The translations under genes were made by a program, and so were the position numbers. Of a DNA stretch of 8,254 nucleotides, positions 1 through 8,254 are shown piece after piece (positions within the stretch are counted from its first letter, which is position 1; the number at the start of each line of letters is the position of its first letter). This DNA is from a virus. Its lineage: Duplodnaviria; Heunggongvirae; Uroviricota; Caudoviricetes. The stretch lies in IMG/VR virus record IMGVR_UViG_2663763413_000004; one strand, given 5' to 3'. The notes beneath the pieces were generated by a model. That model had not been told where the DNA came from. It saw only the letters and a program-made list of their open reading frames with translations, and made no database searches.

Positions 1-83
1 ACTCAAACAGCCAGAAACCACGGCCACGCATCGTTGCCATTGAATGCGAGCAACGCTGCCATGAAAAAGCAAATCATGCTCAT
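1..83 (-). CDS. possible 5' fragment of a spanin-like gene downstream of the endolysin (unresolved)
   Basis: ATG at 83..81 overlaps the endolysin stop TGA (82..80) as ATGA and encodes a hydrophobic start ([14 protein letters not shown]...), but this frame stops after 26 codons (5..3). Another frame encodes ...CVAVVSGC (lipobox-like) with no canonical start. Does not match my recollection of Rz from DLP12; the window edge prevents resolution. Confidence 0.2.
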
Positions 84-584
84 TGTTGCCCCCACAAACA
101 GACTTCACGCTCAATCTCACGGCGAGTCATCAGCCCTTTCCATTGCTTACCGCCAGCGTATGTCCAGCGCCGTAGCTGATCACATGCGCCTTTGATATCG
201 CCCTGGTTTATTTTGCGAAGAAGCGTCGATGTTCTGAAATTGCCAGCGCCCACGTTGCACGTTGTAAACGAATGAGTAAAGAGCGCCGCGCGTTGTTTCC
301 GGTATATCGACTGTGATGTACGGGTTAATTTGTCTGGCGACAGTGGCAAGGTCTTTATTCAGGAGGGCTTTGCATTCTGCTTCGGTATACGTTTTACCGA
401 GCATGATGTCTTTTCCGGTGTGTCCGTGACATACAGTCCATACGCCAACGATATCTTTGTATGGTATGTAGCTGACACCTTCCAGGCCATCGTCACCACT
501 CGGACCAGTGATGAGCACAGACGCTATGGCAACAGCCCCACCACCAATAGCAGCAGCAATAGCCTTGCGTAATGATGGCGACAT
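80..584 (-). pseudogene. rrrD: SAR endolysin (phage-21 R / RrrD-type lysozyme), disrupted by a +7 frameshift
   Basis: ORF 180..584 gives the N-terminal 109 aa, including a Gly/Ala-rich signal-anchor-release segment ([20 protein letters not shown]), and ends ...[12 protein letters not shown] 80..349 resumes from residue 34 as [18 protein letters not shown]...CLWGQQ in another frame. Joining them gives 165 aa, the length I recall for RrrD. The break coincides with a perfect tandem 7-mer at 251..264. Start ATG 584..582 overlaps the holin stop (TAATG), with GAGG upstream. Confidence 0.85.
251..264. repeat. perfect 7-bp tandem duplication (cacgttg x2) causing the endolysin frameshift
   Basis: Plus strand reads gcc-cacgttg-cacgttg-taaacg. 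Removing one copy restores the coding strand TAC AAC GTG GGC GCT GGC (YNVGAG) and a continuous 165-aa endolysin. Confidence 0.9.
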
Positions 585-799
585 TATTCACCTCTCGCAG
601 CCTTACGCTTATCTTCTTTAATCTTGAAATAAAGGTTTGTCAGATACGTCAGCAAGCCAAATACCAGACTACCCAGCACACCTATTGCCGCCCACTGTGA
701 GGGCGTGACTTTATCGAGCAACTGTAAAAACCAGTACCCGGCACTACCTGCTGAGGTGCCATAGGCGACACCCGTTGTTAACTTATCCATGGATTTCAT
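584..799 (-). CDS. essD: class II pinholin (phage-21 S21 / EssD-type), intact
   Basis: 71 aa, [28 protein letters not shown]..., with the Met1-Lys-Ser-Met4 dual-start motif known for S21 and two hydrophobic segments. GAGGTGGGG lies upstream of the ATG; the stop overlaps the endolysin start. Confidence 0.88.
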
Positions 800-940
800 A
801 ACCCCACCTCGCAGACAAAGCGGGTGTAAATTAAGGGGATACTACGTATCGCAATAAAGGCAGAAACGTAACAGATTTGGAGTCAGTGAATAACTCAGGT
901 ATTGGGTTATCAGCTAATATCGAGACTCAAAAAATGGAAA

Positions 941-961
941 AACCCGCTCGACGGCGGGTTT
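941..961 (-). terminator. GC-rich hairpin with flanking A/T runs; intrinsic-terminator-like, stronger on the minus strand
   Basis: CCCGC (943..947) pairs with GCGGG (954..958). On the minus strand the stem is followed by TTTTTCCATTTTTT; on the plus strand only by TTTA. Lies ~145 bp upstream, in minus-strand sense, of the pinholin start. Confidence 0.5.
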
Positions 962-1005
962 AAGCTGTGTGACGAAGTAACCACTCTTAACAGCATAACC
1001 AATTT

Positions 1006-1019
1006 TTTACGTACGTAAA
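1006..1019. repeat. perfect 14-bp palindrome TTTACGTACGTAAA in the porin upstream region
   Basis: Read directly; the sequence equals its own reverse complement. About 370 bp upstream of the porin ATG in AT-rich DNA. Confidence 0.6.
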
Positions 1020-1388
1020 CTACTAAATGATATTTGTGAGAATGCCACCGAGTGTTCAAAACACCACCACAAATACATAAGAAAACTTCAACAAATAACC
1101 AATGAATAATTTCCGATGTTATTTTTAGTTTGTTTAAATTAAGCTAAAGAATTATAGAGCGCTTATAAATAAGTGCCATTAATATAAATTAGCTAATAGA
1201 TTTATTTTCGTTCAAACAAGAGCCATGAATAGGATTAGATAGAAAAGGTTCAGATAAAAATAGAGATCTACTTCACAAATTAAATGAGAAACTAAAACTT
1301 ACATCTTGAAATAATCGCATTGATTAGATGAATATTTATCGCGCAGTGACATCATTTTTTAATAATAGTTCAAAAAAAAGGGCGTACA
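1020..1388 (+). promoter_or_regulatory. AT-rich porin upstream region (promoter and 5' UTR presumed here)
   Basis: Long AT-rich tract of the kind seen upstream of classical porin genes; AGGG at 1379..1382 sits 6 nt before the ATG at 1389. No -35/-10 element can be assigned confidently by eye. Confidence 0.3.
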
Positions 1389-2501
1389 ATGAAAAAATTA
1401 ACAGTGGCAATTTCTGCTGTAGCTGCATCAGTACTGATGGCGATGTCTGCTCAGGCAGCTGAAATTTATAATAAAGACAGTAACAAGCTGGATCTATACG
1501 GGAAAGTTAATGCCAAGCACTACTTTTCCTCTAATGATGCAGATGATGGTGATACTACTTATGCCCGTCTTGGCTTCAAAGGTGAAACCCAAATCAACGA
1601 TCAACTGACTGGTTTCGGTCAGTGGGAATATGAATTCAAAGGCAACCGTGCTGAATCTCAAGGTTCTTCCAAAGACAAAACCCGTCTTGCATTTGCAGGC
1701 CTGAAATTTGGTGATTACGGCTCAATCGATTACGGCCGTAACTACGGTGTAGCATACGACATCGGTGCGTGGACTGACGTCCTGCCAGAATTCGGTGGTG
1801 ATACCTGGACCCAAACAGATGTGTTCATGACTGGTCGCACTACTGGTGTTGCAACTTATCGTAACAACGACTTCTTTGGTCTGGTCGATGGCCTGAACTT
1901 TGCTGCTCAGTATCAGGGTAAAAATGACCGCACTGACGTAACTGAAGCCAATGGTGATGGTTTCGGTTTCTCCACTACTTATGAGTATGAAGGATTCGGC
2001 GTGGGTGCAACCTATGCTAAATCAGATCGCACTGACGGTCAGGTCGCCTATGGTAAGAGCAAATTCAATGCCTCCGGCAAAAATGCGGAAGTATGGGCTG
2101 CAGGCCTGAAATATGATGCGAACAATATCTATCTGGCTACCACATATTCTGAAACTCAGAATATGGCTACCACATATTCTGAAACTCAGAATATGACCGT
2201 TTTTGGTAATAACCATATTGCAAACAAAGCACAAAACTTTGAAGCAGTAGCACAATATCAGTTTGACTTCGGTCTGCGACCATCTGTTGCTTACCTTCAG
2301 TCAAAAGGTAAAGACCTTGGTGTTCATGGTGACCGAGACTTAGTCAAGTATGTCGATGTCGGTGCTACTTACTACTTTAATAAAAACATGTCCACTTTTG
2401 TTGATTACAAAATCAACTTAATTGACGATAGTAAGTTTACCAAAACAGCTGGTATTGATACCGACGACATCGTCGCTGTAGGTCTGGTTTATCAGTTCTA
2501 A
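1389..2501 (+). CDS. nmpC: outer-membrane general porin, NmpC/OmpD/Lc family (prophage moron)
   Basis: 370 aa. Signal peptide [23 protein letters not shown] followed by AEIYNKD; conserved porin blocks ([49 protein letters not shown]) and the C-terminal VGLVYQF ending in Phe. Divergent from the lysis genes, as in DLP12. Symbol assigned from recall of the NmpC N-terminus. Confidence 0.9.
2135..2194 (+). repeat. perfect 30-bp in-frame tandem duplication inside the porin gene
   Basis: ggctaccacatattctgaaactcagaatat occurs at 2135..2164 and again, identically, at 2165..2194. It encodes the duplicated decapeptide [20 protein letters not shown]. Confidence 0.95.
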
Positions 2502-2520
2502 TCTGACTTACGAAAAAGAT

Positions 2521-2550
2521 ATGTTGCGGGAGGCTTTGCCTCCGCAACAT
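2521..2550 (-). terminator. 12-bp stem-loop; intrinsic terminator on the minus strand (tR'-like candidate downstream of Q)
   Basis: ATGTTGCGGGAGG / CCTCCGCAACAT with a 5-nt loop and one bulged G. On the minus strand it is followed by ATATCTTTTTCG; on the plus strand by ATAAGTGG, so no U-run there. Confidence 0.5.
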
Positions 2551-2689
2551 ATAAGTGGAGCCCTCAAGCCACTTCCTTTAGAAGCACTACCTTGCTTCTT
2601 ACTATATAAACCTTCTGTTATATATTACCCTTTATTTTGGGGGCGTTTCCACGCCCCATTTTTAATAACTTTTAGTAAACAATTGCATA
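2551..2689 (-). promoter_or_regulatory. candidate late promoter (PR') and Q-utilisation region downstream of Q
   Basis: In lambdoid phages PR' and qut lie immediately downstream of Q. This interval lies between the Q stop and a minus-strand terminator. No -35/-10 can be assigned confidently by eye. Confidence 0.3.
2639..2662 (+). terminator. intrinsic terminator for the porin transcript
   Basis: GGGGCGT / ACGCCCC stem (2640..2656) followed by ATTTTTAATAACTTTT on the plus strand. Confidence 0.6.
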
Positions 2690-3073
2690 TCAATTAGAAT
2701 TATTAGCAACGATATCCATATCTAACCGGATATCTAATGCCATTAACATCCCTTCAATTATGCCCTCAGCCTTCTGTAACCTTTTCCCGATATAACCATC
2801 CGAGCAGCAATGCTTACTTGCCAGTGACATGAATGTCATACCACATACATAATAATCTACTAATAAATCGTGTAAATCGCTGTTGTTCTTTTTCAGACGG
2901 GCCATGCACCCGCAAATGATCATCGCGTCATCGTCACAACATTGCGGGCGAGATTTTACTTTTGAAGGAATTAATCCCTTAAAACCGGCGGCAACGGACG
3001 ACCAGGTCACATCTTCATGATTATTAGCCGCCCACGCTCCCCAACGCTCAAGAACCATCTGAATATCACGCAT
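2690..3073 (-). CDS. quuD: late-gene antiterminator Q (phage 82 / QuuD type)
   Basis: [24 protein letters not shown]...[27 protein letters not shown]..., 127 aa from the ATG at 3073..3071, which has GGAG upstream. The ORF track extends it to 3088 ([10 protein letters not shown]); the shorter start matches the recalled QuuD length. Confidence 0.88.
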
Positions 3074-3158
3074 CAACTTACTCCACAAAAATCAGACCAG
3101 AACGCCAATTACAAGCAAAAATCAACAAAACAGTATTAGTTGATTGTTATCTCTGACT

Positions 3159-3299
3159 TCATACTCCTGCTCCTGTCAGGGTTTTGGCGTAATTCTTCAG
3201 TATTCGGTAATCGGTCAAAACAGAACCAGGAAAACGATATAAGCGCAGGCGCACCCAGCGGCGGCGAAGACGCTCTGCCATATAAGACTCAAACATCAT
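3159..3299 (-). CDS. ylcG: small nin-region protein YlcG (46 aa)
   Basis: Hand translation: [46 protein letters not shown]. Its ATG (3299..3297) overlaps the rusA stop as ATGA. Missing from the ORF track, presumably below its length cut-off. Identification from position and the recalled 46-aa length. Confidence 0.7.
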
Positions 3300-3662
3300 T
3301 CATCTCCCAGTTCGGTGATGGTCAGCTCCAGCTTCCCACCTTTGGTAACGGGCATCTTCACAACACGGTAATCAACGACCTGAATATCATCCAGCCAGAA
3401 ACCTGCTTTGGTGAGTGCGTCAAAAGCGGCTTTTTGCAGATTATCCAGGTCACGGCGACGGCGATCCGGCATGTGGCACTCAATACGGATTTTCACTCAC
3501 TGGCATAGCCAAGCCGATATCCAGCATTGCGTTTTTAATGATTCGGGCGACGTTATCGCAGTATGCCTGCCCCTCTGCGCTGACGTGCGTGCGCCCACGA
3601 TTATGGCGGTAATAGCGATTATTGCTCGGAGGCCAAGGTAATGTGATGCTGTAGGTATTCAC
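3296..3662 (-). pseudogene. rusA: Holliday-junction resolvase RusA, disrupted by a +4 frameshift
   Basis: ORF 3480..3662 encodes residues 1-55 ([24 protein letters not shown]...LAMPV) and then stops. ORF 3296..3496 encodes the rest ([26 protein letters not shown]...ELGDE) in another frame. Together they give the 120 aa of RusA. GTG start at 3662..3660 overlaps the ybcO stop (GTGA). Confidence 0.85.
3494..3501. repeat. perfect 4-bp tandem duplication (cact x2 on plus; GTGA-GTGA on the coding strand) causing the rusA frameshift
   Basis: Coding strand reads CCA GTG AGT GAA AAT CCG TAT TGA. Deleting one 4-mer gives CCA GTG AAA ATC CGT ATT GAG TGC CAC (PVKIRIECH), the expected RusA sequence. Confidence 0.9.
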
Positions 3663-3949
3663 GCCTCAATAACCCCCTCTTTCAACCAGATAACCTGTGT
3701 TCTCGCCATACCTTCCAGCGCGCATTCTTTTGCATATCCAGCGTCAACAAAATGCGTGCGACGGTCGATTTCGTCGTGGCAGGCAGAACATGCAATGGTG
3801 GCAATCAGGTCTGGCGGTTTGATACCGGTACCGCACAATCCAGCCAGCCGGATATGTGCCAGTACTGACGTTTCAGGATTGCCATTACATACGCCAGGGA
3901 TTCTTACCTGGCATTCCCGACCACGCGCTGCTTTTCTCAAATCAGCCAT
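3659..3949 (-). CDS. ybcO: YbcO-family (DUF1364) putative nuclease, nin region
   Basis: [35 protein letters not shown]...[11 protein letters not shown]..., 96 aa from the ATG at 3949, which has AGGAGG upstream. The ORF track's longer 109-aa start overlaps ninE. Confidence 0.82.
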
Positions 3950-4112
3950 GATTCCTCCTTGCTGCCAGTCGCAACCATTTTTTATCAACCAGGCTGGCGG
4001 TATACCCGAGCAGTGTTGGTATTTCGGATGGCTTCAGCTCAGGTTTACGCTTACGACGATTTGGTACTTTGTAGATGTGTCCGTTCATGATACGAATAAG
4101 CGGTGTAGCCAT
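3942..4112 (-). CDS. ninE: NinE (56 aa)
   Basis: Hand translation: [56 protein letters not shown]. Its ATG overlaps the ybcN stop (TAATG) and its 3' end overlaps the ybcO start by 8 nt. Not in the ORF track. Confidence 0.78.
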   Translation of the reverse strand: MATPLIRIMNGHIYKVPNRRKRKPELKPSEIPTLLGYTASLVDKKWLRLAARRNHG

Positions 4113-4567
4113 TACGCCTCCTGCTTGTCGCGCAGCAGCTGGAACTCGCAGCGCTGCGGAATAGTCAGGTGGCAGCCAATATTCATCGCCCAGGCTTCAA
4201 CCTTACACAGGAAGACATACATCTCTCCGGTATCAAGATCGGAGGTATGGCGTAACGACTGGATAGTAGTGATTTCGCCGGTTACGACATCAACCAGGTC
4301 CTTGGTTTCATAACCGAGGTATGTGTGTTTGAGAGCATCTTTTACCCATGCTGCGGTAGCGAACGATTTCCCCCTGCTGATGAGGTATTCACTGATTTCG
4401 CTGTACCACATATGGCTGAGTGCATTCTGGGAAAGACTGCGTTTCTCACGCCACGGTTTAAGCACCATGCGAAAGCATTTTCCGTCCTCCAGATAAGGCT
4501 GGATCTGCTGGCCGAAAGCGGTGAAGTTGCCGCGATGCAATTTGATGCCATCTTGTGGGAGGTTCAC
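4112..4567 (-). CDS. ybcN: YbcN-family nin-region protein (151 aa)
   Basis: 151-aa ORF with a GTG start at 4567 preceded by GGAGGTG. Matches the recalled length and position of DLP12 ybcN between ylcH and ninE. Confidence 0.8.
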
Positions 4568-4665
4568 GATTCACCTCCGCAGAGGCCAAACGCTGGATGC
4601 AAAAAATCGCAGGTGCATTTCTGCATCTGTGAATGGAGAAGATAGGTTGGATTGTATGTGCGCAT
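4564..4665 (-). CDS. ylcH: small protein YlcH-like (33 aa)
   Basis: Hand translation: [33 protein letters not shown]. Its stop overlaps the ybcN GTG (GTGA). Identified by position and the recalled 33-aa size only. Confidence 0.5.
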
Positions 4666-5050
4666 AAACGTCCCCGTTTAGCGCAGAAGTCACAGGAGTT
4701 GTTCAGGCTCCGGTGATACAATTATGGCGAATTGATTATTCATAATCAAACAAGATAAGGTCTCAAACTTCATGCAAGCCAAGATTTATTTCTGACAGAA
4801 TTATACAAAGAAGCTATTGGTCAGAATCTACTCGGACTGTAAAACATACGCATAACCTTAAGCTCTCACTTTAAGCATTGTTGAAATAATAGCCGTCAAG
4901 TACAACCTTAACCACGACTGGGATATTTCCCTAGCTACCACGAGTTGTACTGCTATTAAACTGCCGTTAAATTCAGTAAGAGAATTTCATCCGATAAGTC
5001 AAGGCATGTAAAACATAAAAATTAACAAGATATTATCATCTGCAACACTA

Positions 5051-6058
5051 TTGTATGGTATGTCAATGGCCATGTCGGTCGGGAGTTGTGCAACACCTGT
5101 CCAGACTAATTTTCCTGGTTACACCCCGGGTGCAGATATCATTAGTGTTTCACCCACCAGAAACCAGGTCGATCTCATTGGTGATGTTGTTTATTCCCAG
5201 ATAAAAGGAACTCGTTCTGTCAGACAGCTTCACATGTCAGTTCTTGTCCCGCGAACAAATGATTTAAAACCAGCCATTATTTATTATCCCGGCGGCGGAT
5301 TCATGTCTTCTGAACATGACAAATTTATTGAAATGAGAATGGCTCTGGCTGAAGCTGGTTTTGTTGTGGCCGCTGTAGAATACAGAACAATTCCTGATAC
5401 ATTTCCAGCACCAGTTGAGGATGGGAAAGCTGCAATACGTTACTTGAGAGAACATGCCAGCGATTATGGGATTGATCCTCAAAGAATCGGAGTTCTGGGT
5501 GACTCTGCCGGTGGATGGCTTGCCCAGATGATGGGAACTACAAATGGTGACAAAACCTTTAATAAAGGTGACTTTCTTCAGCAATCAGCAGATGTTCAGG
5601 CAGTTGCCACACTTTATGGGATTTCTGACTTGTTGAATATTGGCGAGGGGTTCCCTGAATCAGTGCAGGAGGTTCATCGATCTCCTGCCGTAACCGAAGC
5701 CTTAATGATCAATGGCCCTGCATTCAGAAGTTTTGCGGGAGCCCCCATAACAGCGTCAAAAGAAAAAGCGCTAAACGCCAGTCCAATCGGACATATGAAA
5801 GGAGTAAAACCCCCATTTCTTATTATGCATGGTAGCAAAGACACTCTGGTTTCACCTGAGCAAAGCGCCAAACTATTCAGGATGTTGAAGAAGAACGGCG
5901 ATAACGCTGAGTACGTTCTGGTAGAAGGGGCTGAGCATGGCGATAATACATGGTATCAGCCAATTATTATAAACAGAGTTGTTGAGTGGTTTACTAAAAA
6001 CCTGGGAACCCCCATAAAAACCGCTACCCAACAACAAAAAACAAACGCTGACCTGTAA
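5051..6058 (+). CDS. alpha/beta-hydrolase fold esterase/lipase (Abhydrolase_3 / HSL-like family); start uncertain
   Basis: Oxyanion-hole motif YYPGGGF, nucleophile elbow GDSAGG, YRTIPDTFPAPVEDG block, and candidate catalytic Asp (HGSKDTLV) and His (GAEHGD). The track start is TTG at 5051; ATGs follow at 5060, 5066 and 5072, none with a convincing Shine-Dalgarno. An in-frame ATG at 5006 is followed at once by TAA (see findings). Confidence 0.85.
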   Translation: MYGMSMAMSVGSCATPVQTNFPGYTPGADIISVSPTRNQVDLIGDVVYSQIKGTRSVRQLHMSVLVPRTNDLKPAIIYYPGGGFMSSEHDKFIEMRMALAEAGFVVAAVEYRTIPDTFPAPVEDGKAAIRYLREHASDYGIDPQRIGVLGDSAGGWLAQMMGTTNGDKTFNKGDFLQQSADVQAVATLYGISDLLNIGEGFPESVQEVHRSPAVTEALMINGPAFRSFAGAPITASKEKALNASPIGHMKGVKPPFLIMHGSKDTLVSPEQSAKLFRMLKKNGDNAEYVLVEGAEHGDNTWYQPIIINRVVEWFTKNLGTPIKTATQQQKTNADL

Positions 6059-6060
6059 AA

Positions 6061-6085
6061 AGCAGCCCGCACTTATGCGGGCTAA
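6061..6085. terminator. hairpin between the convergent esterase and recombinase genes; likely bidirectional terminator
   Basis: 8-bp stem AGCCCGCA / TGCGGGCT with loop CTTA. On the minus strand it is followed by a T-run (CTTTTTAC); on the plus strand by AACCTATTTC. Confidence 0.5.
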
Positions 6086-6095
6086 CCTATTTCAC

Positions 6096-6122
6096 TCGAT
6101 TCAAAAGAAATTATTTTTAATG
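6096..6122. repeat. direct repeat copy 1 (27 bp, 24/27 identical to copy 2; 15-bp perfect core aaattatttttaatg)
   Basis: tcgattcaaaagaaattatttttaatg, aligned by eye with 8169..8195. Lies between the recombinase stop and the convergent terminator. Confidence 0.45.
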
Positions 6123-6407
6123 GGGGCGTGACCAGCCTCTCGGTGCTCAGATACTTAATGAAGTGGAGTGGCATTCAGGCAAGAGGTTAACATCACCTGT
6201 TCGCCATAACCAAGCACGTGCACAAAGTTTGTTATCAGTGAATTGTTTTGTGATTGGGTATTGTTGAGCTACTAGAGCAAGAATGCCAACATCCAGTGGC
6301 AGTGCCTATAGTAAAACTATAGCTCAGGGCGCTTCGTTCAAGATAGTTAATATCATATTAGTCACTTTACTTTCATACCATAGCACGGTTGAAAAAGTGA
6401 TTATTAC

Positions 6408-7934
6408 TCAAAAATAAATCTCACCATCAACCATATATTTAAGAGTACTTATCGCCTGCTGGGCGGATATTACTTTCATTAAAGGATAGTGTTTAAAAAC
6501 AATGCCATTCATAAAATAGATATCACAGGTTTTATTATCTGTATTAATTATAATTTTTTCGAATATTTTATAGGCAAGTGTACGACATAGCTCTCGCCCA
6601 TTTTTACTGGTTAAATCAATAGCATGAAAATCACCAAGTGAACTCACCCCTTTACTCTTCAAAGTTTTTAATGATACCGAAGCCCTTCGTAATTCCTTAT
6701 CTAATAGTCTTATTTTCTCTGCTATAGCGGTAACTTCAGGCGCGACAGACAATGCAACGATTAAATTATTAATTTTCATCTGAAGCTCAATAATTTTTAA
6801 CTCTAAAGTTTCATTAGCATCTTTCTTGTTTTCAACTGGTTGAATTTTGCTACAATTAAAAAGCAATTCATTAATGATATTATAATCAACCAAATCTCTT
6901 TTTATTGATGGTCTGTCACATCGATGTAATCTTCTCATCGGACAAACATAATAGCCATGCAAACTTCCAGATACCGCATGAACAATCATGGTATTACCAC
7001 AAGCCTCACACTTCATAACTGTTCGAAGTAGATTTATTAGCATAGGATTCTTGCTACTATTGCTAATACCAAAAGGTGCCAACCGAATTTCCTGTACAGC
7101 GTAAAACAAATCATCTGATATGACTCTGGGATAATAGCCAGCGATTTCACTTATCCCTTTCCCTCTTGCACGATATGAAGGTACGCATATACCTATCAGA
7201 GCTTTATTCGCTAATAATTTTTCAATTACAGAAGGTCCCCATGCACTTTCTTTTCCTGAGAAATTCTTTACAGCATGATCATTTAAATACTTGGCTATTG
7301 CATTCAATGAGCGCCTTTCCATCCTGAGTTTAAAAATTAGCTCAATAGTTTTCACCCTGTCGGGGTCTGGAACAAAAGCCGTTCTTTTGTCATCCAATGA
7401 GAGCCATCTCGGACAAGAAGCCGTCATAATCGTGCCTGACTCCAGTGCATCCTGCCGTTTTTTCTTCCATGATAATTTAACCCGACTTGACTTTATCTCG
7501 CTTTCTTCATTTGCCCTTTGTGCTATAAGTATGGCTTTTATTAATGAATATGGCTCATTCAATGAGTCAATATTATAGACTGTATTATCGCAAAGAGTTA
7601 TAACATCAATACCGTGATTCAAAATCAATTTCAGACGCTCAATCGCTTCACCGACTTTTTCTCTTGAAAGTCTGTCCAGACTTTCAACTAACAATGTAGT
7701 CCCTGGCAATATATAACCATGTTCTATAGCATCTAAAAATTCCGAAAAAGCTCCTGATTGTGCATGCTTTCCATTGAATGCGCTTAACCCCAAATCTTCA
7801 TACGTTACGGTATCAAGGTAATAATCACTATTTACCTTTAGCCATTCAGTAATAAGCCTTCTCTGGCGGTTTAATGAATCACCAGACATCTGACCTGGTG
7901 ATGAAAATCGCATATATGCTATGGCTTTTTTCAT
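6408..7934 (-). CDS. ybcK: large serine recombinase (508 aa; resolvase-type catalytic domain, recombinase domain, zinc ribbon, coiled coil)
   Basis: N-terminal AIAYMRFSSPGQ...SLNRQ and LLVESLDRLSRE match resolvase/invertase catalytic motifs (Arg-x-Ser nucleophile region). C-terminal CEAC...YYVCPMRRLHRC is a zinc-ribbon-like cysteine cluster, followed by a predicted coiled coil. AGGTG lies 5 nt upstream of the ATG. Length and locus agree with my recollection of DLP12 YbcK; the symbol is recall-based. Confidence 0.85.
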   Translation of the reverse strand: MKKAIAYMRFSSPGQMSGDSLNRQRRLITEWLKVNSDYYLDTVTYEDLGLSAFNGKHAQSGAFSEFLDAIEHGYILPGTTLLVESLDRLSREKVGEAIERLKLILNHGIDVITLCDNTVYNIDSLNEPYSLIKAILIAQRANEESEIKSSRVKLSWKKKRQDALESGTIMTASCPRWLSLDDKRTAFVPDPDRVKTIELIFKLRMERRSLNAIAKYLNDHAVKNFSGKESAWGPSVIEKLLANKALIGICVPSYRARGKGISEIAGYYPRVISDDLFYAVQEIRLAPFGISNSSKNPMLINLLRTVMKCEACGNTMIVHAVSGSLHGYYVCPMRRLHRCDRPSIKRDLVDYNIINELLFNCSKIQPVENKKDANETLELKIIELQMKINNLIVALSVAPEVTAIAEKIRLLDKELRRASVSLKTLKSKGVSSLGDFHAIDLTSKNGRELCRTLAYKIFEKIIINTDNKTCDIYFMNGIVFKHYPLMKVISAQQAISTLKYMVDGEIYF

Positions 7935-8168
7935 GGTGACACCTGCTAAAGTATGCTTTTATAAACCTTAGTGGTGAGATATGATTTTTGTTTAATTTTT
8001 ATTTAAAAAGACAATTAAGGTCACATTATCTTGAATATACAACAATAATCGCATTGCAATTTTCTTACACCATAATCTTGAAAGCACAAAAGAATGAATA
8101 AAAACTAAAGACATTAACAAAAAGCATAAAACGAGGCCCATATAAATATACGAGCCTCCATATTTTAG

Positions 8169-8195
8169 TCGTTTAAAAACAAATTATTTTTAATG
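8169..8195. repeat. direct repeat copy 2 (pairs with 6096..6122)
   Basis: tcgtttaaaaacaaattatttttaatg, about 235 bp upstream of the recombinase start. Confidence 0.45.
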
Positions 8196-8254
8196 TGGTG
8201 TGCTTCGTGACAATAAATTAATAACCAACACACCGGCACAAATCAACATCATGC

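Follow-up and report, generated by a model that had tools for sequence, protein, structure and literature searches.

The endolysin gene of this phage-21-type lysis cassette is split by a 7-bp tandem duplication. Judged from comparison with related sequences, the duplication most likely arose in error during draft assembly, and the cassette in the organism itself is probably unbroken, as it is in its relatives. The pinholin gene beside the break is whole, and its intactness carries no evolutionary signal whether the break is artefact or real; we found no evidence that an orphan holin has been selectively retained. The window, by which we mean the whole 8254-bp stretch that was analysed, is the entire draft contig AOQJ01000029.1 (GCA_000397385.1), reverse-complemented. 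The late lysis genes that it contains belong to a DLP12-like lambdoid prophage in a UPEC-like E. coli; Table 1 lists the features of this cassette.

Table 1 Features of the lysis cassette and of the three tandem duplications in the window
Feature	Position	Strand	Basis or remark
essD-type pinholin gene (class II holin, S21 family), 71 aa, dual start Met1/Met4	584..799	-	PF04971 and exact identity to ESSD_ECOLI
Shine-Dalgarno GAGGTG, 5 nt upstream of the holin ATG	805..810	-	Direct sequence reading
Intrinsic-terminator-like hairpin followed by a T run, upstream of the holin (tR'-like)	940..961	-	Consensus scan only
Sigma-70 promoter-like site ATGGCA-17-TATAAT (pR'-like late promoter)	1151..1179	-	Consensus scan only, 10/12 matches
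Whole endolysin gene including its displaced C-terminal part	80..584	-	Broken after Val109
Frameshifted rrrD/R21-type SAR endolysin ORF, 134 aa (109 native + 25 out-of-frame)	180..584	-	PF00959 match
SAR (signal-anchor-release) segment, endolysin residues 8-26	507..563	-	Hydropathy and alignment to the N-terminus of 3HDE/4ZPU
Glu35/Asp44/Thr50 codons, E-8-D-5-T motif	435..482	-	Residues present in a stretch identical to 3HDE/4ZPU
Tandem duplication CACGTTG CACGTTG (251-257 and 258-264)	251..264	.	Insertion in the alignment to KC-Dl-1 and UPEC132
Native endolysin C-terminal 56 codons and stop (GAGNFRTST...CLWGQQ), displaced frame	80..250	-	Inside ORF 80..349
Exact 30-bp tandem duplication, in frame, in the nmpC/ompC-like prophage porin gene (1389..2501, +)	2134-2193 (insertion 2134-2163)		Alignment
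Exact 4-bp tandem duplication TCAC TCAC in rusA	3493-3500 (insertion 3493-3496)	-	Splits the gene into ORFs 3296..3496 and 3480..3662

According to the annotation of near-identical complete genomes, the neighbourhood comprises, in order, rzpD, rrrD, essD, an ompC/nmpC-like porin gene on the opposite strand, quuD, ylcG, rusA, ybcO, ninE, ybcN, an alpha/beta hydrolase gene, ybcK and emrE. The start of the spanin gene rzpD lies 10 bp beyond one contig end, and the other end falls inside emrE. The DLP12 module of K-12, essD (ybcR)-rrrD (ybcS)-rzpD/rzoD, has the same neighbours (an nmpC/ompC-like porin on the opposite strand, quuD, rusA, ybcO, ninE, ybcN, ybcK and emrE), encodes an identical holin protein and has in RrrD an endolysin ~96% identical to the one obtained here by repairing the frame. 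It differs from the window in that here the endolysin frame is broken by a 7-bp duplication seen in no other genome and the spanin genes are off the contig. In relatives of the contig's strain the prophage includes terminase, portal and head genes, and the K-12 DLP12 prophage is presumably less complete than theirs. The second reference system is phage 21, on whose holin S the family PF04971 is defined and whose endolysin R21 (3HDE/3HDF) is also ~96% identical to the repaired protein. Phage 21 and the window have in common the MKSM dual start, the SAR N-terminus, the residues E35/D44/T50 and the holin-endolysin order with its stop/start overlap. Unlike phage 21, however, the window holds a prophage copy, set beside a porin moron, and its deposited endolysin is cut after residue 109. 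The cassette itself is the well-known DLP12/phage-21-type pinholin/SAR-endolysin pair, a textbook system.

In such pairs the SAR endolysin is exported through Sec and is then tethered, inactive, in the inner membrane by its Gly/Ala-rich SAR helix, while the dual start of the pinholin gene yields a 68-aa holin and a 71-aa antiholin. A pinholin alone would depolarise the membrane and leave the wall undegraded. The published account has SAR endolysins leaving by the Sec route and building up in the inner membrane in their tethered, inactive state, with the longer dual-start product acting as antiholin; pinholins accumulate until heptameric channels of ~2 nm collapse the proton motive force, which frees and activates the endolysin (PMC9636201).

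The holin gene shows no sign of damage. Its product matched PF04971 ('Bacteriophage P21 holin S') over profile positions 1-63 of 64 with E=2e-35 and 121 bits (cut-off 26), and the ORF opens MKSMDK, with the Met1-Lys2-Ser3-Met4 dual-start motif present. Residues 8-26 are weakly hydrophobic (63% G/A/S/T, peak hydropathy 0.6) and residues 36-56 strongly so (peak 1.9); we would predict these to be the two transmembrane segments, TMD1 and TMD2, and the C-terminus beyond them is charged. By exact-protein look-up the holin is E. coli K-12 EssD (ESSD_ECOLI), recorded on at least 1000 contigs, and 41 phage records hold a 100% identical holin, those of the lambdoid phages 434, mEp460, Ayreon and ev243 among them. 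This allele, shared by K-12 and by viable phages in which it supports plaque formation, is on that comparison a working one and not decayed; the phages presumably carry an intact endolysin gene downstream of it. Inactivating substitutions, which the sequence-only reading had allowed for in the holin, are ruled out by the same identities. S21 forms ~2 nm channels that depolarise the membrane and do not let a cytoplasmic endolysin pass (PMC9636201), and small (~2 nm) depolarising channels, impassable to a cytoplasmic endolysin, would likewise be expected of this holin from its identity with functional alleles.

The endolysin start overlaps the holin stop by 1 nt at 584 (TAATG). Because CACGTTG is present twice in tandem, in the deposited contig as in the window, the endolysin runs out of frame after Val109. 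The duplication is exact, tract analysis found flanking microhomology absent, and all relatives have a single copy. PF00959 matches the deposited endolysin in frame over profile positions 3-84 of 125 only, which falls short of a full-length phage lysozyme domain. With the 7 bp removed, the gene encodes 165 aa with a complete PF00959 match (3-125/125, E=1.3e-45), ~96-97% identical to PDB 4ZPU (K-12 RrrD) and to 3HDE/3HDF (phage 21 lysozyme, R21). The displaced segment translates to a sequence identical to residues 110-165 of the intact endolysin, and the 7 bp are the sole difference from intact relatives, without any substitution. The gene is thus a SAR endolysin family member by descent, with a product that is truncated as encoded. 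The SAR segment (53% Gly or Ala, hydropathy peak 2.2) lies upstream of the break, as do Glu35, Asp44 and Thr50, which we take to be the catalytic triad from established knowledge of R21 and T4-type lysozymes.

Much of what the sequence-only reading had described is borne out by these results: a pinholin with its dual start, its ribosome-binding site and a full 71-aa frame, a partner SAR endolysin split by a 7-bp duplication before its C-terminal third, and a truncated product that keeps the SAR anchor and part of the catalytic region. That product had been given as 109 aa; this is correct for the native residues, but the ORF continues for 25 out-of-frame residues to 134 aa.

We considered whether the split gene might still function, be it through frameshifting by the ribosome, through slippage of transcription at the duplication or through muramidase activity of the 134-aa product itself, and regard this as extremely improbable. 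The SAR segment and the three residues are indeed encoded upstream of the break, but a domain that ends at profile position 84 lacks the C-terminal lobe of the fold, and the arrangement was found in no relative. Residual activity of the 134-aa product is accordingly unlikely on structural grounds of domain coverage. Programmed frameshifting was rejected as unlikely, the site (GTT TAC AAC GTG CAA CGT GGG) having neither a slippery heptamer nor a homopolymer at the duplication.

The origin of the duplication is best judged against the rest of the contig. The window departs from the nearest complete genome, UPEC132 (NZ_CP040456.1), by a single SNP at position 5, which lies 5 nt from one end of the contig, and by tandem duplications, all three exact, of 7, 30 and 4 bp. 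The 30-bp duplication repeats 10 residues and makes the porin 370 aa long instead of 360; its unit holds a hairpin with a 10-bp stem, CATATTCTGA-AAC-TCAGAATATG. The 4-bp duplication cuts in two the gene for the RusA Holliday-junction resolvase. By contrast, seven related complete genomes, which differ among themselves by as many as 112 SNPs across these 8.2 kb, have two 1-bp indels and zero multi-base indels.

All three duplications are private to this contig. Short junction-centred queries found the 7-bp duplication in 0 of 3326 complete E. coli genomes matching the site, the 30-bp porin duplication in 0 of 916 and the 4-bp rusA duplication in 0 of 3217, and the 7-bp junction was not found in IMG/VR or JGI metagenome contigs. 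An exact-protein look-up among 153 billion gene positions placed the 134-aa frameshift product on one contig only, AOQJ01000029.1, and the 370-aa porin likewise on one contig only, against at least 1000 contigs each for the intact endolysin, porin and RusA. Neither the 134-aa endolysin nor the 370-aa porin has a record among the Logan read-set assemblies, which is weak evidence, as the strain's reads may lie outside that collection.

Three multi-base duplications against one SNP would be far outside the ratio of indels to SNPs in this region. Even on a generous bound of three such events per 150 SNPs, a lineage with one SNP would acquire three of them with a probability on the order of 1e-6, and three duplications in every 8 kb of a whole genome would destroy essential genes. 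The contig is small, is bounded by assembly breaks and lies in a prophage region, the lysis region being present in 1-8 copies per related genome. An assembly error is the most economical reading. A local mis-join or a gap-closure error in the draft assembly could have produced a spurious second copy of CACGTTG. The possibility of a sequencing error, which the sequence-only reading had named as fatal to its own proposal, thus becomes the leading explanation, one that we infer from the private break and from the three private duplications set against a single SNP. Several points weigh against it. Short-read assemblers rarely create exact tandem duplications, while replication slippage yields short ones naturally; the hairpin in the 30-bp unit could promote real slippage; and prophage genes do decay, a disrupted R21-type endolysin being found in three of ~70 evaluable prophage loci in a survey described below.

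On these points a real and very recent duplication has a tentative claim, and we consider it possible though distinctly less probable than an assembly error. It would be a private, effectively neutral loss of function, that is, ordinary prophage decay, and the state of the locus agrees with an event of zero age: the endolysin differs from its intact relatives by 7 bp alone, and the holin is identical. The same state occurs elsewhere, in the three disrupted loci just mentioned, and the number of lysis-region copies in related genomes makes complementation in trans plausible. The holin would then be intact simply because no time has elapsed, and the cell would make a pinholin together with a truncated piece of endolysin that stays tethered to the membrane and is inactive. 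After induction, lysis would rest on the SAR endolysins of other, co-resident lambdoid prophages, which the pinholin could trigger, their release needing only depolarisation from any source. What stands against this is that it needs three independent multi-base tandem duplications in 8.2 kb with at most one SNP, where relatives up to 112 SNPs apart have none, and that its product is unseen in other assemblies, read-set assemblies included. Simple decay, one of the two explanations first offered for the split gene, therefore ranks second to the artefact; the break is private to one contig and, if real, has no age.

It is also conceivable, though improbable, that all three duplications are real and record a localised burst of duplication-type mutagenesis, for example by error-prone repair or by slippage during an abortive prophage replication. 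Such a burst would have inactivated the genes for the endolysin and for RusA and added 10 residues to a segment of the porin. The orphan pinholin left behind would have depolarisation, or the triggering of other prophages' SAR endolysins, as its sole output, and the object of interest would be the clustered duplication mutagenesis and not the holin.

The remaining question is whether a pinholin of this type is kept for its own sake. We surveyed 80 IMG/VR loci selected by their endolysin, a sample biased toward intact endolysins, and because of that bias we repeated the survey with 80 IMG/VR prophage loci selected only by their holin. In the endolysin-selected set both genes were intact in 80 of 80 loci, with a 71-aa holin and the same immediate holin-endolysin arrangement. 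In the holin-selected set, ~61 of the 80 had an intact R21-type endolysin, which amounts to ~61 of the 64 with an R21-type endolysin in full view; nine had a different lysozyme (~30% identical), ~7 ran off the contig end, and three had a disrupted endolysin, which was truncated in L126, lost as a gene in L145 and carried a 41-bp duplication in L178.

We then estimated selection by pairwise Nei-Gojobori dN/dS over 146 locus pairs. The ratio was 0.09 for the holin and 0.07 for the endolysin, and within the endolysin it was 0.08 for codons 1-109 and 0.05 for codons 110-165. The part of the endolysin lost here, its C-terminal third, is if anything the most constrained. Because dN/dS is equally low for holin and endolysin and the genes are nearly always intact together, we conclude that selection acts on the holin-endolysin pair, as expected of phage lysis genes. 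The contrast between the two genes that had been proposed as a check is absent over these 146 pairs. On the window's own lineage there are zero substitutions in either gene relative to UPEC132, and a dN/dS contrast is therefore uninformative there; there has been no time for differential retention.

These results bear directly on the proposal of the sequence-only reading that the holin was retained for another role. In its full form, this holds that, once the endolysin was lost, selection kept the pinholin because it serves the host, for example by controlled depolarisation of the membrane, by permeabilising it or by releasing cargo or vesicles, and we judge it very improbable. In its favour, the holin is strongly constrained across relatives, and domestication has been proposed for the DLP12 lysis module as a whole, which would take part in maintaining the cell wall, in biofilm and in modulating OMVs (PMC7918800). 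The endolysin, however, is equally constrained, most of all in the third that is missing here, and it is intact in all of the endolysin-selected and nearly all of the evaluable holin-selected loci; the pair stays intact together, and the broken state is a singleton without descendants. The host role, moreover, was proposed and tested in K-12 for the whole operon, single-gene deletions having little effect (PMC7918800).

The biological weight of the locus is small, since the pair is a textbook one and the domesticated role of DLP12 had been proposed before. Its lesson concerns data quality: what makes the holin look like an 'orphan' is a 7-bp insertion confined to a single small draft contig, which also has two further duplications seen nowhere else, and pseudogene calls from such contigs, made without read support, should not be taken as evolutionary signals.

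Two groups of surveyed loci deserve a separate description. Nine of the holin-selected loci (L119, L129, L140, L146, L155, L166, L176, L180 and L191) combine an identical EssD-type holin with a lysozyme of 173-177 aa that is ~30% identical to RrrD and starts ~400-700 bp downstream, without overlapping the holin stop, as if the endolysin module had been replaced by mosaic exchange. In L178 (IMGVR_UViG_2579778674_000015, ~2853-2856), a draft-derived prophage contig, 41 bp of the endolysin gene (reference nt 329-369) gave two alignments, which indicates a tandem duplication that is also frame-breaking and also lies beside an intact holin.

Upstream of the holin, the candidate promoter lies ~190-210 nt before the terminator-like hairpin. 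By analogy, the two may correspond to the pR'/6S RNA/tR' arrangement of lambda, where the Q antiterminator acts. The porin gene sits between this pR'/tR'-like element and the Q antiterminator gene (2690..3088). A scan of the window with Rfam for regulatory RNAs returned no family above the gathering thresholds.

Further along the contig, a moron-like insertion separates ybcN from the recombinase gene ybcK: the alpha/beta hydrolase gene (5051-6058, +), which encodes BD-FAE/Abhydrolase_3 domains and runs on the opposite strand. Related genomes annotate its start at different positions, and in strain A1.S1.65 a frameshift interrupts it.

Lastly, three loci from genome contigs (L007, L008 and L016) have an E. 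coli-type essD/rrrD pair on short contigs of MAGs that bear the names Bacillota bacterium, Segatella copri and Candidatus Nanosynbacter, with endolysins 92-96% and holins 86-100% identical. These most likely reflect binning contamination by E. coli prophage DNA.

Follow-up and report, generated by a model that had tools for sequence, protein, structure and literature searches.

Three perfect tandem duplications lie within the first 3.5 kb of an E. coli prophage sequence, and two of them disrupt genes. We asked whether these duplications are mutations carried by the strain or were introduced when its sequence was put together. The window, by which we mean the whole stretch of 8,254 nucleotides analyzed here, corresponds to the entire 8,254-bp contig AOQJ01000029.1 of the 2013 draft assembly GCA_000397385.1. 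It was identical to the public contig, which ruled out a planted or altered sequence. No literature was found on the contig or assembly accessions.

The underlying prophage segment is an ordinary DLP12-like lambdoid one and matches many B2-type E. coli identically. The gene order rzpD-rrrD-essD-nmpC-quuD-ylcG-rusA-ybcO-ninE-ybcN ... ybcK-emrE is shared with DLP12 of E. coli K-12, and the sequences are 88-96% identical over positions 77-2426, 2460-4750, and 6369-8254. Unlike DLP12 of K-12, the window harbors a porin of the intact type without the IS5 insertion and an alpha/beta hydrolase in place of ybcL-ybcM. The contig ends at Rz. The closest complete genome was UPEC132, the prophage of which has a complete set of head and packaging genes. 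The window equals the UPEC132 sequence plus three tandem insertions (7 + 30 + 4 = 41 bases) and one substitution. We concluded from this comparison that the three duplications are real insertions in the sequence. Their positions and those of the affected and neighboring genes are given in Table 1.

Table 1. Positions of the duplications, the substitution, and the genes in the window.
Feature	Position	Strand	Description
Substitution	5..5	.	A for C; the only one compared to UPEC132; five bases from the contig end; C in the sister assembly
rrrD, phage lysozyme (endolysin)	80..584	-	interrupted by the 7-bp duplication, giving ORFs 180-584 and 80-349; PF00959
7-bp perfect tandem duplication, CACGTTG x2	251..264	.	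inside rrrD; insertion compared to all relatives; frame shifted after codon 109
essD, holin	584..799	-	intact
Prophage-borne OmpC/Lc-type porin	1389..2501	+	370 aa here, 360 aa in relatives; PF00267
30-bp perfect tandem duplication x2	2134..2195	.	inside the porin gene; periodic run of 62 bp; in frame
quuD, Q-type antiterminator	2690..3073	-	intact
rusA, Holliday-junction resolvase	3296..3662	-	interrupted by the 4-bp duplication, giving ORFs 3480-3662 and 3296-3496; PF05866
4-bp perfect tandem duplication, TCAC or CACT x2	3493..3501	.	9-bp run inside rusA; frame shifted after codon 55

The first-pass annotation had described three perfect head-to-tail duplications with identical copies, and all three were recovered. 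While the repeat in rrrD allows a single register only, the positions 2135-2194 and 3494-3501 given in that annotation are valid registers of longer periodic runs, the former being one of three equivalent registers of the 62-bp run. We compared the bare repeats with chance expectation. Perfect 4-bp repeats with two copies occurred 31 times in the window (about 25 expected); 0.5 repeats with two 7-bp copies were expected per window, and 49% of shuffled sequences contained a unit of at least 7 bp. An excess over chance was seen for the 30-bp repeat only. Chance would account for the 4-bp and 7-bp units as such, yet the relatives show that both are insertions. The flanking microhomology beyond the two full copies was 0, 2, and 1 nt for the 7-, 30-, and 4-bp events, respectively, which is about the chance level.

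The effect of the duplications on the gene products was as previously predicted: rrrD and rusA are frameshifted, and the porin is lengthened in frame, as confirmed by the translated products. The gene identities were also correct, as they were backed by matches to PF00959, PF05866, and PF00267 and by the RefSeq annotation of the identical UPEC132 locus. The RrrD product, shortened from 165 aa to 134 aa, comprises 109 native and 25 aberrant residues. The RusA product, shortened from 120 aa to 60 aa, consists of 55 native residues followed by SENPY. In the porin, 10 residues are added after residue 259. It aligned end to end with the solved OmpC structure (E = 8e-133), with the insertion appearing as a 10-residue gap. 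Based on the OmpC topology, the insertion presumably lies near the start of an external loop and might be tolerated.

To define the natural variation at the locus, two complete relatives were compared to UPEC132. The comparison yielded 116 substitutions and two homopolymer indels of 1 bp each but not a single tandem duplication, while the window showed one substitution and three duplications (Fisher p = 1.4e-5 against the spectrum of the relatives). Judged by these two relatives, the spectrum of the window does not fit natural divergence at the locus, and on the sequence comparison the excess of duplications appears as an excess relative to natural variation. The clustering had been considered unusual: the density of the duplications was indeed abnormal compared to natural variation, while their placement within the first 3.5 kb of the contig was by itself not significant (p = 0.076).

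The duplications could be recent and independent mutations in a decaying prophage, caused by polymerase slippage or template switching, that inactivated the genes of the endolysin and RusA, extended a loop of the porin, and are too young to be shared with other sequenced strains. The perfect copies fit recent events, loss of the endolysin can be of advantage to a lysogen, and other E. coli assemblies have broken rusA and lysozyme genes (truncated cluster members). The porin insertion, a mere gap in the alignment to OmpC that might be tolerated, also fits this view. The locus is, moreover, of the DLP12 type, and frameshifting insertions in rrrD and rusA together with an in-frame insertion in the porin gene resemble the slipped-strand pseudogene duplications in cryptic prophages (decay of DLP12, Rac, and Qin). 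However, three events of a rare class would have occurred beside at most one substitution in 8.2 kb, while the natural divergence at the locus consists of substitutions (116) and 1-bp indels (two) without any duplication. Unlike in slipped-strand decay, complete genomes show substitutions, 1-bp homopolymer indels, and IS insertions at this locus but no perfect duplications of several bp, the window has no flanking direct repeats, and no relative inherits the alleles. The lack of microhomology above chance also argues against this explanation. Of the causes named in the first-pass annotation (slippage, repair-associated duplication, or artefact), slippage was therefore unsupported.

We also searched for the duplicated alleles in other genomes, as had been suggested. 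With 100-bp queries for rrrD and rusA, no carrier was detected among 5,426 complete E. coli genomes, and a 40-mer spanning the porin junction was likewise absent from all 5,426. UPEC132 and the two complete relatives compared with it show no duplication at these sites. The porin junction was absent from species representatives, viral contigs, and metagenome contigs; the 7-bp junction of rrrD from viral and metagenome contigs; and the 4-bp junction of rusA from viral contigs and species representatives. Exact-protein look-ups retrieved the 370-aa porin and the 134-aa lysozyme from this contig only, while the intact RusA, porin, and RrrD alleles were each present on at least 1,000 contigs. Together, these searches ruled out that the alleles are shared within a lineage, and the absence of the alleles from all other genomes searched further weakens the view that they are real mutations.

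A second lesion in rusA was found in the sister assembly GCA_000397465.1, which belongs to an adjacent accession series of the same batch. There, too, the rusA junction cac|tgg is altered, in this case by a unique duplication of 2 bp (TG), and this allele was present in no complete genome. A truncated RusA product of 58 aa was found on these two contigs only. The 4-bp unit and the 2-bp unit of the sister are adjacent and not nested. The sister is not the same clone but a different strain, since more than 200 genomes share the substitution cluster in its porin as a natural allele. There were three lesions on the 8-kb contig and one on the 38-kb contig of the sister; the recurrence within the batch is based on this one sister locus. 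The more fragmented of the two assemblies, the one studied here, bears more lesions. Apart from this contig, the rusA site was affected only in a different strain of the same submission batch, and we consider real, independent mutations unlikely.

The two duplications at one rusA junction could also be explained by site-specific cleavage. A nuclease or type II topoisomerase would make staggered cuts at favored sites of the induced prophage DNA, and filling in and religation of the ends would duplicate the overhang. This would account for duplications of 4 bp and 2 bp at one junction in two distinct strains and for the lack of microhomology. In yeast, breaks made by type II topoisomerases and then filled in leave duplications of 2-4 bp as their signature. 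However, a fixed stagger does not account for the duplications of 7 and 30 bp, and the two rusA units lie next to each other rather than one within the other. E. coli is not known to have Ku/LigD end-joining, which further argues against such a process. If the site were a natural hotspot, further cases would be expected among the complete genomes with rusA (more than 3,400) or the contigs with the intact allele (at least 1,000), while only the two batch-mates are affected. We therefore regard this mechanism as very improbable. Footprints of mobile elements (target-site duplications after transposon excision) or laboratory engineering (deliberate frameshift insertions) are the least credible explanations. 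Tandem duplications of a few bp do flank insertion sequences, and two of the three events inactivate genes. However, a different element would be needed for each of the lengths of 4, 7, and 30 bp, and no remnant of any element was seen, since only duplicated bases are added to the reference. A cleanly duplicated target is not the usual result when bacterial insertion sequences are excised. The units also lack the palindromic form that restriction-site fill-ins would have, and an in-frame insertion of 30 bp in a porin gene would serve no engineering purpose.

The explanation that we favor is an assembly, joining, or consensus artefact specific to the batch rather than a new kind of mutation, and we assign it a probability of roughly three in four. 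It is favored because the alleles are private to one draft contig from 2013 among thousands of genomes with intact alleles, because there are almost no accompanying substitutions, and because the rusA junction is affected by a second, likewise unique duplication in a batch-mate assembly. Adjacent sequence pieces with ends overlapping by 4, 7, and 30 bases may have been joined. If such pieces were concatenated, or a gap was closed, without merging the overlap, the shared bases would be written twice. The same appearance would result from an error in local consensus or realignment. The real strain would then have intact rrrD, rusA, and porin genes. Microhomology at chance level is the expectation for unmerged overlaps. 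The exact pipeline step is one that we infer, while the private alleles, the abnormal spectrum, and the lesion in the batch-mate were directly observed.

Local errors, with the left and right pieces overlapping on the reference, are a recognised class in the short-read bacterial assemblers of that period and reach up to tens per genome (GAGE-B, PMC3702249). As in this class, a stretch that is single in the genome is double, head to tail, in the assembly, without accompanying substitutions and with alleles seen in a single assembly only; the lesion of the batch-mate at the same rusA junction and the base change 5 nt from the contig end also fit. The density of three duplications in 3.3 kb is, however, far above the published averages. 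With rates of 0-81 local errors per bacterial genome (GAGE-B, PMC3702249), about 0.08 are expected per 8 kb, and the probability of three or more is about 9e-5. As these rates are too low, an artefact requires a pipeline far worse than average or errors that are concentrated in this difficult part of a prophage.

Other observations also stand against an artefact. The homology to K-12 breaks at positions 77, 2426/2460, 4750, and 6369 and not at the duplication sites, which ruled out reference-guided joins at these breaks. None of the sampled lambdoid mosaic boundaries (positions 77, 386, 597, 815, 938, 1026, 1059, 2714, 2802, 2909, 3073, 3109, and 3169) coincides with a duplication, and joins at common boundaries of this kind were rejected. 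Multi-copy sequence at the sites was ruled out in UPEC132, where each probe of 100-140 bp was placed once. Thus, neither copy number in UPEC132, K-12 breaks, nor mosaic boundaries revealed a repeat or homology boundary at the lesions. In addition, a real fragile site could be the reason why one rusA junction shows two different duplications, and real inactivation would plausibly target the lysis genes of a prophage.

A real process would, on the other hand, have to be local. One event per 3-14 kb throughout the genome would shift the frame of hundreds of genes and be lethal, so that the process would have to be confined to this prophage. We consider it highly unlikely that the duplications are real and reflect a localised, microhomology-independent process in an active lambdoid prophage that hit the rusA site recurrently, and differently, in two unrelated strains. 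If they were real, the recurrent rusA site and the spectrum of duplications only would suggest that E. coli prophages undergo a kind of break repair not yet described. This would imply staggered cleavage and fill-in joining in an organism without classical end-joining.

If the duplications are artefacts, the two apparent pseudogenes (endolysin and RusA) and the porin variant with 10 additional residues in the public record are probably false. Further contigs of the 2013 batch may then hold many such false frameshifts, and surveys of gene content or pseudogenes that use these assemblies would be misled.

Alignment of the window, which was identical over the complete 8,254 bp to the public contig AOQJ01000029.1 of draft assembly GCA_000397385.1 (exact-protein look-up followed by sequence comparison), to the best complete genome, E. 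coli UPEC132 (NZ_CP040456.1), revealed exactly 7 + 30 + 4 = 41 additional bases. Direct inspection confirmed that these are the three perfect tandem duplications described in the first-pass annotation. The only other difference was a substitution at window position 5 (A instead of C), five bases from the contig end; a second draft contig from the same series of submissions, AOQN01000031.1, has C at this position, and the A probably reflects an error at the contig end. Taken simply as repeats, the 4-bp and 7-bp units do not exceed chance, unlike the 30-bp one: 31 perfect 4-bp doublets were observed in the window versus about 25 expected, and 0.5 doublets of 7 bp are expected per window. All three become meaningful in the comparison to UPEC132, which identified them as added bases. 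The clustering, which had been regarded as unusual, was not significant within the contig (p = 0.076).

The consequences for the gene products were as predicted from the sequence before. RrrD is frameshifted after 109 native residues, followed by 25 aberrant ones (134 instead of 165 aa), and RusA ends after 55 residues plus SENPY (60 instead of 120 aa). The porin gains ten residues in frame, which appear as a plain gap in the alignment to solved OmpC.

The window is a segment of a DLP12-like lambdoid prophage with the gene order rrrD (endolysin, minus strand), essD (holin), an OmpC/Lc-type porin gene, quuD, ylcG, rusA, ybcO, ninE and ybcN, followed by an alpha/beta hydrolase gene, the serine recombinase gene ybcK and the start of emrE. 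The segment with the hydrolase gene, a mosaic replacement flanked by ybcN and ybcK, has no counterpart in K-12, where DLP12 has ybcL-ybcM in its place. The porin gene forms an insert on the plus strand that separates the lysis genes, on the minus strand, from the Q antiterminator gene. With a very AT-rich 400-bp leader upstream and a GC-rich hairpin downstream, it resembles a lysogenic-conversion gene equipped with signals of its own. Apart from the duplication it is intact, while it is interrupted by IS5 in K-12. The flanks in UPEC132 (positions 1-6000 and 14200-20213 of the extracted segment) harbor terminase, portal, replication O/P-like, repressor and iss/bor genes, suggesting that this prophage may be a functional phage, unlike the cryptic remnant DLP12. 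An AT-rich 11-bp tandem repeat (2.1 copies, 91% match) between ybcK and a small ylcJ-like ORF is probably insignificant.

Features of the window and of the second draft contig (L004, AOQN01000031.1)
Feature	Window	L004	Gene or strand
CACGTTG duplication	251-264		rrrD
30-bp duplication (62-bp periodic run)	2134-2195		porin gene
4-bp duplication (9-bp run)	3493-3501		rusA
Shared rusA junction cac|tgg	3496/3497	4840-4860	rusA
Insert with porin gene	960-2560		plus
Porin gene	1389-2501		plus
Hairpin	2521-2550		
Segment without K-12 counterpart	4750-6369		
Alpha/beta hydrolase gene	5051-6058		
11-bp repeat	7984-8006		
Contig end	8149-8254	1-91	emrE

The duplicated alleles were found nowhere else in the collections searched. 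In 5,426 complete E. coli genomes, every match to the 100-bp probes for the rrrD and rusA sites contained a gap (93% identity in about 3,800 genomes and 96% in about 3,500, respectively), and a 40-mer across the porin junction had no match. A longer porin probe matched 916 genomes, and all ten matches listed were split into two pieces over 110 bp. The junction patterns were also absent from viral contigs, metagenome contigs and species-representative genomes. In a collection of 15 billion proteins, the 370-aa porin and the 134-aa lysozyme occurred on this contig alone; the intact RusA, porin and RrrD alleles were each present on at least 1,000 contigs.

We used two complete relatives as a baseline for natural variation. 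Over the same 8.2 kb, FDAARGOS_1262 and A1.S1.65 differed from UPEC132 by 43 and 73 substitutions, respectively, and by one 1-bp homopolymer indel each, with no tandem duplication. The spectrum of the window (one substitution, three multi-bp duplications) was strongly different (Fisher p = 1.4e-5). The indels, at about position 8059 of the FDAARGOS_1262 segment and, in A1.S1.65, at the equivalent of position 5963 of the UPEC132 segment, appear in the annotation as frameshifts of ylcJ and of the hydrolase gene, and may be genuine or may stem from errors in the long-read consensus.

Apart from the window, a single contig, AOQN01000031.1 of GCA_000397465.1, carried the truncated C-terminal RusA product of 58 aa. 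Since this assembly accession is 80 higher and its WGS prefix four letters later, it clearly belongs to the same series of submissions. Compared with UPEC132 over 14.3 kb, the contig had five substitutions and a 2-bp tandem duplication (TG), located at the very rusA junction of the 4-bp duplication; the TG-duplicated allele was found in no complete E. coli genome. It represents a different strain, since its three clustered porin substitutions are a natural allele in more than 200 complete genomes. Thus, in two unrelated strains from one batch, one and the same base position is the site of two duplications that differ from each other and are each unique, and more than 1,000 other rusA contigs with the same allele are intact. 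Either the sequence determines a break of the assembly at this junction, or the site is fragile. Both contigs also end inside emrE, 91 bp apart, where the gene runs on normally in UPEC132; an insertion or repeat common to both strains or a break-prone spot common to both assemblies may be responsible.

Of the causes proposed initially, an artefact of the draft assembly explained the data best (probability about 0.75), so that the earlier interpretation was supported in part. Neighbouring pieces with ends overlapping by a few bases would have been joined with the overlap left unmerged, or a gap would have been closed without merging it. The duplications fit the "local errors" of GAGE-B, in which unmerged overlaps give two copies of single-copy sequence, in numbers that vary with the assembler and reach up to tens per bacterial genome (PMC3702249). 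In agreement with an artefact, the sole base difference lies at a contig end, the more fragmented assembly of the window has three lesions versus one in the 38-kb contig of its batch-mate, and the variant proteins have no GenBank protein accession. However, from published average error rates no more than about 0.08 events would be expected in 8 kb, and the artefact therefore requires a pipeline with unusually many errors or a region that is difficult locally. No repeat or homology boundary was found at the three sites, which are single copy in UPEC132 and lie neither at breaks of homology to K-12 nor at common lambdoid mosaic boundaries.

Ordinary real mutations are an unlikely source. At one event per 3-14 kb genome-wide, hundreds of genes would be frameshifted, so the process could not act generally; it would need to be restricted to the prophage, produce tandem duplications only and leave no substitutions. 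No process of this kind is known to us in E. coli. Replication slippage, the other cause suggested at first, is not supported, since microhomology at the duplications (0, 2 and 1 nt) was not beyond chance. A site-specific break-and-fill-in process is very improbable. The rusA junction shared by both strains would result from an assembly break determined by the sequence, and a real fragile site would produce it as well. Three different lengths and the lack of extra bases beyond the duplicated units argue against transposon footprints. Our search of the literature retrieved no study citing the accessions. As biology, the duplications are most likely not a real feature of this prophage, and the value of the finding is a warning about this assembly batch.

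Follow-up and report, generated by a model that had tools for sequence, protein, structure and literature searches.

A perfect in-frame tandem duplication in a prophage porin gene is probably an error of draft assembly

We describe a perfect 30-bp tandem duplication in a prophage-borne porin gene that adds ten residues to the encoded protein without disturbing its frame, and we propose that it probably reflects a local error in draft assembly instead of an allele that the bacterium carries. It is thus most likely neither a new porin variant nor a real feature. The sequence analyzed here, which we term the window, is 8,254 bp long and constitutes the whole of contig AOQJ01000029.1 of the draft genome GCA_000397385.1, to which it is identical. 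The original prediction had taken the duplication for a biological allele. The evidence points instead to an artefact: the allele occurs on a single draft contig, it is accompanied there by two further duplications, the differences around it display an odd mutational spectrum, and it coincides with a site of the type that triggers sequencing errors.

The gene in question (1389..2501, + strand) codes for a porin of the prophage NmpC/Lc/“OmpC” type, which is 370 residues long as deposited and 360 residues long in all its relatives. Its translation begins with an MKK... signal peptide ending in AQA/AEIYNK, bears the L3 motif PEFGG at residue 133 and terminates in YQF. It is recognized by the Porin_1 profile (PF00267) with 495.8 bits (cut-off 23.7) across profile positions 1-337 of 337 and by the NCBIfam OmpC subfamily model NF007841 with 506.6 bits (cut-off 484); it scores below the cut-offs of the NCBIfam equivalogs for PhoE and OmpF, and it matches solved OmpC and OmpK36/37 structures at E ~1e-130. 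Hence, by its profile match, its modeled 16-stranded barrel fold and its combination of signal peptide, PEFGG motif and C-terminal Phe, it is a general bacterial porin of the OmpC/OmpF/PhoE family. A 1083-bp version annotated as “porin OmpC” (WP_000737271.1) is found in complete genomes, and the window gene is the same sequence once the extra 30 bp are subtracted.

The genomic setting is equally characteristic. The genes are arranged in the order rrrD-essD-porin-quuD-ylcG-rusA-ybcO-ninE-ybcN, followed by genes for an alpha/beta hydrolase and the recombinase YbcK, with the porin gene, which runs in the opposite direction, flanked by the late antiterminator gene quuD on one side and by the lysis pair essD and rrrD on the other, as is typical of NmpC/Lc-type porins. 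This is the position of nmpC in the prophage DLP12 and of lc in phage PA-2. Thus, the original prediction of a prophage-borne general porin is upheld by both the Porin_1 match and the location between the Q antiterminator and lysis genes. The NmpC/Lc porins (DLP12 nmpC, PA-2 lc and those labeled “porin OmpC” by PGAP) resemble the window porin in family, in their position between the Q and the holin/lysozyme genes and in their opposite orientation; they differ in being 360 residues long, as against the 370 of the window porin with its duplicated decapeptide, a form that no other record displays. In the complete genome of UPEC132, the same segment lies within a complete lambdoid prophage inserted adjacent to icd.

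That the repeat is truly present in the deposited sequence is clear. Tandem Repeats Finder reported one array, at window positions 2134-2195, with a period of 30, 2.1 copies, 100% matches, 0 indels and a score of 124, and a separate repeat finder agreed on this 30-bp array. The maximal perfect period-30 tract thus spans 62 bp (2134..2195, + strand) and comprises the 30-bp tandem duplication together with 2 nt (TG) of junction microhomology. In codon phase, the first copy (2136..2165, + strand) encodes A250-M259, which in the undisturbed protein are residues 4-11 of strand beta-11 and the first two of loop L6, and the second copy (2166..2195, + strand) encodes A260-M269, the extra decapeptide, which would join L6 if the protein were real and folded. 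The 370-aa open reading frame (1389-2501) remains open through the duplication to the usual C-terminus, ...VYQF. A perfect 30-bp tandem copy is not attainable by chance in 8 kb (~8254 x 4^-30), and so the repeat is a genuine property of the deposited sequence; its presence in the bacterium is a separate question. The two perfect, codon-phased copies sustain the original prediction of a ten-residue in-frame duplication, the placement of which at 2135-2194 was one base off (2136-2195). Such perfection of the copies would imply a recent origin if the duplication were a real mutation.

The comparison with database alleles suggested along with the original prediction turned up no second carrier. 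An exact look-up of the 370-aa protein in an index of 153 billion gene positions returned exactly one contig, AOQJ01000029.1. Its 90%-identity cluster has 2,741 members, and among the members listed all are at most 360 residues long, save one of 380. For nucleotide searches we used junction probes, namely 40-mers unable to seed on single-copy sequence, with a control probe across the undisturbed porin site. The porin junction was recovered from 0 of the 5,426 complete E. coli genomes, as against 916 of the same 5,426 for the undisturbed site. A 31-mer across the junction was likewise not found in the GTDB species representatives, IMG/VR or the JGI metagenomes, nor was a 40-nt junction probe in phage and plasmid collections. 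Thus, in the genomes and collections searched, the allele does not recur in a second assembly or in another isolate. One seeming exception was a 407-aa homolog (P0016), which was the top hit of the homology search, scoring above the ordinary allele; it turned out to owe its length to a 141-bp duplication unrelated to ours, on a contig that is clearly misassembled and to which we return below.

The porin duplication is not the only one of its kind in the window. The same segment is present in 366 complete E. coli genomes at a coverage of at least 80%, and a base-by-base comparison with the best match, UPEC132, uncovered a single substitution and three insertions, each of which is a perfect tandem duplication (7, 30 and 4 bp). 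The first companion (251..264) is a doubled CACGTTG, inserted at 251-257 with 0 nt of microhomology, which lies 250 nt from the contig end and frameshifts the lysozyme gene rrrD; the resulting truncated 134-aa lysozyme is on record solely in contig AOQJ01000029.1. The second (3493..3501), with its unit inserted at 3493-3496 relative to UPEC132, is a doubled TCAC with 1 nt of microhomology that frameshifts rusA. Junction 40-mers for the 7-bp and 4-bp events were found in 0 of the 5,426 complete E. coli genomes. All three duplications, with microhomologies of 0-2 nt, fall within 3.3 kb of the contig.

As a control for the mutational spectrum, we examined six independent complete genomes, obtained from a beluga whale, a pig, a chicken, two humans and a monkey. 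Across the same segment these display 140 substitutions and no duplications, the only indels being two of 1 bp in homopolymers. The spectrum of the window, with one substitution and three duplications, differs sharply from this (Fisher p = 8e-6), and the differences surrounding the porin event hence do not fit the natural pattern of mutation that would be expected around a genuine allele.

A literal interpretation of this cluster would be that all three duplications are real and stem from a local or strain-wide process generating short tandem duplications, such as defective flap processing. E. coli mutants in the 5′-exonuclease of polA exhibit a similar duplication process. Short tandem duplications are described in yeast rad27 mutants with defective flap processing (PMC5677150). 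The occurrence of three short duplications with 0-2 nt of microhomology in 3.3 kb would accord with such a process. However, at this density the whole genome would harbor well over 1,000 duplications, most of them causing frameshifts, and could not support a viable cell; no known factor would restrict the process to 3 kb of a prophage; and a sister draft (see below) has a different event at one of the same sites, with none in complete genomes. We consider this explanation exceedingly improbable.

The sister draft came to light through a 58-aa product from the C-terminal part of RusA that gene callers predict only when this rusA allele is disrupted upstream. This product is on record in just two contigs, AOQJ01000029.1 and AOQN01000031.1, the latter belonging to GCA_000397465.1; judging only by their adjacent accession numbers, GCA_000397385.1 and GCA_000397465.1 would come from one project. 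The sister contig encodes a normal 360-aa porin and an intact lysozyme. Its rusA gene carries a different tandem duplication, +TG, situated 2 nt from the +TCAC of the window, a positional coincidence with a chance of ~0.003, and the +TG junction occurs in no complete E. coli genome among the 5,426 searched. That duplications at this rusA site are seen in only two neighboring drafts, and differ between them, counts in favor of an artefact. Over 15 kb, the sister contig departs from UPEC132 by five substitutions besides the +TG; with one such event over that length, any pipeline fault would not be pervasive, and this speaks against the artefact to some degree. As a separate observation, the sister differs from the window by three third-codon-position C>T changes at 1886, 1892 and 1949, within 64 bp of each other in the stretch coding for an 11-residue motif common to all general porins; this cluster could be a small gene-conversion patch from a paralog or a chimeric consensus.

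The sites at which two of the three duplications occur are themselves informative. In the porin gene there is a perfect hairpin, CATATTCTGA-AAC-TCAGAATATG, with a 10-bp stem and a 3-nt loop, at 2143..2165; it is repeated at 2173-2195, and the undisturbed gene has it as well. Including this one, the window has only two perfect hairpins whose stems reach 10 bp; as single-stranded DNA, the porin hairpin has a folding energy of -7.8 kcal/mol (z = -11.7). The duplicated unit consists of GCTACCA followed by the hairpin, such that its end coincides with the 3′ edge of the hairpin, with the TG microhomology at the junction; such a hairpin would fall within a 30-nt unit chosen at random with a chance of ~0.002. 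Directly upstream of the rusA duplication there are four GGC motifs (3454..3477, + strand; starts at 3454, 3460, 3468 and 3475) that form the densest such cluster of the window: four GGC within the 40 nt before the site place it in the top 0.2% of window positions. The +TG of the sister draft likewise follows this cluster directly. The 7-bp rrrD site displays no known trigger of sequencing error. Nakamura et al. (PMC3141275) identified inverted repeats and GGC sequences as the main two causes of the reproducible, sequence-specific errors of Illumina sequencing, and such errors lead to gaps and apparent branching in de novo assembly (PMC3141275). Thus, the duplications are restricted to drafts, clustered (three events in 3.3 kb) and located in error-prone contexts, namely the hairpin and the GGC cluster, with a sister event at rusA, as an artefact would predict.

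Apart from its role in this argument, the second hairpin copy (2173-2195), with a tail ACCGTTTTTG extending to ~2205, was flagged as terminator-like within the porin coding region. The hairpin has no match in Rfam. We considered a functional RNA or terminator and set it aside: the stem is AT-rich and lies inside a coding region, in an arrangement conserved in 916 genomes, and the resemblance is probably incidental.

The scenario that we favor, an error of assembly, would run as follows. The contig is a short, repeat-bounded piece of a lambdoid prophage in which, as assembled, three sites have a short stretch twice in succession. Reads crossing the stable hairpin in the porin gene, or the dense GGC cluster in rusA, would suffer sequence-specific errors and a loss of coverage, and the assembly graph would break or branch at these sites. 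A break might then be closed by joining overlapping ends without removal of the overlap, leaving a perfect tandem copy. The real gene would be the ordinary 360-aa prophage porin of hundreds of E. coli genomes, and the intact frame would be a one-in-three accident of the length being 30. The artefact is deduced rather than observed; the step from miscalls to a duplicated join is our own suggestion and is the weakest link of the chain, and the argument from sequence-specific errors presumes Illumina data. Further, the lengths of 4, 7 and 30 bp share no one k-mer-related size, which also weighs against an artefact.

Two other accounts of these lengths were considered and set aside. A single k-mer cause (30 = k-1, with k = 31) is possible for the porin event, and it leaves the 4- and 7-bp events unexplained; we regard it as speculation. 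A transposon footprint, in the form of a retained target-site duplication, is at odds with three differing lengths, and we know of no E. coli insertion sequence that makes a 30-bp target duplication.

The above-mentioned 407-aa homolog offers a precedent for an assembler-made porin “allele”. It is this porin allele lengthened in frame by 47 duplicated residues and is encoded on the 3.6-kb contig JARCCX010111000.1 (GCA_029782595.1), which has two perfect 141-bp tandem duplications, at 1566-1848 and 3042-3324, one in frame in the porin gene and one in the gene for the Q antiterminator, in addition to a direct repeat of 300 nt and a stray fragment of a porin. The identical 141-bp lengths at unrelated sites indicate an assembler artefact; 141 is a common maximum k-mer size. 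Like the window, this is a short contig in which the same porin allele harbors a perfect tandem duplication in frame and a neighboring gene has a second one; the difference lies in the lengths, both 141 bp in that contig, one size of the sort that a k-mer artefact typically leaves, as against 4, 7 and 30 bp in the window. Hence, assemblers can create porin “alleles” of this kind. Another over-long homolog, of 406 aa from an ENA contig (P0041), shows the first strands twice in its N-terminal region, in one NmpC-like and one OmpC-like version, and looks like a chimeric assembly of paralogs.

The hairpin and the TG microhomology are equally expected of real replication slippage and do not discriminate between slippage and an artefact. 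The principal rival to an assembly error is that the duplication is a real, recent, strain-private mutation that arose by hairpin-assisted slippage, lengthening L6 from ~12 to ~22 residues with the barrel retained and with a neutral or mildly deleterious effect on function. The nascent strand would copy the hairpin at 2143-2165 and fold, its 3′ TG would re-pair with the TG 30 nt upstream (2134-2135) and 2136-2165 would be copied twice. The perfect copies, the 2-nt microhomology and a unit ending at the 3′ edge of a stable hairpin make up the classical geometry of such events, for which assays of slippage at hairpins with direct repeats provide general background (PMC4134008). As in the classical cases, the window has a stable hairpin in the unit and a junction at the hairpin foot, with a microhomology of 2 nt; those cases involve longer direct repeats and were verified genetically, whereas the event in the window is known from the deposited sequence alone. 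Slippage would, moreover, need three independent rare events beside one substitution, against a natural ratio of 140 substitutions to 0 duplications, and 0 of the 916 complete genomes with the same hairpin site have slipped. On balance, we hold slippage to be a serious but rather unlikely explanation.

Structural modeling bears on the same alternative. For the 360-aa allele, an AlphaFold model (P0002, identical in this region) has a pLDDT of 84-88 over residues 240-280, with strands beta-10 at 232-244, beta-11 at I247-Q257 and beta-12 at 270-280, and it superposes on the OmpC/OmpK36 structures 2j1n, 6rd3 and 6v78 with a TM of 0.85. In this model, A250-M259 correspond to eight residues of beta-11 followed by N258-M259, which begin L6. 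The duplication, confirmed as being in frame, does therefore adjoin L6; it does not, however, lie just after the YDANNIYLA strand as had been thought, given that 8 of its 10 residues are within beta-11 and that YDANN forms the end of beta-10 and the periplasmic turn. Across 37 homologs the decapeptide is almost invariant, and natural length variation (0-7 residues) is found entirely downstream, in the TVFGNNH stretch at the tip of L6.

The model of the 370-aa protein has a mean pLDDT of 56, which falls to 31-45 over residues 241-270, and its barrel still matches OmpC with a TM of 0.80-0.81. Modeling with and without the duplication, as envisaged at the outset, gave a usable local structure for the ordinary allele and a poorly predicted site for the duplicated protein. 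Being a tandem copy, the duplication can in net terms amount to a ten-residue extension of L6, and an even residue count such as ten maintains the in/out alternation of the strand. In the simplest fold that we can envision, IYL and the first copy would form beta-11 and the second copy would pass into L6, taking it from ~12 to ~22 residues. To this extent, the earlier notion of a longer surface loop without loss of the barrel is plausible, but the low confidence of the model at the site does not bear it out.

Several of these observations would be compatible with a product of slippage: the length is a multiple of three and the residue count even, so that frame and strand alternation are preserved; both models superpose on OmpC/OmpK36 (TM 0.85 and 0.81); and up to 7 extra residues in L6 are tolerated among the homologs. 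In uropathogenic CFT073, further, both mRNA and protein are produced from the prophage nmpC genes at 37 °C (PMC12890032), and together with the match in family and locus this indicates that the undisturbed gene is a bona fide accessory porin. Against these stand the natural length variation of L6, which occurs at the tip and never in the near-invariant decapeptide, and the drop in pLDDT at the site to 31-45 from the 84-88 of the ordinary allele. It is highly doubtful that there exists a real slippage product in the form of a folded and exported porin with an L6 ~10 residues longer and an altered recognition by phages, colicins or antibodies.

A further reading, that of the original prediction, holds that the duplication is both real and adaptive, i.e., that a lengthening of the surface loop was selected for changing phage, colicin or antibody recognition. 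Support for it is indirect: L6 is surface-exposed and variable in length among the homologs, and there are known cases of porin loops in which a short in-frame duplication has a clinical phenotype, such as the GD/TD insertions of OmpK36 from Klebsiella pneumoniae (6rck, 7pzf and 8pyz), which share the fold and are among the best structural matches of the window porin. These are found repeatedly in clinical lineages, with an associated resistance phenotype. They are 2-residue insertions in the constriction loop L3 with solved crystal structures, whereas the window, a single draft contig, has 10 residues added where beta-11 meets L6. The allele of the window occurs once, with no recurrence or spread in the collections searched; it duplicates a conserved strand and not the variable tip; and two neighboring phage genes are frameshifted in the same contig, which suggests decay or error and not selection. 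As all the evidence for an artefact applies here too, we judge an adaptive origin to be very improbable.

If such a folded and exported product of slippage were nonetheless real, the tandem copying of a barrel strand would be a viable one-step route to the extension of a surface loop. Even then, the duplication would amount to a strain-private form of a familiar accessory porin and be of small biological weight. Its broader value is as a caution that perfect in-frame tandem duplications in draft assemblies can mimic surface-loop variants with an engineered look. Two checks help to tell them from real alleles: the presence of companion small duplications with an odd mutational spectrum and the presence of error triggers, such as hairpins and GGC clusters, at the sites.

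Certain other features of the prophage came to light in the course of these comparisons. In two complete genomes, NZ_CP147065.1 and NZ_CP103739.1, an IS1 element splits a near-identical porin gene in two; natural inactivation of the gene thus occurs by insertion of such elements, and the nmpC gene of E. coli K-12 is inactivated by IS5. Just past the left end of the window, a gene for iss, a bor-like serum-survival lipoprotein, adjoins the lysis cassette in UPEC132 (L001, 2205-2498), implying that this prophage has two or more “moron” genes for the outer membrane, the porin gene and iss among them. As cargo located between the genes of the nin region and emrE, the prophage bears an alpha/beta hydrolase of the BD-FAE/Abhydrolase_3 type (5051-6058, + strand) and the 508-aa serine recombinase YbcK (6408-7934, - strand). 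The start of the hydrolase varies among annotations, with products of 330, 335 or 347 aa, and the gene caller applied to the sister draft gave 251 aa on identical DNA.

Follow-up and report, generated by a model that had tools for sequence, protein, structure and literature searches.

The stretch 2502..2689 is very probably where the antiterminator gene Q and a porin gene carried as cargo meet tail to tail, with the IpeX RNA on the plus strand and the late promoter PR' displaced to ~986 on the minus strand. This reading is based on homology, position and co-variation, and the start site, Q binding and terminator function that belong to it are predictions from sequence. The value of the analysis is in correcting where the late promoter is placed, while the stretch as such has little to add.

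Genomic context

The window, which is the complete 8,254-nucleotide stretch of DNA that was analysed, is a DLP12-type cryptic lambdoid prophage of Escherichia coli in reverse orientation, from which the early region including the early promoters is missing. It contains the following genes:

180..584, minus strand: SAR-type endolysin
584..799, minus strand: phage 21-type holin (EssD), first late gene (Pfam PF04971, E = 2e-35)
1389..2501, plus strand: NmpC/Lc-type porin, convergent with Q (Pfam Porin_1, E = 1e-148)
2690..3073, minus strand: antiterminator Q of the QuuD type, 127 aa (Pfam PF06530, E = 9e-54)
after Q, minus strand: ylcG, rusA, ybcO, ninE and ybcN
5051..6058, plus strand: alpha/beta hydrolase (BD-FAE / Abhydrolase_3)
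6408..7934, minus strand: ybcK-type serine recombinase

The porin ORF ends with a TAA stop codon at 2499..2501 on the plus strand and the Q ORF with a TGA at 2692..2690 on the minus strand, while the holin start at 799 is 1.9 kb beyond the end of Q; the preliminary description of this DNA had the layout right in placing the end of Q at 2690, the lysis genes 1.9 kb further on and the porin in the opposite direction between them.

IpeX in the 3' UTR of the porin gene

The features recognised between the two stop codons are:

2502..2663, plus strand: porin 3' UTR, IpeX RNA homologue (93% identity to the K-12 DLP12 nmpC-quuD spacer)
2521..2550, minus strand: bulged GC-rich hairpin, likely intrinsic terminator for transcripts leaving Q (sequence, fold energy)
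2640..2663, plus strand: intrinsic terminator of the porin/IpeX transcript (terminator scan; stem 2640..2657, T-run 2659..2663)

Homology to the locus where ipeX was defined supports the assignment of 2502..2663 on the plus strand as IpeX RNA. Alignment of 2440..2720 with the nmpC-quuD region of K-12 DLP12, where quuD and nmpC are likewise convergent, gave a mean column identity of 93%, and this bears out the earlier suggestion that 2502..2689 is the porin 3' UTR at the IpeX locus. IpeX is a 167-nt RNA of DLP12 and PA-2, which is part of the porin transcript and is then processed (PMC12197685); it is produced from the porin promoter and acts on ompC and ompF, with lower levels of host OmpC and OmpF as the reported effect. 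The window copy shares with the nmpC/lc 3' UTR of DLP12 and PA-2 its position between the stop codons of an NmpC/Lc-type prophage porin and Q, the intrinsic terminator at its end and a length close to ~167 nt, as the terminator T-run ends ~165 nt past the porin stop, which fits the reported size by geometry. It differs from the K-12 copy by eleven substitutions and three single-base indels, and whereas the K-12 DLP12 porin is interrupted by IS5, the porin in the window is not, so that transcription from the porin promoter can reach the UTR, as in PA-2. A scan of the whole window against Rfam at a permissive threshold gave no match, and no Rfam family fits IpeX.

The identity of this 3' UTR as IpeX is already known, and the prophage module that contains it is among the commonest in E. 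coli: the 2502..2689 sequence is present in 2501 of the 5426 complete E. coli genomes, is 100% identical in ~680 of these, and was also found in deposited lambdoid phage genomes. The 167-nt plus-strand RNA 2502..2668 has a predicted folding energy of -53.6 kcal/mol versus -31.7 +/- 3.4 for shuffled sequences (z = -6.5, with 0/200 shuffles as good), and five hairpins are predicted within 2502..2663 on the plus strand, with the terminator as the last of these. Most of the substitutions among the 22 sequence variants of 2502..2689 are in hairpin loops. A 58-aa ORF on the plus strand (2521..2697) had no match in a Pfam search, and was rejected as a gene and taken as a chance ORF within the UTR.

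Convergent terminators and a predicted overlap of transcripts

The two hairpins had previously been attributed to opposite strands, with 2521..2550 terminating on the minus strand and 2640..2662 on the plus strand, and the T-runs and terminator scan agree with this in both cases. The plus-strand terminator was called by the scanner and consists of GGGGCGT-TTCC-ACGCCCC (2640..2657) followed by ATTTTTAATA, with a constant stem and a variable loop across the variants. The hairpin at 2521..2550, ATGTTGCGGGAGGC-TTT-GCCTCCGCAACAT, has 13 base pairs in its stem and a single bulged G. Downstream of it the minus strand reads ATCTTTTTCG (2520..2511), with a T-run at 2520..2514, whereas the plus-strand continuation ATAAGTGG is without a T-run, and on the plus strand the same hairpin forms the 5'-proximal stem of the IpeX region. 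A terminator search scored the minus-strand hairpin followed by TCTTTTTC at -20.3 kcal/mol, while the consensus terminator scanner overlooked it because of the bulge. Every porin-cargo locus keeps the hairpin, but about one third of the variants have a weaker T-run, TCTTTTA.

These terminators are crossed, with the Q transcript predicted to end at ~2514 and the porin transcript at ~2663, giving an overlap of ~150 nt (2514..2663). The overlap could itself be regulatory, as the tail of the Q mRNA (2689..2514) is fully complementary to the IpeX/porin 3' UTR, although we consider this unlikely; much the same low likelihood applies to its proposed consequences, in which porin expression in the lysogen destabilises stray Q mRNA, and early transcription after induction neutralises IpeX. 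The size of the overlap, the preservation of the crossed layout in all porin-cargo loci and the precedent of the anti-Q antisense RNA paQ in lambda speak for such a role, but the overlap stops short of the Q coding region, convergent genes often have crossed terminators, the weakened minus-strand T-run affects a third of the variants, and the promoters for early transcription are those missing from this cryptic prophage. Mutual antagonism of the porin+IpeX and Q transcripts through a duplex, as a porin-linked analogue of lambda paQ, is a model to which we give rather little credence; if true, the Q-IpeX duplex would tie receptor remodelling to the lysis decision. Early transcription reading out of Q, notably when N-modified in an intact phage, could generate RNA complementary to IpeX and perhaps also to the porin, and this is a different mechanism from the antisense late transcripts that had been proposed for this locus.

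A homologue of the Stx phage late promoter between porin and holin

The simple tail-to-tail junction, with PR' elsewhere, remains our preferred reading, and the most likely position of the late promoter is 1019..940 on the minus strand, where it is placed by homology and co-variation and not by promoter strength. When the PR' region of Shiga toxin (Stx) phages was compared with the window, the single match besides Q was at 1022..938 on the minus strand, between porin and holin, and 2551..2689 was without homology to the PR' used by the same Q subtype in Stx phages. The features of the homologous region are:

1019..1014, minus strand: -35 sequence TTTACG
1013..998, minus strand: 16-bp spacer
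997..992, minus strand: -10 sequence TATGCT, aligned with PR' of Sakai Sp5 and phage 24B
1006..1019, minus strand: palindrome TTTACGTACGTAAA over the -35 hexamer, proposed Q-binding element
~986, minus strand: predicted late start (G)
989..977, minus strand: invariant initial transcribed block TAAGAGTGGTTAC
961..940, minus strand: GC hairpin, tR'-like intrinsic terminator (terminator scan; T-rich tail to 930)

Both the TAAGAGTGGTTAC block (977..989) and the palindrome of this Q subtype, TTTACGNNCGTAAA (1006..1019), occur once in the window, and are thus absent from 2551..2689, where the preliminary description had argued that late transcription must start; the PR' homologue, as predicted from sequence, instead falls inside 965..1388, the interval which that description had itself set against its own placement. 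The tR'-like terminator (930..961) comes shortly after the predicted start and precedes the holin gene by 130 nt. The fold of the leader is not unusual (z = -1.2), and covariation was discarded as support for the hairpin, since the stem is mostly just conserved and few variants have a different stem.

The region resembles the PR'-tR' cassette of the Stx phages 933W, Sakai Sp5 and 24B, which is the source of the StxS RNA, in Q subtype, -35 hexamer, 16-bp spacer and type of palindrome, in having an identical TAAGAGTGGTTAC block, and in the homologous GC hairpin with T-run. The differences are that the -35 sequence overlaps the last Q codons in the Stx phages whereas the cassette in the window is 1.7 kb from Q, that the -10 sequence is TATCAT in the Stx phages and TATGCT in the window, and that the Stx phages have a 258-nt StxS leader, while in the window neither a second terminator nor such a leader is apparent ahead of the holin gene. 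In the record of phage 24B, TTTACG-16-TATCAT is annotated over and after the end of Q, together with a qut site and a terminator. In the Sakai strain, dRNA-seq and Term-seq gave a distance of 258 nt from the PR' start to the tR' 3' end, with an RNase E cut at GUAUU at +173; a start at position 745 of the Sakai Sp5 sequence (L008), six bases after TATCAT, fits both values, and we infer the Sakai start from this fit to two published distances, as the coordinates in the paper are those of an earlier version of the record.

The Sakai Sp5 sequence also contains a strong terminator-like hairpin with seven T's at L008 770..797, corresponding to ~+26..+53 of the PR' transcript. The Stx PR' RNA is nevertheless 258 nt long and ends at the second terminator, and therefore the first hairpin after the PR' start is leaky in the Stx phages and not a complete block, although the question can be raised whether a short RNA of ~50 nt was missed in the published mapping. 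A separate observation is that the best promoter match in the spacer between porin and holin is ATGGCA-17-TATAAT (10/12) at 1151..1179 on the minus strand, which is directed toward the holin gene and is located ~165 nt upstream of the Stx-like cassette, and of which the -10 sequence is kept in K-12.

Q belongs to the Q21/933W family

The Q protein matches PF06530 over its full length, and is 80-83% identical to the Q proteins of Shiga toxin phages over residues 1-120. In all relatives the homology stops at ...EMD (residue 120), and beyond this point the C-terminal tails vary in both length and sequence. Comparison with the Q21 structures 6P18/6JNX gave E = 3e-8, with residues 8-88 as the only detectable match. 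The Q21 system of phage 21 is thus alike in its PF06530 domain and in having its Q-binding element where the one proposed for the window is, in the promoter region upstream of the start, and unlike in its weak sequence similarity to the Q protein of the window; furthermore, Q21 recognises two 8-bp subsites arranged as a direct repeat, whereas the element associated with the Q subtype found here is a palindrome (inverted repeat). The Q strand also has a promoter-like sequence within the Q gene itself (TTTACA-16-TATTAT, 10/12, at 2849..2876 on the minus strand).

The palindromes of the late cassettes vary with the type of Q

The search was expanded to IMG/VR using the cassette core TAAGAGTGGTTACNTNGNCAC, which identified 120 loci, of which 101 had enough upstream DNA. 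A family Q gene with 38-100% identity to the Q of the window was present upstream and on the same strand in all of these (101/101). The gap between Q and cassette was 41-92 nt in 24 of the 101 IMG/VR contigs and 632-2479 nt in the other 77, and these 77 long gaps hold diverse genes, almost always on the opposite strand, with a porin in ~45. The same order of Q, cargo and cassette, with other cargo, is found in the deposited phages SfII and PhiR55_1, and the order Q-porin-cassette-holin is found in the plaque-forming phages mEp332, Turner and 434B, the last of these, a viable hybrid phage, with the K-12 module, which reaches 2.9 kb owing to IS5 and still serves there.

When aligned on the core, the cassettes share the position of the -10 sequence, the start region and the following hairpin with T-run, which is present in 74/74 cassette variants albeit with a different stem sequence in some. 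They differ in a short palindrome that covers the -35 sequence and the upstream part of the spacer, and the type of palindrome matches the Q sequence cluster in 101/101 loci, with six types in total:

QuuD/933W cluster: palindrome TTTAC[GA]NNCGTAAA, 56/56 loci
Cluster ~50% identical to the window Q: GCGGTCCGC-like palindrome, 23/23 loci
SfII-type cluster: palindrome ACGCGTACGC, 18/18 loci
Cluster ~65% identical to the window Q: palindrome TGTTATAACA, 5/5 loci
Two further small Q types: palindromes TGGAATTCCA and TTCGTTACGAA, 2 loci each

This pairing holds with or without cargo between Q and cassette. We read the -35 palindrome as a candidate for the site bound by Q proteins of the 933W type, which are of medical relevance, although such a perfect association could partly reflect linkage rather than function.

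A sigmaE-type promoter as a less likely site of Q action

A different start site for the lysis genes has been described for DLP12. Rueggeberg 2015 is said to have found that RpoE drives the promoter essDp and that the essDp -35 sequence matters for Q action, and so reportedly assigns the action of Q to a sigmaE promoter ~350 nt upstream of the Stx-like cassette. In the window, the probable counterpart of this published promoter is:

1339..1371, minus strand: sigmaE-like GAACTA-16-TCACT, +1 at ~1339, probable DLP12 'essDp'

The motif and the porin start codon are 18 bp apart, and the motif faces away from the porin. PMC7918800 has the DLP12 lysis-operon regulatory region cloned as "-121 to +650", following Rueggeberg 2015, and when the primers given there were mapped on the K-12 sequence, the +1 was at L001:6875, equivalent to ~1339 in the window, with GAACTA-16-TCACT at exactly the right distance upstream. 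The published DLP12 lysis promoter thus also appears to lie between porin and holin, and also contradicts a start in 2551..2689. A rival reading takes the sigmaE-type promoter as the main Q-responsive start, with the cassette at 1019..940 as a relic or only a terminator, but this seems to us quite improbable. Known Q proteins load at sigma70-dependent promoter-proximal pauses beside a Q-binding element. In addition, the sigmaE motif is part of porin-specific cargo DNA, which relatives sharing this Q subtype lack, whereas they all have the Q-palindrome cassette. Of the two candidates for the place where Q acts, we therefore prefer the Stx-like cassette to essDp; they are not mutually exclusive, and could coexist.

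Probable displacement of PR' by a porin cargo module

The Stx-like cassette therefore remains the favoured late promoter, and its distance from Q is explained by the sequence between them:

1025..2712: cargo module of ~1.7 kb between Q codon 120 and the PR' -35 sequence (Q homology ends at residue 120, PR' homology resumes at 1022)

Its contents are the porin gene with its promoter region and IpeX 3' UTR, both convergent terminators and seven substitute C-terminal codons of Q. Relatives with other cargo at the same site are without the 2502..2689 sequence, and all keep the cassette beside the late genes.

With consensus promoter scanning, the minus strand of 2551..2689 gave nothing at a threshold of at least 9/12, and a relaxed scan gave two 8/12 sites (2651..2622 and 2628..2601), of which the better candidate has its -35 sequence within the stem of the plus-strand terminator; such scans do not discriminate, as the PR' homologue (1019..992) likewise scores 8/12 and was also missed by the standard scan. 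It is extremely improbable that PR'/qut is located in 2551..2689 with the 2550..2521 hairpin as tR', and that Q-modified polymerase runs antisense through the porin to the holin, even though PR' abuts Q in the textbook layout of lambda, 21, 82 and the Stx phages, the minus-strand terminator ~140-170 nt past the Q stop resembles the 6S spacing of lambda, and the two weak promoter-like matches in 2651..2601 mean that consensus alone cannot exclude a start there, since the cognate PR' homology is at 1019..940, the Q-type palindrome and conserved start block are absent, the region is porin cargo missing from relatives which keep their cassette by the late genes, and the better promoter candidate has its -35 sequence in the terminator stem. 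The hairpin and T-run (2550..2521) that follow 2551..2689 on the minus strand are equally expected for ending the Q transcript. The argument for a start next to Q had assumed that PR' always abuts Q, which is untrue in the Q21/933W family.

In the lysogen, the porin promoter would transcribe the porin and IpeX RNA on the plus strand up to the terminator at 2640..2663, while on the minus strand 2502..2689 would be only the untranslated tail of the transcript leaving Q, which the 2550..2521 hairpin and T-run would stop before the porin gene, insulating it from read-through. Q made from 3073..2690 would act in trans on RNA polymerase starting at ~986 on the minus strand, at a late promoter consisting of TTTACG-16-TATGCT, a palindrome at 1019..1006 as the Q site and the conserved TAAGAGTGGTTAC block, and would carry it through the terminator at 961..940 into the holin gene at 799. 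As the porin module is inserted between Q and PR', such late transcripts would lead away from the porin and would never cross it. The claim that they are antisense to the whole porin gene hence conflicts with the predicted start at ~986, which is beyond the porin, and the proposed Q-driven antisense switch between the lysogenic and lytic programmes has lost its basis, because the late promoter is most likely not in 2551..2689. The mechanism envisaged there resembles the phi80 Tai/Ati 'noncontiguous operon', where reverse-oriented cargo is silenced by late transcription; however, the phi80 cargo is downstream of the late promoter, whereas the porin in the window is upstream, and therefore late transcripts would not cross it.

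Implications for annotation, and the gap between Q and PR' as a cargo site

In the Q21/933W family the late promoter need not abut Q, which makes the "first intergenic region after Q" an unsafe guide for PR' annotation, nor can it be taken for granted that the porin is silenced by antisense late transcripts. The survey suggests that the gap between Q codon 120 and the PR' -35 sequence is a recurrent insertion site in phages of this family for cargo expressed in the lysogen, including the porin, Kiwa, and known or candidate defence genes. A literature search gave no earlier description of the Q-PR' gap as a hot spot, which is not proof of novelty. The cargo genes observed in the gap were porin, lipoproteins, Kiwa KwaB, a KAP NTPase (PDC-S20), PDC-M53, an HNH nuclease (PDC-M68), an NA37-like protein and an alpha/beta hydrolase. 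A general rule that cargo carries a Q-facing terminator was rejected, as a Q-strand terminator after Q is detectable in some cargo classes only.

Differences from UPEC132 and K-12

Uropathogenic UPEC132 matches the full 8.25 kb of the window with the exception of one substitution and three small tandem duplications, and 2502..2689 is free of all differences between the two. The three duplications are the only indel differences. The one in the porin (2134..2163) is an in-frame duplication of 30 bp which repeats 10 residues and is absent from the otherwise identical UPEC132 gene. A 7-bp duplication (CACGTTG) at 251..257 frameshifts the endolysin gene, giving an ORF of 134 aa instead of 165, and a 4-bp duplication (TCAC) at 3493..3496 frameshifts rusA, which is split into ORFs at 3296..3496 and 3480..3662; both genes are intact in UPEC132. 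With regard to K-12, the alpha/beta hydrolase gene at 5051..6058 stands where K-12 DLP12 has ybcL-ybcM.

Follow-up and report, generated by a model that had tools for sequence, protein, structure and literature searches.

A prophage esterase of Escherichia coli whose signal-peptide leader has lost its start codon

Results

The esterase locus and its prophage

The window, by which is meant the whole stretch of DNA that was analysed (8,254 nucleotides; IMG/VR record IMGVR_UViG_2663763413_000004), is part of a lambdoid prophage of the DLP12/Bievrevirus type from Escherichia coli. It contains an esterase gene on the plus strand. According to the annotation, the neighbours on one side are rrrD, essD, a prophage porin gene (ompC/nmpC type), quuD, ylcG, rusA, ybcO, ninE and ybcN, and those on the other side are ybcK, emrE and replication genes. 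The features at and around the esterase gene are as follows.

4112..4567, minus strand: ybcN, upstream neighbour on the strand opposite to the esterase
4564..4665, minus strand: hypothetical gene of 33 aa, likewise upstream and opposite to the esterase
5001..5004, plus strand: AAGG, Shine-Dalgarno-like, 10 bases before 5015, or about 7 if aligned as the 5' part of UAAGGAGG
5006..5011, plus strand: ATG-TAA hexamer in the 5' untranslated region, a constant part of the leader in E. coli copies
5015..5017, plus strand: ATA, mutated initiation codon (G5017A); ATG in 677/682 E. coli records and in viable phages
5015..5089, plus strand: predicted signal peptide region, residues 1-25 (M/I-KINKILSSATLLYGMSMAMSVGSC), from pattern and hydrophobicity
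5015..6058, plus strand: full-length esterase frame, 347 codons plus the TAA stop at 6056-6058; BD-FAE / Abhydrolase_3 match
5066..6058, plus strand: truncated CDS of 330 aa (MAMSVGSC...), as called by PGAP in UPEC132 (WP_001251751.1)
5078..5089, plus strand: lipobox-like VGSC, with the Cys25 codon TGT at 5087-5089
5111..5113, plus strand: Phe33 codon TTT, against CTT (Leu) in other E. coli copies; second SNP private to the ATA lineage
5504..5506, 5840..5842 and 5936..5938, plus strand: predicted catalytic triad Ser164 (in GDSAGG), Asp276 and His308, from alignment
6063..6084: GC-rich, terminator-like hairpin (core GCCCGCA CTTA TGCGGGC) between the convergent esterase and ybcK genes
6408..7934, minus strand: ybcK, recombinase-family protein of 508 aa, downstream neighbour convergent with the esterase

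As a gene the esterase is not new; hundreds of genomes already carry an annotation for it, and so do phages. The proteins named 'esterase' in DLP12-like prophages and Bievrevirus phages (WP_000700204.1, WP_001535299.1, and gp57 of phage 4A7, YP_009909478.1) are products of the same gene, with 97-100% DNA identity, which occupies the same slot flanked by the recombinase gene ybcK and by ybcN and runs in the opposite direction to the nin-region genes. The window allele differs from these in having ATA instead of ATG at codon 1 and in the substitution L33F, and both differences are common to only four genomes. A literature search found no paper on the E. coli or phage esterase.

Of 5426 complete E. 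coli genomes, 681 match the 1.2 kb surrounding the esterase gene at 95-100% identity; carriage of the esterase is about 13%, O25b:H4-ST131 strains included. The viable temperate phage 4A7 (genus Bievrevirus) shows the same gene arrangement with the esterase included, and a full-length copy with 98.6% identity occurs in seven more phage records (4C10, D2, 1W, 3W, Perceval, PhiR47_2 and a second 4A7 record). The strand, opposite to that of the flanking nin-region genes, and the hairpin past the stop codon give the locus the usual look of phage cargo. With these two features and its presence in eight viable phage records and in the 681 genomes, the esterase gene is a prophage cargo gene, or moron. 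The hairpin at 6063-6084 lies directly 3' of the esterase stop; it was scored on the minus strand with a T-run, and its plus-strand tail is TAACCTATTT. A consensus scan returned no plus-strand promoter candidate in 4666-5014, and the total number of scan matches was that expected from shuffled sequence.

The start region and the lost initiation codon

The bases of the start region are those that an earlier, sequence-only reading of this DNA had described. AAGG (5001-5004), ATG (5006-5008) and TAA (5009-5011) are all present in the window, and the frame stays open beyond the TAA, reading NIKINKILSSATLLYGMSMAMSVGSCATPVQ and then an alpha/beta hydrolase as far as the TAA at 6056-6058. Canonical starts in this frame likewise begin where that reading had placed them, at TTG 5051 (a 335-aa ORF, 5051..6058) and ATG 5060, followed by ATG 5066 and ATG 5072. 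To explain the arrangement, it had proposed either a nonsense change at codon 2 of a frame beginning at ATG 5006 or an unusual start arrangement. No support was found for the latter, and the former is contradicted by intact copies of the gene, which also contain TAA 5009. The ATA at 5015-5017 had been overlooked; it is the true difference between the window and 677 of the 682 records.

The leader lost its start by a one-base change, G5017A, which converted ATG to ATA at 5015-5017. In strains A13, Rb-23, R14 and KC-Dl-1, PGAP annotates a protein of 343-347 aa whose first codon corresponds to window position 5015 and which reads MKINKILSSATLLYGMSMAMSVGSCATPVQ... (MKINKILSS...). The intact precursor from ATG 5015-5017 has 347 aa, MKINKILSSATLLYGMSMAMSVGSC..., with a lipoprotein-type signal. 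When the start region of the window was aligned with those of four other E. coli genomes, the single differing base was 5017 (A versus G), and the hexamer was unchanged. A 61-mer centred on 5017 gave an exact match in 677 of 682 records when it carried ATG; with ATA, as in the window, it gave an exact match in four (UPEC132, YP3, GN02350 and N50). UPEC132 has the same sequence as the window throughout the esterase gene, and there PGAP resorts to ATG 5066 for a product of 330 aa. Phage 4A7, read base by base, has ATG at the equivalent of 5015, preceded by the same upstream ATG-TAA.

The homologues agree with this assignment. ATG-AAA stands at the equivalent of 5015 in all three homologue DNAs that were read (L006, L009 and L010; 74-79% identity), and the more distant homologues as a group (62-79% identity) start at the equivalent ATG-AAA where DNA was read, most of them with a signal peptide. 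This indicates that the leader is real and that its canonical start has been lost: a canonical start is found in the population and in relatives, and a non-start codon in the window copy. The check proposed with the earlier reading, whether homologues begin with M-K/N-IKINK and have a lipobox, gave MKINKILSS...VGSC, with its start at 5015.

The AAGG at 5001-5004 is a Shine-Dalgarno-like element serving the true start at 5015. Its duplex with the anti-Shine-Dalgarno sequence has an energy of -3.2 kcal/mol and lies 9-10 nt ahead of 5015; it is only 1 nt away from ATG 5006, which is too close for that codon. TAA 5009 is part of the 5' untranslated spacer between AAGG and the start at 5015, and is not a lesion. 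The ATG-TAA hexamer was identical, in base-by-base reading, in four other E. coli genomes (three of which have the start ATG intact) and in the viable phage 4A7, and the 61-mer matched exactly by 677 of the 682 E. coli records holds it together with ATG 5015. This invariance within E. coli is uninformative, because all copies are at least 97% identical. In the three homologues at 74-79% identity the hexamer is absent; L006 and L010 have no ATG at -9, and L009 (79% identity) reads ATG AAT AAA ATG AAA ATA in frame. The two strands of the window together hold 12 cases of an ATG followed directly by a stop codon, compared with 16.8 +/- 4.0 in shuffles, which is at or below chance.

Two other roles for the TAA were considered and rejected. 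Translational coupling to an upstream ORF through TAA 5009 found no candidate, as no ORF of at least 20 aa with a canonical start ends there in the window. The pairing of pad and esterase genes in homologues prompted the idea that 4666-5011 is a remnant of a phenolic acid decarboxylase gene ending at TAA 5009; a tblastn search with two decarboxylases against the window returned nothing (best E value 0.076, elsewhere).

Signal peptide and lipobox

The leader has the signal- or lipoprotein-like form that had been recognized from the sequence alone. Under the lipoprotein rule used here (a basic n-region, a hydrophobic h-region, and a lipobox whose Cys falls within residues 15-35), the repaired leader shows K2 and K5 in the n-region, a moderately hydrophobic core (Kyte-Doolittle 1.0-1.45), and a segment, GMSMAMSVGSC, that fits the PROSITE PS51257-type lipobox rule {DERK}(6)-[LIVMFWSTAG](2)-[LIVMFYSTAGCQ]-[AGS]-C at Cys25.

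A set of 120 homologues with 62-99% identity was collected from Dickeya, Pectobacterium, Pantoea, Klebsiella, Kluyvera, Enterobacter, Rhizobium and others. Most of them have an N-terminal signal peptide, and the signals usually end in an AxA-type signal-peptidase-I site. The conserved LPGY motif is preceded by 25-32 residues in 98 of the 121 aligned sequences and by 13-20 residues in 16 of them. On these grounds, export by ordinary signal peptides would be a trait of the whole family. The earlier description of the gene as a normally exported esterase whose leader has no canonical start in the window is therefore retained.

The lipobox Cys is not conserved across the family; 97 of the 121 aligned sequences have Ala, Ser or Thr in its column. 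The Cys is confined to the E. coli/phage clade and the sequences nearest to it (P0002, P0003 and P0005), and Tyr occupies the position in P0004 and in the 90%-cluster representative P0001. Lipidation is predicted to be clade-specific, since the Cys is not kept in the wider family. Under the Lol sorting rule, Ala at position +2 would direct the lipoprotein to the outer membrane. The E. coli copies that were read have the Cys. The Tyr variant was considered as the common E. coli state and rejected: among the matches listed, nearly all records were one base off the window 61-mer 5058-5118, and the single differing base was C5111T in every copy compared. Cys is thus most likely the majority state at this position in E. 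coli, as judged from these matches.

Enzyme family and probable function

The esterase matched the Pfam families BD-FAE (PF20434, 151.4 bits; cutoff 26.8) and Abhydrolase_3 (PF07859, 81.5 bits; cutoff 25). NCBIfam equivalog models all fell short of their cutoffs, so the protein cannot take a specific enzyme name from any of them. Among relatives of known structure, Lip_vut4 (PDB 6nkf, E=1e-36) comes first, followed by a bifunctional Bacteroides GH43-carbohydrate esterase (6mly) and then by acetyl-xylan and carbohydrate esterases (6xyc and 6tkx), all with modest identity to the window protein. With the BD-FAE and hormone-sensitive-lipase-like Abhydrolase_3 esterases it shares PGGGF, GDSAGG and the Ser, Asp and His columns. 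The catalytic motifs are intact, as claimed earlier: PGGGF (residues 92-96), GDSAGG with Ser164, Asp276 and His308 are invariant in the 121 aligned sequences, and GDSAGG, Asp276 and His308 of the window align with GDSSGG, D and H of 6nkf. These residues are expected to form the catalytic triad and the oxyanion hole.

In the close homologues L006-L009, a phenolic acid decarboxylase gene lies immediately upstream of the esterase gene, and on one homologue contig a LysR-type regulator gene adjoins the decarboxylase gene. This adjacency fits a role in the release of hydroxycinnamic acids. Dickeya has the feruloyl esterases FaeD and FaeT, of which FaeD is secreted, through the Out type 2 system (PMC9007343). 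The homologues of the window protein include Dickeya proteins, at 64-69% identity, and one of these (P0080) is named 'ferulate esterase' by its source. FaeD is exported, as the window family appears to be, whereas the E. coli copy has no adjacent decarboxylase gene and has a lipobox instead of a signal-peptidase-I site. From family membership and gene neighbourhood, the protein is most likely a hydroxycinnamoyl or acetyl esterase that would act on plant-derived esters outside the cytoplasm.

The ATA lineage and its second substitution

Across 8.2 kb, exactly two SNPs, G5017A and C5111T (L33F), separate the ATA lineage from KC-Dl-1, its closest sister with ATG. Both lie within the first 100 bases of the esterase gene. 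The column affected by L33F, in the LPGY motif just past the signal peptide, holds Leu in 113 of 121 sequences, and the window is the only one with Phe. By our own arithmetic, the chance that two random SNPs fall within 95 nt of each other in 8.2 kb is about 0.02. Such clustering could reflect relaxed constraint after inactivation, or else a small patch of recombination, and two events do not suffice to choose between them. Apart from the private substitution L33F, the gene has neither frameshifts nor stops in this lineage, and its body thus shows no visible decay. The ATA allele was found in isolates from humans and a dog. Its occurrence in four genomes from several hosts indicates that the variant is genuine and inherited rather than a product of assembly.

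Discussion

In this study, the gene was interpreted as an exported 347-aa prophage esterase with its true start at ATG 5015, which in the window has been changed to ATA by G5017A, the upstream ATG-TAA being incidental. We assign this explanation as a whole a probability of about 0.9. The allele would then be an unremarkable case of a common prophage gene that has been weakened or inactivated, either a strong hypomorph or an incipient pseudogene. Start-codon loss is a common route to either state, and the finding is in that respect ordinary.

A leader severed by a nonsense codon at TAA 5009, downstream of an ancestral start at ATG 5006, is hard to credit. The in-frame sequence of L009 makes a very old extended leader (MNK-MKI...) conceivable. 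However, no copy read base by base lacked TAA 5009, and these copies included intact annotated 347-aa genes and a viable phage; the 61-mer containing it is shared by 677 of the 682 records, so this codon is not what separates the window from functional copies. The AAGG is well spaced from 5015 and crowds ATG 5006, and L006 and L010 keep ATG-AAA at the equivalent of 5015 while having no upstream ATG. Equally hard to credit is the view that a sequencing or assembly error produced the ATA and that the gene is in truth intact. Three small tandem duplications in the window, absent from the 30 best-matching E. coli genomes, suggest that the source sequence may be imperfect, yet four complete RefSeq assemblies, independent of one another and from different hosts, have the same A at 5017 linked to C5111T. 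Very improbable as well is a functional start-stop mini-ORF, in which ATG-TAA would tune ribosome loading on the start 6 nt downstream and perhaps feed re-initiation at the AUA. There is precedent, as start-stops in E. coli yecJ and hslR bind ribosomes and mildly attenuate the host gene (bioRxiv 10.1101/520783), and the hexamer was invariant in the copies examined. These copies are nearly identical to one another, however, and the hexamer is missing from L006, L009 and L010; hexamers of the ATG-stop kind are no more frequent in the window than chance predicts. In comparison with the start-stop mini-ORFs of Meydan et al. (Ribo-RET), the window hexamer has no suitably spaced Shine-Dalgarno sequence of its own, the AAGG being only one base away, and no conservation past near-identical copies.

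A change of location is unlikely, and less so than the foregoing; it is also compatible with start-codon loss rather than exclusive of it. Here translation from ATG 5060, 5066 or 5072 would yield a leaderless, cytoplasmic and still active esterase. PGAP calls the 330-aa CDS from 5066, and a natural leaderless subfamily of about 318 aa, with 72-74% identity, occurs in Klebsiella, Kosakonia, Enterobacter and Pantoea. Its members have 15 residues before LPGY, the same length as in the product from Met18, and the fold can apparently work without export. Against this, the anti-Shine-Dalgarno pairing upstream of the three internal ATGs (-2.1 to -2.8 kcal/mol) is within the window background (-1.8 +/- 2.5), and L33F strikes a conserved residue of the candidate cytoplasmic enzyme. 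A more elaborate form of the idea, in which AUA initiation, perhaps aided by re-initiation from the AUG-UAA 6 nt upstream, combines with starts at Met16, Met18 and Met20 to give a mainly cytoplasmic esterase, is distinctly improbable. If it were true, one SNP in the start codon would be enough to switch the location of the enzyme, and the outcome would resemble the leaderless subfamily of 318 aa that exists in nature.

Under the preferred reading, loss of the ATG need not abolish synthesis completely. Non-canonical initiation in E. coli includes the AUU start of infC. In E. coli reporters, AUA initiation reached 1-2% (GFP) or 0.02-3% (NanoLuc) of the AUG level (bioRxiv 10.1101/063800). With the Shine-Dalgarno element still in place, the AUA may be read by fMet-tRNA at about 0.02-3% of the AUG level, which would give a trace of the normal lipoprotein precursor. 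Some initiation at the in-frame ATG 5060, 5066 or 5072 is also possible and would give a leaderless protein kept in the cytoplasm; the 330-aa product from 5066 would be without the n-region and most of the h-region. The AUA of the window lies at a normal distance from an intact Shine-Dalgarno element, likewise the arrangement in the AUA/AUU reporter series of Hecht et al. Unlike a conserved regulatory start, it is a rare derived mutation of AUG, and nothing suggests selection for it.

The result bears on annotation and on strain comparison. The 330-aa annotation from an internal ATG in four RefSeq genomes hides the loss of the start codon of the exported form, and the N-terminus needs correcting. 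Strains of the ATA lineage are probably loss-of-function for a surface or periplasmic esterase. Apart from the allele, the wider gene may merit study as a probable hydroxycinnamoyl or acetyl esterase lipoprotein that is spread by lambdoid phages.

The window also differs from UPEC132 outside the esterase gene, by three tandem duplications and one SNP that do not occur in the 30 best-matching genomes. A 7-nt duplication at 251-264 causes a frameshift in the lysozyme gene rrrD, a 30-nt duplication at 2134-2193 is in frame in the prophage porin gene, and a 4-nt duplication at 3493-3500 causes a frameshift in rusA; the single-base difference is at window position 5.

Genomic settings of the esterase

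The esterase is found in several genomic settings, among them the following:

L003 (strain Rb-23), 4196-7163, esterase and surroundings
L004 (strain R14), 4147-7140, esterase and surroundings
L010, 399-7113, surroundings of an esterase homologue with 79% identity
L006, 5478-7047, phenolic acid decarboxylase (PF05870) and esterase
L007, 43-1612, the same pair
L008, 3-1575, the same pair
L009, 1315-2889, the same pair

In both Rb-23 and R14, a very large inverse-autotransporter gene follows the esterase instead of ybcK. In R14, ISEc23, an element of the IS66 family, lies immediately 3' of the esterase; the C-terminus of the R14 enzyme is shortened, giving a protein of 343 aa. The homologue in L010 has genes for a serine-protease autotransporter (Peptidase_S6) and a PerC-family regulator nearby, which suggests that a pathogenicity island or plasmid carries this copy. 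The annotated product of L010 has 370 aa and contains the conserved ATG-AAA within its reading frame; its start was probably placed too far upstream.

The homologues in L006-L009, with 74-79% identity, have the phenolic acid decarboxylase gene directly upstream, and in L006 this gene is adjoined by that of a LysR-type regulator. The adjacency suggests a gene pair for hydroxycinnamate-ester utilisation. The E. coli prophage copy of the esterase has lost its decarboxylase partner.

Variation of the esterase sequence

A substitution within the conserved LPGY motif, L33F (CTT to TTT, window 5111-5113), is confined to the four genomes with the ATA start (UPEC132, YP3, GN02350, and N50). Over 8.2 kb, L33F and the start-codon change G5017A are the only two differences between this ATA lineage and KC-Dl-1, its nearest ATG-bearing sister.

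The signal peptide also varies among the homologues. Tyr takes the place of the lipobox Cys in P0001 (VGSY), which represents the 90% cluster of 1454 member sequences to which the E. coli protein belongs, and in P0004 (STGY), a 75% homologue; therefore, some copies are probably exported without lipidation. The signal peptide is absent altogether from a subfamily of about 318 aa with 72-74% identity (P0023, P0027, P0029, P0034, P0041, and P0050), found in Klebsiella variicola, Kosakonia, Enterobacter bugandensis, and Pantoea. Judged from these sequences, cytoplasmic as well as exported versions of the esterase exist in Enterobacterales.

Tandem duplications in the window

The window contains three small tandem duplications:

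251-264, CACGTTG CACGTTG (7 nt), in rrrD, - strand, about 80..584
2134-2193, TGGCTACCACATATTCTGAAACTCAGAATA twice (30 nt, perfect), in a porin gene, + strand, 1389..2501
3493-3500, TCAC TCAC (4 nt), in rusA, - strand, about 3296..3662

The first frameshifts the prophage lysozyme gene rrrD into two ORFs (80..349 and 180..584); it occurs neither in UPEC132 nor in the 30 best-matching E. coli genomes. The second is in frame and adds 10 residues to the ompC/nmpC-type prophage porin (370 aa versus the annotated 360). It is missing from all best matches listed among 916 E. coli genomes, since a 106-nt query maps there to 76 nt only. The third splits rusA by frameshift into ORFs 3296..3496 and 3480..3662, and is not present in UPEC132 when compared with the window. 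Three such duplications within 8 kb are unusual, and may reflect either the sequence quality of the source or a peculiar mutational history.

The window also departs from UPEC132 by one base right at its beginning, with A at position 5 against C in that genome.

Follow-up and report, generated by a model that had tools for sequence, protein, structure and literature searches.

What occupies the interval between ybcK and ylcH in DLP12-like prophages, and does its content reflect a single replacement or a site at which cargo is exchanged? The question was raised by an 8,254-nt stretch of viral DNA (IMG/VR record IMGVR_UViG_2663763413_000004; hereafter the window), in which positions 4666-6407 differ from the layout of prophage DLP12 in E. 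coli K-12. The K-12 order given in the first-pass annotation, with ybcL and ybcM between ybcK and ylcH, matches NC_000913.3 (ybcK-ybcL-ybcM-ylcH-ybcN). The ORF layout also confirmed that the same slot of the window holds an AT-rich spacer and a single alpha/beta-hydrolase gene on the opposite strand (Table 1). Alignment to K-12 DLP12 by blastn showed that the slot content differs and the flanks match: window 2460-4750 and 6369-8254 aligned at 95.1% and 96.2% identity, respectively, with nothing in between, and 1618 bp of the window (4751-6368) stand in for 1813 bp of K-12. On the left, ylcH, which is 100% identical in UPEC132, is the first gene of a conserved nin-type module (ylcH-ybcN-ninE-ybcO-rusA-ylcG-quuD).

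Table 1. Features of the ylcH-emrE region in window coordinates
Feature	Position	Strand	Basis or remarks
ylcH	4564..4665	-	33-codon ORF; annotated in UPEC132 and K-12; window ~95% identical to K-12 here
Conserved boundary unit	4666..4750	-	Promoter scan; conservation across 21 upstream contexts
Esterase cassette	4751..6062	+	Exchangeable module, 1312 bp; same two ends in three contexts
AT-rich non-coding leader of cassette	4751..5014	+	37.5% GC; stops in all six frames
Esterase, BD-FAE / Abhydrolase_3 family	5015..6058	+	347 codons; Pfam PF20434, E 6e-45
emrE relic	6063..6129	-	Last codons (..P H stop) and terminator hairpin 6063-6084; direct repeat D1, terminator scan
P22AR C-terminal-domain gene relic, 5' fragment	6130..6301	-	81.6% nucleotide identity to the intact gene region of locus L006
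ybcK 3' flank	6302..6407	-	Homology to other ybcK-bearing forms resumes at staggered points
ybcK, large serine recombinase	6408..7934	-	508 aa; Pfam Resolvase + Recombinase + Zn_ribbon_recom
ylcJ	7992-8141	-	Annotation of UPEC132 and K-12
emrE terminator region	8147-8198	-	Low-GC accessory block; from sequence
emrE 3' end	from 8190 (block 7992..8254)	-	Same low-GC accessory block; UPEC132 and K-12 annotation

The slot is marked by a change in base composition. The drop from a backbone of about 50% GC near 4700-4740, noticed earlier by eye, was reproduced in 200-bp windows (0.535 at 4401-4600, 0.51 at 4501-4700, 0.405 at 4601-4800 and 0.36 at 4701-4900) and coincides with a break in homology at 4750. 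The module carrying the esterase gene, here called the cassette, has 42.8% GC (4751-6062) and its leader still less, unlike the neighbouring nin module (2690-4750, 48.4%); by our own arithmetic on the module values, the gap between nin module and cassette is about 3 standard errors. The ybcK gene has 35.9% GC. The spacer was initially given as about 390 bp, in agreement with the 385-400 bp without an ORF that precede the hydrolase ORF (start at 5051 or 5066, end at 6058). It is AT-rich, as described, and free of ORFs, but 4666-4750 is conserved backbone and another 36-51 bp are original signal-peptide codons of the esterase. Because these 85 bp and the signal-peptide codons do not belong to it, the true non-coding leader is 264 bp long. 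No relic of a phenolic-acid decarboxylase gene was found in this leader, the nucleotide similarity to the chromosomal homologue of the esterase being confined to 5156-6007. In addition, Rfam gave no match for 4400-6600 at E <= 1.

In all forms, shared homology stops at 4750, the -35 edge of the boundary unit. Among 81 loci with 21 independent upstream contexts, conservation was nearly complete from -84 to the ylcH ATG, and upstream of -84 there were zero conserved columns. Six E. coli forms had the same left junction, as did 79 of the 80 viral contigs. On the minus strand, the promoter scan identified a -35-like TTGATT (4749-4744) and a -10-like CATAAT (4726-4721) with a spacer of 17. The unit also contains a palindrome (TTGATT-N6-AATCAA, 4732-4749), a hairpin (4691-4715) and a GGGGA Shine-Dalgarno sequence ahead of the ylcH ATG. 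It resembles a sigma-70 promoter followed by a 5'UTR for ylcH-ybcN, and we regard it as a putative promoter. Since the two hexamers (9/12) alone score no better than chance in an AT-rich region (4 found versus 3.9 expected), the argument for a promoter is the conservation of the unit. In its common form, the hairpin has a folding energy of -20.3 kcal/mol (z -3.07), against -14.1 kcal/mol (z -1.16) in the window variant. Compensatory evolution of the hairpin was considered and dropped, and no covariation is claimed, because sequences of the divergent class do not fold in a comparable way. A genomic SELEX list of constitutive RpoD promoters includes sites upstream of ybcK and ybcL and none at ybcM/ylcH (PMC3946193), and our literature search found no published transcription data for ylcH or ybcN. 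Instead of a selected promoter, the fixed boundary may simply mark where the conserved module ends.

The earlier proposal that the ybcK-ylcH slot is a variable cargo site was supported by a catalogue of its occupants, in which at least 21 unrelated sequences (21 upstream-context classes) lie upstream of ylcH in the 81 loci. However, the true variable region is wider than the slot as drawn: it also takes in ybcK, ylcJ, emrE and, in many cases, ren, and reaches from P/ren up to the fixed 4750 boundary. Thus, ybcK and emrE are themselves optional cargo. Both in E. coli genomes and in viral contigs, the region is flanked by conserved phage genes, P/ren at one end and ylcH-ybcN at the opposite end. 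Several occupants are known anti-phage systems or candidates for such, including a complete Kiwa system (KwaA, 5e-88; KwaB, 7e-149), PD-Lambda-1 (5e-198), a NACHT protein, a PRTase-CE with NADAR, and a Pua-like/metallophosphatase with a HAD hydrolase (PADLOC Hydrolase, 4.5e-57); many others had no match. Further occupants are an inverse autotransporter, P22AR-C/Bro-N antirepressor-like genes, ybcL-ybcM (K-12) and the esterase (window). Positions 4666-6407 therefore very probably belong to a hypervariable accessory region of DLP12-like lambdoid phages, a moron and defence hotspot, and form its nin-proximal end. The ybcL-ybcM pair was detected in 3210 genomes, a count that overstates its use of this slot, because 2583 of these genomes carry an allele of about 92% identity that, in the one example inspected, is located at the fliE-yedF locus as emrE-ybcL-ybcM.

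The proximity of a recombinase gene raises the question of whether YbcK, whose PF00239, PF07508 and PF13408 domains all scored above threshold, exchanges cassettes at the palindrome in an integron-like, site-specific manner. The fixed junction falls exactly at this conserved palindrome, ybcK is adjacent in K-12, O157, the window and phages 4A7 and Perceval, and short inverted repeats lie on either side of ybcK. However, ybcK is missing from many forms with the same ylcH junction, and the junction and palindrome occur without it in the inverse-autotransporter, EH41, Kiwa, PD-Lambda-1 and other forms. No repeated site that could serve as a cognate recombination site was found at the cassette ends: the other ends are staggered and lack a second copy, and the palindrome occurs once in 25.7 kb of the prophage. 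The relics at 6063-6301, moreover, are typical of illegitimate joins and not of precise site-specific exchange. Exchange catalysed by YbcK is thus extremely improbable. The palindrome was also dismissed as a phage immunity operator on account of its single copy, both in the prophage and in the 13.3-kb 4A7 locus.

The cassette itself has a discrete structure. In the IMG/VR loci, it always occupies -1312 to -1 from the ylcH junction, and its right-hand neighbour is emrE, a P22AR relic followed by ybcK, or an inverse autotransporter. Constant ends at 4751 and 6062 in three contexts, together with a composition unlike that of the flanks, would suit an autonomous small mobile element, such as an IS- or transposon-borne passenger, that had inserted into the phage. 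Such an element is very unlikely here, however, given that there is no transposase, that neither terminal inverted repeats nor a target-site duplication is present at 4751/6062, and that the cassette in the loci examined always abuts the ylcH junction and never lies elsewhere in the chromosome. Both this reading and the YbcK-mediated exchange were rejected on the evidence given. Cargo turnover at a fixed phage boundary remains the preferred reading.

The cassette was found in 606-681 of 5426 complete E. coli genomes (~11-12%) and adjoins ybcK in only 172 of the cassette-bearing genomes. Its wide distribution, which includes functional phages, could be taken to mean that the esterase arrangement is ancestral and the K-12 ybcL-ybcM pair a one-off replacement, with no general cargo site. 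An ancestral or widely conserved occupant is not what these counts describe, since the cassette is confined to about 11-12% of genomes and its right-hand context takes three different forms, no fewer than 21 unrelated occupants have the same junction, and the window form still holds relics of an older neighbour. We consider this explanation to have next to no probability.

These relics lie between the cassette and ybcK. The segment 6063-6129 is a second copy, 77% identical, of the emrE terminator region at 8147-8198. In three viral loci (L069, L073 and L074), this sequence forms the genuine 3' end of emrE and abuts the esterase gene; this form was also present in two complete genomes. The hairpin directly after the esterase stop, which has a poor T-tract on the plus strand, is part of this emrE relic. 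The adjoining P22AR-C relic (tblastn E 2e-17) has lost its start codon, is interrupted by a stop and a frameshift, and breaks off near codon 58, whereas the intact protein of locus L006 matches Pfam P22_AR_C. Because this fragment of an earlier neighbour is still present, the window arrangement must be derived. On the right, homology to ybcK-bearing forms resumes at 6130 (L006), 6342 (O157) or 6369 (K-12), so that, with 6062, the right junctions are staggered over four points; the replication-side joints fall inside ren or P. The window layout probably arose when a phage of the type emrE-esterase-ylcH was joined to one of the type emrE-ylcJ-ybcK-P22AR-C-...-ylcH. A join between the P22AR-C gene and the last emrE codons would have left both relics.

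The hydrolase belongs to the BD-FAE/Abhydrolase_3 family. PF20434 scored 153.9 bits (cut-off, 26.8) and Abhydrolase_3 scored 81.3 (cut-off, 25), and Ser164 of the GDSAGG motif, Asp276 and His308 were invariant in 13 aligned homologues, the window copy included. Its PDB relatives are carbohydrate and acetyl-xylan esterases (6nkf, 6mly, 6xyc and 6tkx), and its nearest relatives are chromosomal genes of plant-associated Enterobacterales. A homologue with 75% identity lies 17 bp downstream of a phenolic-acid decarboxylase gene, with a LysR regulator nearby, and one homologue bears the source label 'Ferulate esterase'. Judging from family and gene neighbourhood, the enzyme is probably a feruloyl or acetyl esterase. 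It is not known to have a host-directed role.

The original start codon (5015-5017) is ATA in the window instead of ATG, and the 61-mer carrying ATA was found in only 4 of 681 genomes. The ATG was once the first codon of a signal peptide, MKINKILSSATLLYGMSMAMSVGSC, which includes a lipobox-like VGSC; by eye, this peptide can be divided into MKINK, ILSSATLLYGMSMAMSV and G-S-C, and in most homologues the signal peptide lacks the Cys. With its ATG, the esterase is predicted to be secreted and probably lipid-anchored. The ATA start removes the signal peptide, and the protein would probably be made poorly and without an export signal. The window esterase appears to have been disabled recently at its start codon. 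Regarding transcription, the best candidate in the leader was an extended -10 element (TGaAATAAT, 4882-4890) with a score of 8/12, and the scan yielded no convincing esterase promoter there.

How cargo reaches this locus can be outlined from the junctions. New cargo would arrive through rare illegitimate joins and then spread among co-resident lambdoid phages and prophages via homologous recombination in the conserved flanks. The same prophage carries exo, bet and gam, as well as the Orf/NinB homologue YbcN, an Orf-family protein (PMC4118853), and experiments have demonstrated relaxed homologous recombination of lambdoid phages with DLP12 (De Paepe et al. 2014, PMC3945230). Taken as a whole, the finding is a case of ordinary lambdoid mosaicism.

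Public genomes and phages already contain this layout, and the practical message for the window is modest. The locus is of wider use as a well-defined address for mining accessory genes of lambdoid prophages, with one exact boundary and conserved flanks, at which Kiwa and PD-Lambda-1 share their place with many unannotated genes. The familiar K-12 genes emrE, ybcK, ybcL and ybcM turn out to be interchangeable phage cargo and not fixed parts of DLP12. Additionally, a carbohydrate esterase predicted to be secreted is in circulation on active phages, frequently together with an inverse-autotransporter adhesin, and its hosts include extraintestinal and gut E. coli, among them records named O25b:H4-ST131. 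We found no published account of this lambdoid hotspot; the publications searched describe P2/P4 hotspots and mention lambdoid phages in passing. More speculatively, and with rather less than even confidence, the P/ren-to-ylcH interval of DLP12-like (Bievrevirus-type) phages might be an uncharted hotspot for defence and host interaction, with its fixed edge set by a promoter through which the nin module stays expressed regardless of the cargo upstream, and with new anti-phage or colonisation functions among its unannotated occupants. Candidates under this tentative proposal are the EH41-type gene pair, the 260-aa protein beside P22AR-C and the PRTase-CE/NADAR pair, and perhaps also ybcL-ybcM or the esterase/inverse-autotransporter pair.

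Compared with K-12 DLP12, the window has the same flanks (95-96% identity); the fixed junction ahead of ylcH and the low-GC accessory block (emrE-ylcJ-ybcK) are likewise shared. The cargo differs: K-12 carries the PEBP-family periplasmic YbcL and the AraC-type YbcM on the phage early strand, whereas the window carries one esterase on the opposite strand, and the right junction is at 6369 for K-12 and at 6062/6130 for the window arrangement. YbcL variants of UPEC suppress neutrophil migration (PMC4810123). Closer still are phages 4A7 and Perceval (genus Bievrevirus), which have the identical order ren-emrE-ylcJ-ybcK-esterase(+)-ybcN..quuD-porin-lysis. The cassette is 98.5-98.6% identical in eight isolated-phage records, including these two and Lambda_4C10, D2, 1W, 3W and PhiR47_2. 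In the isolated phages, the esterase has an ATG and is annotated with 347 codons, whereas the window has ATA and three tandem duplications elsewhere. With the BD-FAE and carbohydrate esterases, the protein shares the alpha/beta-hydrolase fold, the GDSAGG nucleophile motif and the conserved Asp and His; it differs in being phage-borne and in having, at its N terminus, a signal peptide that contains a lipobox-like motif, and the substrate assigned to it is putative.

Morons, a concept from comparative lambdoid genomics, are exemplified by bor and lom of phage lambda. The esterase resembles them as a single accessory gene of different composition and opposite orientation, set between conserved phage genes beside a terminator hairpin. 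It departs from them in that this hairpin belongs to the neighbouring emrE relic; an own promoter, as classical morons have, is putative for the esterase, the best candidate in the leader scoring 8/12. Finally, the region shares with the P2/P4 defence hotspots (Rousset et al. 2022, PMC9122126; Vassallo et al. 2022, PMC9519451) the conserved flanking phage genes, the very diverse interchangeable cargo and the presence of known defence systems among the occupants. It differs from them in belonging to another phage family, in its position between the replication and nin modules, and in that much of its cargo is not recognisably defensive (esterase, autotransporter, YbcL/YbcM and EmrE). Moreover, unlike the P2/P4 hotspots, the lambdoid locus has one boundary fixed to the base and the other ragged.

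The DNA belongs to a DLP12-like lambdoid prophage lying in the orientation opposite to K-12, and E. coli UPEC132 is 100% identical to it from 3497 to the window end. BlastN homology to K-12 covered 2460-4750 (95.1%) and 6369-8254 (96.2%) with no match in between, and 1618 bp of the window (4751-6368) stand in place of 1813 bp in K-12. The MG1655 annotation (ybcK, ybcL, ybcM, ylcH, ybcN) agrees with the K-12 order given in the first-pass annotation. GC content in 200-bp windows fell from 0.51-0.535 to 0.36-0.405 over 4600-4900, and the drop reported near 4700..4740 coincides with the homology break at 4750. By module, GC was 48.4% in the nin genes, 37.5% in the esterase leader, 42.8% in the cassette and 35.9% in ybcK. 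The AT-rich spacer described upstream of the hydrolase gene is present but composite, consisting of 85 bp of conserved backbone, 264 bp of true non-coding leader and, for the rest, former signal-peptide codons.

Coordinates of features in the window and in the compared loci
Feature	Sequence	Position	Strand	Remark
Lysozyme, holin, NmpC/OmpC-like porin, quuD, ylcG, rusA, ybcO, ninE, ybcN	window	5' part		in this order
ylcH	window	4564-4665	-	after ybcN
Hairpin	window	4715-4691	-	downstream of the hexamers; followed by GGGGA Shine-Dalgarno, then ylcH ATG
Esterase cassette	window	4751-6062	+	1312 bp
Alpha/beta-hydrolase gene	window	5015-6058	+	between ylcH and ybcK
emrE 3' end relic	window	6063-6129	-	second copy of emrE terminator region 8147-8198 (77% over 52 nt); carries codons Pro-His-stop
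P22AR-C gene relic	window	6130-6301	-	decayed 5' fragment, tblastn E 2e-17
ybcK	window	6408-7934	-	
ylcJ, then end of emrE	window	beyond ybcK, at window end		
emrE-ybcK intergenic region	K-12 locus L003	2649-2902		SELEX promoter
ybcK-ybcL intergenic region	K-12 locus L003	4430-4893		SELEX promoter
Inverse-autotransporter gene (intimin/invasin-like)	genome locus L005 (NZ_CP019008.1)	7984-11535		1183 aa; convergent with esterase, 36 bp apart
emrE-ybcL-ybcM without ybcK	genome locus L008 (NZ_CP124339.1)	7022-8881		between fliE and yedF
Kiwa, complete	viral contig L021	2142-3749		KwaA E 5e-88, KwaB 7e-149
PD-Lambda-1 beside HD-domain protein	viral contig L070	3165-6574		5e-198
NACHT NTPase	viral contig L038	4823-6775		650 aa
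PRTase-CE protein with NADAR protein	viral contig L018	4692-6325		
Pua-like/metallophosphatase with HAD hydrolase	viral contig L020	3930-6409		PADLOC 'Hydrolase', 4.5e-57

In an independent sample of 80 IMG/VR viral contigs encoding the closest YbcN relatives, the ylcH junction was found in 79. The 81 junctions from IMG/VR and E. coli loci represented 29 distinct sequences and 21 unrelated upstream contexts; relative to the ylcH ATG, no column was conserved upstream of -84, and nearly all columns were conserved from -84 on. The opposite boundary is ragged: homology with other ybcK-bearing forms restarts at 6130, 6342 or 6369, and on the replication side the joints lie in the opening codons of ren, behind ren or inside the 3' end of P. 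The proposed cargo slot between ybcK and ylcH is therefore variable, as supposed, but was drawn too narrowly; the true region runs from P/ren to 4750, and ybcK, ylcJ and emrE are optional cargo of it.

Among 5426 complete E. coli genomes, at least 80% of the slot sequence was covered in 606 and the esterase start region was found in 681. The K-12 ybcL-ybcM segment occurred in 3210, only 673 of which were K-12-like (≥99%), and an allele of about 92% was present in 2583. In the single genome with this allele that was inspected (L008), the emrE-ybcL-ybcM block adjoins an IS200/IS605 transposase and prophage debris; placing all 2583 alleles at fliE-yedF would be an extrapolation from it. The esterase and ybcL-ybcM can also occur together in a single genome, e.g., strain 2/0. 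Further forms were sampled down the ranking of a ybcN-to-ybcK query against E. coli genomes: ybcK with a P22AR-C gene and then a 260-aa ORF after it; only 254 bp of unique sequence in O157:H7; forms lacking both ybcK and emrE, such as strain EH41 with two small ORFs; and an esterase form that continues into a 3.5-kb inverse-autotransporter gene, beyond which lies P. The esterase neighbours the autotransporter gene, which replaces ren-emrE-ybcK, in 443 complete genomes (some named O25b:H4-ST131), ybcK, as in the window, in 172, and emrE directly in 2.

The cassette ends, 4751 and 6062, are identical in all three contexts. In L069, L073 and L074, the segment corresponding to the emrE relic is a genuine emrE end abutting the esterase. 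The P22AR-C relic no longer has its start codon, is interrupted by a frameshift and a stop, and breaks off at approximately codon 58. The frequency of the esterase, the three contexts in which it occurs and these relics contradict the view that it is the ancestral occupant of the slot. An autonomous transposable cassette was also rejected, with no transposase, terminal repeats or duplications. The simplest history would be an illegitimate join between an emrE-esterase-ylcH phage and an emrE-ylcJ-ybcK-P22AR-C-...-ylcH phage, after which cassettes would have spread via homologous exchange in the flanks. Red-beta-mediated recombination between lambdoid phages and defective prophages, DLP12 among them, was shown experimentally, with Orf and Rap helping (PMC3945230); YbcN is an Orf-family protein (PMC4118853), and the window's prophage encodes exo, bet and gam, which fits such a spread. 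Two isolated phages of the genus Bievrevirus, 4A7 and Perceval, have the same layout, which is thus compatible with a viable phage.

At the fixed boundary, the minus strand at 4749-4721 reads TTGATT-N17-CATAAT. Both hexamers and a second half-site, forming the palindrome TTGATT-N6-AATCAA, are kept, and the bases in between vary. An attractive but poorly supported reading is that YbcK catalyses cassette exchange at this palindrome; however, the ylcH junction and palindrome are unchanged in forms without ybcK, the opposite end of the cassette has no partner site, and the joints resemble illegitimate ones. Two inverted-repeat pairs bracket most of ybcK, at 6392-6407 / 7818-7833 (16 nt, 94%) and 6410-6426 / 7972-7988 (17 nt, 82%; core TGGTGAGAT / ATCTCACCA). 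These pairs may be due to chance in AT-rich DNA, and no inverted ybcK was seen among the sampled genomes.

The common form of the hairpin folds at -20.3 kcal/mol (z -3.07), and the hairpin is absent in a divergent junction class. In the window's lineage, a C-to-A change on the plus strand (CACAGGAG, elsewhere CACCGGAG) gives a mismatch that lowers the predicted stability to -14.1 kcal/mol (z -1.16). Judging from conservation, TTGATT-N17-CATAAT was read as part of a putative promoter and 5'UTR that the nin module needs to retain, which would explain why cargo always stops just upstream. The hexamers match only 9/12, and no transcript data for this unit were found in the literature. The fixed boundary may equally mark nothing more than where a conserved module begins. 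Genomic SELEX placed constitutive RpoD promoters in front of both ybcK and ybcL, with an H-NS association noted for each, and none at the ylcH boundary (PMC3946193). These associations suggest that the AT-rich cargo block is H-NS-silenced.

The hydrolase protein matched Pfam BD-FAE (E 6e-45) and also Abhydrolase_3, with Lip_vut4 (6nkf), a bifunctional GH43-CE protein, an acetyl-xylan esterase and a carbohydrate esterase as the closest solved structures. Ser164 (GDSAGG), Asp276 and His308 were invariant among aligned homologues. Relatives with 63-80% identity lie on the chromosomes of Pectobacterium, Dickeya, Pantoea, Kluyvera, Klebsiella and others; one carries the source label 'Ferulate esterase', and a 75% homologue has a phenolic-acid decarboxylase gene 17 bp upstream and an adjoining LysR regulator. 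The family, the label and the decarboxylase neighbour point to a feruloyl/hydroxycinnamoyl or acetyl esterase as most likely, probably acting outside the cytoplasm. Every homologue carries a signal peptide at its N terminus; in the E. coli version this ends with a lipobox-like VGSC, which may be lipidated.

The start codon at 5015-5017 is ATA in the window and ATG in other genomes. The ATA version was found in only 4/681 genomes (UPEC132, YP3, GN02350 and N50), and in the remaining genomes the annotated hydrolase CDS spans the ATG site. Because of this change, the RefSeq start moved to a downstream ATG at 5066, inside the signal peptide, and the annotated protein has no signal peptide. Translation starts very inefficiently at ATA in E. 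coli, so little esterase protein, and none exported, is expected from the window; the mature domain is intact. The ATA looks like a recent inactivation and not a trait of the cassette itself. Three perfect tandem duplications also set the window apart from all complete E. coli genomes searched, the best of which reached 98.8% with gaps counted. CACGTTG x2 at 251-264 causes a frameshift in rrrD, the lysozyme gene; a 30-bp unit x2 at 2134-2193 adds 10 residues in frame to the porin; and TCAC x2 at 3493-3500 causes a rusA frameshift. Base 5 is one further mismatch.

The first-pass finding was correct and its interpretation holds: the locus shows ordinary lambdoid mosaicism, and public genomes and phage records already contain both its sequence and its layout. 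The present analysis adds an exact hotspot definition, in which the -35 of a conserved promoter-like unit forms one fixed boundary, and a reconstruction of how the window's version came together. It also adds recognised defence systems among the occupants, the five tabulated viral contigs having the same ylcH junction as the window. Other occupants included a weak HEC-07 match, a VasI-like protein and Bro-N/P22AR-C antirepressor-like proteins; RefSeq annotates a HEPN protein in the slot of some genomes, and several occupant proteins had no match. No published definition of a lambdoid hotspot at P/ren-ylcH was found, and one might be given in a 2025 paper about defence systems of E. coli prophages. 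Given these defence systems, the P/ren-to-4750 position behaves like the defence/moron hotspots of P2 and P4 (PMC9122126, PMC9519451).
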